NCBI GenBank assembly: GCA_963841015.1
Contig: CAWJAX010000003.1
Span: 128,001-192,000, forward strand
Reading direction: 5' to 3'
From: an uncultured Methanoregulaceae archaeon
Lineage (GTDB): Archaea > Halobacteriota > Methanomicrobia > Methanomicrobiales > Methanospirillaceae
Length of the DNA: 64,000 nucleotides
Shown: positions 1 to 64,000 of the stretch, one piece after another
Position numbering within the stretch: the stretch's first letter is position 1
Layout: every line of letters starts with the position of its first letter
The notes under the pieces: generated by a model
Databases searched by the model: none
What the model saw: the letters and a program-made list of their open reading frames with translations, nothing else
Told to the model about the DNA's origin: nothing
Translations under genes and position numbers: made by a program

Positions 1-815
1 AGGCATCAATCTTGAGGATATCGCTGCACCCAAATGTTTTGAAGTTGAAGATGCCCTGCAGGACATCGGTATTCCCGTGATGCATGATGATCAGCACGGA
101 ACAGCCGTTGTTGTTCTTGCAGCACTTCTTAATGCCTGTAAAGTTACCGGGAAAAGGTATGAGGACCTGAATATTGTGATATGTGGAGCCGGAAGCTGCC
201 GGTTATGCAATCACCCGGTTACTCAAATGCATCGGATATGATCCCAATGTCTGCACTACCGTGCACGAGATTATTGTCTGTGATACGCAGGGGATTATTT
301 TCCGGGGACGGGAAGGATTGTACAAAAACAAGTACAAGTTCATCCTTGCAGAGGAAACAAATCATCGGTCGCGTGAGGGAAAACTTGCTGATGCGATGCT
401 GGGTGCCGATGTCTTTATAGGTGTATCAGGACCGGAAATTGTCACAGAAGAGATGATACGGTCAATGAACAAGGATCCGATTGTGTTTGCACTGGCAAAC
501 CCGGTACCGGAAATCTGGCCTGATGCAGCGATGCATGCCGGAGCGGCTATAGTGGGAACCGGGCGAAGTGATTTCCCCAACCAGATCAATAACGTTCTCG
601 CATTTCCGGGCATATTCAGGGGGGCGCTCGATGCCCGTGCCACACGGATTAGCGATGAAATGAAGATTGCGGCAGCGCATGCGATTGCAGATTTTCTTAA
701 AAAACCCCAGAGGGATCGCATCCTGCCAAATATTCTTGACAGGGAAGTGACACAGGCAGTAGCAAAATCTGTGGTGAAGGCTGCGGAGAAGTGCGGTTGC
801 AGCAGAAAAATATGA
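1..815 (+). CDS. NAD(P)-dependent malic enzyme (5' end outside window; apparent +1 frameshift at ~193-194)
   Basis: Frame from nt 2 reads [13 protein letters not shown]...[12 protein letters not shown]...IVICGAG. After one extra A it continues as ORF 183..815 AAGYAI...[10 protein letters not shown]...[26 protein letters not shown], all malic-enzyme motifs. Confidence 0.93.
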
Positions 816-822
816 AAAATAT

Positions 823-1036
823 GGCTCTGTAGAATTCCTTATATCAGGGTATTAAGTTTAAAGCACTGGCATGATGATGGAGGGGGCAGTGCCTGTCTCC
901 GCTTGCCATCCTGGTGCTCAAGAGTGATGATTACGTAGTACCTGTTCTGGTCGTATCGCATCTGGGCGGGAGCCAAAGCGGCGGGGGTGAAACCCTCTGA
1001 ACGTTCAGGTTTTATAAAAAACATTTCTCCAGAGCC
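823..1036 (+). mobile_element. MITE-like dispersed repeat, copy A (214 bp, intact TIRs)
   Basis: Ends GGCTCTGTAGAA (823-834) and TTCTCCAGAGCC (1025-1036) form an 11/12 inverted repeat. The interior is homologous to the reverse complement of 53852-54058. Confidence 0.85.
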
Positions 1037-1047
1037 AAAAAACCCCT

Positions 1048-1350
1048 TTAATGGACTTCGTGTTCGTAACGTTGTGCGGCTTCTGCACCTTTCAGACAGA
1101 AATCATGATAGATGAGACCGAGCTCCCGGGTAACCGGACATTTCCTGCAGGTGCAACCCGCATCTTCTGAAATACAAAGCATGCTTTTTCCAGCGATACA
1201 GTAGAGCAATTCGTGATTTTCCTGTGCGCAGCGGTTGTAAGAAGGACATGTCGGGCAGATGCACACCGCCCGCTTTTCATTGGTTATCTGCTTGCGCTCT
1301 TTCGCATTTTTTTCCCAGGACATGTTCAGCCATTGTTCAAATACATCCAT
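1048..1350 (-). CDS. Small Cys-rich protein, DUF2769-like
   Basis: CICPTCPSY...LLYCIAGKS..CI....GCTCRKCPV...L...FC pattern, typical of the methanogen DUF2769 family. Confidence 0.75.
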   Translation of the reverse strand: MDVFEQWLNMSWEKNAKERKQITNEKRAVCICPTCPSYNRCAQENHELLYCIAGKSMLCISEDAGCTCRKCPVTRELGLIYHDFCLKGAEAAQRYEHEVH

Positions 1351-1376
1351 ACAGATCCTTTTTTACCGAGAGTTGC

Positions 1377-1769
1377 TCATCCATAACCCGTGATGTCATA
1401 ATTGATTGTTGTAGAGTTTTTTGCACATTCTTTTCCGTGAATAAGCACGTCATCGACCATTTTTTTTAACAGTGCGGGATAGATTGCTCCTACCATTTCC
1501 TGAACTGGCTTTCCCTCACAGAAAAATTTGAACGTGGGCGTGCTCCGGACACCGTAGCGTTCGGCAGTCCACTGGTTTGTCATGATGTTTATCCGGACAA
1601 AGACAACAGAATCCTTGTACTCAACTGCGTAATTCTTAAAATAGGGCTCCATCTGGTGACAGAATGCACACGTTGGACTGTAGAACATGACCGCCACAGG
1701 TTTTGTTCCTTTCTCTACGGTTTTTTCCCAGCTGAGGTCATCGGCTTCCACCAGCGGTTCTTCTGCCAT
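1377..1769 (-). CDS. Thioredoxin-family protein
   Basis: KPVAVMFYSPTCAFC (CXXC) and YGVRSTPTF cis-Pro motif; ATG at 1769. Confidence 0.88.
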   Translation of the reverse strand: MAEEPLVEADDLSWEKTVEKGTKPVAVMFYSPTCAFCHQMEPYFKNYAVEYKDSVVFVRINIMTNQWTAERYGVRSTPTFKFFCEGKPVQEMVGAIYPALLKKMVDDVLIHGKECAKNSTTINYDITGYG

Positions 1770-2083
1770 CAAATCCCCTCTCAGCCAGACATTAGAGGAT
1801 GCTGCTCATATAGTTTGTCCTCAATCGAGCACACGGGACAGTGATGACTAATAATTGCCGGCTCCGGAACGTTCCCGGAATTCCGCCAATGGACTAGGAG
1901 GAATATGGTAATATACCGAAGTGAGAATTTTCGATTCCGGGGATTATAAAAACAAAGACCAGCAGAGACCAATCATAAGGTGATGCAGGCAATCCTGCGC
2001 ATTTATTGGGAAGGGAAGCCATATCCAATCAATAACACGGATTGAAAATTTAGCTTTGTAAAAAACACTGGAGTGATTATTCA

Positions 2084-3514
2084 ATGCTGATGCGGATTGG
2101 CGGGAAGGACGTAGAGGGTGTCGATGCACGCTGGATTGAGGTGAAGAACCCGGCAACAGGTGAGTTGATCGATCGAATACCGGCGGGGACAAAGGAAGAT
2201 GTGTCCCGTGCAGCTGATGCTGCTGACGCGGCTTTTAGTGCCTGGGCTAAAAAGTCGATGCGTGACCGCGGGGTTATCCTGTACCATGCTGCTCAAAAAG
2301 TAAGGGATCAGTATAAGGATCTTGCCCGGCTTCTCACTCTGGAACAGGGTAAACCAATGAGGGAATCATTAGACGAAGTGCGGGGATATGCAAACATCCT
2401 TGAATTCTATGCCGGTATTTCTTCATGGCAGTCTGGTGAAGCAATCAGACTTGGGGCTAGTGGTGATTGTATTGTTGTGCGTCAGCCCCTCGGTGTCTGC
2501 GGAGCAATAATCCCCTGGAACATGCCGGTACTTATCATGGGCTGGAAAATCGGCCCTGCCATTCTCGCCGGAAACACGATGGTGCTGAAACCGGCATCAT
2601 CAACATCCCTGACAAATCTCCGGCTTGCACAGATTCTTGACGACGCCGGTTTACCCTCCGGGGTGCTCAACATTGTTACCGGCAGTGGTGAATCAGTAGG
2701 TACAGCTATTGTGAAGCACCCCACAATCCGCAAGGTGTCATTCACCGGGGACTGCACAACCGGCAGTAAGATACGGGAGATGGCAGGTGCCCATCTCAAG
2801 GATCTCACGCTCGAACTCGGGGGTTCGGATCCGATGATTGTAATGCCTGATGCTGCAATTGACAAGGCAGTCGAGGGAGCGCTCCGGGGCAGGTTTTACA
2901 ATGCAGGCCAAACCTGCACAGCAGTAAAGCGCCTCTATGTCCATGAAAAAATTTCACTGCCATTCATTCAGAAATTAAAAGAACGTGTTGATGCCCTTTC
3001 CGTCGGTAACGGACTTGGGTCCAGGATCGATATGGGTCCGATGATTAGTGAAGTGCAACGGGAGAAAATCTCACGGATAGTTGAAGAAACCCGTGAGAAA
3101 AATCAGGGAACAATTCTTTCAGGTGGATGTACGCTGAAAGGAACAGCATATGAGCGGGGATATTTCTATCGTCCAACACTGGTCAGCAATGTCGTTCCTG
3201 ATTCAAGGCTTGTAACCAGCGAGATTTTTGGTCCGGTACTGCCGGTAATAACGGTCCCTGATCTTGATACCGCCATACATGAGGCAAACAATACGCGGTA
3301 CGGTCTGGGAGCTTCGATCTGGACAAAAGATCTCGCTACAACAAAACGGGTATTTGATGAGGTGAAGGCCGGTATCATCTGGGTGAATCGTCATCTTACC
3401 GTGCCGCCCGAAATACCGTTTGGAGGAATGAACGAGAGTGGGATCGGGCGAGAAAACGGTCAGCACGCTCTTGACAGTTATTCGCAGACCAAGACCCTGT
3501 TTCTTGGCTGGTAA
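2084..3514 (+). CDS. NAD(P)-dependent aldehyde dehydrogenase
   Basis: IIPWNMP, KPAS, SFTG, LELGGSDP, NAGQTC (catalytic Cys), EIFGPV, PFGGMNESGIGRE. Confidence 0.95.
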   Translation: MLMRIGGKDVEGVDARWIEVKNPATGELIDRIPAGTKEDVSRAADAADAAFSAWAKKSMRDRGVILYHAAQKVRDQYKDLARLLTLEQGKPMRESLDEVRGYANILEFYAGISSWQSGEAIRLGASGDCIVVRQPLGVCGAIIPWNMPVLIMGWKIGPAILAGNTMVLKPASSTSLTNLRLAQILDDAGLPSGVLNIVTGSGESVGTAIVKHPTIRKVSFTGDCTTGSKIREMAGAHLKDLTLELGGSDPMIVMPDAAIDKAVEGALRGRFYNAGQTCTAVKRLYVHEKISLPFIQKLKERVDALSVGNGLGSRIDMGPMISEVQREKISRIVEETREKNQGTILSGGCTLKGTAYERGYFYRPTLVSNVVPDSRLVTSEIFGPVLPVITVPDLDTAIHEANNTRYGLGASIWTKDLATTKRVFDEVKAGIIWVNRHLTVPPEIPFGGMNESGIGRENGQHALDSYSQTKTLFLGW

Positions 3515-3520
3515 AAGTGA

Positions 3521-4540
3521 TTATTTTCGTTTTAGCAGCATCGTACAGCCCACCAGGATAAATACAGCGACAATCATGGTGGGCGAGAGTGGAGATTTCT
3601 GCGTAGTGGTGATGGGGGTGGATGGGGTTGCAGGGATTGGAATTGTTGTTTGGACAGTCGCTTCTGGTGACAGTGTTTTCAGGGTTGTCGGTAATTTCTC
3701 AACAATATTAAACGTAGTAGTGCTGGTTACGTCAATGGTTTCACCGGATACTGTCACAACATATTCATCGGGTTTGAAGGTAGATGCATCGACATCGAAC
3801 GACCAGTGGTTAAATCCTTTTGTTCCTGGCTCTACTTTGACAGTACCTGCTGATCCGGAGAATTCACCACTCTGTACTTTTTGTGTTGGTTTGAATGATG
3901 ATGAGATGATTTCGATCATCAGGTTATTTCCCACAGCAAGGTTGGTTGAACCATGAATGGTGAACTTGTCACCAACAGCATGATCTTCGATAGGGGTGAT
4001 GAATGCGGAGGGTTGAGTGATAATAAAGGATGTAGTGGCAAACGTATCATCGAGATTCTGACTGTTGATTGCCCGCATCAAAGCGTTAGCGCCATCCGTA
4101 TTCTGCAGGCTGCCTGAGCCAGTTAGCTGAAAGATAGAAGTCCCAGTTCCGAGCTGCCGGGTGATCACACTGCCGGTTGATGAATCGTAGTAAATATCGA
4201 ACTCTGCATTCATCATAGGATGTTGGACCAGGACAAAATACTGGCCGGGTGCAAGCGATTGGGTGTCAGCCGATTTGAGTTCATAATCATAGGTGTTATC
4301 CGCGTTTGTGGACACGGTTGCGATCTTTACATAATTGTACCCAATTAGCCAAACCTGCAAACCATCACGCGGGTGACCGGTGGCGATACCATGAATAGAG
4401 ACTGGATCCCCGTTTGCGATTTCCGGTGCTCCAGCAAACGAACTGCCGGGATATAAGGAGATGGCTGCTATGGGGGGAATTATGACAAGTGCACACAGGA
4501 GCATGAGGAATACAGGGTTTCGAAGAGAAGGTATGATCAT
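3521..4540 (-). CDS. Secreted/cell-surface protein (DUF3821-like) with Thr/Pro linker and C-terminal sorting signal
   Basis: N-terminal hydrophobic signal peptide, Ig-like segment (GDKFTIHGSTNLAVG), T/P-rich linker, then KSPLSP + TM helix + KRK. Confidence 0.8.
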   Translation of the reverse strand: MIIPSLRNPVFLMLLCALVIIPPIAAISLYPGSSFAGAPEIANGDPVSIHGIATGHPRDGLQVWLIGYNYVKIATVSTNADNTYDYELKSADTQSLAPGQYFVLVQHPMMNAEFDIYYDSSTGSVITRQLGTGTSIFQLTGSGSLQNTDGANALMRAINSQNLDDTFATTSFIITQPSAFITPIEDHAVGDKFTIHGSTNLAVGNNLMIEIISSSFKPTQKVQSGEFSGSAGTVKVEPGTKGFNHWSFDVDASTFKPDEYVVTVSGETIDVTSTTTFNIVEKLPTTLKTLSPEATVQTTIPIPATPSTPITTTQKSPLSPTMIVAVFILVGCTMLLKRK

Positions 4541-4694
4541 ACTGCTCAGCTGGTATGGGGCTTGAAGATTTATGAAGATGTGTGGCAGGATGATCCATCC
4601 TCAGTCTCTTCGTGTGTTGAGCAGTACCCAATACTTCCCGTAATCCAATGATTATCAGAAGAACTTGAATTAGCAGATTAACGGTTTAAAAGAA

Positions 4695-5039
4695 GTGAGT
4701 GGGAGGAGTAAGCCTCCTTCTGTTTTTAGCGGCATTCAGCTATGCGTCATACCCGGACAGATACCGAGCGATCCAATTGTCCTGTTCTGACTTGCACCCG
4801 CAGGGATTCGCCGTTTCACCGATTCCTGTCTGTTAACGCTCAGCGAGTGATCACACAGATCGTGTGCACTTGACGGTACACCGTCTCGATCGCTTCATGA
4901 CTGAAAACAGGCCGTGTCGTTTCTGTGCCATTGCCGTGACTCTCGCCACCCGTACTTGTGTACGGCTGCGTGCCCGGTGGGTGGGAGGACTTTCCTCAGC
5001 AGCCAGAATGGCCACCGTCGGCCGCTCTCTCCCTCTCCT
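4695..5039 (-). ncRNA. rnpB: Archaeal RNase P RNA
   Basis: Minus strand carries GAGGAAAGUCC near the 5' end, ACAGAAA and UGAAACGGC internally, and AACAGAAGGAGGCUUA near the 3' end. The GGAGAGGGAG 5' end pairs with the CUCCUCCC 3' end (P1). Ends approximate. Confidence 0.93.
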
Positions 5040-5136
5040 GTAATACTATGTTTTTTCAGGTGATAAGCACAGCGCTTAGGGCAGGAATATCCTCAAACGA
5101 AGCGGGTGTTTGTGCTCCTTTATAAAATTCAAAACC

Positions 5137-5350
5137 GGTCTTTCATAAGTACTCAATAACAATATGAGCGCACGCAGTGATTTCACCCCTCCTGTTTCTG
5201 TCTCCCTCACATGCGATAACCCTGGTACAGGCAATTTATTATTATCGCTCTAAACTCCGGGGAGGGATATTATGGCACCTGCACTGTCTGCTCTGGAATG
5301 TACCGGTAATTTGTATCTCGTTTCAACGGAGAAGGAATTTTTATCGAGCC
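5137..5350 (-). mobile_element. Degenerate copy B of the MITE-like repeat (214 bp)
   Basis: Collinear blocks shared with 53852-54058: CTCAATAAC, TTTCACCCC, CTCCC..ATGCGATAAC, ACAGG, ATCGCT, GCACTGTC, AAGGAATT....GAGCC. Same length as copy A. Confidence 0.75.
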
Positions 5351-5594
5351 CATTAACCTGAACACTCCCAGCACGATCTACCTCTCCGCCGCCACTCACC
5401 TTCCGGTTATCAATAAATTCTGAACAGATTTTCAATCATCATTTATAGAAGCACAATAGTGGTACGGGCGGACAGGTTCTTTCTTGTCTTTCAACTGCCC
5501 TGCGCGTATGATTTCATTGTTTAACGTAGGGAATTCTCAGATTCCATGTTCGAAAGATTGTTAAATAAGGTGCACTAAAGACAGTCTCAAAGAT

Positions 5595-6188
5595 ATGGGG
5601 GAGATGAGTTTGAACCTGCTCAATACAGATGATGGTGAGATGGCTCTACGCCTTGCACGTGGTGCGATTGAGTATGCTATTGTAAAAAAGCCAAAACCCG
5701 CTCTCGCTTTGACACCGGTTTTTGGGGATAAACGCGGGATTTTTGTCACTCTCACCAAAACAGGAGAACTTCGTGGGTGTATCGGCTTTCCATATCCGGT
5801 TATGCCTCTCGGAGATGCAATTGAGGATGCCGCTGTCGCAGCAGCAACCGGAGACCCCCGGTTTCCCCCGGTTCGAAAGGAAGAACTTTCCTCTATCAAA
5901 CTTGAAGTTACAATCCTGACCGACCCTGTTCCGGTTATCGGTGAACCTGGCAAACGCCCGGAAAAAATTGAGGTTGGCAGGCACGGTCTTATCGTGCGGG
6001 GCAGGGGGACGAGTGGCCTCCTGCTTCCGCAGGTAGCTACTGAGTATGGCTGGGATAGCATGACATTTCTCGATCACACCTGTATCAAAGCAGGGTTTCC
6101 TGAACGATGCTGGACCAATGCAAATGTTGAGGTGCTCACCTTTGAAGGACAGATCTTCACTGAACCATTTATGAGGGCAACCGTTTAA
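5595..6188 (+). CDS. AMMECR1-family protein (AmmeMemoRadiSam protein A, TIGR00296-like)
   Basis: GIFVTL..GELRGCIG, DPRFPPV, GLLLPQVA, FLDHTCIKAG. Confidence 0.93.
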   Translation: MGEMSLNLLNTDDGEMALRLARGAIEYAIVKKPKPALALTPVFGDKRGIFVTLTKTGELRGCIGFPYPVMPLGDAIEDAAVAAATGDPRFPPVRKEELSSIKLEVTILTDPVPVIGEPGKRPEKIEVGRHGLIVRGRGTSGLLLPQVATEYGWDSMTFLDHTCIKAGFPERCWTNANVEVLTFEGQIFTEPFMRATV

Positions 6189-6229
6189 ACTGAATACCGC
6201 ACATATAAGCGGACAGCACGGGTGCAAAA

Positions 6230-7684
6230 ATGGCAATTGCGTTTGAGAGTTTATTTAGCGATATCCACGGACGATCCGGAAAACTTACGGTCGGCAAAAA
6301 GACGATAAAAACTCCTGCTCTTCTCCCGGTTATTAACCCCCATCTCCAACTCGTTACACCAAAAGAGATCCAGTCGATGGGAGTAGAGGCCCTGATCACG
6401 AATGCCTACATCTTGTCTCAGAGCAAACAGTACCGAGAACGCGCCCTCACCGAAGGTCTGCATAAAGTGTTGGATTATGATGGTGTCATAATGACCGACT
6501 CGGGCTCATTTCAGCTCTCAGTTTATGGCCAGGTCTCTACTACCAATATCGAAACTCTCTCCTTCCAGCGTGATATTGGGAGTGATATCTGGGTGCCGCT
6601 GGACATCCCGACATCACCAGCAGCCGATCGTTCCACGACAGAGCAGGATCTCTTAGTAACCATGCAGCGTCTCAGAGAGGCAAAAGAGGTCTTTGGCAAT
6701 GATGCTCCTCTTGCAGGACCGGTCCAGGGTGGCAGCTTTACTGACCTCAGGCAACGGGCTGGTCGGGAAGTGACAGATCTGGGTTTTTCCTTTTGTCCTA
6801 TAGGTGCGGTTGTCCCGCTCATGGAATCATACCGGTACCGGGATCTTGTGAGTGCGGTCATGGCAGCTAAACAGACACTTTCACCATCAGTATGTGTTCA
6901 CCTTTTTGGCGCCGGCCACCCGTCAATGTTTGCCCTTGCAACTGCAATGGGCTGCGACCTTTTTGATTCTGCAGCATATGCTCTCTATGCAAAAGAGGGG
7001 CGATATCTCACCACTCATGGCAGTTTCAAAATTGATGAGCTCGCGGATCTCCCCTGTGCATGCACTGTGTGCCGTTCGCACACCATTGAAGAATTATCCA
7101 CTGCCCCGGATCGTGAACGCCTGCTCGCGCTCCACAACCTGTATGTGACACTCGCAGAGATATCCCGTATTCGTCAGGCAATTTTCGATGGAACGCTCTG
7201 GGAACTTGTAGATGAACGATGCCGGGGGCATCCGCAACTCCTCTCTGGCTACCGGGCGCTGCTGACCAGAACAGTATCATTGGAAAAATATGATCGTGTC
7301 TCCAAACGCCGGTTCTTCTACCGGGGAGACGAGTCCTGCAGCCGTACAGAAGTATTCCGTTACCAGCAGATGCTTTCCCGGCTTCAGCTCGGAGAGCATG
7401 TCCTTGTTGCATTTGAGGGGGGAACGCGCGACGAATTTAACGATACCCTGTTTTTCAAACCACCGTTTGGTCCATATCCAAAAGAACTCAAAGAAACATT
7501 TCCTATTGGGCCGAGTGAAATTCCCGAGTGGGACGATGCCATGGTAAGACAAGGAAGCCGGGGGATCAAACTACTTATGGCGAGTCACCCTGATAGTCGG
7601 TTTGTTGTTTCCTGCAGCCCCTGCTGGGAAGCGATTGTCCATCAGGAACTTGGCGATATTGAGGTGCGTAATGAACAGGTTTGA
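6230..7684 (+). CDS. tgtA: Archaeosine tRNA-guanine(15) transglycosylase
   Basis: [52 protein letters not shown] zinc site. Confidence 0.96.
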
Positions 7685-9302
7685 TATCAGGAAAAGGGAC
7701 GGACTTGCACGAATCGCCATCTTCCAGACGGATACGATTTCCCTGAAGGTGCCGGCTGCTCTTGCAGTTGAACCTCTCTTTCCTGATCTCGATACACGTG
7801 AAGGAACCAACATCCCTCTCTGTGCTCCTCTCTCCCTCATAAAACACTACCCCCCCCATAATAACGGACAACCGGTCACCATCCACCCACATCTTGACAA
7901 TGCTGCACACAGTGGCGATTGCGTTATGGTGGCAGGCTGGCATACGGCTTTATCAAATCCAAGAAATTATGTCGACTGGCTCATCGGGCTCAAAGAAAAA
8001 ACACCGATCGATACTGCATGGTATGCGCCTGCTTCCGGATTGCCTTCGAATGTACACATCTTGTGTTACTCAGGATTTGACCTGTTTGATTTCCGGGCCG
8101 TGGATCTCAAAACAGCCCAGATGAGGTTTTGTACACCGGAGGGGGAGTTTCCTGCCGATGCACTCGATAGTGGAATCTGCACCTGTAGCGGCTGCCAGGA
8201 GAAAAATCTGAAGATGCATAACCGGCAGACACTCCTTCGCGAGATTGCTCTTGTTACCCGGTTCATTGAAGAATCACAGCTCCGCGATCTGGTTGAATCA
8301 CGGTGCCGTCTGAATGCGGCACATGTTGCCATCATGCGACATCTCGACAACCAGTACCAGTTTATGGAACGGTCGATGCCTGTTGCCCGGAGTTGCGTGA
8401 TGCGGGCAAATTCGGGAGAATCCCTGCAGAGGGCCGAAGTCCGGCGTTTTGCCGAACGGGTAATCAACCGGTATCTCCCGCCAAAAACTGATGTTGCAGT
8501 TCTGCTTCCGTGTTCAGCAAAAAAGCCCTATTCACTCTCCCAAAGCCACCGCAAATTCGGGCGGGCAATTGCAGGTCGCGCCCATGAATTGATTGTAACC
8601 TCCCCGCTCGGGCTCGTTCCCCGGGAGCTTGAGTGCATCTATCCTGCAGGGCATTACGATGTACCGGTTACCGGTTACTGGGACGCAGAAGAATGTGCGG
8701 TTATTGCCGGGATCCTCATTCGCTATTTTACACGGCACCGATACCGCCGGATTATTGCTCACCTGGAAGGAGGTGCACTCAGGGTAGCCCGTATGGCAGC
8801 CAAGGAATGCGGGATTACTCTGGAATATTCATGTCTTGAGCAACCGACCAGCGATTCCGCACTCAACACGCTTGACTCTTCACTTTCCGGAGAACGGCGG
8901 ATAAAAGATGACCGTCTTCGTGGCATGATCTCCTACCAGTTTAATAGTGATCTTGATACGAAAGGCATCACGGTGCGGGGGCATTATCCGGAACTTTTTT
9001 ACAGCAAAAATAATGTCCAGGTTTTCTCGATTGACTCCGGCACCGGCTTACTCCGACCCACCTTTGACGGCTGGAATCTGATCCCCGACGGATACCGCGT
9101 GAATATTGATGATTTTATTCCTGAAGGAGATGTGCTCATTCCCGGAGTTGTAAAAGCAGATACCGGGATTCGTGACGGTGATGAAGTGCTTGTTGTTGGA
9201 GCGCGGGCTCACGCTACCGGGCGTGCAGCACTACCGGCAGAGGAGATTCTGCGTTCCCGCCGCGGTGTTGCAGTCCGGGTGCGTAAGATAAAGAGATTGT
9301 AA
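7671..9302 (+). CDS. arcS: Archaeosine synthase alpha subunit (ArcS)
   Basis: ATG at 7671 ([14 protein letters not shown]); [38 protein letters not shown]-terminal PUA domain; directly follows tgtA. Confidence 0.92.
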
Positions 9303-9345
9303 GGTACATTTATTCGATACATTGTTTTAAAAATAATAATAAGGA

Positions 9346-10203
9346 GTGACAGGGTTGTTTTTCGTAGAGAAGACCGAGCAGCTTGCAGATAAGATTTACC
9401 AGATGTGGGTCAGGGCTCCCCATGTTGCCCACCATGCACAGGCAGGACAGTTTGTCATTTTCAGGATAGATGAAAAAGGCGAGCGAATCCCGCTTACCAT
9501 TTCAGCAGTCGACGGGGACTCGATCCGGGTGATTTTCATGACGGTGGGAAAGACCACCACACATCTGGCATCACTATCCGGGGGCCATTATATACGCGAT
9601 GTTGCAGGCCCCTTAGGAAAACCCAGCGAAATAAAAAAATACGGGACCTGTGTTATGGTCGGAGGGGGTGTTGGTACTGCCAGTCTCCCTATCATTGCAC
9701 GTATATTAAAAGCGGCAGGCAACCGGGTCATTGGGATAATTGGTGCCCGCAATGCAGGTCTTCTCATTCTTGAAGATGAGATGAAGCAGGTGTGCGACGA
9801 GCTTCACATAACCACTGATGACGGTAGTAGAGGATTTCATGGATTTGCTGCCGATTTCTTAAAACAGGTGATGGCAAAGGAACGGGTTGATTGCGTCTGG
9901 ATTATCGGCCCTGCTATCATGATGAAGGTCACCTCCGAATGTACGAAACCTGCCGGTATAAAAACATTTGTCAGCCTCAACCCGGTTATGGTCGATGGAA
10001 CCGGCATGTGTGGATCGTGCAGAGTACAAATTGACGGAATTACAAAATTTGCCTGTGTTGACGGTCCGGAATTTGATGCACACCAGGTAGACTTCAATAG
10101 CCTGATGCAACGATTGCGGATGTACCAGCCGGAAGAAAAAGAGTCCCTGGAACGCTATCAGGCACATATCTGTACCTGCAAAGGAGGTGAGCGCCATGCA
10201 TGA
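9346..10203 (+). CDS. nfnA: NfnA/SudB-like FAD/[2Fe-2S] subunit of the electron-bifurcating transhydrogenase
   Basis: GERIPLTI, GPLG, MVDGTGMCGSCR...FACVDGPEFD. Confidence 0.85.
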   Translation: MTGLFFVEKTEQLADKIYQMWVRAPHVAHHAQAGQFVIFRIDEKGERIPLTISAVDGDSIRVIFMTVGKTTTHLASLSGGHYIRDVAGPLGKPSEIKKYGTCVMVGGGVGTASLPIIARILKAAGNRVIGIIGARNAGLLILEDEMKQVCDELHITTDDGSRGFHGFAADFLKQVMAKERVDCVWIIGPAIMMKVTSECTKPAGIKTFVSLNPVMVDGTGMCGSCRVQIDGITKFACVDGPEFDAHQVDFNSLMQRLRMYQPEEKESLERYQAHICTCKGGERHA

Positions 10204-11539
10204 CCGCCCGGTTGACCAGCGGATCCATGATTTTGGCGAAGTCGATGTGGGTCTGACACCGGAAGAAGCGATGGCAGAAGCTGAACGGTGCCTCCAGTGC
10301 AAAAAACCGCTCTGTGTGAAAGGATGCCCGGTCAACATTGATATCCCGTCGTTTATCCATGAAGTTGCTGCCGGGGACTTCAAAAAAGCGGCAGTGATCA
10401 TCAGGGAACAAAACATGCTCCCTGCCATCTGCGGACGGGTCTGCCCCCAGGAGGTTCAGTGTGAGGGTGCATGTCTTCTGGGAAACAAGGATATCCCGAT
10501 TGCCATTGGCACACTCGAAAGATTCGTATCAGACTGGGAACGGCAGAACGGTATGGTAATTCCCCATAAAAAAGCTTCAAACCACAGGCGGGTTGCCATA
10601 GTCGGTGCCGGTCCGGCCGGACTTACTGCATCGGCCGAACTGGCCAGAATGGGCTATCACGTGACCCTCTTTGAATCCCTCCATGAGGCTGGAGGAGTAC
10701 TTATGTACGGTATACCCTCTTTTCGCCTGCCTAAGGAAATCGTAAGGGCAGAAATTGACACAGTACTTTCTCTTGGTGTCGATCTGCGTCTTAACCATCT
10801 CGTGGGAAGAAGCGTCACGATACAGGAACTGCTCAGTTATGACGCGGTTTTTCTTGGTACCGGTGCCGGACTTCCGTATTTTATGGGGCTGCCTGGTGAG
10901 AATCTGCCGGGTGTGTATTCGGCAAATGAGTTTCTTACCCGGGTGAATCTGATGCATGCTGATCGCTTTCCGGTATACGATACACCGGTAAAGAAAGGAA
11001 GCAGGGTTGTGGTTGCGGGTGGTGGAAATGTTGCCATGGATGCAGCCCGTGTTGCCCTTCGTCTTGGCGGAAAGGTTACTCTTGTGTATCGAAGACGTGA
11101 GGAAGATCTCCCGGCCAGAGATGCTGAAACGATTCGGGCAAAGGAAGAAGGGATTGAATTTGTCATGTGTGCAAACCCCGTGCGGATTCTTGGTGATCAG
11201 GTAATGACCGGCGTTGAGTGCGTAAAAATGGAGATGTGTGATCTGGACACAACCGGCCGCCCGGAACCAGCCCCTATCAAAGGCAGCCATTTTACTCTTG
11301 ATGCAGATGTATTCATAGCAGCAATCGGGCAGGGACCAAATCCCCTCCTTATCAGTGAACTTCCTGAATTAAAACGTGGGAAAAGAGGCAATGTGATTGT
11401 CGATGAGGAATTCCGGACATCTCTCAGAAAAGTATATGCCGGGGGTGATGTTGCCACGGGCGCTGCAACGGTAATCTGGGCGATGGGAGCGGCCAAGCAG
11501 GCGGCGCACGCTATTGACAGGATGCTGCGAGAAGAGTAG
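10196..11539 (+). CDS. nfnB: NfnB/SudA-like subunit (GltD-like, often annotated gltA)
   Basis: EAERCLQC..CVKGCPV, CGRVCPQEVQCE, GAGPAGL, GGGNVAMDAAR, AGGDVATGAATVI; overlaps nfnA. Confidence 0.85.
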   Translation: MHDRPVDQRIHDFGEVDVGLTPEEAMAEAERCLQCKKPLCVKGCPVNIDIPSFIHEVAAGDFKKAAVIIREQNMLPAICGRVCPQEVQCEGACLLGNKDIPIAIGTLERFVSDWERQNGMVIPHKKASNHRRVAIVGAGPAGLTASAELARMGYHVTLFESLHEAGGVLMYGIPSFRLPKEIVRAEIDTVLSLGVDLRLNHLVGRSVTIQELLSYDAVFLGTGAGLPYFMGLPGENLPGVYSANEFLTRVNLMHADRFPVYDTPVKKGSRVVVAGGGNVAMDAARVALRLGGKVTLVYRRREEDLPARDAETIRAKEEGIEFVMCANPVRILGDQVMTGVECVKMEMCDLDTTGRPEPAPIKGSHFTLDADVFIAAIGQGPNPLLISELPELKRGKRGNVIVDEEFRTSLRKVYAGGDVATGAATVIWAMGAAKQAAHAIDRMLREE

Positions 11540-11658
11540 GAGCGCGATGGGAAAATCACGTTTTTTTTAATTGAAAATTTTCTTATTAAGAAATTTTCGG
11601 TGCAGATAGATCATCTTTCCGGCATTTGAAATAGCGAGTTGTGGTATTTCCCAACCAG

Positions 11659-13236
11659 TTACCCTGTCTGAATTCGCTCCATCACGAGTTCTTTCCCAAA
11701 TATTTTTTCAAACGCCTTTCTCTCAGCTTCAACACCCCATATTTCAAGCTGGCAGTCCCCGCGGGCAACAACTTCGAGATATACAAATTCTTTATCAACA
11801 TGGGAGAAACGCACATGCTGGATCAGAGCAGTATGACTGCGGTCAAGACTTTCTCCAAGCCGGATGAATGTCGAGAGAATCCGCAGGGCTTCCCTCTCCT
11901 GGGAATCCAGCTCGATAATTTCCGGATCTCTTTTTCTTGGGGTTTTTTTCCGGTGAAACCGTGCGATATTTGCCATGAAGGTGATCTCTTTTTGATCGAA
12001 CCCCAGCAGTTCTGAATTTTTTATGATATAATAGGAATGAGCATGATGATTGGTGTAGGAAATGAACGATCCGATATCATGGAGAAATGTTGCATATTCG
12101 AGCAGTTCACGCTCTCTGTCACTAAAGGTATGGAGTTTTTGCTCTTTTGCTGAGTCAAATAATTCAAGAACCAGGCTTGTCACTGTACGGGCATGTACCT
12201 CATTGATCCCGCAGGACCTTCCCAATTGAAGGACACTGCGCTGCCTCGGGGAGAGCTCACCAAGGAGAGGGAATGTATCCATCCTTGAAAGGTAATCCAC
12301 CAGCAGACCGTCCTGCAAGCCCCTTCCGGTAATGGTAATTGAATCAAGCGACAGCTCCTTCATGAACAGATCAAGGATGGCTGCACCTGGTATGATAATG
12401 TCTGCACGTTCAGGATTTATACCCGGTATTTTCCTGCGCTCGTCAAGAGGAAGCGAACAAAGGAGAGTTATGACCTTCCGTAAATCTTTATAAATCAGTA
12501 CATCTTTTCCGGAACTCCCCTCCTGATGAAGGTTTTTGTGAGCAATTTCGGCAAGATTCAGGATAGTTCCGGAACTACCGATAGCAAGATCAGGTTTTTG
12601 TTTGCGAATTTTCTGGACAGAATGAATAATAGTATCCTTAACATGCTGCTGGATTATCTTATACTGGTCCTGAGACACGGGGCTGGTAATACTACCGGAC
12701 AGATAAAGGTTAGAGAGGCGGATAGCCCCCAGTTTGAAGCTTTCAAGATAATGATAATTCCGTTCACCACCAATCGCAATTTCTGTACTTCCGCCACCGA
12801 TATCAATAAAAAATGCCTGCCGATCTCCCAGATGAAATCCACTTGAAACGCCAAGATAAATAAGCCGGGCTTCTTCCTGTCCCGAAATTACACGGACATC
12901 CAGCAGGGCTTCCTGCCGTAAAAGATGTAAGATTTCATGCTGGTTGGTAGCTTCCCTCATGGCAGATGTGGCAACAGCGACAAATTCGTCAGTGTTAAAA
13001 GTCCTGGCAAGTTCTGATAATTTTTTACAGACAATCACCAAACGTTCTATCGCCTCAGGAAGGATCTCTTCTTCCTCAAACTCACCCTCCCCTAGTCTGA
13101 CCTGTTGTTTTTGCTGCGACAGAATGCTGTAAGAATGATTGGGATTTAGCCTTACAACAAGAAGACGGACAGAATTGGTTCCGATGTCAATTAATGATAC
13201 CACACGGCCGTTTGGACCGGGTATCTTGTTTTTCAA
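11659..13236 (-). CDS. ppx: Exopolyphosphatase Ppx/GppA with C-terminal HD domain
   Basis: IDIGTNSVRL, ATSAMREA, ISGQEEARL, DIGGGSTE, RADII, LHDIG. Confidence 0.93.
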   Translation of the reverse strand: MKNKIPGPNGRVVSLIDIGTNSVRLLVVRLNPNHSYSILSQQKQQVRLGEGEFEEEEILPEAIERLVIVCKKLSELARTFNTDEFVAVATSAMREATNQHEILHLLRQEALLDVRVISGQEEARLIYLGVSSGFHLGDRQAFFIDIGGGSTEIAIGGERNYHYLESFKLGAIRLSNLYLSGSITSPVSQDQYKIIQQHVKDTIIHSVQKIRKQKPDLAIGSSGTILNLAEIAHKNLHQEGSSGKDVLIYKDLRKVITLLCSLPLDERRKIPGINPERADIIIPGAAILDLFMKELSLDSITITGRGLQDGLLVDYLSRMDTFPLLGELSPRQRSVLQLGRSCGINEVHARTVTSLVLELFDSAKEQKLHTFSDRERELLEYATFLHDIGSFISYTNHHAHSYYIIKNSELLGFDQKEITFMANIARFHRKKTPRKRDPEIIELDSQEREALRILSTFIRLGESLDRSHTALIQHVRFSHVDKEFVYLEVVARGDCQLEIWGVEAERKAFEKIFGKELVMERIQTG

Positions 13237-14846
13237 CGGATCACCAGCTTCCGTTCAAAAACCCGGTTAAAGAGTTCACTTTTCAGAAGAGCATGTTCTT
13301 TTTCTGCTGTTATGTCGCGTTGTGCAGAAATTTCAAGAATTATTTCATGCGGGTGTATGGTACAGTGAATGGATTCTGATGATCCAAGATGGAGATAATC
13401 CAGACCATCAGCAACCCGAAGGAAAGCAGCAAGCATTAAAACATTATTGCGATCATCAGAGGAAAGGAGGGAAAAAAATCCCTCTGATTCAAAACGGATT
13501 TTTCCCCGGTGGGCTTTTGCAACAATGCCGATAATTCCCCGATCAATAATGTCCAGGGGAAGATTCTCATGTGAGAGTATCATCTCTGCACTGCGTCCGG
13601 AATGCCCTTTTTTTCCGAATTTCCACCCAATATCATGCAACTGACCTGCACACTCAAGTAAGAACCGCTCACGTGCCCCCATCCGGTGCAGTGGTTCAAG
13701 ATCGTCAAACAGCCTAAGGGCAAGATCAGTTACGTTACGACTATGTACTAATCCTTCAGCATAGAGTGCGGCAAGATTGGATACTGCAAGTCTGATATCG
13801 TTATCATGATAAACACCCGAAAACCGGTAGGTGAGTTTCCTTTCGGTGTCCAGATTTTTTCGGAGTTCATCCCAGAGCCGGAAACGCCGGAGTGAGTCCC
13901 ATAACCGTACAAATCGCTGGTAAAGTATTTTTCGTTCTTTCTCCCGTTCAGCCAGGAAATGTTTGTACTTGGTTACTTTACTCACCCGTATATTTTTTCG
14001 CCCGGGAGTTGCCTGAGAGGTTAACCGTTCCTTTACAAGCATGACCATCACCTGATCAATCCAGACATCACAATCATGTAAATCTCCCAGTATTTCCTGT
14101 ATCTTTTTTACACGGGAGAGAGGTTTTTTGAGACCCCTCCTGTAGAGCGGACCGTAAACCTCTATGGTATACCTGAGTTTTTTTGCTGCAATTCGTATGG
14201 CATGGTGTTCTGCAATGGCATCCGGATTATGAACCCATCCTTCATACGAGAGCAGTTTGGAAAGACGTATTGCGATGCGGGAAGCAGCTACCGGTGCGAT
14301 TCCATACGGGGATGGTTTCTTCCTGGTTCTTGTTGCCCGTATTTCCATATCATGAAAAAAAATCCGCATCTCATCAATTACACCACTGTTTTCCAGTTTT
14401 TCAAGTGATGAGACTACAACAGTCTGGAGTTTTGAGCGTTTTTTCTGCAATCCTGAGAGAAGAATAGTCTCCACATCGGCGTTCAAATGAATCGACAGAG
14501 ATATATCTGGTGTATTTGCGTGCATTCTGGCCTGTCGCTTTTTGATGAGTTTTGTTAAAAACGCAATTTGGACATCAGTATCCCGGGCTTCACCCAGTGC
14601 CCGGGCAACCTTTCGTATCTCCTCCATCCATTGCAGGTATTTTTTTTCAGGAAAGCATGAAGCAAAGAGTGGTAGTGCAGCGCGTAACCGGCGGGATGCA
14701 ACCCTCATACGGTGGATATGTTCGATGTCCTGAGCATTTCTGACTCCGTCAATCTCTTTTGAAAATGCATCGAGAAGGGGGAGAATCCGTTGAACACCGA
14801 AAATACATTCCGCTTTTAAGGGGTCAGGTTCCTTAATTACGGTCAT
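13233..14846 (-). CDS. CHAD-domain polyphosphate-binding protein fused to a Ppx-like HD domain
   Basis: IHRMRVASRRLRAAL, LGEARDTDV, HAIRIAAKKLRY, LGDLHDCDV (CHAD); C-terminal HSRNV..LHDIGW..H..LRVADGLD. Confidence 0.88.
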   Translation of the reverse strand: MTVIKEPDPLKAECIFGVQRILPLLDAFSKEIDGVRNAQDIEHIHRMRVASRRLRAALPLFASCFPEKKYLQWMEEIRKVARALGEARDTDVQIAFLTKLIKKRQARMHANTPDISLSIHLNADVETILLSGLQKKRSKLQTVVVSSLEKLENSGVIDEMRIFFHDMEIRATRTRKKPSPYGIAPVAASRIAIRLSKLLSYEGWVHNPDAIAEHHAIRIAAKKLRYTIEVYGPLYRRGLKKPLSRVKKIQEILGDLHDCDVWIDQVMVMLVKERLTSQATPGRKNIRVSKVTKYKHFLAEREKERKILYQRFVRLWDSLRRFRLWDELRKNLDTERKLTYRFSGVYHDNDIRLAVSNLAALYAEGLVHSRNVTDLALRLFDDLEPLHRMGARERFLLECAGQLHDIGWKFGKKGHSGRSAEMILSHENLPLDIIDRGIIGIVAKAHRGKIRFESEGFFSLLSSDDRNNVLMLAAFLRVADGLDYLHLGSSESIHCTIHPHEIILEISAQRDITAEKEHALLKSELFNRVFERKLVIR

Positions 14847-16935
14847 TATACCAGCTTCCCCTATGATCGACCAGCCATGATTGCGCATTCAGAGCTGGCA
14901 TAGCCTCGGAAGGTTCGCGACGTTCGTAAGAACCATCACTTTTTAAAAGGCGACTCTTGATGGTGTCCTGAAGTTGTACAGGAAGAATCGTTGAAATGAT
15001 TGCATTTCGGTTTTTAATATTCTCAATAGGGAAAAGGATTTCCACTCTGCGGTCAAGGTTCCGTGGCATCAGATCGGCACTTCCTAAAAATACCTCTTCA
15101 TTGCCACCATTATGGAAATAATAAATACGGGCATGTTCAAGGAACCGTCCGACAATGGATGTTACGGTAATATTTTCACTTACCCCGGTAATTCCAGGAC
15201 GCAGGCAACAGATTCCCCGGACCTGCAAATCCACTTTTACCCCGGCCTGCGATGCACGATAGAGTGCAGCAATGCAGAGCTGATCGATCAGTGCATTCAT
15301 CTTGAAAATAATGTGCCCATCTCCCCGCTCGTGGTGATGGGCAATTTCCCGGTCTATCCTGTCAATAATCTCATTGCGTAAGGTAACCGGAGCAACCAGC
15401 AGTTTCTGGTAATTCGTAATCCTTGCGTACCCGGTGAGCAGATTGAATACGTTTGCAACATCATCACCTTTTTCTTTATCACAGGTAAAAAGGCCAAAAT
15501 CTGTATAAATTCTGCTTGTGGTGGCGTTATAATTGCCGGTACCCAGATGCAGGTAACGTCGTATTCCATCTTTCTCACGACGAACAACCATACAGAGTTT
15601 TGAATGGACTTTGAGTCCTACCACGCCGTAGACAACATGGACCCCTTCATTTTCAAGTGCACGTGCCCATCCGATGTTATTTTCTTCGTCAAACCTTGCT
15701 TTCAGTTCGATTAATGCAGCTACATCTTTTCCGTTCTCGCGTGCTTCCAGAAGGGCATTCACGATGGGGGACTTTGAACCGACACGGTACAGGGTCATCT
15801 TGATAGCAAGAACGTCCGGATCATATGCGGCCTGGCGCAGGAAATTTACTACAGGTGAGAAACTATCGTAAGGGTGATATAAAAGAATGTCATGATGGCG
15901 GATTGCAGAAAAGATGTCGGTACCTTCTGCCAGATCTGACGGGAGGGAAGGCTGGAAAGGTATATCTTTCAGATCCGGACGGTCAAGAGCGAGGAGCTGC
16001 ATGAGATCAGCCATCCCGATAGGATGACCGACACGGTAGAGCATATTGGGCGTTACTCCCAGTTTCTTTTCAAGCATATGGCAGATCCCGTCATGCATGG
16101 AACACTCAAGCTCGATACGTACCGGTTTTCCCCGTGCACGCTGCTCCATCACCTCCTCAACAGTTGTGAGAAGGTCAGAAGCATCATCTACCTCGATATC
16201 GATATCGGCATCACGGGTAATCCTGAATGGAGAAGATGCAATAACTTCCATTCCCGGGAAAAGCTTGTCGAGATTTGCTGAAATGAGATCTTCAAGGTAA
16301 ACATAATGTACAGACGCGTCACCCCCGGATTCCCCGCTGTTTTCAGGGGGAATTTTTATAAGTCTTGAAAAGAGGTTTGTCGGAACTTTAACCCTTGCAA
16401 AAAAATCCTTGTTGTTCTGGTTTCGTACAACAATTGCAAGGTTAAGTGAACGATTTGAAATAAATGGAAACGGATGAGCGCTGTCAAAGACAAGGGGTGT
16501 CAGGACGGGAAAAATCTCATCAATAAAGTATTTACGCATCTGTTCTTTTTGCCGGTCTGGAAGATCTGTATACAGATGAATATAGATCCCTTCGGTTGCA
16601 AGTTTCGGTAAAATATCCTTGTGCCAGGTATCATACAGCATTGAAAGATCAGGAAGAAGCATCTGCCGGATTGCCTCCAGCTGTTGTTGAGGTGTCATCC
16701 CATCCGGAGGTGATTTAAGGACACCTTTTTCCAGTTGGCGCTGGAGACCCGAAACCCGGACCATGAAGTATTCATCCAGATTGTTGGCAAATATCGCCAG
16801 GAACTTCACCCGTTCAAGCAAGGGATGGCTTTCATCCCTGGCCTCATCCAGAACATGCCGGTTGAACCGGGTCCAGCTTACCTCACGGTTAATATACAGT
16901 GTTGAATTTTCCAGATCAATTACTTCATTATCCAT
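14833..16935 (-). CDS. ppk1: Polyphosphate kinase 1
   Basis: NREVSW, NLDEYFMVRV, HPFPFI, ELKARFDEENNI, KVHSK, GTGNYN, GRFLEHAR, SADLMPRNLDRRVE. Confidence 0.97.
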   Translation of the reverse strand: MDNEVIDLENSTLYINREVSWTRFNRHVLDEARDESHPLLERVKFLAIFANNLDEYFMVRVSGLQRQLEKGVLKSPPDGMTPQQQLEAIRQMLLPDLSMLYDTWHKDILPKLATEGIYIHLYTDLPDRQKEQMRKYFIDEIFPVLTPLVFDSAHPFPFISNRSLNLAIVVRNQNNKDFFARVKVPTNLFSRLIKIPPENSGESGGDASVHYVYLEDLISANLDKLFPGMEVIASSPFRITRDADIDIEVDDASDLLTTVEEVMEQRARGKPVRIELECSMHDGICHMLEKKLGVTPNMLYRVGHPIGMADLMQLLALDRPDLKDIPFQPSLPSDLAEGTDIFSAIRHHDILLYHPYDSFSPVVNFLRQAAYDPDVLAIKMTLYRVGSKSPIVNALLEARENGKDVAALIELKARFDEENNIGWARALENEGVHVVYGVVGLKVHSKLCMVVRREKDGIRRYLHLGTGNYNATTSRIYTDFGLFTCDKEKGDDVANVFNLLTGYARITNYQKLLVAPVTLRNEIIDRIDREIAHHHERGDGHIIFKMNALIDQLCIAALYRASQAGVKVDLQVRGICCLRPGITGVSENITVTSIVGRFLEHARIYYFHNGGNEEVFLGSADLMPRNLDRRVEILFPIENIKNRNAIISTILPVQLQDTIKSRLLKSDGSYERREPSEAMPALNAQSWLVDHRGSWYNDRN

Positions 16936-17089
16936 GGAGTGCCCTCAATACGATATCGGCAAATATCCCCTGTATAGGGAACAAACTGATATCTTCTGGT
17001 AAATATTATACTTCCTTTGTTGGGTATATATTTAGATATATTGTCCTCGTTCACAGACGAAAAAAGAAAAATTTCAGTGAAGTTTGGAG

Positions 17090-17764
17090 TTACCCATTGA
17101 AATTATGGAATTTGTGGCAGTGTTCAATGAACTCCTGTTTTCGGTGTTCGCTTGAATGTACCGGGGGCCGGAGATACCCGATTTCAGGAGTCTGGAGGGC
17201 CGGACAAAAAGGGCAGAGCGCTGCATCCACATCATTGGCTTTTTCCCGTACCGGGCAATAGTAGATCCCACTGATAAACTGGACAGAGTCACCTCCAGGA
17301 AATGGTGTTCCTGCCGGATGTCCTGGTTCATTCATCACAAGCATACAGAACCCGGCAAGGAGATATTTTAAGAACCGGATTTCAGGTGCATCTCCTCCGA
17401 CATCCCTCTGGCATTGCTCTGCTGTCATATCCCAGTACTTTTTCTGATGCTCAGTGACGGGTTCGCACATTGTTTTGAAAACAGCCTGTTGTCGTAAAAG
17501 GCGTATCCGCTGGTAGGTTCCCAGCAGGTGTTCGGTGATCTTTTTTCCGAGCTGGTCCCGGTATTCCGGTGTTATGTCCTGGATCTTGTTGTTAAAATTC
17601 TGTTTCATCCGCTGGATTTCAACCGGTGAATGCTGCAACACAAGGAGCGAAATGCGTTCTCCCAGATCACCCCGGTTTTTTGCCTGTTGTAATTCACGGC
17701 ATTTCTGATCAATAGTTTGTTGACCGGCAGAGGTACCAGGTGGATTATTGAGCGTGCTGGACAT
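17090..17764 (-). CDS. DUF2115/UPF0305 methanogen protein
   Basis: EPGHPAGTPFPGG...YYCPVREK......LCPFCPA motif. Confidence 0.85.
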   Translation of the reverse strand: MSSTLNNPPGTSAGQQTIDQKCRELQQAKNRGDLGERISLLVLQHSPVEIQRMKQNFNNKIQDITPEYRDQLGKKITEHLLGTYQRIRLLRQQAVFKTMCEPVTEHQKKYWDMTAEQCQRDVGGDAPEIRFLKYLLAGFCMLVMNEPGHPAGTPFPGGDSVQFISGIYYCPVREKANDVDAALCPFCPALQTPEIGYLRPPVHSSEHRKQEFIEHCHKFHNFNG

Positions 17765-17896
17765 TTTATCAGGATATGGTTGTTGTGAATACTATGAGGA
17801 TTAGTACCATATACTTTTGTGGAATCAGATTCACTGGTATGTCCGAATGTTTTTATATTCTCCTTCCCTACTCCATACTATGGTGATTTGCCATGA

Positions 17897-19411
17897 GTGA
17901 ATGTTTTATTTGTTGAAAACCTGCGCTTTTTAGACACTACATTACGGGACGGGGAACAGACCCCGGGTGTTTCGTTAAACCCGAACCAGAAATGCGAGAT
18001 TGCAACAAGACTTGCCGATATAGGCATTGATGTTATCGAAGTTGGTTCTGCTGCTGCTTCAGAAGGCGAGCGGGATGCAATAAAGGTCATATCAGAGGCC
18101 GGACTTTCTGCTGAGATTTGTACCTATGTCCGGGCTCTTCGGCAGGATATCGATTTTGCCGCAGACTTTGGTGCAGATTCGGTTCATCTTGTCATACCAG
18201 TAAGTGACCTGCATATAGCAAAAAAAATGAGAAAGACCCGTGCTCAGGTCGCAGAGATGGCATATGATTCTATAGAGTATGCGAAGAGCCGGGGGCTCAT
18301 CGTGGAACTTTCCGGTGAAGATGCCTCAAGGGCTGATCAGGTGTTCCTGCAGGGGATTTTTTCCGAAGGTGTTCTCCGCGGAGCAGACCGGCTCTGTTTC
18401 TGTGATACGGTCGGACTCCTGACTCCTGAAAAGGTAGCAGACTTTATCCCCCCGCTTGCATCCATCGCACCGCTCTCCATCCACTGTCATGACGATCTTG
18501 GTTTTGCGCTTACCAACACGATGGCGGCCCTGAAGTCAGGTGCTTCCTGTGCCCATGTGACCGTTAATGGTCTTGGCGAGCGGGCAGGCAATACCCCGCT
18601 TGAAGAGGTTGTCATGGCGCTTGAGATCCTCTACAACTATCACACAGGTATCAAAAAAGAGGAGATCTACCATCTTTCTACGCTGGTCTCGCGTTTGACC
18701 GGTGTCCCGTTGCCAGTCAACAAGGCAATTGTAGGTGAGATGGCCTTTACTCATGAAAGTGGTATCCATGCCCATGGGGTGATGCGTGAACCATCAACCT
18801 ACGAGTCGATCAAACCAGAAATGATTGGGAGGAAGCGCCGTATTGTGCTTGGAAAGCATTCGGGCACAGCATCCGTAGAATCTGCACTCAATGAGATGAG
18901 TTACAAGGCAGATGACCTTCAGATAAAAGAGATCGTTACAAGGATCAAGCAGCTGGGGGATGCAGGCAAACGGGTAACTGATACTGATCTGATGGCGATT
19001 GCCGATGCAGTGCTGGCTATCGAAAGTAAACCGATCATCACTATGCGACAATTTACCGCCTTGTCCGGCAGCAATATGATCCCGACCGCTTCTGTTACGC
19101 TTGTAGTAAATGGGCAGGAAATGACTGGCGCAGCTACCGGTGATGGACCTGTTGATGCGGCAATGGAAGTACTGCGCAAATGTGTTGCAGATGTAGCTGA
19201 TATCCGGCTTGAAGAGTACCATGTGGATGCCATCCAGGGTGGAACAGATGCACTGGTCGACGTAACAGTAAGATTAAGTAAAGACGGGAAGATAATTACT
19301 TCACGCGGCGCTCGCACGGACATCATTATGGCAAGTGTCGAGGCGATGATCGCCGGCATGAACAGACTATTGAGGGAGGAACATGAAAACCGGGGCAAAA
19401 ATCCTCGTTGA
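17897..19411 (+). CDS. Citramalate synthase / 2-isopropylmalate synthase family (probably CimA)
   Basis: [45 protein letters not shown] and C-terminal regulatory domain; heads the ilvBN operon. Confidence 0.9.
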
Positions 19412-21050
19412 ATCACTGCAGCGCGAAGGAGTCGAGATCATCTTTGGCTACCCTGGCGGTGTGGTGCTGCCGATCTATGATGAACTCTACAATTCATCAC
19501 TGCGGCACATTCTGGTACGGCACGAACAGGCAGCAGCGCATGCCGCGGACGGGTATGCACGGGCGAGCGGTCGTGTAGGGGTATGCCTCGCTACATCAGG
19601 CCCTGGAGCATGTAATCTCGTAACCGGTATCGCCACGGCATATATGGACTCAGTTCCCCTTGTTGCACTTACCGGGCAGGTTCCTACAAACCTGCTGGGG
19701 AATGATGCCTTTCAGGAATCTGACATAACCGGCATTACCATGCCGATTACCAAGCATAATTATCTTGTCAAGGATACTGCCGATCTCGGGCGGGTAGTTC
19801 AGGAAGCGTTCTATATTGCGGGAACCGGCCGGGTCCCGTCCTGATCGATATCCCCAAAGATGTGAGTACAAAGGTCATCAAAGCACCTCCTGTCCCAGAA
19901 AAGGTGATATTACGCGGGTACAACCCGACCTATCGCGGTCACAAACGCCAGATCGAAAAGGCACTTCAGCTGATCACCGCAGCCGAACGACCGGTGATCT
20001 ATGCCGGTGGTGGCGTTATGTTATCCAATGCATCCGCCGAGCTCGTGGATTTTGCAACACATCTGGGTATTCCTGTCACAACTACTCTTATGGGAATCGG
20101 ATGTATTCCCGGGGATCACCCGCTCAACCTGGGTATGCTCGGGATGCATGGCACGGAATATGCCAACTTCGCCATCACGGAAAGTGATGTGCTGTTTTCA
20201 ATCGGTGTGCGTTTTGATGACCGCGTAACCGGTAAGACAGATACATTTGCACCCCATGCAAAAATCATTCATATCGATATTGATCCTGCAGAAATCGGGA
20301 AAAACAAGCGTGTTGATGTGCCGGTTGTCGGGGACGTAAAGGCTGTCTTACAGGATATGCTCTCGATGCTGAAAAAGAACGGCCAAAAGGATACCTGGCT
20401 TAAGAAGATAAAACACTGGAAACAGCATCACCCGCTCAAGTGTCCGCAGGATGGCAGGCTTCACCCGCAGTATGTGATTCGGCAGATGAGCGAGCTCTTG
20501 GAAGGTAATGCGATCATTGTGTCAGAAGTCGGGCAGAACCAGATGTGGACAGCCCAGCACTATTGCTTCAAACATCCACGGACCTGGATAACCAGCGGAG
20601 GGCTTGGTACGATGGGGTACGGTCTTCCTGCAGCTATGGGAGCGCACTTTGCACGGCCTGACCTTCCCGTTTTCGATGTTGCCGGTGATGGAAGCATCCA
20701 GATGAACATCCAGGAGTTTGGTACAATCTCCCACAACAAAATCCCGGTCAAGATTGCGATCCTCAACAACAGGTTCCTCGGCATGGTGCGACAGTGGCAG
20801 GAGCTTTCTATGACCGGCGCTATTCATTCACCGAGCTTCCCCCGTTGAGTTTGTCAAGATCGCCAATGCGTACGGTATTGAGGGTGTTAAAGTGGAATCT
20901 CCTGATGAGGTGATGCCTGCACTTAAGGCCGCACTTGACTGTGATGGTCCGTTTGTCATGGACTTCCGGATCGAACGCGAAGAGAATGTGTTCCCCATGG
21001 TTCCTGCCGGTGCTGCAATCAATGAGATGATAGGGGGACACCCAAGATGA
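19383..21050 (+). CDS. ilvB: Acetolactate synthase large subunit, interrupted by three apparent frameshifts (~19830, ~20807, ~20841)
   Basis: [15 protein letters not shown] in 19383..19844; GLGTMGYG and GDGSIQMN in 19862..20848; C-terminus [11 protein letters not shown]...[19 protein letters not shown] ends at 21050. Confidence 0.92.
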
Positions 21051-21550
21051 AACCGCACACGCTATCCATACTGGTCGAGAACAAGGCCGGTGTCCTTTCA
21101 AGGGTTACCGGTCTCTTCTCCCGGCGAGGATTTAATATCGAGAGCCTTGCGGTGGGTCCCTGCGAGGAGCCCGGTATGAGCCGGATTACCATTGTCGTGA
21201 TCGGTGATGATGAAAAAATTGAACAGGTAATGAAGCAGCTCAATAAACTCATTGATATCATCAAGGTCTCTGATTTGACAGAAAATGAGCGGGTGGAACG
21301 GGAACTCGCCCTTATCAAGGTGACCGCAGAACAAGGTACTTCCCGTGCTGAGATCATGCAGATTGCCTCAATTTTCCGGGCACAGATAGTTGATGTTGGA
21401 GCTAAGTCCCTTATTCTTCAGGTAATTGGCGATACGGAAAAGATCGATGCTCTGGAAAAACTGCTCCGTCAGTACGGTGTAAAGGAATTTGTCCGGACAG
21501 GAACGATCGGTATTCTCCGCGGATCAAAGACTGTAACAAGCGGAAAATAA
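21047..21550 (+). CDS. ilvN: Acetolactate synthase small (ACT) subunit
   Basis: LVENKAGVLSRVTGLFSRRGFNIESL, ERELALIKV. Confidence 0.96.
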   Translation: MKPHTLSILVENKAGVLSRVTGLFSRRGFNIESLAVGPCEEPGMSRITIVVIGDDEKIEQVMKQLNKLIDIIKVSDLTENERVERELALIKVTAEQGTSRAEIMQIASIFRAQIVDVGAKSLILQVIGDTEKIDALEKLLRQYGVKEFVRTGTIGILRGSKTVTSGK

Positions 21551-22034
21551 TTTTTTTTACAATGTTGAAAATATGAGTTTTCATAAATTACCCTGAAAAC
21601 TTTTTAAAAAGTGTCCGGAGAAAACAGACAAGAATTTTGTTCGATTCACTCCAAAACAACGAATATCCATCCGTTTATTTATGATGGATATCCGCCCCAG
21701 GGACTCTTTAGAGGCACGGCGGCAGGAGGATTTTTTGAATTTTCATTCCCCGATCCGCCGCAAGGGTGCCTTTGTGTGCTGCCGTTGCAACCATTGTTCG
21801 AGATGGGGAGAGGTAACAAATTCAGAATCAGATCTGAACACAATGATTTTCACGGGAAACGTGCATGAATCAAAGACTCAGGCAAAATTATGAATAATCC
21901 TCAGTCTTTCGTCGTAATTCCTTAAATTATTCTGTGAAATGGTGTTGGTAAACACTGTGACGTATGATGTTTCATTTCACGGGGTACTGGAGTTCAGTCC
22001 CGGAGTACACAAAAACCGTAAGGGGTGAGGAGAC

Positions 22035-22418
22035 TTACTTTTTTTTCGCAAGGGTATCAAGAGAAATCTCGATTACGGTATGAAGTTCGTTTTCGGTAAA
22101 CGGTTTCAGGATATATCCATAGGGAACGCTGGCACCAACTCTCTCCAGAGTTTTAGCGTCACATATTGCTGTAATATAAATTACCGGAATATGATATTTT
22201 TTCCTGATGGTAGCAGCTGCTTCTACACCATCCATCTTTCCGGCAAGTTCGATGTCCATCAGGACAATATCCGGACGCAGCTCCCCGGCCTTCTGTATGG
22301 CATCTTCTGCTATAGTCTCGGATCCTACCACATGGTAGCCAAATTTTTTGAGCATTATATTCAGAGTTTCGGCTACTTCAGCTTCATCCTCAACAACCAA
22401 TATTTTTGCCCGTGTCAT
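22035..22418 (-). CDS. Stand-alone response-regulator receiver
   Basis: KILVVEDE, PDIVLMDI, DG, IYITA, YILKPF. Confidence 0.93.
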   Translation of the reverse strand: MTRAKILVVEDEAEVAETLNIMLKKFGYHVVGSETIAEDAIQKAGELRPDIVLMDIELAGKMDGVEAAATIRKKYHIPVIYITAICDAKTLERVGASVPYGYILKPFTENELHTVIEISLDTLAKKK

Positions 22419-22815
22419 GATGTAATGTTTATGATTTTGTTGAAGGGTTATTTGAATTGATTGATTTATGCTTGGTTTAATGTACGTTATTTTTTTTTGG
22501 ATCGTTTCTATAAGTTTTTTGAATTTGCATATCAGACCGCAAAAGTGTCACTATTATATCTTTCAAAAATATTCGAGAATTTCTTTAGTCACCAGTCCCC
22601 AACATCGTAGGGAATTTTCGCGTCATCGTATTAATGGGCATTATTTCAACTACTGGCCAGCTTATGCTCACAATTAGCGCGATGGTTTCCTAAGATCTTT
22701 ACAAAAAAAGTTTTTAGGAAACAAGACCCGCTGGCACATCGCAAAACATACTTTCTCTAAAAAAAAAATTCCCACCACGCGAACCATTTAAATCCTGCAG
22801 GCTAACGTATCTGTA

Positions 22816-24132
22816 GTGAAAACTGCAATTCTGGGGGGGGGTCTTTCCGGGCTTACGCTCGCCCGGCTCCTGCAGGAACAAGGCGAAGAGGTAACGGTTC
22901 TTGAAGCGGAGCCGGAATATGGGGGATTGTGTCGGTCAAAAACCGATCAGGGATTTACTTTTGATACCGGCGGTTCACACATCATCTTCTCCCGTGATGA
23001 TGAAGTACTCGCGTTCATGCGCAGGATGATTGCCGGTAATGAAGAACGCAACAACCGCACCACGAAAATTTTTTATAAGCAGCAATTTGTGAAATATCCC
23101 TTTGAAAACGGACTATCTGATTTGCCCCAGGAAGACCGGTTTTTATGTATCAACGAATTTATTAAGACCCTGATTGCAGTTGGAAAGGGTGAGATTCCGC
23201 CACCCGCAAACTTTCGGGAATGGATATACTATACATTCGGTAGCGGTATTGCCGAATGTTACATGATTCCTTACAATGAGAAAATCTGGAAGTATCCGAC
23301 CGACAAAATGTCCCTTCACTGGGTTGACGGGCGCATTCCCCGTCCTCCTGTTGAGGATATAATAAAATCCGCGATTGGAATCAACACCGAAGGATACACC
23401 CATCAGGCAATTTTTTCCTACCCGCTTGACGGCGGGATTAAAGCACTCGTGCGTGCAATCGCACAACCCATTGAACCGTGTATTAAAACCGGATTCAGGG
23501 TTACATCGATCATAAAATCTGGTGAGAAATGGCAGATCAGCAATGGTGATGAACGTATGCAGGCAGACCGGTGCATCTGCACGATGCCGGTGCAACACCT
23601 GTTGTCCTGCCTTAATGATGTCCCCCCCGATGTGAAAAATGCGGCAGACGGATTAACGTATAATTCGCTGGTGTGTGTCAATATCGGGATCCGCGGATAC
23701 GTGCCGGAAATTTCCTGGATTTATATTCCTGATCCTGCTGTGGGAAGGACAAACCGGATCTCCTTCCCTTCAGGGTACAGCCGCCATGCTGCCCCGGCTG
23801 GCTGCAGTGCGATCCTTGCTGAAATAACTCACCAGCCCGGAGATGACATTGCCAGTCTGACTGATGATAAACTCAAAAGCGAAGTCGTTGACATGCTCCA
23901 GAGCATGCAAATCCTGCATAAGGATCAGATTATCTATATTTCTGTGGAGCGGCAGCCTTTTGCCTATGTGGTCTATGATCTTGATTACCAGAAAAATATC
24001 GCAATTATAAAAGCGTATTGCATGAAAATTGGTATTCCGCTTATTGGCAGATTCGCGCAATTCGAGTATCTGAATATGGATGGTTGCATCAGAAGTGTAT
24101 TGGATTATGTCGCAAAGAAGAAACAGCGGTAA
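22816..24132 (+). CDS. FAD-dependent oxidoreductase, UDP-galactopyranose mutase-like (HemY/Glf superfamily)
   Basis: GGGLSGL, GGLCRS, GGSHIIFS, KYPFEN, PYNEKIW, GRFAQFEYLNMD. Confidence 0.8.
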   Translation: MKTAILGGGLSGLTLARLLQEQGEEVTVLEAEPEYGGLCRSKTDQGFTFDTGGSHIIFSRDDEVLAFMRRMIAGNEERNNRTTKIFYKQQFVKYPFENGLSDLPQEDRFLCINEFIKTLIAVGKGEIPPPANFREWIYYTFGSGIAECYMIPYNEKIWKYPTDKMSLHWVDGRIPRPPVEDIIKSAIGINTEGYTHQAIFSYPLDGGIKALVRAIAQPIEPCIKTGFRVTSIIKSGEKWQISNGDERMQADRCICTMPVQHLLSCLNDVPPDVKNAADGLTYNSLVCVNIGIRGYVPEISWIYIPDPAVGRTNRISFPSGYSRHAAPAGCSAILAEITHQPGDDIASLTDDKLKSEVVDMLQSMQILHKDQIIYISVERQPFAYVVYDLDYQKNIAIIKAYCMKIGIPLIGRFAQFEYLNMDGCIRSVLDYVAKKKQR

Positions 24133-24257
24133 TCGCTGTCATTGATATTTCCTTTACTGGGGTTATAATGGCCTGATAAACTGATTACGATGTAATCTCA
24201 TCGAACATCACCCTTATTATCAGTAAACATAAACAGTGTACAGGAGTTTTTTTCCCA

Positions 24258-24956
24258 ATGATATCGGTCATAATCCCGACCTTTAATGAAGAAGAGAATA
24301 TCGCTCAGTGTCTCGTGTCTCTCACCCATCAGACAGTAGCACGGACTGATTATGAGATTATCGTTGTGGATGGCGGTTCTAAGGACGCGAGCTGCACGAT
24401 CGCAGAAAAATATGCGGACAAAATTTTCACGCAGACAAGTAAAAAAGTTGGTGGTGCCCGAAATGACGGGTTCATGGCAGCGAAAGGAGATATTATTGCA
24501 ACGACTGATGCCGATTGTATCCTGCCTCCGACCTGGATCGAAACAATAAAAAAAGATTTTAAAGACGAACGTGTTGTTCAGTTGTATGGCCCCGTATACC
24601 CGATTGAGGTGGGGATTGGTAATAAATTATCATTATTGCTTGCCAACACATTTTCCCGTATCGGCTATTACAGCCAAACGTTCTATTATACCCTGGGCTG
24701 CAACACCGCCTTCCGGAAAGATGCGTTTATCAAAGCGGGAATGTACCGATGTTTCGATGCCGGAGATGACCTCGAGATCGCTTTACGGATGAAGGATCAG
24801 GGAAAGGTCATTTTTGATGGCAGGCTTAAAGTTGGTTTCTCAATGCGCCGGTATGCGCAGTTCGGAACAATAAAATCACTGTATGAATGGTTCTATATCG
24901 TATCTCGTGGCGGTGAAACTCATAAGTACTCCTATACTCAGAAAAAATACAAATGA
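24258..24956 (+). CDS. Glycosyltransferase family 2
   Basis: ISVIIPTFNEE, VVDGGSKD, ARNDG, TDADC, GDDLE. Confidence 0.92.
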   Translation: MISVIIPTFNEEENIAQCLVSLTHQTVARTDYEIIVVDGGSKDASCTIAEKYADKIFTQTSKKVGGARNDGFMAAKGDIIATTDADCILPPTWIETIKKDFKDERVVQLYGPVYPIEVGIGNKLSLLLANTFSRIGYYSQTFYYTLGCNTAFRKDAFIKAGMYRCFDAGDDLEIALRMKDQGKVIFDGRLKVGFSMRRYAQFGTIKSLYEWFYIVSRGGETHKYSYTQKKYK

Positions 24957-25050
24957 TGGCATCACTATTTTGTGTTCACCTGATCAAGCTTGGGTATAGG
25001 TAAAATTTTTTGACATATTATTTTATCTTTCTTCACATGAATTGTTACGT

Positions 25051-26130
25051 ATGCCAACCATGAAAATCCGCGGTGGAGACCTCGATCTTGTTGAGTATGA
25101 ATTCAATTCATTTCCCCCGGGAAAGAATCTCAAGACCCTTGGGTATGAAAAGAATAAATTCAGATTAAAAGCCGTGAAAGGAAAGATTAGCGTAATAGCC
25201 CCGGCGCGAATACATCTGACCGTACTGGACATGAACCGTTTTGCACCTGATCATCCCGGGGGAGGGGGAATCGGATTTGCCATACAGTGCTATTGCACGG
25301 CCGAAGTAGAATGTACAAAAAAAGGTGTTGAGATTGACTATAGTCGCTCATCCATAATTGAAAATTTTGTCGCAGTCTTCAAAAAAACCGTCGGATATAC
25401 CGGCGGATTTAGGATAAAGGCGACTGACCATCAGCACAAACATGTGGGGCTTGGTTCTACCAGTACGGTCATGATTGCGGTCGCCACGGCTATGAATGAA
25501 GTTCTCGGCCAGCCTCTGACAAACGATCAGTTAAGAAAACTGATAGGGCATAATTATGTTGAGGAGACTGCAGATGGAAACATCGCATTTGGTTTTGAAA
25601 CAGGTGTCGGTCCCGCGGTAAGCACACACGGGGGTATGGCAATACTTGGCGATGAACTCAGTCTCGTCTACCATCATTCGTTCGCTGAAGGAAAAAATGT
25701 CTATATTATAATCCCCCCCACGGATATCTCTTCTGCCGGTACACAGGAATTTGATCTCCTCATGAACAAGGCCCGGACACTGGATTATCGGGACCGTGAA
25801 CTCAAAGCATATCTCTTCCTGATGGATCTCGTCCCGGCGCTTGAACAGGATGACCTGAAAAAAGCTGGAGATGTAATCTGGGAGATCGAATTCCGGGGCT
25901 CAAAAAGAGCTGAAGTTGAACACCATAGTTTTGAGATCTATCATTATATGAGTAAGCTCCGCGACGCAAAACTGGAATTCGTGGGAATGAGTTCAGTGGG
26001 GCCATCCATCGCTGTTGTTACAAGACTTAACCAGAAAGCACTGGAAAAAATTCTTAAACCCCTGGGTCTTGCTATCGCGATTGTCACCAGGGTTGATAAC
26101 GAAGGATTAAAAATTATGAGCAAAAAATAA
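25051..26130 (+). CDS. GHMP-kinase superfamily protein, beta-RFAP synthase-like (divergent)
   Basis: PARIHL..LD, HVGLGSTS, GVGPAVSTHGG, GMSSVGP. Confidence 0.75.
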   Translation: MPTMKIRGGDLDLVEYEFNSFPPGKNLKTLGYEKNKFRLKAVKGKISVIAPARIHLTVLDMNRFAPDHPGGGGIGFAIQCYCTAEVECTKKGVEIDYSRSSIIENFVAVFKKTVGYTGGFRIKATDHQHKHVGLGSTSTVMIAVATAMNEVLGQPLTNDQLRKLIGHNYVEETADGNIAFGFETGVGPAVSTHGGMAILGDELSLVYHHSFAEGKNVYIIIPPTDISSAGTQEFDLLMNKARTLDYRDRELKAYLFLMDLVPALEQDDLKKAGDVIWEIEFRGSKRAEVEHHSFEIYHYMSKLRDAKLEFVGMSSVGPSIAVVTRLNQKALEKILKPLGLAIAIVTRVDNEGLKIMSKK

Positions 26131-26297
26131 TTTCTTTGCATTTTTCCTTACCCGCATTTATGCTTTTATAGCGTGCGTTGGAAAAAGCACCATTTTCTGA
26201 TGAACTTTAAAGAGATTTGGCAGGTAACTAACGCATTATAATGGAGGGCAGTGTTGTAGGGAAGAGTTACTGGATTTCCTGCGGGATACCACCCCCT

Positions 26298-26921
26298 TCA
26301 TCCATATCTGGTAAAGATTGCCTGTATTTCTGACCGTACCAGGGTATTACCCAAAATCCGCATCGGCCATTGATGTATACAAATTGACACTAAAGTGAAT
26401 TTTGAAAAAAGATTGATGACCTCCTCCTGGGTAAAGTAATGAGTAATTATTCCAGGGCTACGCCAAAAAGTCGCCGGTTCGGTTTCATTCCCTTTACCAA
26501 ACCTGAAATCATTGATAGAAAAATCAGAAAAAAAGAGGGTTCCCCCGGGTTTAAGGATATGCGGTAGTTCTGATATGATCCGTAATCTGTCCACTTTATG
26601 CATATGACCAATAACATGCAGTGCAAAAACTGCATCAAACGAGTTATTCTTAAAAGGGAGATAACGGGCATCTGCAACCATCACATCTCCGTGAGAGGCA
26701 CCCCAATCCAGCCTCTTACTCAACGTGACCGCTCGTGAAGCAAAATCGATTGCGGTAACATCCCACCCCCGCTGAATCATTGCGGTGAGTGTTTTTCCAT
26801 TACCACACCCAAGTTCAAGCACACGAGACCGTACAGGGATTTCTGGCAGATTGTGAGTTGCACCGCTCCAGAGCATTCCCCTGCGGGTATAATCTTCTTC
26901 CCAGGCTCCTGCGTCCGGCAT
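26298..26921 (-). CDS. Class I SAM-dependent methyltransferase
   Basis: VLELGCGNG, DARYLPF..FD, LKPGG. Confidence 0.9.
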   Translation of the reverse strand: MPDAGAWEEDYTRRGMLWSGATHNLPEIPVRSRVLELGCGNGKTLTAMIQRGWDVTAIDFASRAVTLSKRLDWGASHGDVMVADARYLPFKNNSFDAVFALHVIGHMHKVDRLRIISELPHILKPGGTLFFSDFSINDFRFGKGNETEPATFWRSPGIITHYFTQEEVINLFSKFTLVSICIHQWPMRILGNTLVRSEIQAIFTRYG

Positions 26922-26997
26922 GATACCATTCTCCCATTAGCAAGATATTTTTTTTACTTCATTTTCCTATACATTGCGGTAATCAAAAAAATGAGAA

Positions 26998-27372
26998 TCA
27001 GGTAAGGAATTGTTTTAGTCTCTGGGTCACAAGCCCGATAAGAACATCTGTTGAATCAATGCGGTTAATTTCATCGGTATTGATCAGCTCGTGAAAGGAC
27101 GTTCCTGACTGAATATATATGGCTGGGACAGAAAGTTTCTGCGTCCCGCACAGCTGAAAAAATTCATCACGATAGAGAAACCTTGATGGAAAGCCGAGAT
27201 CGTTAATGAACCGTTTCCATGCCTTTTTCACACCGACCGGACTGGAGATCAAAGCAAAAAGGTTGCACCGTGGAGTTTTGGAAGATATCATACTATGTCG
27301 ATAATCCGACATGCCCGACAGGTTACCTCTGTCAATGTCATATACAAACAACAGGACCATTCCGGACTGCAT
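26998..27372 (-). CDS. Conserved hypothetical protein
   Basis: 124-aa ORF with LFVY..D.G, CNLFALI, FLYRDEF, resembling a small conserved family of unknown function. Confidence 0.65.
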   Translation of the reverse strand: MQSGMVLLFVYDIDRGNLSGMSDYRHSMISSKTPRCNLFALISSPVGVKKAWKRFINDLGFPSRFLYRDEFFQLCGTQKLSVPAIYIQSGTSFHELINTDEINRIDSTDVLIGLVTQRLKQFLT

Positions 27373-27594
27373 AGTACATTTCCATTTCTTTCCGATGATT
27401 TAATGATTGGGTTTAATCAACCGAGGATTTTTTTTGATCTGCCACTCTCGAGAATACCTTTTGGTATGCAGGACACATCCCTATCAGCGAATCCGGGTTA
27501 TGTTTTTTGTTGCATGATACATGCAAAAGTGATAAAGTATGATGCCGGTTCATTCTATAGTAAACAGATACACAATCACGAGAAGGTAAATTTA

Positions 27595-28872
27595 ATGTTA
27601 GACCTCAGGTTTGTTCGATCCAGCCCGGATGTGATCAGGGCAGATCTTAAAAAACGCAACGATAGCGAAAAGCTCGCGTGGGTAGATGACCTGCTCATAA
27701 AAGATATTCGGTCACGCGAACTCAAAATGGAGACTGATGTACTGCGCCAGCGCCGCAACACGATAGCCCGGGAGATTAACGCAGCACGAAAATCCGGACA
27801 GGATGCAAATGTTCTGTTAGCTGAAGCGGCAAATCTTCCCCAGAAAATCAGGGATCGGGATGCGGAACAAGAAGAGATCACAAAGGCGATTCACTTCTAT
27901 CTGATGCGCCTGCCTAATATCCTGCACGAAAGCGTTCCGGTTGGGAAAGACGACACCGAGAATGTGGAAATAAGATGTGTGGGCACGCAACGGGAATTCA
28001 ATTTTGAGCTGAAGAATCACGGGCAACTGGCTGCTGAACAGGGGTGGGCGGATTTTGAACGGGCGACAAAAATTTCCGGTGCGGGATTTTATTTCCTGAA
28101 AGGCAGCCTTGTCTTACTGGATTTAGCGCTTCAGCGATTTTCTCTTGATCTCCTGGCACACAAGGGTTACACGCCGGTAATCCCGCCGTATATGATCAAC
28201 CGGTCATCGTATGAAGGCGTTACGGATCTGGATGATTTTGAAAAAGTCATGTATAAAATTGAAGGGGATGATATGTACCTGATAGCAACGAGCGAGCACC
28301 CGATTGGTGCCATGCATCAGGACGAAATATTCGAAGAGAAGGATCTTCCTCTCCGGCTTGCGGGTATTTCACCCTGTTTCCGGAGGGAGATCGGCGCACA
28401 TGGGCTTGACACCAAAGGTCTGTTCCGCGTCCACCAGTTCACCAAAGTCGAGCAGTTCGTATTCTGCAGACCTGATGATTCGTGGCAGATTCATGAGGAA
28501 TTGCTCGCAAATGCTGAAGAGGTATTTCAGAAGCTCCGGATTCCGTACCGTGTTGTGTCAATATGTACAGGAGATATCGGAACGGTTGCAGCGAAAAAAT
28601 ATGACGTTGAAGCATGGATGCCCCGCGAGAAAGCATACAAGGAAGTTGTGTCATGCTCGAACTGTACCGCCTACCAGGCAGTCCGGCTCAATATCAGGGT
28701 CCGGGACAGGAATGATTTTGAATCCAAGCGCTATGTTCATACTCTCAATTCAACGGCAATTGCCACGTCACGGGTAATACGTGCCATCCTTGAAAACTTT
28801 CAGAACGAGGACGGTTCTGTGGAAATTCCTCCTGTACTCCGGCCTTACATGAACGACCGGGAATATCTCTGA
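27595..28872 (+). CDS. serS: Serine-tRNA ligase (bacterial/eukaryal type)
   Basis: MLDLRFVR start, LIATSEH, CFRREIG, GLFRVHQF.KVEQF, EVVSCSNC, HTLNSTA. Confidence 0.97.
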   Translation: MLDLRFVRSSPDVIRADLKKRNDSEKLAWVDDLLIKDIRSRELKMETDVLRQRRNTIAREINAARKSGQDANVLLAEAANLPQKIRDRDAEQEEITKAIHFYLMRLPNILHESVPVGKDDTENVEIRCVGTQREFNFELKNHGQLAAEQGWADFERATKISGAGFYFLKGSLVLLDLALQRFSLDLLAHKGYTPVIPPYMINRSSYEGVTDLDDFEKVMYKIEGDDMYLIATSEHPIGAMHQDEIFEEKDLPLRLAGISPCFRREIGAHGLDTKGLFRVHQFTKVEQFVFCRPDDSWQIHEELLANAEEVFQKLRIPYRVVSICTGDIGTVAAKKYDVEAWMPREKAYKEVVSCSNCTAYQAVRLNIRVRDRNDFESKRYVHTLNSTAIATSRVIRAILENFQNEDGSVEIPPVLRPYMNDREYL

Positions 28873-28961
28873 TTTTCTTTTAAAGCCATACCTTGAACTG
28901 ATTCCGGAATAAATACTTATTTTGCTGTTGATAACCTAACATTAGGAAAGGGTGTTGTACT

Positions 28962-30674
28962 GTGGGCTATCCTGAACTGGACCGTAATGAGTCCATAATC
29001 CTGGAAACGCGGAACATTAAATTCAAATCCATCTCATTTGATGCCATACTTACCGACAAGCGGATTATTCTTTCCGACAGCAAGAAGAATGTCATCCCTT
29101 CTCAGGATATCGCGCTCTCGACTATCAGGAATGTCGAAGCCGGGGAAAATGCCATACGGGACCACTTTTTGATTCTATCCATTATTACCGATTCCGGTGA
29201 AAAGCACCAGACGGTTCTCACCTTTATACGCCAGGCGGGTGGAGAAAGGAAAAGGGAATGCAGCGAATGGGCAAAGAAACTTAAAAGTCTGATACCTGAA
29301 CCAACTGGTGCGTTATCTCCTGCTGATGTTCCTTTGTCGAATGGGAAGCCCGGAATAAAAAGTGAAATCCTGACTCCATCACAAAGTGGAGCTGCGACTA
29401 CCCGTCCCGCAAAAAAGAAGATTGAAACTGCCCAGCCCTTAGGTAAGATTACTGAAAAAACTCCTGTTGCTCCAAAACCCAAAGAAACCTCCTCCCTTCC
29501 CACTGGTTTGTTCTGTTCGCGATGCGGCAATCGGGTTCCTTTCAAATCAACATTCTGCAACCATTGCGGCACACCGGTCAAATCCTCTTCTGAGAACGCA
29601 TCTGCACCAAAATCGGTCATAACTCAAGTGCCAGTCCCTCCTCCTGAATCCAGCCATGTTGGTACTGAATCGCCGGTACCGGTTCCCCCATCCCCAGCTC
29701 AGCCCGTCATACCTCACGAGCCGGTTCCTTCATCACCACCTCTGCCCTCTGTTACCAGAGTAACCCTTCCTTTTCCTGCACCGCAGATGGTCATTGGCGA
29801 AACACCGGTAACGGTACCGCCAGCTTCAGCTCCGCCCGCCATACCACGGGTACCGGTTCCCCCCCAAGCTGGTTCGGGCAGGGAAGACCCGAGTAGTCAA
29901 ATCAACCAGATAATCCATTCTATCGAACCCCTGATTGAAGACTCAGTGCCCCGCTCCCAGCAGCCAGCATCTCTTGATCAAAAACACGTGTATCCGGAAA
30001 AGACTGAACCTGCGGCCCCCGAACCCCCGGCAGCATCCCCTTCCCAAGTGGTATGGCCCGTGCTACCCAGCGCGGAATCTCCCGTGGTATCAACCCCGGA
30101 ATCAACAGCCATTGAATCCGGATCTCCCTCACCCCAACCGGTTCCTGGACCTGCGGGAAAAAAGCCAAATTATCTTGCGATCGGGATCCTTATTATCGCC
30201 ATCCTTCCTCTTATAGCTGGACTCGTAATTGTGGCAAACATCATGTCAGGGCCATCTGGTGTGCCTCCTGTGACCACTATACCCGTTACCACTTTGGCAA
30301 CCACAATTCCCCCTCCTCCACCGCAACCTACGGTTACACCAGAACTAACCTCAGCAATTACTCCGGGACCCACGCAAGTGATGATTCCTCCAAACGGGGT
30401 ATGGGTACGGGCATCTTATCCGGGTTCTTATATTGGATTGATTGGTACGCCCGGGAACCAGCTTGAAGTATCCGGCACCGGAGATAAGTTTTATCCGATC
30501 TCGACAAGTGACGGTATTGTCGCAGCAGCTCTCCAGAAAAAAGATGGTTCAGGAGATAAAATCATTCTGGAAGTTTATAAAAACGGTGTGATGCTCAAAC
30601 GTGAGTCGACTGTCACCCCGAAAGGTATCGTTGAGATTCAGCTGGATTTGAAAACTGTGCCCGGTGCCGGTTAA
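28962..30674 (+). CDS. Membrane protein: PH-like N-terminal domain, zinc ribbon, Pro-rich region, one TM helix, C-terminal extracellular domain
   Basis: LTDKRIIL; CSRCG...FCNHCG; long P-rich linker; hydrophobic YLAIGILIIAILPLIAGLVIVA; GVWVRASYPG...LQKKDGSG...LEVYKNG. Confidence 0.8.
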   Translation: MGYPELDRNESIILETRNIKFKSISFDAILTDKRIILSDSKKNVIPSQDIALSTIRNVEAGENAIRDHFLILSIITDSGEKHQTVLTFIRQAGGERKRECSEWAKKLKSLIPEPTGALSPADVPLSNGKPGIKSEILTPSQSGAATTRPAKKKIETAQPLGKITEKTPVAPKPKETSSLPTGLFCSRCGNRVPFKSTFCNHCGTPVKSSSENASAPKSVITQVPVPPPESSHVGTESPVPVPPSPAQPVIPHEPVPSSPPLPSVTRVTLPFPAPQMVIGETPVTVPPASAPPAIPRVPVPPQAGSGREDPSSQINQIIHSIEPLIEDSVPRSQQPASLDQKHVYPEKTEPAAPEPPAASPSQVVWPVLPSAESPVVSTPESTAIESGSPSPQPVPGPAGKKPNYLAIGILIIAILPLIAGLVIVANIMSGPSGVPPVTTIPVTTLATTIPPPPPQPTVTPELTSAITPGPTQVMIPPNGVWVRASYPGSYIGLIGTPGNQLEVSGTGDKFYPISTSDGIVAAALQKKDGSGDKIILEVYKNGVMLKRESTVTPKGIVEIQLDLKTVPGAG

Positions 30675-30924
30675 AAAAATTGGTGATTATGTAACATCCA
30701 GATAACCTCTTTTTCCGTTCCGAAAAATTATATGACTCAAAGGACCTGAAAACTGTTTTTTTTTAGAGAAAACCGGAAATCAGGTTAATCTGTTCATTAA
30801 TACATGGGGAGTATTGATATTTTACCGACTGGTTTGAAAAAGACCTTTGTTAACAAATCAATCAAATAATCGCATATGATTATAATCAAAACTTTTAACT
30901 CAGGAATACATCGTTAAAACAGAA

Positions 30925-30999
30925 TGCTGCTATGGGGATTCGAACCCCAGTCGCGGGCGTGAAAGGCCCGCATGATTGGCCGGACTACACTATAGCAGC
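30925..30999 (-). tRNA. tRNA-Glu (UUC)
   Basis: GCTGCTA acceptor stem, anticodon arm CGGGC-CTTTCAC-GCCCG, T loop GTTCGAATC; no intron, no encoded CCA. Confidence 0.96.
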
Positions 31000-31096
31000 G
31001 CGTTGTTGCTTTATCTAATTTCTCGGCACCTGATAAATAGATTATGGAACAGGAAAAAATGGATGCTTACAGGGTATTTCCGGTAAAATTTTTTTA

Positions 31097-31969
31097 TTAT
31101 TTTTTATTGATAGAGTGACCTTCCGTTTCAGTCACCGTTTTGAACGCAGCCATCAGCTGTCGGGTGACTGGCCCGGGCTTGCCGGTTCCGATTGTCCGCC
31201 CGTCCACCCAGGTGATCGGAGCGACTTCAGCTGCGGTTCCGGTACAGATCATCTCGTCTGCAGAATAGAGATCAAAATACCCGATGTTCTGCTCCTTAAC
31301 GGTAATGCCGAGAGATTTTGCAAGTTCTAGCAGAACCATGCGGGTGATACCTCGGAGATTGTTAAGGGTCGGTGGTGTGATAATTTCACCATTTTTCACG
31401 ACATAGAGATTGTCGCCGGAACCTTCAGATACGTAACCATTCGTGTCAAAGAAGATTGCCTCATCGCCGCCTTTATAGTTCGCTTCAATCTTTGCAAGGA
31501 TATTGTTGAGATAATTCAGGCTTTTTACATTCGGTGGGAGTGCATCTGCGGGATTCCTCCGCACTGATACAGTCACCGCCCTGAGACCCTTGTCATACAG
31601 ATCGCCATACATCGCACCCCAGCTGGTGGCAATCACAATAACAGAAGGTTTCGGGCACTTGCGCGGATCAAGACCGAGATCTCCTACACCCCTGCTGATG
31701 ATTGGCCTGATGTAGGCGTTGGTTAATTTGTTCCTGCGCAACACTTCGCAGATTACTTCGGTCATCTCTTCTTTGGATAAAGGAGGCTGCAGGTCGATTG
31801 TTTTTGCCGAATCGAAGAGTCGATCAAGATGTTCTTTCAGACGGAAAATTCTGCCATTATAGGCACGGATGCCCTCAAACACACCGTCTCCATAGAGAAA
31901 ACCGTGATCAAAAACCGAGATTTTTGCCTGGTCGTCAGGAAGGTATTTACCATCAATGTAAATGATCAT
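31097..31969 (-). CDS. ilvE: Branched-chain amino acid aminotransferase
   Basis: [38 protein letters not shown]. Confidence 0.95.
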
Positions 31970-32029
31970 AGCTTTTATGGGGTGTACTTGGTTTTGTAGT
32001 TTTTTCTTTTATCTGAACTGCTTCCCTGA

Positions 32030-32170
32030 AATACGATAACTCACAAACATACAATATGTCCCCATCATTCTCATCGCAGGAAGGAAAAGGCGCAGGGACG
32101 GTATGTCGTTTCTTCCATCGTACCCGTGCTTTTTACTTTTTGTAAAAAGTAAAAGGAATTTCAGAGAGCC
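32030..32170 (-). mobile_element. Truncated, degenerate copy C of the MITE-like repeat
   Basis: AATACGATAACTCACAAACA, TCATCGC, GCGCAGGGACGGTATG and AAAAGGAATTTCAGAGAGCC are collinear with 53921-54058. Confidence 0.65.
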
Positions 32171-32184
32171 TATAAATCAATTGC

Positions 32185-33561
32185 TCATGAATTTTTCCGG
32201 CACAATTCGACAAAATGCCGGAACATCCCCTCACTTGCTACCGGGTGGAGGTGAGTGTAACTTCCCAGCGAATTGTTGATGACCGCACCGTCAAGATTTT
32301 CATGAATTCCCACACCACGTGAGAGCTGATATGCAAAGTGTGTGCCTGGAGAGAGCAAGACATCAGAGTAATGAAATTCATGGCCCCGGAATGCTGCAGC
32401 ACCCATCGGAGAATTGCTCATACTTCTGCCTTGGACATAACTGACAACCCTTCTTGCCGGCATCCGGGTCTCACCGGAAAAAACCCCGCACATTTCATAT
32501 AGGGTATCCTTGTGTGCTCCCTGCCATCCTTTTTGTAAGAGTATACGGTCAGTGAGATACATCAGACCCCCACACTCCGCATAGAACGGATAACCATTTC
32601 GGGATACTTCACGTATCGCTTCGCGCATCGGATTGTTTGCCTCCAGTTCTTTGACAAAGATTTCCGGGTAGCCTCCTCCGATTATATAACCATCCGCATC
32701 AGGGAGCCGGTCATGTACCGGACTGAACGGAATATATTCTGCTCCAGCGGTTTGGAGAATATCAAAAAGATCGGCATAGTAAAAATTAAATACCTCATCA
32801 AGGGCGACGCCAATTTTAACATCCGGGTCCACTCTTGTGTCAAAGAGTGTTTTTTCTCCAGGTTGCTGAACAAATTCCTTCATAAGTTTCTGGAACAACT
32901 CAAGATCCACATACTTCCCAATCATATCCGTGATAGTGGCGATACGGGTATCAAAATCGCCGCGTCCGGAACCTTCACGGTAGGGTACGAGACCGAGATG
33001 TCGCATGGCAAGCTGCATCTCTTCCATACGAGGTATAGCCCCGATAACCGGAATACCACAATAATGTTCGATTGCCTTTTGTGCCTTTTCCCTGTGCGAA
33101 TCACCTTTAACATTGTTCAGGATGACCCCGGAGATATGGACATCCTGATCAAATACCTGGAATCCTTTGACTAGTGCAGCTGCACTTCGGGTGATACTCT
33201 GGGCAGAGACAACCAACACCATAGGGAGATCGAGTAATTTTGCAACAGATGCGGTGCTGCCAATATCGGTAAGTGCCTCAGCTCCTTCGTACAACCCGCG
33301 GACTCCCTCTACAATCGCGATATCTGCGCCGCGGCATCCATGCTGAAAAATTTCGCATATCTGTTTATCGGACAGTGTGAAACTGTCAAGGTTCCGACAG
33401 GGCCGCCCGGATACTGCAGAAAGGTAGGAAGGATCAATGTAATCCATCCCAACCTTGAAGGTCTGGATCTTGTTGTTCCGGGAAAGAAGCGAAGCAAGAG
33501 CAAGGGTGATGCTTGTCTTGCCGCTTCCGGATCGATCACCGGTAATCAGGATTTTTTTCAT
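32185..33561 (-). CDS. cfbB: Ni-sirohydrochlorin a,c-diamide synthase
   Basis: DRSGSGKT, KVGMDYID, EGVRGLYEG, RHLGL, AECGGLMYL, GHEFHYS; inside the cfb cluster. Confidence 0.93.
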   Translation of the reverse strand: MKKILITGDRSGSGKTSITLALASLLSRNNKIQTFKVGMDYIDPSYLSAVSGRPCRNLDSFTLSDKQICEIFQHGCRGADIAIVEGVRGLYEGAEALTDIGSTASVAKLLDLPMVLVVSAQSITRSAAALVKGFQVFDQDVHISGVILNNVKGDSHREKAQKAIEHYCGIPVIGAIPRMEEMQLAMRHLGLVPYREGSGRGDFDTRIATITDMIGKYVDLELFQKLMKEFVQQPGEKTLFDTRVDPDVKIGVALDEVFNFYYADLFDILQTAGAEYIPFSPVHDRLPDADGYIIGGGYPEIFVKELEANNPMREAIREVSRNGYPFYAECGGLMYLTDRILLQKGWQGAHKDTLYEMCGVFSGETRMPARRVVSYVQGRSMSNSPMGAAAFRGHEFHYSDVLLSPGTHFAYQLSRGVGIHENLDGAVINNSLGSYTHLHPVASEGMFRHFVELCRKNS

Positions 33562-34622
33562 GAAAGACTCCGCAGAATGGCACCGAACTCACTCTCGACA
33601 ATTGTGCAGACACCCAGTGTCTTTGGATGCAGGTCGATTTCCACAATCACATGCTGGTGCCCTATAGCGTGCAGAGGACCTACCTGACGAGGGCCGTTTG
33701 TCACCGAGAAGCACTCGATACCCTGTGTGTATTCCTGAGGAATTGCATGAGGTACACCGGTAATCAGGGCAAATACCGGCGCAATCTCCAGTAACTTCCT
33801 GCCAAGCAGATCACCGTTCGCTCCATACTCGTCAAGTGCACCGATAATTTCGAGTTTCAAACCGCGGCAGGTCATCTCTTCATATATCCGCTCTGCATCA
33901 AGCCGCGTCTTAGGTAGTCCACGCTGATCGAGATTGGCAATATAAGTAATATCCGCCTCAGGGCATGCATCATGGAGAGCAACCAGCTCATCAGCGAACA
34001 TATAGGCCGTCTCTTTCTTTGCATTCAGGATTGCTGCGCCCCGTTTCCCGCTCCGGGCAAGTTCGAGCAGGCGCTGTGCAGCGATATGTTTCATGTCACC
34101 CCGTGAGGGCACAATATAGGGCTGGCTTGCCGCACCTCTCAGCCGCTCCACTTCGTTTGCCTTCTCCATTAAGAACCGCTGGCGGGTGAGTTCTTCTGGG
34201 GAAATCCAATCGGCTTCACATGCAGCTTCAAGTGTGGCAAGGACCCCGGCAATATTTTCGAGATATCCCGCATGAATATCAATTGCTATTGTAGGGGTGG
34301 TTATTCCGGCTCCATCGATGGCAGACTTGAGATCTTCACCGATAATCATCGCAACACAGGTACCAATCACTGCCATTCTTTTTGGGGAGAAATGATCTTC
34401 AGCATAACGCAGGACGTCTTCAAGGGGTTTCTGGCCGCCAAAGATGAACTCGTTATCAGCAAGGGAAGTTGTAAGCACCCGCATGCCATCTTCTTCCAGA
34501 AGCCGGGCGTGCTTGAACGAACAGCCGGAAGGACCGTGAAGGATAGCAACATCGACTTTGAGATCCCGGGCTGTATAGAGTGCAGCAACAATCGAACTGG
34601 GACGTGGGTGCATGTATTTCAT
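33558..34622 (-). CDS. cfbD: Ni-sirohydrochlorin a,c-diamide reductive cyclase, catalytic subunit
   Basis: MHPRPSSIVAALYT, HGPSGCSF, GTC, NGPRQV, EIDLHPKTLG. Confidence 0.95.
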   Translation of the reverse strand: MKYMHPRPSSIVAALYTARDLKVDVAILHGPSGCSFKHARLLEEDGMRVLTTSLADNEFIFGGQKPLEDVLRYAEDHFSPKRMAVIGTCVAMIIGEDLKSAIDGAGITTPTIAIDIHAGYLENIAGVLATLEAACEADWISPEELTRQRFLMEKANEVERLRGAASQPYIVPSRGDMKHIAAQRLLELARSGKRGAAILNAKKETAYMFADELVALHDACPEADITYIANLDQRGLPKTRLDAERIYEEMTCRGLKLEIIGALDEYGANGDLLGRKLLEIAPVFALITGVPHAIPQEYTQGIECFSVTNGPRQVGPLHAIGHQHVIVEIDLHPKTLGVCTIVESEFGAILRSLS

Positions 34623-34632
34623 GATAGTTCAG

Positions 34633-35855
34633 TTATCTCCAGGTTTTCACAGCAAGGACAATGGATCCATGGTCTGTCATACGCAGAGCAGAGGTATAGG
34701 CTTCTGCCAGCGTGGCCGTATACGCTGATATTTGTGGTGTCAGCCCACCGAACTCAGGAGTGTCCTGTGTCGGGTACTGCTCCCACCCCAACTACACACA
34801 CAGGACGGATTTGGTCGATAAGCTGCCCGAATCTGGTCGAAGGCAAATCCTTCGCAGACTGCCCCGTCACCTTCAGACTGCCCGATGACCAGAGTAATGG
34901 CTTCTTTTCCGGATATGCTCCGGGCGTACCGGGCTGCTTCAACAGTGGTTGCAAGGTTGGTACCGCTGTTGGCATTGTCTACAACAAGCACTCCCTGGTC
35001 ATACGATATTGACATCCTGCCCGGGAGCGCACTGAACGAGGATAACGGATCCGGGTCTATTCCCAACAGCATCGCTGCAGCAGCGGCAAGCATCAGGGGC
35101 GACTGATATCCAGGAAGTTCCAGAAGAGGATTGGAAAACCTGCTGGTTATCCCGGCCAGCGTGAGCGAACATTCAGTGCCCTTACAGGCTGCAACGTCTT
35201 CAATATGGACCACATGTTCATGGTTGTATGCAGGTATATTCTTCCCGAGGAGAAGGTGCTTGCAGTGTTGTGCCGAAGCGACTTTTGTACTGAGGGCAGA
35301 CTTTTTCCCGGCAGCAAAAAAATAATCTTCATCTGAAGTAATAATCCCGAGCGTTCCTGCGCAGGATATTCCCAGGGATTCCTCAATAATCAGCCAGCCA
35401 CGGATACTGCACGCCATCCTCGCGGCAGCGAGTACCGATGCCGGTGTAATGCTCGATTGTGACAGCAACTTCTTTTCCGGGTATTGGTACGTCCCGGTTG
35501 AGGTGTGCAGAATACCTGTCCCTCGCATCAGGAAAGCAAGAGCGTGAGCCGTTGTCGTCTTCCCTTGTGTTCCGGTGATCTCGATCATAGGTTCCGGAGT
35601 ATTCTCACCCAGCAGATCGCGCACTGCTTCATGGTGGGAAATGACCGGAGCAGTGGAAAAGTTCAGGAGAGGATGACCGGGATCGAGATGTACAGGTGCG
35701 ACAATCAGATCATAATTTCCTGTCAGTACTGTTGTTATGTCGGTTTTGCTCTCTCCCCGGTACACATCCACGCAATCAACACGATCGCCCCTTGATGCAT
35801 ACGCCAGACCGATCGCTTTTCCGCCGTGGATAGTGTCCAGTACCAGGATGTGCAT
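34633..35855 (-). CDS. cfbE: Coenzyme F430 synthetase (Mur-ligase-like), two apparent +1 frameshifts near 34820 and 34781
   Basis: LVLDTIHGG, EITGTQGKTTT, SITPAS, PGRM, DNANSG, AVCEG. The family-like end GSIVLAVKTWR* lies in another frame, stop at 34633. Confidence 0.9.
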
Positions 35856-35865
35856 AAAAAAGAGG

Positions 35866-36267
35866 TTACAGAAGTGTGAGCGCTTTTGTCGCGTTCTTAA
35901 TCATCAGGTCGGCAAGGAGGGGATCACTGCCGATAGGATCCGCATATACCAGGGGAACTGACCTGCCATTCAGGGTAAATAATCCCTTCTTGGTGCCCTC
36001 AGCAAGTCCTATCTCTCCCGGAATATCTTTTTCTATGTGGACGCCTTTTGCAAGAAAAAGGGGTACAACCACCAGCGCATCAATCGGTTCTCGCCGGAAA
36101 TCATTGAGTGAGTCCTTGATTGTTGGTGTATTCATATTCATAAATCCGCATTTTACGATAAAATCCGTATTTTGTCCTTTAATCAAGGATGCGGTTTTCT
36201 CAACAAGCTCTTTGTTGTAAGGCATCGTGCTTCCGTGCCCGACAAGTAACATTCCCTTCTTACCCAT
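35866..36267 (-). CDS. cfbA: Sirohydrochlorin nickelochelatase
   Basis: LLVGHGS, PLFLAKGVHI..DIP, YADPIG; short CbiX(S) type at the head of the cfb cluster. Confidence 0.92.
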   Translation of the reverse strand: MGKKGMLLVGHGSTMPYNKELVEKTASLIKGQNTDFIVKCGFMNMNTPTIKDSLNDFRREPIDALVVVPLFLAKGVHIEKDIPGEIGLAEGTKKGLFTLNGRSVPLVYADPIGSDPLLADLMIKNATKALTLL

Positions 36268-36486
36268 ATAACACATAGTATTACCCGGGATCTTAAAAAT
36301 TCTTACCAAATGTTTTTTGGAATGATATCCCCCTTTATCATAGTGTGATTTTTAAAAACGGAATCGCACAGTGTTTGAACCAGTTTTCGAGAATTTGCTG
36401 ATAAAAACGTCCGCTCAAAAAAAAGGTTAACTGATTGGGGTTAATGCAAAGTAATTTGGTTGATCAGCCTCAACAGATATGAATCT

Positions 36487-37626
36487 ATGATGGATGCCTT
36501 CGAGCGCTTTGGGCTGCTCATTAACAACCGGATTGTCAGGACACCTGTTGCAATTGCATCCATGGCGGGAATGGTTGATTCATCTTACGTCCTTGAACGC
36601 GCTGATCACATCGGTGCTGCATTTATCGGAGGGTACTCTATTGATCAGCCCACCATGGATGCGGCTAAATCTGTCACCGCTGAGGGGAACCGTAAAGAAT
36701 TTTTATACGCCGATCCGGCAGAAGAACTGAGAAAACAGATGGCACTCATGGAAAAGAGCGCGGTTGTACTGGGACTCAACCTCAGGGGCAGTTCTCCTGA
36801 ATCCTTCGGATCTATGGCGCGATCACTTGGTGAAAGTGTTGTCTACGAAATTGATGCCCATTGCCGGCAGCCTGCCATGATAGCTGCGGGATGTGGCGAG
36901 CATTACCTGAAAAAACCCGGAGAATTAATGGCTGTTGTCCGGGCGCTCAAATCTGAAAATGTGGCGGTATCGGTAAAAATCCGTGCCGGTGTTGCGGCCG
37001 ATGACAGGCTCCTTGCCCGGAAATTGTGGCAATCTGGAGCAGACATTCTGCATATTGATCTGATGGACTACGGATCAGCAAAACTCCGGCAGATCCGGAA
37101 CAGCTGCCCCCTTATGCTTATTGCCAATAATTCCATAAACACGTTTGACCGGATGCGGGAGATGCTTTCTCACGGAGCGGACATTGTTTCTCTTGCACGC
37201 AAATCCGACACACGCACCCTGTCCGGACTGGACGCAGCGATTACCCGTTATGCTATGGAAGAAGGATGGTACAACTCTCCAAAGCAGCTGTGCCGGGGCG
37301 GAGACATACGTGCACTCACCTTTTGCTGTATGCCGGTCAAAGAATGCCCGCTACTCCCCACCCTTTCCCGGATCAATATGCCAAAAGAAGACTACATCCA
37401 AATGAAACTGGAATCGGTAAAAGGTACCGCCCTCAAGGAAGGGAACCAGACCTGTTTTGGCAGCCTCGCCTGGTGCTGTAAAACATCCTCTCCCTGCATG
37501 TTCCGTGATATGACACTTAAACAGGTGGGACTATCAAAGAAAGAGTATATGCGCCTGAAACGCGAGCTCTCAGATACAATAATGAGCCGTGTGTTCCATG
37601 ACGTGTCTTCTGATGAGAGCAGCTGA
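36487..37626 (+). CDS. Methanogenesis marker 9 protein fused to an N-terminal Dus/DHODH-like TIM barrel
   Basis: IASMAG, EIDAHCRQP, SVKIRAG, IANNS; C-terminal CRGGDIRALTFCCMPVKECP...TCFGSLAWCCK..PC..RD. Confidence 0.88.
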   Translation: MMDAFERFGLLINNRIVRTPVAIASMAGMVDSSYVLERADHIGAAFIGGYSIDQPTMDAAKSVTAEGNRKEFLYADPAEELRKQMALMEKSAVVLGLNLRGSSPESFGSMARSLGESVVYEIDAHCRQPAMIAAGCGEHYLKKPGELMAVVRALKSENVAVSVKIRAGVAADDRLLARKLWQSGADILHIDLMDYGSAKLRQIRNSCPLMLIANNSINTFDRMREMLSHGADIVSLARKSDTRTLSGLDAAITRYAMEEGWYNSPKQLCRGGDIRALTFCCMPVKECPLLPTLSRINMPKEDYIQMKLESVKGTALKEGNQTCFGSLAWCCKTSSPCMFRDMTLKQVGLSKKEYMRLKRELSDTIMSRVFHDVSSDESS

Positions 37627-38420
37627 ACGTGCACAGCTGGCCCTGATGCTTGAAGTCTGCGCCTACCCGAAACCAGGGAACGTCGACCGTTGCCATGATT
37701 ATGCCGAAACGCGCCTTGAACATTTCCTGGCTTCAACGCTATTTGCCCGTGCGGCGCTTGAAGAGGCTGAAACAGGTACCGGGCGGATCGGGGAGATCAT
37801 CCGGCATGCAGTCCGGGACACCAATTGTCATAATGGGGGCAATACACATTTTGGAGCATTTATCCTTCTCATCCCGCTTGTCTATGGCGGAGATATCCCC
37901 GGGGCGATCCGGGCAACCGAAAAAACTGATGTTTCAGATGCAGTTGCCTTCTATAAGGCTTTTGCCTTGACATCAGTGAAAATGAACGTTACCGATGAGC
38001 TGGATGTTCATGATCCCCATACCCTTACGATAATCCGGGACCAGGATCTGACACTTCTCGATGTGATGAGGCATTCAGCGGCAAATGACATGGTGGCACG
38101 GGAATGGGTGACCGGATTTCGACTGACAAGGAGGGGAGCGGACCTTCTGAAACAATTCGGCCCGGGCAGGCAGGCAATTGTCAATACGTTCCTCACGCTC
38201 CTCGCTTCTGAACCGGATACTTTCATAATCAAAAAACACGGGACTGCGGTTGCACAGGAGATCCTGCTTATTGCCAGGGAAGTCCTTGACGGTAAACGAT
38301 CCTTAGCGGATTTCGATGCAGATTGTATTGAACGGGATATCAATCCGGGTTCAACAGACTGATATTATCATAGCTTCAATCTTTGTTGCACTTGGAGAGG
38401 GATGGCAATGGGACTTTTAA
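37613..38420 (+). CDS. CitG-like triphosphoribosyl-dephospho-CoA synthase family (apparent +1 frameshift at ~38358)
   Basis: LEV.AYPKPGNVDR, GGNTHFG, PDTFIIKKHG, INPGST; continues ADIIIASIFVALGEGWQWDF* to 38420 after removing one A. Confidence 0.85.
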
Positions 38421-38959
38421 AAGGAGGTATTAACGAGGTAATCGCAACCACACGGTTCAATGCGGCCCCGATGGGTATCCATTACCGGGAGGGAATTGCC
38501 AGTATGGTGCTTTTTTCGGGCAGTAATACCGCAGAAAACATTGAGCGGGACGGATGGGTTGTTGCCAATTTTGTGCAGGATCCCGTTCTTTATGTCAGGA
38601 CTGCATTTGAAGATCTGTCGAAGACTTCATTTACTGAAGAAGTCGTCTCAACAAAAACAATTACAAGGCTCGCATGCGCTGATGCCTGGGCAGCATTCAC
38701 CGCAACCATTGTGCGCAGAACCAACGAGTCCATGATCATACGTCTCAAACCGGAAAAAGAGATTATTGAAGAGGTTGCTATACATCCGGTGAACCGGGGA
38801 TTCAACAATCTTATCGATGCGACCGTCCATGTCACTCGATTTAAGGAAAATAAGGATCCGGAATTGAAAAGGCTTATCGATTATCATGTGGGCATTGTGC
38901 GTAAGTGCGGGGGGAAACGGGAACTGGAAGCCCTGGAATTGTTAAAAAAGTATATGTAG
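38408..38959 (+). CDS. DUF447 family protein
   Basis: EVIATT..NAAPMG, GSNTAENI, PVNRG..LIDATVH.TR, KCGG. Confidence 0.85.
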   Translation: MGLLKGGINEVIATTRFNAAPMGIHYREGIASMVLFSGSNTAENIERDGWVVANFVQDPVLYVRTAFEDLSKTSFTEEVVSTKTITRLACADAWAAFTATIVRRTNESMIIRLKPEKEIIEEVAIHPVNRGFNNLIDATVHVTRFKENKDPELKRLIDYHVGIVRKCGGKRELEALELLKKYM

Positions 38960-39262
38960 GAGTTACCTCGGGTTGACACACATATTGCAGAGTAAAAGAA
39001 GGGTTTGATTTTTAGTACCTGTCTCACTGGTTGTTGCTGCTCCCGATTACATTGAAGAAGCAGTACCGGTTCAATGATTTATCGCATTTTAGGTGCTGCT
39101 GGAACGGGCTTGGGCTGCTTATGCGGTTTTTTGTTTTGCTTAAACAGTTCTTGGGTAACTCCATGGTTACGGTATTATTGCTCGCGAGAATGGTTGTCCT
39201 ATCACTGTTTTTATTTGTTCCGAACTCCCACAATAATGGTTAGAAAAGAGTGTGAATTACAG

Positions 39263-39487
39263 ATGTGTGTAGCAGTTCCTGCAGAAGTGCTGGAGATAAA
39301 AGAAGGGAATGTGGGTGTTGTAGACTATGGCGATCTCCAACAGGAAGTCAGGCTCGATCTGGTTGATGTGAAAATTGGCGAATTTGTATTGGTCCATGTG
39401 GGTTTTGCTATCCAGAAACTCTCCCGGGAAGAGGGACTTGAGACCCGGGAGCTGTTCAAACAGGTCTACGCTGCGATGGAGGAGTGA
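39263..39487 (+). CDS. hypC: Hydrogenase maturation chaperone HypC
   Basis: MCVAVP...VLVHVGFAI. Confidence 0.95.
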   Translation: MCVAVPAEVLEIKEGNVGVVDYGDLQQEVRLDLVDVKIGEFVLVHVGFAIQKLSREEGLETRELFKQVYAAMEE

Positions 39488-39828
39488 TGCACGAGTACGC
39501 CATCGCTTATGACCTCTATGCGACTACCCGCAAGACTGCAATTGAAAACAAAGCCAGTCAGATAAAAAAAGTACGCGTTGAGGTAGGAAAGATGGCGATG
39601 GTGAATCCTGATCAGGTAGTTTTTCTCTTTAATACAATCAAGGAAGACGATCCTCTTTTCTCTGACGCGGTTCTCGATTGCAGTGAGATGCTGCCCCAGA
39701 CCCGATGTCCCTGCGGGTATTCCGGGGATGAAATGTTCGTCTGCCCGGGATGTGGAGCGCTCCCTGAACTGGTCAAAGGCAGAGAGATTCTGGTCACCAG
39801 CATCGAAATAGAGGTGGACGATTCATGA
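39487..39828 (+). CDS. hypA: Hydrogenase nickel chaperone HypA
   Basis: MHE start, CxC and CxxC, GRE..V.SIE. Confidence 0.93.
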   Translation: MHEYAIAYDLYATTRKTAIENKASQIKKVRVEVGKMAMVNPDQVVFLFNTIKEDDPLFSDAVLDCSEMLPQTRCPCGYSGDEMFVCPGCGALPELVKGREILVTSIEIEVDDS

Positions 39829-40821
39829 AGGTCACCCTGATGCATGGTGCCGGCGGAGAAGTCATGGGAGAACTCCTGCAGACGCTTACAAAATTCAAAC
39901 ACAACAACGCCGGAGGGATCGGACTTGAATCTCTTGATGATGGAGCAGTTATCCCTTTCAATGGCGAGAACCTCGTGTTTACCACAGATTCCCATGTGGT
40001 CCGCCCCATTTTTTTTCCTGGCGGTGATATCGGGAGAATTGCGGTCTGCGGGACTATTAATGATCTTGCGATGATGGGAGCGCGGCCTATAGCACTCTCG
40101 TGTGGCATGATAATTGAGGAAGGATTTGAAATTGACGACCTCGTCAGGATTGTTGCTTCAATGGACGATGCTCTTGGTGAAGCGGGTGCAAACCTGGTAA
40201 CGGGAGACACAAAAGTGATGGAGCGAGGAGCACTGGACGGGATCACGATCAATACTGCCGGTATTGGCATTGCAAAGATTATCGTGCGGGACAACGGTCT
40301 TGTGCCTGGCGATTCAATTATTGTTTCCGGAACTCTTGGTGATCACGGTATAGCGATTATGGCACACCGTGAGGGATTCGATCTCGGTGAGCAGATCAAA
40401 TCCGATGTTGCACCCCTCTGGGGAATGATGGAAAAGGTTCTCGATGCCGGTACCATCCATGCAATGAAAGACCCGACCCGGGGGGGATTTGCAAGCACTA
40501 TCAACGAGATGGCAAGAAAGAGCCGGGTAGGTATCCGGATCAAGGAGGAGAAACTACCTATCCGGAAAAGCGTCAGGAGTGCTGCAGGGATGCTCGGAAT
40601 AGATCCGCTTGAGGTGGCAAATGAAGGAAAGGTTGTAATGGGAGTCCCGTCTTCCAGTGTGGATGCGATCCTTGCAGCACTTCGAACGCATAAATATGGC
40701 ATGGATGCAGCTGTTGTCGGGTACTGTTATAAAGGGTGCTCATGTTATTATGGAAACGACCATTGGTGGTGAACGATTCATTGAACCGCCAATAGGTGAC
40801 CCGGTGCCACGGGTCTGTTGA
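39825..40821 (+). CDS. hypE: Hydrogenase maturation carbamoyl dehydratase HypE (apparent +1 frameshift at ~40720)
   Basis: HGAGG, TTDSHVV.P.FFPGGDIG, KDPTRGG, ANEGK. The essential C-terminal PRVC* is in the shifted frame, stop 40819-40821. Confidence 0.93.
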
Positions 40822-40849
40822 TCAGATCTTTTTATTTAACGTTTCTTTA

Positions 40850-40934
40850 CGCCGGGGAAGAGATTTGAACTCTTGAGGTGCAGGGCACCAGTAGCTTTCA
40901 AGGCTACCGCCTTCCCGGACTAGACTACCCCGGC
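40850..40934 (-). tRNA. tRNA-Ser (UGA)
   Basis: GCCGGGG acceptor stem, anticodon arm GTAGC-CTTGAAA-GCTAC, long variable arm GGTGC-CCT-GCACC, T loop GTTCAAATC. Confidence 0.95.
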
Positions 40935-41006
40935 AATGCTGCATATGTTGGGTGTCCGATATAAAAAAGGCTTCTTTATCAGCAGTCTGATAAGGAGTTG
41001 TTCAGA

Positions 41007-42102
41007 TTACTCTTTCCACTTGTATCTTTTGACTATCAGGAACGCTATCCCCAGCGAAACAACCCCCAGCAATGTCAGGGGGGGGGGATGTTGGGGTATC
41101 CGTTGGTGTTTGTGTAACACTCGCAGCAAAAGGTGCCGGCACGGTCGGGCTTACAACAATGGATACGGCATTTTCGGCATACAAGAACACCTCGCTGTTC
41201 ACTGAACTCTTCATCGGATAAACCTTGACATACACCGTTTTTCCCCTTCCGGGAACCTGGACTTTTTCAGGATATTGTTCGCCCTCGTCATTTACAATGT
41301 TGATCGTGCCCTTGTCATCGACATACTCCATAACCCAGTCAATGGATGAAGAGGTATGAATGTTGACTTTTCCATTGCCGGTCTTTATGGAAAAATAGAC
41401 GGGATTATCTCTCGAGGATTTCGCGTGAGCGGAAACAATGGACAATGTGGTCGGTGTCGGACTTGCTCCCAATGTCTGGTTTTGCTGACTTGTGACCGTT
41501 ATACTACGTTTTCCGACGTATCCCCTGGCATCAGTGAAACTCACCTCATAATCTCCTGGTTCAGTTATGGGTACATCTATTGCAAAGTTGCCCTGATAGT
41601 CGGTATTTATAAAACGTGGTCCGAAAACAACGTTATCAGAAGGCCCGATAACTTCTATCTGTACTCCGGAATTTTCATCCCCTTTAATCATTCCTGCAAT
41701 AGTAATCTTACCGTTAAAATTCTGGGTGGTAGAAGAGCTGAGATCGATATCATCAGAGCGATCAAAAAGGTACACGACTCGCATGTTTACCGACTCACCC
41801 GCGCCGTTGGTCGGCACTTCAACTTTGTACATCCCGGTTTTTAATCCGGTAGTATCAAAGACAGCACGGAACGAGCGATCTGACTGGACGTAGACAATCT
41901 TGCGTTTTATCTCGCTGGTCGTTGTCAGCTGGTAATAGAGCACTACATCAATGGGTGTGCCAATCCCAAACGTGGTCGTCCCATTCACAATGAGGGGTTT
42001 TCCTATCGGTAGTGAATCTGGTGCATCGATATTTACCTGGTAAGCCGAACCAATTCCCGATAGAAAGAGAAGTCCCATCACCAGCAGGACGATCTTTTTC
42101 AT
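41007..42102 (-). CDS. Secreted/cell-surface protein; C-terminal anchor out of frame at a G10 tract (41078-41087)
   Basis: Signal peptide MKKIVLLVMGLLFLSGIGSA, Ig-like repeats, T/P linker. Removing one C gives SPPLTLLGVVSLGIAFLIVKRYKWKE*. Confidence 0.8.
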
Positions 42103-42121
42103 CTATATAGGTTCAACTATT

Positions 42122-43120
42122 ATGATGTTAATGATTTCTGAACTACAGGAAAAACCTCTCGCAAGCTGGCGGGGACAAGAGCGGTATGATAAAGAATTGC
42201 TCAATTGCCTCACCATTATTTTTAATAGTGCAGGCTGTTCATGGTCAAAATGCAGGATGTGCGGTTACCGGCACGAACGATATATTGGCGAACTGTCTTC
42301 CGAATCCCTTCTTAAGCATCTCCGTGCACAACTTGCTTGGGTTCGTACACAGTATAAACCTGATGAGTATCGTATGGTCAAGATCTTTACTTCAGGAAGT
42401 TTTTTTGATCCGCATGAAATACCTCCCGCATTTCTTTCTGATGTGGCAACCATGTTTAAGGGAAAACTGGTTATCGCAGAAACCCGCCCCGAATTTATTC
42501 ACCGGGAAGTCATCCTGTCATTCATCGAACTGCTGGATGACGGGAGCTGGAAGACACCGCTTTATTGTGCGATAGGTCTTGAAACAAGCAGTGACAGGAT
42601 CCGGGAAAAGTGCATTAATAAAGGTTTTACATTCCGGGACTTCGAAAAAGCTGCTGCAACAGCTCACTCTGCCGGAGCCGGGGTAAAAGCATACCTTCTT
42701 TTTAAGCCCCTTTTTTTGACCGAGAGTGAAGCTGTAGATGATATGAAAATCTCAATCCGGGAAACATCCAGGTATGCAGATATGATCTCCATGAACCCCT
42801 GCACAGTCCAGCGCAACACTGAACTGGATTACTACTGGAGGCGGGGAGCATATCGCCCCCCGTATCTATGGAGCGTCCTTTCAATTCTTGCAGACTCCCC
42901 CGTTCATATCACCTGCGATCCCCTTGGCGGTGGTCAGAAACGGGGGCCTCACAATTGCGGAGCATGCGATTACGAGCTGGTCAAAGGAATCCGGGACTAC
43001 TCATTGAATGCTGATCAGGATCTTATTACTGCGCTGCTTCAGACCAGCTGCGATTGTAAGCAGGAATGGGAATACATCCTGTCCTCAGAAAAATCATACG
43101 GTATGCCACTGACGCGGTAA
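42122..43120 (+). CDS. Archaeosine synthase beta subunit, radical SAM (RaSEA, TIGR01210-like)
   Basis: GCSWSKCRMCGY, KIFTSGSF, ETRPEF, IGLET, LLFKPLFL, YRPPYLWS, RGPHNCG.CD. Confidence 0.88.
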   Translation: MMLMISELQEKPLASWRGQERYDKELLNCLTIIFNSAGCSWSKCRMCGYRHERYIGELSSESLLKHLRAQLAWVRTQYKPDEYRMVKIFTSGSFFDPHEIPPAFLSDVATMFKGKLVIAETRPEFIHREVILSFIELLDDGSWKTPLYCAIGLETSSDRIREKCINKGFTFRDFEKAAATAHSAGAGVKAYLLFKPLFLTESEAVDDMKISIRETSRYADMISMNPCTVQRNTELDYYWRRGAYRPPYLWSVLSILADSPVHITCDPLGGGQKRGPHNCGACDYELVKGIRDYSLNADQDLITALLQTSCDCKQEWEYILSSEKSYGMPLTR

Positions 43121-43134
43121 AAAACCGTAAAAAA

Positions 43135-44373
43135 TTATTTTTTTGTACGACTGCTCTGGATCTCGAGTTGTTTTACGAGGAGCGGGAGGAATGTTCCTGC
43201 ATCTGAGACGATGCCGATAGCCTGCATAGTTCCGCGATCCATAAGTTTTGTGAGTGAAGTCGGATTAATATCGACACAGACCGTTTTCACATGTGAAGGC
43301 AGGCAGTTACCCACAGCGATAGAGTGAAGAAGTGTTGCAATCATTAAAACCATACTGCATCCTTCAATATGGACTCTCATGGCATCCTGCGCCTCCATCA
43401 CATCGGTGATCACATCGGGGAGCGGACCATCATCACGGATTGAACCGGCAAGGACGAAGGGGACATTTTTCCTGACACATTCATACATTATTCCACTGGT
43501 TACTATGCCGTTTTCCACTGCTTTTTTGATTGAACCTGCCCGCATGATCTCACTGATAGCATAAAGATGATGCTTATGACCCCCCATTATGGGTTTTCCT
43601 GTTGAGATATCCATCCCCAGTGAAGTACCGTACAGATTATACTCGATATCATGGGTGGCCAGTGCGTTTCCTGCAAAAAGCACGTCGATATAGCCTTTTC
43701 GGATCATTTCTGCAAGTGCTTTATCTGCCCCTGTGTGAATAATGGCCGGCCCACCAACGATTGCAATCCTGCCACCTTTCCTGCGGACATCAAGTATTTC
43801 ACGTGCAATCTGTGCGATCAGTGTCTCACTCGGTCGTTCGGGAGAAACCGTGCCATGCATGAACTCAAAGGTGCTGCTCTCCCGGGGACGTTCAGGATAC
43901 CTGACACTGACGCCCTGCTCGCCAACAACCACCAAATCCCCCTTCCGTATTTTTCCCAGCGCCACGGCACCTGCACACTTCTTCGCAGGATCTACAACGA
44001 TCAGGAAATCCATCTCTATAGATTCTACGGGGAGCCACTCCCCTCCATACTTCACCTGGGTCGGGTGGTTGCTTGTTGTGTAGAATCCTTTGGGTACGAC
44101 ACGATCAGATTCTGCAGGGACCAGATATGCATCTTTTACTTCCAGCGGGCGGGCACCAAGCCGGTGGAGTTCTGAAAGGATGGAAAGAAGTTTTTCCTTG
44201 CTGGACGCCGCTATGCGAAGCCGGGCATAGCTCGGATCGGTTTTTTCCTTACCTATATCAAATACGAGGATCTCGAAATTACCCCCCATATCCATGACCC
44301 TGTCGAAGAGCTGCGTCATGATGCCCGAATCGATTATATGACCAGCGAGTCCGATCTCCTGCGATTCCACCAT
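43135..44373 (-). CDS. TIGR00300 / LOR-SDH-domain protein (ornithine cyclodeaminase-like)
   Basis: GHIIDS, FEFMHG.VS.E, GNALATHDIE, AGSIRDDGPLP, LHSIAVGN, KLMDRG. Confidence 0.88.
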   Translation of the reverse strand: MVESQEIGLAGHIIDSGIMTQLFDRVMDMGGNFEILVFDIGKEKTDPSYARLRIAASSKEKLLSILSELHRLGARPLEVKDAYLVPAESDRVVPKGFYTTSNHPTQVKYGGEWLPVESIEMDFLIVVDPAKKCAGAVALGKIRKGDLVVVGEQGVSVRYPERPRESSTFEFMHGTVSPERPSETLIAQIAREILDVRRKGGRIAIVGGPAIIHTGADKALAEMIRKGYIDVLFAGNALATHDIEYNLYGTSLGMDISTGKPIMGGHKHHLYAISEIMRAGSIKKAVENGIVTSGIMYECVRKNVPFVLAGSIRDDGPLPDVITDVMEAQDAMRVHIEGCSMVLMIATLLHSIAVGNCLPSHVKTVCVDINPTSLTKLMDRGTMQAIGIVSDAGTFLPLLVKQLEIQSSRTKK

Positions 44374-44527
44374 ACAACAGAGATCTTGGGTGATGCCCCT
44401 TAATATGCGTTCCTGCCAAATATGACAGGAATGCGCTTGTTTTGAGTACTGGGGCACAGATTGGGATGTTTGATAACGTTATTATTCATAAAAGGGGAAA
44501 TTGGGATCTCGATAGGAAATGTAATAC

Positions 44528-44680
44528 AAAGCACTGGAGAGATGACGGATGAGTCCTTATCTTTTCCCCTCTTGCCCCGTACTTGTAACGATGATGCCGA
44601 ATCTCCTGTTCAAGTGTTATCGCATTTTTCGGCTGAACATAAAGAGGGGGGGCGAAACTCCTCTTGAGTCCTCAGCTGGC
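44528..44680 (+). mobile_element. Degenerate copy D of the MITE-like repeat (termini eroded)
   Basis: AAAGCACTGG, CTTGCC, CGATGAT, CCTGTTC, GTTATCGCATT, GGGGGGCGAAACTCCTCTTGAG and AGCTG are collinear with copies A and E. Confidence 0.72.
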
Positions 44681-44721
44681 TTTTTAAGTCTCTTTCCTGA
44701 ACTGAAATCTCAGAAAAAATG

Positions 44722-45312
44722 TTATCGTTTTATAAACTCTTCAGCTTTGGCAAGATCAGCCCGGGTGTTTACGTTCAGGGCAAGCCCGGGATCGCTGAGC
44801 AGAATCTGCAGTTCTTCCTGGGGCTGTAAAATGAGATCACCCCGGAGAATGTTTATCCCTGCAGGACACGCTTCAATCCCGTTGATCTTTTCCTTATACG
44901 ATATTTCACCTCTGCATGATTGAACAAGATCTGCAGGTACCCAGGCTGAGCAGGCATCTTTTCCCGACATATTATAGGTATCGGCAATCTGGCGGATAAC
45001 GTTTACAGTAATGCAGGGGATGTCAGATACGCAGACAAACAACGGGCGTTGCACGTCCAGGCTTTCTACTGCACTTATCATATCTTCAATGTATCCCCTG
45101 CCCTCAGCTTTGCAGAATGCTATGCCCTGTGCCCGGCACCAGTTCATGGTCATGGGCGTCTTAGAAGAAGCTGCTACAACCGGGTCAAATCCCCCGGCAC
45201 AAAAAGCATCAATCACATAGGAAATCATCGGTCTTCCGCAAATTGATATCAGAGGTTTCTCGCCCCGGTTGAGCCGGCTGCCCGAACCTCCTGCCATAAT
45301 CAATGCATACAT
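44722..45312 (-). CDS. cobY: Adenosylcobinamide-phosphate guanylyltransferase-like NTP transferase
   Basis: ALIMAGGSGSRL..EKPL, GYIED, NVNT..DL; next to the CobD-like gene. Confidence 0.8.
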   Translation of the reverse strand: MYALIMAGGSGSRLNRGEKPLISICGRPMISYVIDAFCAGGFDPVVAASSKTPMTMNWCRAQGIAFCKAEGRGYIEDMISAVESLDVQRPLFVCVSDIPCITVNVIRQIADTYNMSGKDACSAWVPADLVQSCRGEISYKEKINGIEACPAGINILRGDLILQPQEELQILLSDPGLALNVNTRADLAKAEEFIKR

Positions 45313-46295
45313 GCGGAAAGTGCCTCCAGAAGAACCTGGTTATCTTCCCGTGTTTGTACGGCAACACGAATACAGGTTGGTAATTCAAATGATGTGCAAT
45401 CACGAACAAGAACGACATGGCGGGCAAGAGCGGCACATAACAAAGCGACATCCCGTCCATATTCCACCAGAATATAATTAGCCGATGATGCATTGCATTG
45501 CATCCCAAGAGCATTAATCTGATTTGCAAGCCAGTCACGTTCTTGGGTGATGGCAGCCCGTGAGATTGCAAGTTCCCCCATATGTTTAAACGCTTCCATC
45601 GCGTACGCCTCGGCAAATGCATTTACGCTCCACGGAGGTCGGGTGATCTCAATTTTATCAATAACGTCCGGATCGCCAAAACCGTACCCGAAGCGGATAC
45701 CAGGTACAGAAAAACTTTTGGTAAGTGAATGGAGCACAAAGAGATTCGGATCCCGCACATCCACCATACTTTGTGCAGGATCAGACAATTCGATGAACGC
45801 TTCATCGCAGAAGAGGAGACCCCCTGATTTCATGCACTCAAGATGATTCTTCATGTCACTTTTTTTCTGTAATATGCCGGTCGGATTATTCGGGTTACAT
45901 ATAAACGAAACATCCGATTTTTGCGGATTTTCAACTCTGGAGGCCCCGGCCAGATGTGCTGATAATGCGTACTCCCCAAAAGTGGGGGATTCTGTGAAAA
46001 ATGTTTTATGCTTTCCCTTAAGCGCAACCGAGCAGAAAACCCGTATCAGCTCGATCGATCCATTCCCGACACAAATTTCCTCTTCAGTGCGGTTAAATGT
46101 GGAGGCGATCTGTCTTTTTAATTCTGTGTAACTGTCATCGGGATAATACGCAAGGATAGCAGGATCGCAATGCCACTCAAAGATAGGGGGAAAGGGATTG
46201 ATGCTCGCGCTGAAATCCAGCACATTTTTTTTGGTATTTTCGCGCTGTCGCTTTCCGTTGCCTCCATGAACTTCACGTTTGGGAAAGACAATCAC
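45300..46295 (-). CDS. Threonine-phosphate decarboxylase (CobD)/HisC-family PLP enzyme
   Basis: VHGG, DFSASINP, GNGSIELI, CNPNNPTG, DEAF, SLTKSFSVPGIRFGY. Confidence 0.85.
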   Translation of the reverse strand: MIVFPKREVHGGNGKRQRENTKKNVLDFSASINPFPPIFEWHCDPAILAYYPDDSYTELKRQIASTFNRTEEEICVGNGSIELIRVFCSVALKGKHKTFFTESPTFGEYALSAHLAGASRVENPQKSDVSFICNPNNPTGILQKKSDMKNHLECMKSGGLLFCDEAFIELSDPAQSMVDVRDPNLFVLHSLTKSFSVPGIRFGYGFGDPDVIDKIEITRPPWSVNAFAEAYAMEAFKHMGELAISRAAITQERDWLANQINALGMQCNASSANYILVEYGRDVALLCAALARHVVLVRDCTSFELPTCIRVAVQTREDNQVLLEALSACMH

Positions 46296-46380
46296 AATAA
46301 AAAGATCCTTTTTTTCCTGAAATACTTGGATTGATTGTTTTAAAAAGTGTTGTGTGAAGGATACAGTAGCAAAGAAGAAG

Positions 46381-46485
46381 GTTTTTATACATTAATGTGT
46401 AATTTTGGAGTATCTGGTTAAGTCAGACACAAGGGTTCTCTTTGTCTGACATATGAATGACAAATGACAGACATATGTCAGAAAT
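46381..46485 (+). promoter_or_regulatory. cdrS-ftsZ promoter with clustered inverted repeats (candidate RHH operator)
   Basis: TATA-like TTTATA at ~46384; GTCAGACA(46422-29)/TGTCTGAC(46443-50); TCTGACATATG(46445-55)/CATATGTCAGA(46472-82). Confidence 0.55.
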
Positions 46486-46498
46486 GGGGGATACAACG

Positions 46499-46678
46499 AT
46501 GATGCAAAGAATCACGCTCCGGTTACCTGAACAGCAAATCAATCTGCTCCAGCTGATGGTGGATTCAGGGGAATTTCCCAATGTATCAGAAGCTGTTCGG
46601 GCAGCGGTCCGTGAACTTGTTGAAAAGCGTGCAAGTCGTGTCATGAAGGATAATGACCAGGTTTCATTCAAGGTATGA
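46499..46678 (+). CDS. cdrS: Ribbon-helix-helix cell-division regulator
   Basis: [35 protein letters not shown], immediately upstream of ftsZ. Confidence 0.85.
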
Positions 46679-46688
46679 GAGGGTAGAC

Positions 46689-47855
46689 ATGCAAAGCATA
46701 ATTAACGATGCGTTGAAAAACGCCGAACTGGAAAAAGAGCTGAACAAACCAAGTTCAGCAAATGCAATGGAAGACGACTTTGTCGGCCAGCCAAGAATCG
46801 TTATTGTCGGTTGCGGTGGCGCAGGCAACAATACCGTGAACCGTATTCATCATATGGGTGTTTCCGGAGCAGAAACTATTGCTATCAACACCGACAAACA
46901 GCACCTGGATATGATCCAGGCGGACAAACGTATCCTTATTGGCAAATCCCTGACCAAAGGTCTTGGTGCCGGTGGATATCCGGATGTCGGCAAGCGCGCA
47001 GCTGAGATGGCACGCCCGACACTTGAAGCAGTCCTCGAATCTGCTGATCTGGTTTTCATCACAGCAGGTATGGGAGGAGGTACCGGTACCGGTTCCGCAC
47101 CAGTTGTTGCATCAATTGCAAAGGAAGCGGGTGCTATTGTTGTCGGCATGGTCAGCTACCCATTCCAGGTTGAAAAAGCCCGCCTGATCCGTGCTGAAGA
47201 AGGTCTTGAGGCACTTGCAGCCGCTTCAGACTCAGTTATTGTCCTTGATAACAACCGGTTAAAGAACTTCGTCCCTAACCTGCCGCTGGGCCAGGCATTT
47301 TCCGTCATGGATCAACTCATCGGTGAAACCGTCAAGGGTATTTCGGAAACAATCACCGAACCATCGCTCATTAACATTGACTATGCTGATGTCAGGGCGA
47401 TTATGTCAAAAGGCGGTGTTGCAGTCATGCTTGTTGGTGAAAGCAAACAGCAGAATAAAGCTGAAAGCGTTGTTCGTGAGTGCCTGAGCAATCCGATGCT
47501 GGACATTGACTACCGCGGTGCAACCGGAAGCCTTATCCATATAACAGGAGGGACTGACCTTACGCTTCAGGATGCTGAAGAAGTGGCAACATCGCTTACG
47601 TACGAGCTTGATCCCCACGCAGATGTAATCTGGGGCGCTCGTGTCAGGAATGATATGGAGGGTAAGATTCGTGTACTCGCCATCATGACCGGTGTCAAGA
47701 GCGCGCAGATCCTTGGGACCCGACAATCATATAAGACAATGATTGCAGATATCGACAACAAGCGCTCAAACCCAAAAGCGGTTGAGATGCCCCAGAACAG
47801 AAGAAGCAGCCGGGACCAGCCCAGTGGCGGCGGAGTCCTGGAATGGGTCGGTTAA
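46689..47855 (+). CDS. ftsZ: Cell division protein FtsZ (FtsZ2 type by cdrS linkage)
   Basis: [36 protein letters not shown]. Confidence 0.97.
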
Positions 47856-48594
47856 CCACTCACGACAAATAAAAAAAGTAGTCGAAGAAAAACGTTCCAG
47901 ATAACCATCTCCTGCAGAAGTTCAGGAATTTAGTTGATTAATCCGAACCATGACCAACAACAGAGCTGGCTGATTCGGACCAGATAAAAGGAGTTAAGGG
48001 TACTCCTTATCGCAAACCCCTTTTTGTGCGATTTCTTTTAACGTGAGAACACGCACACTCTGATTTCTGTCTCCCCTTGAATCCTTGCGCTGGTAATGTG
48101 GGAGATTTCGGGCGTGCATGTGCAGAAGATACGATTCAAAGATCTTACACGTCATAAAAGAACTCTTAAACGATATTCATAAAGGCTGTTTTTTGGGAGT
48201 TTTGTTTTTCCCCCATATCTGATCCCATTCGCTCATGAGTTCCTCGGGAATAACGGCGAAATGCTTAATAATCCCCCGCTCCTTTAAAATATAGTACATT
48301 CGATCAGTTCTTTGCTGGGAGGATGGGGACGACACCAGATAGGTGATTCTGGTTTGTCCTGGTATCGGGAGTTGAACATCATGAATAGAGTGTTGAACAA
48401 AGACTTCACAATGAGGTCTTATCTGAATTCTGCGCTGATTTCTTTTTCAGATGTTTTTTACCCTGCATTTCGTATGCAGAGTTGTCATGTAAGAGAATCA
48501 AAAGGGTCAAACCGAATCTCTTTTGTATTATTTTTTATCTCCTGCATGCTTCTGCTGCCTCCCGTGCCGGAGAATCGATGAGGAGTAGTAACGC

Positions 48595-49455
48595 ATGTTG
48601 AATGACCTGATGGAAAAAAGAAAGAAAATTCTTGCTGAATCTGAAGAGCATAAAAACCGCCGCAACGAACTCAATACTGCTGCAAGCAAGTTCGCCCGTG
48701 AACGCAATACCCTCAACAACCAGACACGTGAGTTTGTTGAAGAGGCGCAAAAGAACAAAGATCTCCGGGATAAATATAACCAGGATGTCCTTGACTTAAA
48801 AGCGCAGCGGAACGAGTTAAATGACAAAGCAAATGTCCTGTTTGAAGAGATCGAAGGATTTAAAAAAGAACACGGCACGCTTAAGAACCGTGGTGTGAAG
48901 GAGCTCCAGAAGCAGATTGAATTCATGGAGTACCGGCAGCAGACCGAAGTCTTCACCACCGATAAAGAGCGGGAACTTATCGAAAAAATTAAACAGATGA
49001 TGGCCCAGGTTCGGGAGCAGGAAGCCGAGCTTGAACAGAACAAGGATATGCGCGTTAAGATCACAGAAGCTCGCGATTTTCGAAAACTAGCCTCTGATCT
49101 TCATGCAAGGGTTACTGAGTTTGCCGAACTAGCCCAGAAACACCACGATCTCATGGTTGAATCCTACAGAAAAGCAGACAAATCACGTGAGGCAGCGGAT
49201 GCCGCACATAAGAGTTTTGTCGAGGCTCAGGAATCTGCAGACTCCGAACATAAGTTTTTTATCGCCTGCCAGAAAGAACTTCGCGATTACGATAAGGTAA
49301 TTTCCGGCCTCCGTAAGAAGACAAAGAAGGTTAAGGTCACAAAAGAACAAAAAGCAGTACGCAAAGAGGCTGAGAGTCTCTTTAAGAACTTCCGGGCAGG
49401 AGAAAAACTCACTACCGATGATATATTACTCCTCCAGCGCTCAAAACTTATCTGA
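48595..49455 (+). CDS. Conserved archaeal coiled-coil protein (COG1340-like)
   Basis: Heptad-rich throughout; IEFMEYRQQT, C-terminal GEKLTTDDILLLQ. Confidence 0.85.
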   Translation: MLNDLMEKRKKILAESEEHKNRRNELNTAASKFARERNTLNNQTREFVEEAQKNKDLRDKYNQDVLDLKAQRNELNDKANVLFEEIEGFKKEHGTLKNRGVKELQKQIEFMEYRQQTEVFTTDKERELIEKIKQMMAQVREQEAELEQNKDMRVKITEARDFRKLASDLHARVTEFAELAQKHHDLMVESYRKADKSREAADAAHKSFVEAQESADSEHKFFIACQKELRDYDKVISGLRKKTKKVKVTKEQKAVRKEAESLFKNFRAGEKLTTDDILLLQRSKLI

Positions 49456-49514
49456 TTCTCTTTTTTTTACCGTCAGTAATAATTTAATAGGTTCACCGCA
49501 TTTTTATACTAATA

Positions 49515-50648
49515 ATGACGTTGGGTCGTACATTAGTACTCAGTGTTGATCGGGATGATGATATCGGGTGGAAGGCGAAAGTCGAAAGCCCGGCCATCGG
49601 CCGTGCAGCCTGCCTGAAGGCCGCAAACACCTTAGCACTGGCAGACCCTGAGGATTCTGACGTCAATGCAATATTTTCAGCAGTCAAGATCTATGATGAA
49701 CTGACTGAGAATGGAGAGGAGACGGCAATTGCAGTGATTGCTGGCAACCACCTCCATATGATTGAAGGGGATCGCAGAATTGCAGCCTCTCTTGAACAGG
49801 TAATCAAAGAGACCCAGGCTACCAATTGCATTCTTGTTACTGATGGAGCAGAGGACGAGTATGTAATTCCCATCATCCAGTCCAAGATTCCGGTTTCAAG
49901 TATCCGCAGGGTCATCGTAAACCAGATGCCCAATCTCGAAGGCACCTATTATATCCTGAAAAAATTTTTTGATGACCCGAAGATCTCCCGAATGATATTC
50001 ATTCCCCTTGGCCTGGCAATGCTTCTGTATGCCATCGCATACTTGCTGGATGCTCCGGGAATTGCAACAATCATTGTGGTGGGCGTTATCGGAGGATACC
50101 TGCTGTACAAGGGATTCGGTTTTGATGAGATTGTTCATAGTATCATCGAAACCCTCCGCATATCCCTCTCACGAGGACGATTCTCGTTCGTTACGTATAC
50201 TACAACTATTCTTCTTATCATCATTGGATTTACGGTAGGATTTATTAATGTCCTGAAATTTTACTCCACTGACAGTAGTTTAGGACTTCTTCTTTATCTG
50301 ATGACCTTTATTTATGGATCAATTGAATGGTTTATCTTTGCGGGACTCGTAACATCCGTTGGGATTATCATCGATGTGTACGCACATGAACGAGAGGCAC
50401 TGGGAAAGGTTATTGTCTTTCCCTTTTTTGTCATTGCACTCGGGTTCATCCTCTATGCTGCAAGTGTTTATATTATATCAGTAAGTGGTGTTCCCGATTT
50501 CCCCCTCACTCCGGATGAATCCGCAAAAAATATCCTTTATTCTACCATTATCGGTATTAGTTCTGCAGTTATTGGTGTTTTCACCAAATTTTTTGTTAAT
50601 AGAAAGATGGCAGAACTTCGCAAGCAGGAAATTATTGAAGTCATATAA
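49515..50648 (+). CDS. DUF373 membrane protein
   Basis: LVLSVDRDDDIG, DPEDSDVNA, TDGAEDE, then multiple TM helices. Confidence 0.9.
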   Translation: MTLGRTLVLSVDRDDDIGWKAKVESPAIGRAACLKAANTLALADPEDSDVNAIFSAVKIYDELTENGEETAIAVIAGNHLHMIEGDRRIAASLEQVIKETQATNCILVTDGAEDEYVIPIIQSKIPVSSIRRVIVNQMPNLEGTYYILKKFFDDPKISRMIFIPLGLAMLLYAIAYLLDAPGIATIIVVGVIGGYLLYKGFGFDEIVHSIIETLRISLSRGRFSFVTYTTTILLIIIGFTVGFINVLKFYSTDSSLGLLLYLMTFIYGSIEWFIFAGLVTSVGIIIDVYAHEREALGKVIVFPFFVIALGFILYAASVYIISVSGVPDFPLTPDESAKNILYSTIIGISSAVIGVFTKFFVNRKMAELRKQEIIEVI

Positions 50649-51077
50649 AAAATACCGGTTACATTGTGAATTGTATTGTGGCGCTTACCAATTCAAAATG
50701 CCCCGCAGTGGAAACCGGGTATTTATATGCGACATATGAAATACCAGGATTACATGGATACGGGACCCTGTTGCACACCGGTACCGCTTTTCTAAGGAAA
50801 GGGGTGAATCTTCAAAACAAATTTCTAATTCGATCAGGTATCAGAGAATTCCCGGTTATGCAATTCCTTTCAAGGTGTATTTGTGATACCGGCATGAATT
50901 GGATCCCCGCCCGTGGACTTGTCAAGACAAACTGCAAGGATGATGTATTCACTTTTTTTGGTTGAATACCTTCAGTGATCTGAAGGAAAGGACAGGAAAG
51001 TGCGAAAGTAGTTTAAAAGGTAAATTATCCTTTTTTGATTAAGGAAAAAAATACAGGTATTTTTTTAAATTAATCCC

Positions 51078-51569
51078 TCATCGTTTTTCGTTGGGGGGAT
51101 TACCTTGAGCATTTGTCGTAAAATACCCCATTCCACCCGGGAATTGTTTGGTCATTGTGAAGTTTCGGGTTGCCTGCGGCGTCTTTACAGATAGCACAGG
51201 AATTACAACATTGAAATCGTGTGACGGGTACCAGAATATCCCATTACCGTACGATAATGCGGCATCTTCCACGGTGAAATCGGCGCTGGAGAGATCGATG
51301 CGATTCATCTGGGCGTCCTGATAGTTGAGAATCTTCATCAGCTTGTTCTTGAGATCCTGTTTACCCAGAATAAAAAAGATGAAACGCGTCCCTTCATCTA
51401 CTTTATAGTTGACGTGGATGTCAGCACTTCCATTGTTGAGTTTTATCTGAACGTCATGTACGGTTATGTAACTGTAACGATCAGCATTTGCAGCCATAAC
51501 AGGAACTGCCATGCTGAGCGTAAAAAGGATCAGCAGCACGACAGCATAAGCTCGCATAGAATAGTACAT
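51078..51569 (-). CDS. Hypothetical secreted protein
   Basis: 163-aa ORF with signal peptide (..AVPVMA). Confidence 0.7.
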   Translation of the reverse strand: MYYSMRAYAVVLLILFTLSMAVPVMAANADRYSYITVHDVQIKLNNGSADIHVNYKVDEGTRFIFFILGKQDLKNKLMKILNYQDAQMNRIDLSSADFTVEDAALSYGNGIFWYPSHDFNVVIPVLSVKTPQATRNFTMTKQFPGGMGYFTTNAQGNPPNEKR

Positions 51570-51667
51570 ACAACAATGCCACTTAAATCGTTTTGGGTAA
51601 TGGCACCAGATAATTTGCTGAATTTTCCCGACGGTTCTTGAGGTAGTAAAAACAATTTAAAAAAAAA

Positions 51668-51946
51668 TTATTTGTTATTAGCCAGAATAATTTCGATGGA
51701 GGAAACATTAGTTTTCCCTGAATCTGTGTCAATAACCTCGGTTGATGTAATAATTTCTTTTTTTGTTACACCTTCTAAGAATCGGTTAAGGGCAATCTCT
51801 GCCGTATCAACTGCCCGGGAAATTGCTTTTCCCCTTGCTTTTATGGCCACTTCTTCTGCTCCGTTGTTAAACTGTGTGATGACGGCAAGCACGTAATTCA
51901 TAACGGGCTTGTTACCGACGAATACTGTGTTCTCTTTTGGCTGCAT
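51668..51946 (-). CDS. albA: DNA/RNA-binding protein Alba
   Basis: [33 protein letters not shown]. Confidence 0.97.
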
Positions 51947-51962
51947 CTTTTTAGTCCCCGAA

Positions 51963-52982
51963 TCAGAGATATTTCTTCTTGGTAATCAGTTCTGCATTCA
52001 GTACACTTGCACCAGCTGCGCCCCGAATTGTGTTATGTCCCATCGCAACAAAGCGTATCCCCTCCCTGAGCCTGCCGACTGATACGGTCATACCGTTCCC
52101 GCGCATCCGGTCCAGACGAGGTTGCGGGCGGTCCTTCTCTTCTTCAAAGAAGTGAATTGATTCCTCAGGTTGTGTGGGGAGTCCTTTAATAGGGGGTTTG
52201 TATTCACGGAAAGATTTTTTCAGTTTTTCAACCGGTTCTTTGATATCGATCCAGACTGCCATACTATGACCGTCAATCACCGGAACGCGGTGACAACTGG
52301 CACTTACCTTAAACTGGGCATTTGCCACCTTGTTGCCCTTCAGGGTACCCATGATCTTAAGGGTTTCGGTCTCCATCTTCTCCTCTTCCTGACCGATATA
52401 GGGAATAACATTATCATAGATTGACATCGCTGCTACCCCGGCAAACCCGGCACCGGAGATAGCCTGCATCGTCGCCACCCTGATATCAGAAAATTTGAAT
52501 TTCCTCAGGGGGGCAAGTGCGGTCACCATTACGATAGTCGAGCAGTTCGGGTTGGTCACGATAAACCCGTCTCTGCCGGAATCACGCTGGACATCAATCA
52601 GGCCAAGATGCTCGGGATTCACTTCCGGAACAACGAGGGGAATGGAAGGTTCCATGCGGTGTGAACTCGCGTTGCTGCAGACAGCTATTCCCGCATCGGC
52701 AAATTTGTTCTCTACGTCTGTTGCGATATCAGCAGGAAGAGCAGAGAAAACCAAATCAACATCCTTCATAGCTTTTGGTGATGTGGGCACCACTTTAATT
52801 TTAGCGATTTTTTCGGGAAATGGCGTGTCAAGACGCCAGTTCACTATCTTCCCATAGGGCTGTCCAGCACTGCGTTCAGAAGCGGCTAGTGTCGATAAAT
52901 TGAACCATGGATGATCCGCTAACAGTTCAACAAATCGCTGGCCAACCGCACCCGTAGCTCCGAGCACTCCAACATTGATCAT
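51963..52982 (-). CDS. asd: Aspartate-semialdehyde dehydrogenase
   Basis: [36 protein letters not shown]. Confidence 0.96.
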
Positions 52983-53267
52983 GTGTGTCAGGTCCTGTGT
53001 GTTAATGTTTCCCGTTGAAATATGACGGGTTATGAAATCCCATTTCTTCTGTGATAATAAAAACATTGTTTTTTACATTTTTATCCTGATGGCAAATTGA
53101 TACGATATCCAGCAATTACAAAAACCTGGGTTATACGGGTGATAATCCAAAATAACGACACCTCTTAAGAGTAATTATTAAGGATGTGAAGGTGAGAGAT
53201 AGCGCTGTACCTTAAATAAAAGTCTGAAAAAAGGAATTTTTAATCTGATAAAAAAAAATATCCGGCC

Positions 53268-53441
53268 TTATTCCATGTGAATTGCTTCAGAAGGACAGAC
53301 GTCAACACAGGTTTCGCAGTCTACACACATATCCTTATCGACTTTCGCCTTTTCGTTCTCCATTGCAATCGCCGATGCCGGGCACTCACTTACACAGGTC
53401 TCACACCCGGTGCATTTATCCTTGTCTACTACTGCTACCAT
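53268..53441 (-). CDS. 2[4Fe-4S] ferredoxin
   Basis: CTGCETC...CP and CVDCETC...CP. Confidence 0.93.
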   Translation of the reverse strand: MVAVVDKDKCTGCETCVSECPASAIAMENEKAKVDKDMCVDCETCVDVCPSEAIHME

Positions 53442-53446
53442 ACCAT

Positions 53447-53620
53447 TCACTCCACCATTATTGCTTCTGAGGGGCAGATGTCAACACAGGTCTGGCAGTC
53501 TACGCACAAGTCCTTGTCCACCTGAGCTTTTTCGTTCTCTAGTGCGATTGCTGATGCAGGACATTCATCCACGCAGGTTTCGCATCCGGTACATTTACTG
53601 GTGTCAACGATTGCAACCAA
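53447..53620 (-). CDS. 2[4Fe-4S] ferredoxin (tandem paralog; probable TTG start)
   Basis: CTGCETC...CP and CVDCQTC...CP; GGAG SD-like motif upstream. Confidence 0.9.
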   Translation of the reverse strand: MVAIVDTSKCTGCETCVDECPASAIALENEKAQVDKDLCVDCQTCVDICPSEAIMVE

Positions 53621-53851
53621 CTTTGTCACTCCATCGTATATGTTACACAAAAGATAAAAAATAGGTTTCGATAGTACCCTTCAAAAAAAACGAGATAATC
53701 GGCATTTTTTTGTTTTTTAAACCAGTGCTATATATGATTGGTTAAAAAATGATTCGTCTGGGCCGTATATCATCTTGACAAGTCATAACGAATAATTTTT
53801 AAAAATAACTAAGGGCCACCATAATCTGACACGGGATTATTTAAAAAAAAT

Positions 53852-54058
53852 TGCTCTGGAGAAATGCTCAATAACAGCTAAACGCTCAAGGGGTTTCACC
53901 CCCGCCGCTGTGGCTCCCCCAATGCGATAACTCCCGAACAGGTTCTACGTTATCATCGCTAAGCGCAGGGGCGGCATGGGGGGACAGGCACTGTCCCCTC
54001 CTTCATTCTTACCAGCATCTTGAATTTCATATCAATGGAAAAGGAATTCTACAAAGCC
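53852..54058 (-). mobile_element. MITE-like dispersed repeat, copy E (207 bp) with 9-bp direct repeat flanks
   Basis: Ends TGCTCTGGAGAA / TTCTACAAAGCC; AAAAAAAAT on both sides (53843-53851, 54059-54067); homologous to 823-1036. Confidence 0.85.
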
Positions 54059-54069
54059 AAAAAAAATAA

Positions 54070-54834
54070 TTATTTTCCCAGACTGAGCACATCGCTCATA
54101 CCATATATGCCAGGCTTTTTACCAACAACCCAGCGGGCGGCATGAAGTGCGCCGGTCGCAAAGACAGAACGGTCGTATGCCCGGTGGGAGAGTTCGATGG
54201 TCTCAAAATTCTTCGAGAACATAACCTTGTGGTCACCAACAATATCGCCGCCCCGTATGACATGGACACCAATCTCATTTGAGCGTTCCATCATTCCTTC
54301 ACGACCGTACATCTTTTTTCGGGACCCGACTTCATCATCTAGGATCTGCAGGATAGTTTTTGCAGTACCGCTCGGCGCATCTTTCTTGTTCCGGTGATGC
54401 GCTTCGATCACTTCAATATCGTAATCTTTCAGGAGCTTTCCTGCATCCCGCAGAAGCTGCCAGAAGATATTGACACCCAACGAGAAGTTACTTGAGATTA
54501 CCGCCGGTACATTGCCATGTATTGCTTTTTCCATCTCTGCCCGCTGTTCGTTGGTAAATCCGGTAGTACCAACGACAAGTGCTACCTTGTTGCGGGCCGC
54601 CATTTTTACATTTCCAACAGCGGCATGTGCTATCGTGAAATCAATAAGCACATCAGGCCTGGTTTTCTGTAAGAGGGATTCGGCATTTTTTGTTTCGACA
54701 ATATCAATTCCGAAAAACGAACCTGGTTTGAGGTCTATACCCCCAACCAGTTCAAGATCGGAAGATTCGTTGACCATGCGGCCGATTGTCTGACCCATGC
54801 GGCCGGAGGCGCCACATACAACCACCTTTATCAT
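54070..54834 (-). CDS. dapB: 4-hydroxy-tetrahydrodipicolinate reductase
   Basis: GASGRMG, IDFT, GTTG, EAHHRNKKDAPSGTA. Confidence 0.97.
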   Translation of the reverse strand: MIKVVVCGASGRMGQTIGRMVNESSDLELVGGIDLKPGSFFGIDIVETKNAESLLQKTRPDVLIDFTIAHAAVGNVKMAARNKVALVVGTTGFTNEQRAEMEKAIHGNVPAVISSNFSLGVNIFWQLLRDAGKLLKDYDIEVIEAHHRNKKDAPSGTAKTILQILDDEVGSRKKMYGREGMMERSNEIGVHVIRGGDIVGDHKVMFSKNFETIELSHRAYDRSVFATGALHAARWVVGKKPGIYGMSDVLSLGK

Positions 54835-54842
54835 AATTCAGG

Positions 54843-55808
54843 TCACCGCGCCCGTTTTTTTGTTGAGGGTTTGGCCTTCCTGGTTATGGTTTTTTGTGGT
54901 TTCTTGGATACAGGGGATTTTGTCTGCCCTTTACCAGGGATTGTTGCAAGAATTTTCCTGAGCTGGTCGGTCTTCTTTTCGTCAAGATCATCAAGCGGAA
55001 GCCTGACGGGTCCACCTGCCATGCCAAGAAGCTCCACTGCCTTTTTAACGGGAATCGGGTTTGTGTCAATGAACATCGAGCGTAAGAGAGGCGCCAGCGC
55101 ATAGTGAAGGACAAGTGCTTTCTGGTAGTCTCCGTGCTTCATGGCCTCGCACATGGCGACCATACGTTTCGGATCTACATTTGCTGCAACCGAGATTACA
55201 CCAACACCTCCCAGTGCCATGATGGGGAGCGTGATATTATCGTCACCGGAAATCACGACAAAGTCCTCATCCTGTGTTTCTTCAATGATCCGGGATATCT
55301 GCCCGATGTTACCACTCGCTTCTTTGATTGCAACAATATTCGGGTGGCAGGCTAGTTCTGCGACCAGATCAGGTTCGAGATTCTGCCCGGTCCGTCCCGG
55401 GACATTATACATGACCACGGGAACGTCAAGATCGGCAAGTTTTGTGTAATGCTTGATGAGACCTGAACGGTTCGGCTTGTTATAATATGGACTAATAACA
55501 AGAACACCATCAGCGCCGATGTCCTTTGCAGCCTTCGTGAGCCTGACCGCTTCTGCCGTGTTGTTGGAACCTGAGCCGGCTACCACAGGTATCCTGCCGT
55601 TCACCTTATCGACAGTAATCTCAATGACTTTTTCATGCTCTTCGAACGTAAGTGTTGCAGATTCACCAGTAGATCCGCAGGGCACAATCCCGTGAATACC
55701 ACAGGAAAGGAGAAACCCGATGTTGCGCTCCAGACCCTGAACATCAAGGCCCATCGCTGGATTTCTTTTAAAAGGGGTTATGATTGCTGGAAGGACACCT
55801 TCGAACAT
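54843..55808 (-). CDS. dapA: 4-hydroxy-tetrahydrodipicolinate synthase
   Basis: GSTGES, PYYNKP, YNVPGRT, IKEASG, SGDD, TNPIPVK. Confidence 0.97.
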   Translation of the reverse strand: MFEGVLPAIITPFKRNPAMGLDVQGLERNIGFLLSCGIHGIVPCGSTGESATLTFEEHEKVIEITVDKVNGRIPVVAGSGSNNTAEAVRLTKAAKDIGADGVLVISPYYNKPNRSGLIKHYTKLADLDVPVVMYNVPGRTGQNLEPDLVAELACHPNIVAIKEASGNIGQISRIIEETQDEDFVVISGDDNITLPIMALGGVGVISVAANVDPKRMVAMCEAMKHGDYQKALVLHYALAPLLRSMFIDTNPIPVKKAVELLGMAGGPVRLPLDDLDEKKTDQLRKILATIPGKGQTKSPVSKKPQKTITRKAKPSTKKRAR

Positions 55809-55816
55809 GAATAAGG

Positions 55817-56008
55817 TTATGAGCGTCTCTTGGTATTTATTTTTCTCGTGATATACCCGGCGACGCGGTTCCGGACACGCTTACTCCCGATTACGGTTGA
55901 TTTTCCAAGCTGTTGCTTGTTTTCATCGAAACTGCCGGAAAAATAGTCCCGCTGCTTGGCCAGAAGTTCAGTACCGAGAGATTTGATGTATGACGGTTTG
56001 ATTCCCAT
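55817..56008 (-). CDS. rps17e: 30S ribosomal protein S17e
   Basis: MGIKPSYIK...FDENK...SKRVRNRVAGYITR. Confidence 0.95.
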   Translation of the reverse strand: MGIKPSYIKSLGTELLAKQRDYFSGSFDENKQQLGKSTVIGSKRVRNRVAGYITRKINTKRRS

Positions 56009-56018
56009 GTGCATTTCC

Positions 56019-56582
56019 TCAAAGTTCTATATTTATAATGCGGTTCGATATCATAATAATATTGTTCGATACGTCGACTGGATCTTCACCAAAAAGACGA
56101 ACAATCCCTTCTTTTCCCTTTCCTCCTGTATCATAGCATACATCGGGAACGCCCTGTTTGCAACAGGATGCAACCCCCCAGTCCATTGAACTGATCCCCG
56201 GGGGTTCTGCTGCGGGGTCAAATGACGTGCACTCAAGAAACAGACTGTCTATGACCTTGAGAATATTTCTGGAATAGCGCAGTGTCGCCACGCATTGCAT
56301 ATGAGGATCAAATTTCATGACAGTGAGCAGAATTCGCGCGATTTCCTCATCCGCACCAAAAGCGCAGGGACCGCCGGCAAGTATATTTCCGTGTTCCAGG
56401 ATTATCCCGCCCTTCACTGCGGCGACACCATTTTTGTCCCGTGCGCCGCTTATTGCATAGGCCAGCCGGACTCCGTTTTTTGGAATGAGCCGGACATCCA
56501 TGGATCGTTGGAGCAATGCGGTTGCCCCGGTAAGTTTTTCAAGCACCTCACTGCGTTCCCGGCCCGGATCTTTCATATTCAT
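56019..56582 (-). CDS. Thiamine-phosphate synthase (ThiN)-family protein
   Basis: LIP, VAAVKG.I, FGA...AR.LL, FD...EP....SMDWG, PDV.YD.G..GKE; start uncertain. Confidence 0.75.
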   Translation of the reverse strand: MNMKDPGRERSEVLEKLTGATALLQRSMDVRLIPKNGVRLAYAISGARDKNGVAAVKGGIILEHGNILAGGPCAFGADEEIARILLTVMKFDPHMQCVATLRYSRNILKVIDSLFLECTSFDPAAEPPGISSMDWGVASCCKQGVPDVCYDTGGKGKEGIVRLFGEDPVDVSNNIIMISNRIINIEL

Positions 56583-56684
56583 ACCAATGATGGACAGGCC
56601 TGATAATAAACGTGTCTTCTGCATTCATGCACGGGACAACCCGTTCGGATATACATATATCCTTTTACGGCGAAGATTCCTGCA

Positions 56685-56861
56685 ATGGATGCACGACTCC
56701 TTGATGTAATCATTGGCTTGTCTGGTTTTCTCGTCCTGATTGTACTGCTTGCTGTACTTCCTATGGTGATGGTTGCCGGAATAGCCTACCTTACTGCTAT
56801 TGTGATCTTTATTCTCTTCCTTTCGGGCGCCGGATATCTGGTAAATGGGAAAATAGTATGA
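56685..56861 (+). CDS. Small two-TM membrane protein (58 aa, below the ORF-track cutoff)
   Basis: MDARLLDVIIGLSGFLVLIVLLAVLPMVMVAGIAYLTAIVIFILFLSGAGYLVNGKIV*; AT-rich TATA-like tract about 30 nt upstream. Confidence 0.7.
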   Translation: MDARLLDVIIGLSGFLVLIVLLAVLPMVMVAGIAYLTAIVIFILFLSGAGYLVNGKIV

Positions 56862-56900
56862 ATGTGTGACCGGATTATTTTTGATGGGTGCACCGCTTAT

Positions 56901-57941
56901 CTATGTTTTGAGTAAATATTTCTTTTTCTGACGGTAATAATTCAATGGATGATTTACATTTTCACATAGTTTATCCCGGTTAACGCAGAGTCCGGTTGTC
57001 TTCATTGCAGCACATGCCGGCGCGGTGTATTCCGTACCTGATCCCCCTCGTCCGGTGATATGCTCTACCTGGTACATGGTTTTTTCCTGATCAAAATCCG
57101 GTGACCTTGCATACATACGGGCTATTCCTGTTACATCCATACCTATGGTATGAATAAACGTGGTGAGGGCGAAGCGGCCGGCATGGGTAAGGTTGGTCCC
57201 GGCAGTCAGCGCTAAAACCAGTGCCTGAATACAGGGAGGGAAAGCACTTTCGTTAATAGCACCGAACTGCTGAAGCATCTGCTCCTGATATACTTTTTTT
57301 ATCGATGCAACATGGGGAGCCAGTATTTCACAGACAGAAGAGGGTACTTTATGAGGAAGATCATAACGTATCAGAACGCGGATTCGTTCCCGTAACAATT
57401 CATATCGTTCCTCTTTTTTAATCTCAACAAAGCCCCCGGTGAGATGACGATTCACGAGCCTGAACCGATCTTCATGGAGGGGAGATACCAGCTCCACATA
57501 ATCGGTGAGAGGCATCCGGTCCTTGGTAATCTGGATTCCCAGTTCGGCTGCAAGAGCTATGCAAAGACGGGAATATCCAGAATCTTCCAGTTTATAATTC
57601 TGGTTCCACTCTTCTTCATTAACCAAAAAATAATACCCCCTTTCAGCCTCATACCGGGTCAGTCGGTCGATAAGCTGTTTGTCATGTACACAGGATACAA
57701 TAATCCTGGCAAGTGCATATGCGGCAATCTCATCATCAACTGAATCTGAAATCCCCGGGGCAAATATTTTTTTTGGGGACAGGGCATCCCTGATGCGTTC
57801 AATGGCGCGGGAGATTAATGCCTCTCCCCGGGGGTCTTTCAGGAGCGAATCGAGCGAGGAGAATCTTGCATTGATATGGTTCTGGGCTTTTTTTAAAAAG
57901 GGAAAATGGGAAAGTTCCTTTGCAGATGGCACAACATCCAT
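56901..57941 (-). CDS. priL: DNA primase large subunit
   Basis: FPFL, RLVNR....G.V, FPPCI, H.GRF, DFD...T.YQVEHI, Y..P.C..M.T.GLC, HPLNYY. Confidence 0.95.
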   Translation of the reverse strand: MDVVPSAKELSHFPFLKKAQNHINARFSSLDSLLKDPRGEALISRAIERIRDALSPKKIFAPGISDSVDDEIAAYALARIIVSCVHDKQLIDRLTRYEAERGYYFLVNEEEWNQNYKLEDSGYSRLCIALAAELGIQITKDRMPLTDYVELVSPLHEDRFRLVNRHLTGGFVEIKKEERYELLRERIRVLIRYDLPHKVPSSVCEILAPHVASIKKVYQEQMLQQFGAINESAFPPCIQALVLALTAGTNLTHAGRFALTTFIHTIGMDVTGIARMYARSPDFDQEKTMYQVEHITGRGGSGTEYTAPACAAMKTTGLCVNRDKLCENVNHPLNYYRQKKKYLLKT

Positions 57942-58684
57942 CAGTCAGCCTCTATCCGGGGTGCGAGGAGATACTCGACATGCCCGTTACCACCGGCAAT
58001 AATAAAGGAAAACCTGACCGGATGATCAATACCCAGATAAATTTCGATCTCTGCAGCTTTACTCATGACCTTACTCATATCTTTTAAATAATCAAGGGAA
58101 AAGAGCGATCGGGCCTCAAGAGGAGTGAGTGATTTCAGTTCGTCTTTGCCAAACTCGCGCCGGATTGTGTCAGTATCTCCCTCAGCAATAAGGTAAAACG
58201 TCTGATCCTTTGGGTTGATTCCAAGCGCTATTTTATCCGAGATCACTGCCGCTGCTTTCATGGCATTGTTGAAATCATCACCGGTAATGACAATTTTGCC
58301 CGGGAGGTTGATAGTTGGAGGATTGGGGTCCTTCCTGATTGTGTTTGTATCCAGGAGGGTGATGGAATAATGGTAGCCGTGGGCTGATACGGACATTTTC
58401 TGGGCGTTATCGGCGAGTTCAAGACTGATGAGATCGCCCTTACCTGCCATGCCGAAAATATTTTTCATCTTGGAAATGTCAATGCCCAGCTGGCTTTTTG
58501 TCGCTTTAAAAGAATCAAATGCTTCTTTTTTCAGTTCGATTCCGATCATTGCCACATTAGCCGTGTCAACCGCTCTTGTTGAGATTCCATTTTCATCTGT
58601 ATGCAGACGGCACTCAGGGACGAGAGCCGAAATTGCTTCGATAAATTCCCTGAAAATATCTGCCTCAATTGTTGCTTTTAACAT
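57941..58684 (-). CDS. pcn: DNA polymerase sliding clamp PCNA
   Basis: MLKATI, AVDTANVAM, SLFSLDYL, YLLAPRIE. Confidence 0.96.
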   Translation of the reverse strand: MLKATIEADIFREFIEAISALVPECRLHTDENGISTRAVDTANVAMIGIELKKEAFDSFKATKSQLGIDISKMKNIFGMAGKGDLISLELADNAQKMSVSAHGYHYSITLLDTNTIRKDPNPPTINLPGKIVITGDDFNNAMKAAAVISDKIALGINPKDQTFYLIAEGDTDTIRREFGKDELKSLTPLEARSLFSLDYLKDMSKVMSKAAEIEIYLGIDHPVRFSFIIAGGNGHVEYLLAPRIEAD

Positions 58685-58932
58685 CGCTTTTCTCACTTCT
58701 CCTTTTTTACCGTCTTTTAAACAACCCTTGGTTATGCCTTTCCCCTCGGATAACAATTTTTAGGTCGAATAATTTACGGCTTAACCTTTCTACGTTACGT
58801 TATTTATTACTCCATAATAATTTAACTCTAGTCTTTTGGTTTTACTGCTGATTCATTTCCCGGGTGAACCCTTCTCCCGTTCAGGTTGTGTATTCCCGGT
58901 TGAAAAGGGGACATACGTTAAAAAAATCCTGG

Positions 58933-59142
58933 TTATATGAAGTAATAATAGCCCAAACCCGCTATGCAGACTACACAAAACATGATTACAAGAACAATAT
59001 TGATTGTGTGCTCCTTCCGGGACATTGCCGACCACTCACTTTTCTGTTTTTTCGCAATAAATCCGATGACAAGACCAATACCCGTTCCGGCCAGGATTCC
59101 GAATGCCACCATCATCAGGATCTCAAATGTATCCGCAGACAT
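58933..59142 (-). CDS. Small two-TM membrane protein
   Basis: 69 aa, two hydrophobic helices separated by KKQKSEWSAMSRKE. Confidence 0.65.
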   Translation of the reverse strand: MSADTFEILMMVAFGILAGTGIGLVIGFIAKKQKSEWSAMSRKEHTINIVLVIMFCVVCIAGLGYYYFI

Positions 59143-59710
59143 GCAGGTTCACTCCTCCCGGTTGCCAATTCATCTATATAAAACATCAGGTATCGCCCGA
59201 AAACCGGTATCTTTCTTTTTATAAACAAGGGATCGGGGATAATAATACCGATTTCACTATTCTCTCGGTAAATACCTGGCAATCTGGATAAAACCAGCTG
59301 AGTGTTTAACAGGAGCGGGTGCTGCTGCTCGTAACGTATCCGGAAGGGACAATGAGTCGGGGATGAGAGAGATGCTGGTCCGTGTTGTCTACCCTTGATC
59401 CGCCCGGATTGCAATATCAGTCCGGCAGCGAGTGTTCCTCTGCAGGGGTCATGTGTATGATTAAAAAGTCTTTTGGTTCTTAGGGGTCGACGGCGATTAT
59501 ATAGATCTCTGCACAAAGTCAGGTCTCATCCTTTCATAATCAGGTTTTTGCCCTCAAACATCTGCATGCCCACGAAAGGGAGCAGTAACTCTGTTCGATG
59601 AGGTCATAAAAAGGGTTCACCCCACAAACAGATACCTCCCCCAGGAAAGAACGATTCATGAATTCCCTATTTCATGATGATATCCAGCAAACCACCTTCA
59701 TTAATTATTT

Positions 59711-60379
59711 TTATGGTTCGTTCTGGATATCTGTGCTCTCTCCCGGCATCAGAACTTTTACTCTTATATTGGTTGTGCGCTCGATTGCATTCTTGAACTG
59801 GAGAGGATCTGCGATAATCTTGTCCCACGTGTTGTAGTGAATTGGTATAACTGTTTTGGCACCAATAAAGTTCGCTGCCATCATCGCTTCTGCGGCACCC
59901 ATCGTGTAACGTCCGCCGATGGGGAGCAATGCGACATCGGGATGATAGAGTTCTCCAATCAGCTTCATATCGGAAAATAGTGCTGTATCACCGGCGTGGT
60001 ATATCTTCACTCCGTCCATCCCGATTACGAAACCTGCCGCAGTACCGCCATAGCAGCCGATACCAGCTTCCTCTATCCACGAGGAATGTACGGCAGGAGT
60101 CATCGTAAATGAAACATCGTCAACAATTGCGGTTCCCCCGATATTCATACCTTCAACAGTCAAACCCTTTGTCTTGAGGTACTTTGCGATCTCGGTGATA
60201 GCTATGGTTTTTTTACCGAGTGCTACTGTTTCACCCATATGATCTTCGTGCCCGTGAGTAACGGCAACAATATCCGGGTGAGTGTCAAGAGTGCTACCAC
60301 CCTCAACAAAGGGATCGATAAGGATCTTTTTTGATCCGGAAAGAAGTACACATGCATGCCCGAGCCAGGTAAGTTGCAT
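59711..60379 (-). CDS. Metallo-beta-lactamase-fold hydrolase (UPF0173)
   Basis: WLGHA, IDPF, THGHEDH, HSS, YHAGDT, LPIGGRYTM, PIHYNT. Confidence 0.92.
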   Translation of the reverse strand: MQLTWLGHACVLLSGSKKILIDPFVEGGSTLDTHPDIVAVTHGHEDHMGETVALGKKTIAITEIAKYLKTKGLTVEGMNIGGTAIVDDVSFTMTPAVHSSWIEEAGIGCYGGTAAGFVIGMDGVKIYHAGDTALFSDMKLIGELYHPDVALLPIGGRYTMGAAEAMMAANFIGAKTVIPIHYNTWDKIIADPLQFKNAIERTTNIRVKVLMPGESTDIQNEP

Positions 60380-60492
60380 ATATGCAGATATCCTTCTGCT
60401 GACATGAAATTTACCCTCCTGATGCCGGTTTCTGTAGCGTGGAAGGCAGGTTCACTAAAAAAATGAGTCAGATGTACATAAGGGGTAATCCC

Positions 60493-61116
60493 TTACATTA
60501 CATCAACCAGTTCAGCTTCTGTGATGTCGATGGAATCCCCAAGACTATCCGCAGTTGCACTTCGGGTCATCTGCTCGGATAAATCCCTGTCTTCCATTAC
60601 GTCCCGGACCCTGTTGATATAAGGGTCAATAGTGGGATCTTCCTTCTCCTCAATCACGTGCCGGTATTCGCGGAGTGTCGAAGGACTGATACCAAGTTCC
60701 TCTGAAACCTCTTTCATGGTCTTACCGGACTCGATCAGTTTTTCCATCTTCACCTTATCAAAAGGCATCTTGAAATCAAGTTCACGGAAGAGCTTGAGCC
60801 TGACGCGTGCACGTGCAACGGTCTTGCTGAGTTTCTCATCACCGAGCTGGCGGGCAATTTCAGTGTCATTCTTACCCGCGTAAAACAAGGTGACAAGTTT
60901 TGCAAGCTGGATCGGTTTTAAGGAGGTTTTGAAAATTCCCTGTTCCGTGATCTCTCTCATTACGAGAGCCACTTCACGTTCGATCGCGTCACTGTCTCTC
61001 AAAGTACCATGAATATTCTTCATCGGCTCGACAATCTTCGTCTTACCGGAGAGGGTACTGAATAGTTTTAGAAGCTGTACCTTGCGTTTGTCTTCGGTCA
61101 TTGCATACCCCGTCAT
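60493..61116 (-). CDS. Uncharacterised protein with two HTH-like motifs
   Basis: GKNDTEIARQLG....KTVARAR and GKTMKEVSEELGISPSTLREY; start at 61116 or 61101. Confidence 0.75.
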   Translation of the reverse strand: MTGYAMTEDKRKVQLLKLFSTLSGKTKIVEPMKNIHGTLRDSDAIEREVALVMREITEQGIFKTSLKPIQLAKLVTLFYAGKNDTEIARQLGDEKLSKTVARARVRLKLFRELDFKMPFDKVKMEKLIESGKTMKEVSEELGISPSTLREYRHVIEEKEDPTIDPYINRVRDVMEDRDLSEQMTRSATADSLGDSIDITEAELVDVM

Positions 61117-61594
61117 GGGATTAGGATATACAATACTTCGCCTTCTATTTAATGTTATCTTTAAGGATTGTTTGACCAAAAGACCTTTAAATGATGCAGG
61201 ATCAAATCTGCTGCGGGGTAATTCGTACTATAAAAACGTTTTACAAACTATTGAAGCAGATCTGACGACGGTCCGTTAAGACATGTGATCTCATTATTTT
61301 TAATAAATTCAGCTAATATTTTCCTGATAAGGCGATAGGGTCCTTTTTCGTATGCTGTCAGACTGATAATATGATAATTGTTGTCCGCAGGATCTGGTTC
61401 CTCCTTATACTCTTTCACGGAATACGACGGATTTTGGCTTAGAACTGCATTTAAGATTCGGGATTTTAGCTGTCTGTCGTTTTTCACCCGGAATACAAAA
61501 TCAGCTCATAAATACACCTCTGGGTAATTATCTGATTCTGAAACAATAATTCTATCCTTTCTATTAAAGAGTGCATTTTTTTATTTATTTTATC

Positions 61595-61805
61595 GAATCT
61601 TTAACATTCCATTTTTTTAATAAAATAAAAGGATGAGTAATCTGAATTGGCATGAACAATGCCCGGACCCATCACCTCTCAGCGATCACGCAGCGATTAT
61701 GACGGACTACTTTTCCAGGATGTATCCAATGGGGATGGAGCACAAAGCGGCAGGTGTCAGAGTCCCGTTAATATCTCAATTTCTTTGATATTTTTCTCCC
61801 AAGAT
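61595..61805 (+). mobile_element. Highly degenerate copy F of the MITE-like repeat
   Basis: GAATCTTTAACATTCC, TGGCATGA, AGCGATTATGACG, GTATC, GGAGCACAAAGCGGCAGG and TTTCTCC are collinear with 823-1036 over a similar length. Confidence 0.62.
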
Positions 61806-62010
61806 TTTTCTTTATCAGAGCAGATTCCCCTTGGCAGGAAAAAAACAGTTCCAAGAATTTTTGTATTATTCTGATATTACCTCAAGATGCAGGGATACAG
61901 GCTATACGCAATGACAGGTCATCAGGGTTTCTCACCTCTTTTAACGAGAGTTATAATATCCGCGAGGGATAATTCAAATACACAATTTAAAAAAAAAGAA
62001 GGGGTAACCA

Positions 62011-63759
62011 GTGAAACAAGGTTCTGAGGATGTTTTTGAGAAGGTGATGGATCTTGCAAAACGCCGTGGATTTATCTGGCCGACTTCGGAATGCTATGGT
62101 GCTGTGGCCGGATTCATCGATTACGGTCCTCTCGGCGCGATGATGAAGCGGCGGGTTGAGGATATCTGGCGGGATTTCTATGTTATCCAGGAAGGATACT
62201 ATGAGATCGAGTGCCCGACGATTGCACAGGAAGCCGTTTTTATCGCTTCCGGGCATGTTGCAGGATTTGCTGATAAGATGTGCCAGTGCCCGCACTGCAG
62301 GGAATTTTTGAGAGCAGATCATGTTGCTGAAGCCGGGGGGGTGAAGCACTCCTCTGTTATGCAGAATGAGGAACTCTCGCTTGAACTTGCCAGCTGCAGA
62401 TGCCTCGCATGCGATGAGGTGCTGGGTAAGGTTGAAGTCTTTCAGTTTAACCTGATGTTCAGAACAAGCATCGGACCTGGCTCACAGCGTACCGGGTACC
62501 TCCGCCCCGAGACCGCACAGGGGATGTTTGTTGATTTCACCCGGCTGCTCCGTTTCTACCGGGACAAGCTTCCGTTCGGTGCTGTCCAGATAGGAAAGTC
62601 CTACCGGAACGAGATATCACCCCGTCAGGGTATGATCAGGCTCCGCGAATTCACCCAGGCAGAAGCCGAGATCTTTGTCAACCCATCCTGCAAGGACTGT
62701 CACCCGATGTTCCGACGCTATGCTGACTACATGATGCCCCTCCTCACTTATACCAGGCAGGAGATGTGCGAACCGCCGGTTTTGATGTCGATGCGGGAGG
62801 CCGTGGATAAGGGAGTTATCGCCAACGAATATGTCGCATATTACGTAGCTCTTACCCACGAACTCCTTGTACGGGTAGGTATAAAACCCGACCGGCTCCG
62901 GTTCCGGCAGCACCTTCCTGATGAACGGGCTCATTACGCGACCGATTGCTGGGACGCGGAGGTATTTTCCGGGCGGTTCGGCTGGGTCGAGACGGTAGGA
63001 ATTGCAGACCGGACTGACTATGACCTGACAGCTCACGGTACAGCGAGCGGTACTCCGATGACGGTTTTCATCCAGTATGGCGAACCAAAGAAAGTCCCGC
63101 GCCGGCGCATCATCCCGAATATGAGCGTGCTTGGCAAGCAGTACCGCACAAAGGCCAAAGCAGTTTTTTCAGCTCTCGAAACGGCAACCCCTGCTCTGAC
63201 AGGGGCTGATGTTGAGGTGGACGGGGAGATGATCCACATCCCTCCCGATCTCTTTGAGGTCCGTGATGAGATTATAGATGTACGGGGTGAGGACATCGTG
63301 CCACACGTCATCGAGCCGTCCTATGGTATCGACCGTATGTGCTATGCAGTGCTTGAACAGGCTTATGACGAAGACACCGCGGACGGTGAAACCCGGGTCG
63401 TGTTGCGGCTCGTGCCGCAGGTCGCACCGGTTCAGGTCGCAGTCTTCCCGCTCATGACCCGCGACGATCTCGACACAATAGCAGGAGAAATCACCCGGAC
63501 CCTCCACAAATCCGGCATCCTCGCCGAGTATGACGACAGCGGAGCGATTGGGCGCCGGTACCGGCGTCAGGACGAGATCGGTACACCATTTGCGATTACC
63601 GTTGATTATGAGACCAAAGAGAATAATTCCGTCACACTCCGGGACCGGGACACTATGAAACAGGTCCGTATACCGATCACAGAATTACCAGAGACAATCG
63701 GGGCGCTTGTTGCGGGGAGCATTACGTTCACATCCATTAAGTTTAACGAAATCCTATGA
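62011..63759 (+). CDS. glyS: Glycine-tRNA ligase (homodimeric type)
   Basis: DYGPLG, YLRPETAQG, RNEISPRQG..R.REF.QAE, ERAHYA..CWD, EPSYGIDR, IGRRYRRQDEIGTP. Confidence 0.97.
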   Translation: MKQGSEDVFEKVMDLAKRRGFIWPTSECYGAVAGFIDYGPLGAMMKRRVEDIWRDFYVIQEGYYEIECPTIAQEAVFIASGHVAGFADKMCQCPHCREFLRADHVAEAGGVKHSSVMQNEELSLELASCRCLACDEVLGKVEVFQFNLMFRTSIGPGSQRTGYLRPETAQGMFVDFTRLLRFYRDKLPFGAVQIGKSYRNEISPRQGMIRLREFTQAEAEIFVNPSCKDCHPMFRRYADYMMPLLTYTRQEMCEPPVLMSMREAVDKGVIANEYVAYYVALTHELLVRVGIKPDRLRFRQHLPDERAHYATDCWDAEVFSGRFGWVETVGIADRTDYDLTAHGTASGTPMTVFIQYGEPKKVPRRRIIPNMSVLGKQYRTKAKAVFSALETATPALTGADVEVDGEMIHIPPDLFEVRDEIIDVRGEDIVPHVIEPSYGIDRMCYAVLEQAYDEDTADGETRVVLRLVPQVAPVQVAVFPLMTRDDLDTIAGEITRTLHKSGILAEYDDSGAIGRRYRRQDEIGTPFAITVDYETKENNSVTLRDRDTMKQVRIPITELPETIGALVAGSITFTSIKFNEIL

Positions 63760-64000
63760 AATTTATCAGTCATCCTCTAATCAAGCCCGATACTATCGAG
63801 TCAAGGGAGTACCAGCTTTCGATAGCGATGCGGGCTCTGGATGCAAATACGATGGTAATTCTCCCGACCGGTCTTGGCAAGACCGCTGTAGCGTTGCTCG
63901 TTGCGGCGTCGCGGCTTTATAATGAGGGCGGGCGGGTGCTTATGCTGGCCCCGACAAAACCGCTCGTCGAACAACACCTCCGTTTTTTTGAGCGTTATCT
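63756..64000 (+). CDS. Hef/FANCM-like DEAH helicase, N-terminus (runs off window)
   Basis: MKFISHPLIKPDTIESREYQ...NTMVILPTGLGKT...LAPTKPLVEQH; ATGA overlap with the glyS stop. Confidence 0.9.
   Translation, partial: MKFISHPLIKPDTIESREYQLSIAMRALDANTMVILPTGLGKTAVALLVAASRLYNEGGRVLMLAPTKPLVEQHLRFFERY

Follow-up and report, generated by a model that had tools for sequence, protein, structure and literature searches.

The repeat and its copies in the window

The window, by which is meant the whole stretch of 64,000 nucleotides that was analysed, comes from a Methanoregula-like methanogen whose genome has been sampled as 2.28 Mb in five contigs and is 94% complete. It holds an RNase P RNA of the archaeal type (212.9 bits) and two tRNA genes, which mark the host as an archaeon, as well as two tandem units of 174 nt that are 74% alike and lie about 220 bp from one of the repeats (copy E), and seven copies of a MITE, i.e., of a short, non-coding and mobile element of about 205 to 214 bp (Table 1). 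When the search is extended to the whole genome by iterated nhmmer, 144 matches to the element are found, 74 of which are near full length, and among the 110 copies with 140 or more model positions covered, the mean pairwise identity is 67%. Stop codons occur in several frames of the copies, as read from their sequences, and the MITE subfamilies differ by an indel of 16 nt, from which follows that a conserved reading frame is ruled out. The element keeps largely to intergenic DNA, in the sense that 105 of 117 copies overlap no ORF by more than 30 nt.

The interior of the MITE contains hairpins, and those that an earlier note had read in copies A, D and E are present as it described them. Hairpin 1 is GGGGGCAG-TGC-CTGTCTCC in copy A, with its two G-U pairs at 884-898 and 886-896, and GGGGACAG-TGC-CTGTCCCC in copy E, where the stem is perfect. 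The sequences of hairpin 3 in copies A and D, as well as the two halves of the central stem in copy A, are those of the note; in copy E the central stem is GCGAT paired with ATCGC, and the inner stems TACG/CGTA (copy A) and TAAC/GTTA (copy E) are also found. What the central stem encloses is variable: in copy A it is about 22 nt long, in another genus about 65 nt.

Table 1. Coordinates of the features discussed in the text (positions in the window, or contig positions in the host genome, G000, where a contig is given)
Feature	Position	Strand	Remarks
MITE, copy A	823..1036	+	214 bp, from left TIR GGCTCTGTAGAATTCC to right TIR CATTTCTCCAGAGCC
Hairpin 1, copy A	882..900	+	8-bp stem, loop TGC, two G-U pairs; kept across lineages, with compensatory changes
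Central stem, copy A	924..959	+	GTGAT (924-928) with ATCGC (955-959)
3' part of the core with the widest conservation, copy A	955..1006	+	TATCGC, G run, GCCAAAGCGGC, hairpin 3, then TGAACGTT
Hairpin 3, copy A	983..997	+	GGGGG-TGAAA-CCCTC; across lineages the closing pair is U-A or C-G
Archaeal RNase P RNA	4697..5037	-	
MITE, decayed copy	5147..5340	-	model positions 9-199
MITE, decayed copy	5355..5538	-	model positions 7-185; adjoins the copy at 5147..5340
tRNA gene	30925..30999	-	
MITE, truncated copy	32020..32169	-	5' part only, model positions 1-146
tRNA gene	40850..40934	-	
MITE, copy D	44514..44700	+	degenerate, model positions 23-206, no recognisable left TIR
Hairpin 3, copy D	44647..44663	+	GGGGGG-CGAAA-CTCCTC
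Tandem 174-nt units	53281..53633		
MITE, copy E	53852..54058	-	207 bp, youngest subfamily; ortholog in the relative G128, 96% identity
Hairpin 1, copy E	53998..53980	-	
MITE, decayed copy	61599..61784	+	model positions 4-188
IS5-family insertion sequence with MITE termini	C3:194783-195789		1007 bp; L153 501-1507
IS5-family insertion sequence with MITE termini	C5:79673-80679		1007 bp; L154
Repeat families with the 3' core and other termini	C2:126224, C2:343231, C3:23329, C3:473009, C4:114405, C1:3866, C2:544833		and others
Composites of the two MITEs	C3:13199-13634, C3:465040-465481, C2:474887-475324		at least eight more

Termini, transposase partner and mobility

The MITE is bounded by TIRs of about 17 bp, in which GGCTCTGTAGAA pairs with TTCTCCAGAGCC. 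Of the 74 near-full copies, 38 have both ends recognisable with four mismatches or fewer, and in many of these 38 a target duplication of 8 bp is visible, which is rich in A and T (ATTTATTC, GGATTTTC, ACTATTTC, AGATACCG, GAAAATCG). The 16-nt terminus of the MITE is found in the same genome also as two pairs, each exactly 1007 bp apart, and each pair delimits an insertion sequence of the IS5 family, the nearer of which begins about 2.8 kb past the end of the window. Both insertion sequences enclose a product of 300 aa that matches DDE_Tnp_1 (6.4e-24) and, with 214 bits at a cut-off of 140, the NCBIfam IS5 model NF033579; the transposase gene is antisense relative to the orientation used here for the MITE. 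The overlap between the MITE and the insertion sequence, as read from the two sequences, amounts to only about 18 and about 30 nt at the two ends, and when the core model is run on the 1007-bp insertion sequence there is no match inside it. The DDE transposase of this IS5-family element presumably mobilises the MITE in trans. The open frame of the 1007-bp insertion sequence extends beyond its terminus. An origin from ISL3, with ends of the GGCTCTT type and 8-bp duplications, was also considered and rejected: PF01610 has no match in the genome, the control genomes are matched, and the partner is of the IS5 family.

The mobility of the family can be judged by comparing the genome with that of a close relative (G128). 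Twenty sites that are occupied in the relative were considered; at least four of them are empty here, at least six carry an orthologous copy, and the rest are rearranged or rich in repeats. At the empty sites the flanks abut or overlap by 6-11 bp, and most flank alignments between the two genomes are 90-97% identical. From sites that are empty in one genome and occupied in the other follows that the family has moved after the two species split.

Folding and decay of copies within the genome

The folding of a single copy is unremarkable: for copy E, z is -1.0 on either strand, and for copy A it is -2.46, with one of 200 shuffles folding as well as the copy itself. According to the earlier note, substitutions in the stems give G-U pairs on one strand and A-C mismatches on the other. 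This is the case in copies A, D and E; genome-wide, however, C>U and G>A changes are symmetric, at 0.104 and 0.097 in paired columns and at 0.150 and 0.135 in unpaired columns. When only hairpins 1 and 3 are counted in the own genome there are 121 G-U against 81 A-C, a difference of a kind that the other stems do not display.

The search for covariation within the genome gives a similar picture. When all pairs of columns are ranked over the 110 own copies, the top of the ranking is taken mostly by columns that are diagnostic of subfamilies (35, 39, 42, 113, 114, 137, 138 and 188), and the proposed stem pairs are absent from the top 60, save for one pair that belongs to an alternative register of the central stem. 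In a core alignment of 109 Methanoregula rows, 86.7% of the cells pair, as compared with 85.8% after shuffling. Both-sided changes account for 54 of the 3726 cells of this alignment, and 33 of these are an artefact of how the long variant of hairpin 3 is aligned; compensated cells are fewer than unpaired ones at all pairs but the one affected by the long variant. RNAalifold, when applied to the gapped 109-row alignment, predicts no structure. A stem GGUA/UACC around hairpin 1 was discarded as a mere subfamily polymorphism.

The placement of copies with respect to flanking genes is likewise symmetric: of the copies in tandem contexts, 22 have the sense and 23 the antisense orientation, i.e., there is no bias. 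Convergent genes flank another 36 copies, and divergent genes another 23.

To see what happens to a copy after insertion, consider the six pairs of orthologous copies in the two related genomes, which are 84-96% identical. In three of the pairs a single alignment runs across both flanks and element, with an identity of 92.7-95.1%, while in the other three the flanks, aligned separately, are 85-97% identical. On the whole, the orthologous copies have diverged further than the DNA beside them. In the orthologous copies the conserved blocks have changed only slightly more slowly (44/523) than the remainder of the element (82/671; p = 0.037). From the ortholog comparison together with the comparisons within the genome follows that inserted copies decay in a roughly neutral manner.

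Conservation of the core between lineages

When the consensus sequences of four subfamilies are compared, GGAGGGGACAGTGCCTGTCCCCCC, CCGCCCCTGCGC, GCGAT...TTATCGC and GGCGGGGG...CCCCC are nearly unchanged, while linkers of 3-4 nt and the spacers vary. In the youngest subfamily (52 rows) the blocks deviate from the consensus by 3-6%, the spacers by 8-12% and the termini by 12-15%, so that the core is indeed more conserved than the spacers, as had been claimed. The loops are more permissive. An insertion of 16 nt with a stem of its own, GGCAT...(A/G)TGCC, is found in the loop of hairpin 3 in 58 of 212 copies, and extra insertions also occur in the loop of hairpin 1 and within the central stem.

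A covariance model of the core matches 16 of the 29 genomes from the same family and 10 of the 20 from a second family of the order, and it matches none of the 101 genomes from four other families of the order. The stretch that is most conserved across families is the 3' part, which consists of YTATCGC, a G run, GCC..AG.GGC, hairpin 3 and RGAGCGT.

In 36 divergent copies, which come from other genera and families, a both-sided change has occurred at 26 of the 35 model pairs. The number of both-sided cells is 104, the shuffled mean is 38.6, none of 500 shuffles reaches 104, and controls in which the pairing is slid give 14-25. When one row is kept per locus, so that 26 rows remain, the cells of the three local hairpins comprise 378 Watson-Crick pairs, 45 G-U, 20 A-C and 30 others, counted on an alignment that was fitted to the model, with related rows and without regard to the tree. 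Exchanges between pairs are found in all three hairpins. In hairpin 1, A-U in 13 rows is replaced by G-C in 8 and, at another pair, C-G in 12 by G-C in 4; in the central stem C-G (10) alternates with G-C (4); in hairpin 3, C-G (12) alternates with U-A (5), and another pair is G-C in 16 rows, C-G in 4 and A-U in 2. Judged from these alignments, the three local hairpins are maintained between lineages by compensatory changes. The excess of G-U over A-C leans to the GGCTCTG strand, but the lean is a modest one that may owe something to the fitting of the alignment to the model and to the relatedness of the rows.

The selection on a folded strand that the earlier note proposed is in this way divided into a part that stands and a part that does not. 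Between lineages the hairpins are kept, covary, and have more G-U than A-C (45 against 20); within the genome, in contrast, the rates in the stems are symmetric, there is no bias of gene orientation, and neither the own copies nor the Methanoregula alignment yield useful covariation. Nor does covariation extend to the long-range helices CCCCUG/CGGGGG and CCG/CGG, which were rejected since their varying pairs are mostly unpaired or A-C: in the 26 rows the long-range helix has 19 G-U, 18 A-C and 37 other cells, and it is unsupported.

The core between other termini

The core is not confined to the MITE. The own genome has at least four further repeat families, smaller ones with 7, 6, 4 and 3 copies of about 300-400 bp, in which the 3' part of the core recurs, and these families have other termini (AGGGTAATGT..., GGGTATAGTC...) and other 5' halves. 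In another genus of the same family (G041), the whole core is repeated head to tail 6.8 times, in units of 215 bp that are 83% alike (L165, 1458-2923). In every unit of the array the core is complete and holds a central insert of about 65 nt, and the GGCTCTG termini are missing throughout. A further locus, L180 (G157), is listed with this array.

Within the right terminus of the main MITE lies another MITE, about 225 bp long and rich in GC hairpins, with the ends CCATGAAAAT... and ...ATTTTCATGG, and the composite of the two, about 440 bp long, has been amplified as a unit to at least 11 copies. The MITE family had at one stage appeared to possess two kinds of terminus, which is explained by this nesting.

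Signs of transcription

Contigs from metatranscriptome libraries of two studies cover copy E. The summed depth is 66-321 in bins over copy E and 0-49 in the flanks (runs X1, X3 and X4), with the exception of one bin in X4, over the 5' part of copy E and the adjoining flank, where it is 13; these depths are sums over repeat copies from libraries that may contain DNA, and the contigs carry information on neither strand, ends nor level. They give only a hint that copy E is transcribed.

In the window, at the gathering score, no Rfam family, the self-cleaving ribozymes among them, matches the element. When copy E is searched with E values up to 10 the sole match is a chance one to a lncRNA, and the divergent copies have none. 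When the four subfamily consensuses are inspected by eye, the sequence upstream of hairpin 1 has no TATA-like box at a constant spacing, from which follows that an RNA made from the core would lack an obvious promoter. The sequence CTGA-GCG-ATGATGA could be taken for a C/D box or a K-turn; this reading was rejected, as ATGATGA is not kept and other subfamilies have AGTG or TGTG instead.

What the core may be selected for

The explanation that we consider probable is that an IS5-mobilised MITE carries a foreign core which is selected in source copies only. The element would be moved in trans by the DDE transposase of the resident 1007-bp insertion sequence. Between its borrowed termini lies a core of about 130 nt, rich in G and C and foreign to the insertion sequence, with three local hairpins and short invariant blocks. 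Selection would keep this core in no other copies than the few sources from which new copies and new families descend, where compensatory changes would preserve the stems and the loops would accept extra stem-loops; a copy that has been inserted decays at about the neutral rate. The reason for placing selection in the source copies, and not in each insert, is that the inserts decay and the hairpins are nevertheless kept between lineages. Selection that acts in source copies only points, in turn, to a benefit for the element, so that the core would probably be of use to the element and not to the host gene that happens to adjoin it.

The excess of G-U, the insertions in the loops and the re-use of the core between different termini taken together make us lean to a folded single strand, so that the core would act in the form of its GGCTCTG strand. 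Because a DDE transposase is not known to pass through a single-strand intermediate, RNA is the likelier form, and it would most likely come from a minority of the copies; less likely, the core would consist of DNA palindromes that ease the synapsis of the two ends. As far as sequences can tell, an RNA function of the core is possible. Several observations go against the explanation by source copies: the lean to one strand is absent from the rates within the genome, the orientation with respect to genes is unbiased (22 against 23), the conserved blocks of orthologs have changed only slightly more slowly (p = 0.037), and the folding energies of single copies are ordinary. The sharing of the core between families, moreover, could partly reflect recent horizontal spread or the capture of old copies by new termini.

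Consider now the alternatives, beginning with a core that is itself a functional ncRNA, i.e., a mobile structured gene or module with three hairpins on the GGCTCTG strand and a role in trans or in processing or stability. This is a tentative and somewhat unlikely reading. Compensatory changes between lineages in all three local hairpins, 45 G-U against 20 A-C, the tolerance of inserted stems in loops of variable length, and the recurrence of the core in tandem arrays and with different termini all speak for it, but the long-range helix is unsupported, copies decay once inserted, with symmetric substitution within the genome, and there is neither a match in Rfam, nor an orientation bias, nor a conserved promoter-like box as judged by eye. 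The RNA-library contigs of two studies also favour it, in that they cover copy E at 66-321 against 0-49 in the flanks, the X4 bin at 13 excepted, yet they derive from repeat copies that add up and lack strand and transcript ends. In a wider version, which we think unlikely, the core persists in the Methanomicrobiales as a self-contained structured RNA module of about 130 nt, a functional ncRNA that hitch-hikes on several unrelated transposases. The module would consist of the three hairpins and the 3' motif GGGG-GCC..AG.GGC-GGGGG-loop-CCCCC-RGAGCGT, it would have been repackaged between transposon termini and into tandem arrays, and the MITE would be its most successful vehicle.

If the hairpins are instead cis-acting palindromes in DNA, either sites for protein binding or a flexible hinge that joins the ends for the transposase, then compensatory changes are no surprise, as they are expected of any inverted repeat. 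The missing orientation bias and the confinement of constraint to source copies would fit as well, and the stem and loop of hairpin 1 are invariant across the Methanoregula subfamilies in the way of a sequence-specific site. The sequence d(GCGAAGC), which forms an unusually stable DNA mini-hairpin, is found in hairpin 3 of most lineages. Even so we judge such palindromes to be an improbable answer: an excess of G-U over A-C is unexpected for them in duplex form, the invariant blocks CCGCCCCTGCGC and GCCACAGCGGC are not palindromic and are left unexplained, and the core is common to elements with different termini and so, presumably, with different transposases. That the core is passive filler, and that its conservation is an appearance created by young families, horizontal spread and new termini flanking old copies, is quite unlikely. 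Blocks would hardly be near-invariant in filler when the linkers of 3-4 nt between them and all the spacers vary between subfamilies, the 3' core can be aligned across two taxonomic families when the remainder cannot, and the stems change through paired substitutions; on the side of filler are the decay of copies at least as fast as their flanks, the insertion polymorphism, which testifies to recent activity, and the frequency of nested and composite elements, such as the 225-bp MITE in the right terminus with its composite of at least 11 copies. The earlier note had also thought of a REP/REPIN-like substrate. Such a substrate, or a single-stranded DNA substrate of the IS200/IS605 type, or a guide-RNA scaffold of the TnpB type, would account for GC-rich hairpins close to the ends and for the hint of strand specificity, but these elements lack the TIRs and 8-bp target duplications that the MITE has, its partner is an IS5 element, and neither Y1 (PF01797) nor the TnpB zinc ribbon (PF07282) has a match in the 94%-complete genome when both match in control genomes. 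All three of these readings were rejected, and we regard them as exceedingly improbable.

Relation to known elements

With IS5-derived MITEs of other prokaryotes the present one shares the short, non-coding format, TIRs that are the same as in a resident IS5-family element, target duplications, a high copy number, mostly intergenic positions and insertion polymorphism. What sets it apart from those MITEs is an interior that has no relation to the partner insertion sequence, that has been conserved in two archaeal families, and that repeat families with other termini also carry. Among archaea, the SM elements of Sulfolobus and the MITEs of halophiles and methanogens are non-autonomous and are mobilised by resident insertion sequences, and the present MITE resembles them in both respects. 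Bacteria have small mobile repeats that can fold into stable hairpins once transcribed, namely Correia or NEMIS elements in Neisseria, ERIC or IRU in enterobacteria, and BOX and RUP in pneumococci, of which the BOX repeats have a modular build. The archaeal MITE differs from these in its host, in having no sequence relation to them, in having no Rfam match and in having no orientation bias to genes. The palindrome-associated elements derived from REP/REPIN and IS200/IS605 are similar to it in their GC-rich hairpins and in a possible recognition as single strands, and dissimilar in that the Y1 protein (RAYT/TnpA) that defines them was not found here and that TIRs and 8-bp duplications are present.

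The class of element is thus known already, and the MITE family is new, with a core that is unusually modular, conserved between lineages and hairpin-bearing. In a search of the literature, no report was found of a MITE in Methanoregula or of a structured core shared among archaeal MITEs. One paper mentions archaeal MITEs in general terms and describes a Methanoregula assembly with an IS content of 12.8% (PMC13343696).

If the core does no more than aid the movement of the MITE, this is a well-resolved case of how the interior of an archaeal MITE evolves, with constraint at the source and neutral decay of the inserts, and the MITE is at the same time of use for tracing recent changes in the genomes of peat and sediment methanogens. 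If, on the other hand, the core is a working RNA, it represents an archaeal ncRNA family with more than 100 copies per genome that switches its transposon vehicle, and it would tie RNA function to the way in which mobile elements spread.

Taxonomic distribution

A scan with 19-mers finds the element almost exclusively in assemblies of Methanoregula and Methanoregulaceae. Three further matches of 19-mers, all in bacteria, were dismissed as chance, and a single match of a core 17-mer in viral contigs was not confirmed by the core model. In the second family of the order, a genome (G025) has a copy with the same termini and long inserts (L039 / L167), of which one, about 60 nt, lies in the loop of hairpin 1 and another, also about 60 nt, after the G run. 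Full copies are present, finally, on four contigs that are filed under Nitrospirota and Dehalococcoidales assemblies (L060, L092, L064 and L082). The flanks on L060 and L064 are 74-88% identical to the own archaeal genome, from which follows that these contigs are probably mis-binned DNA of a Methanoregula-like organism.
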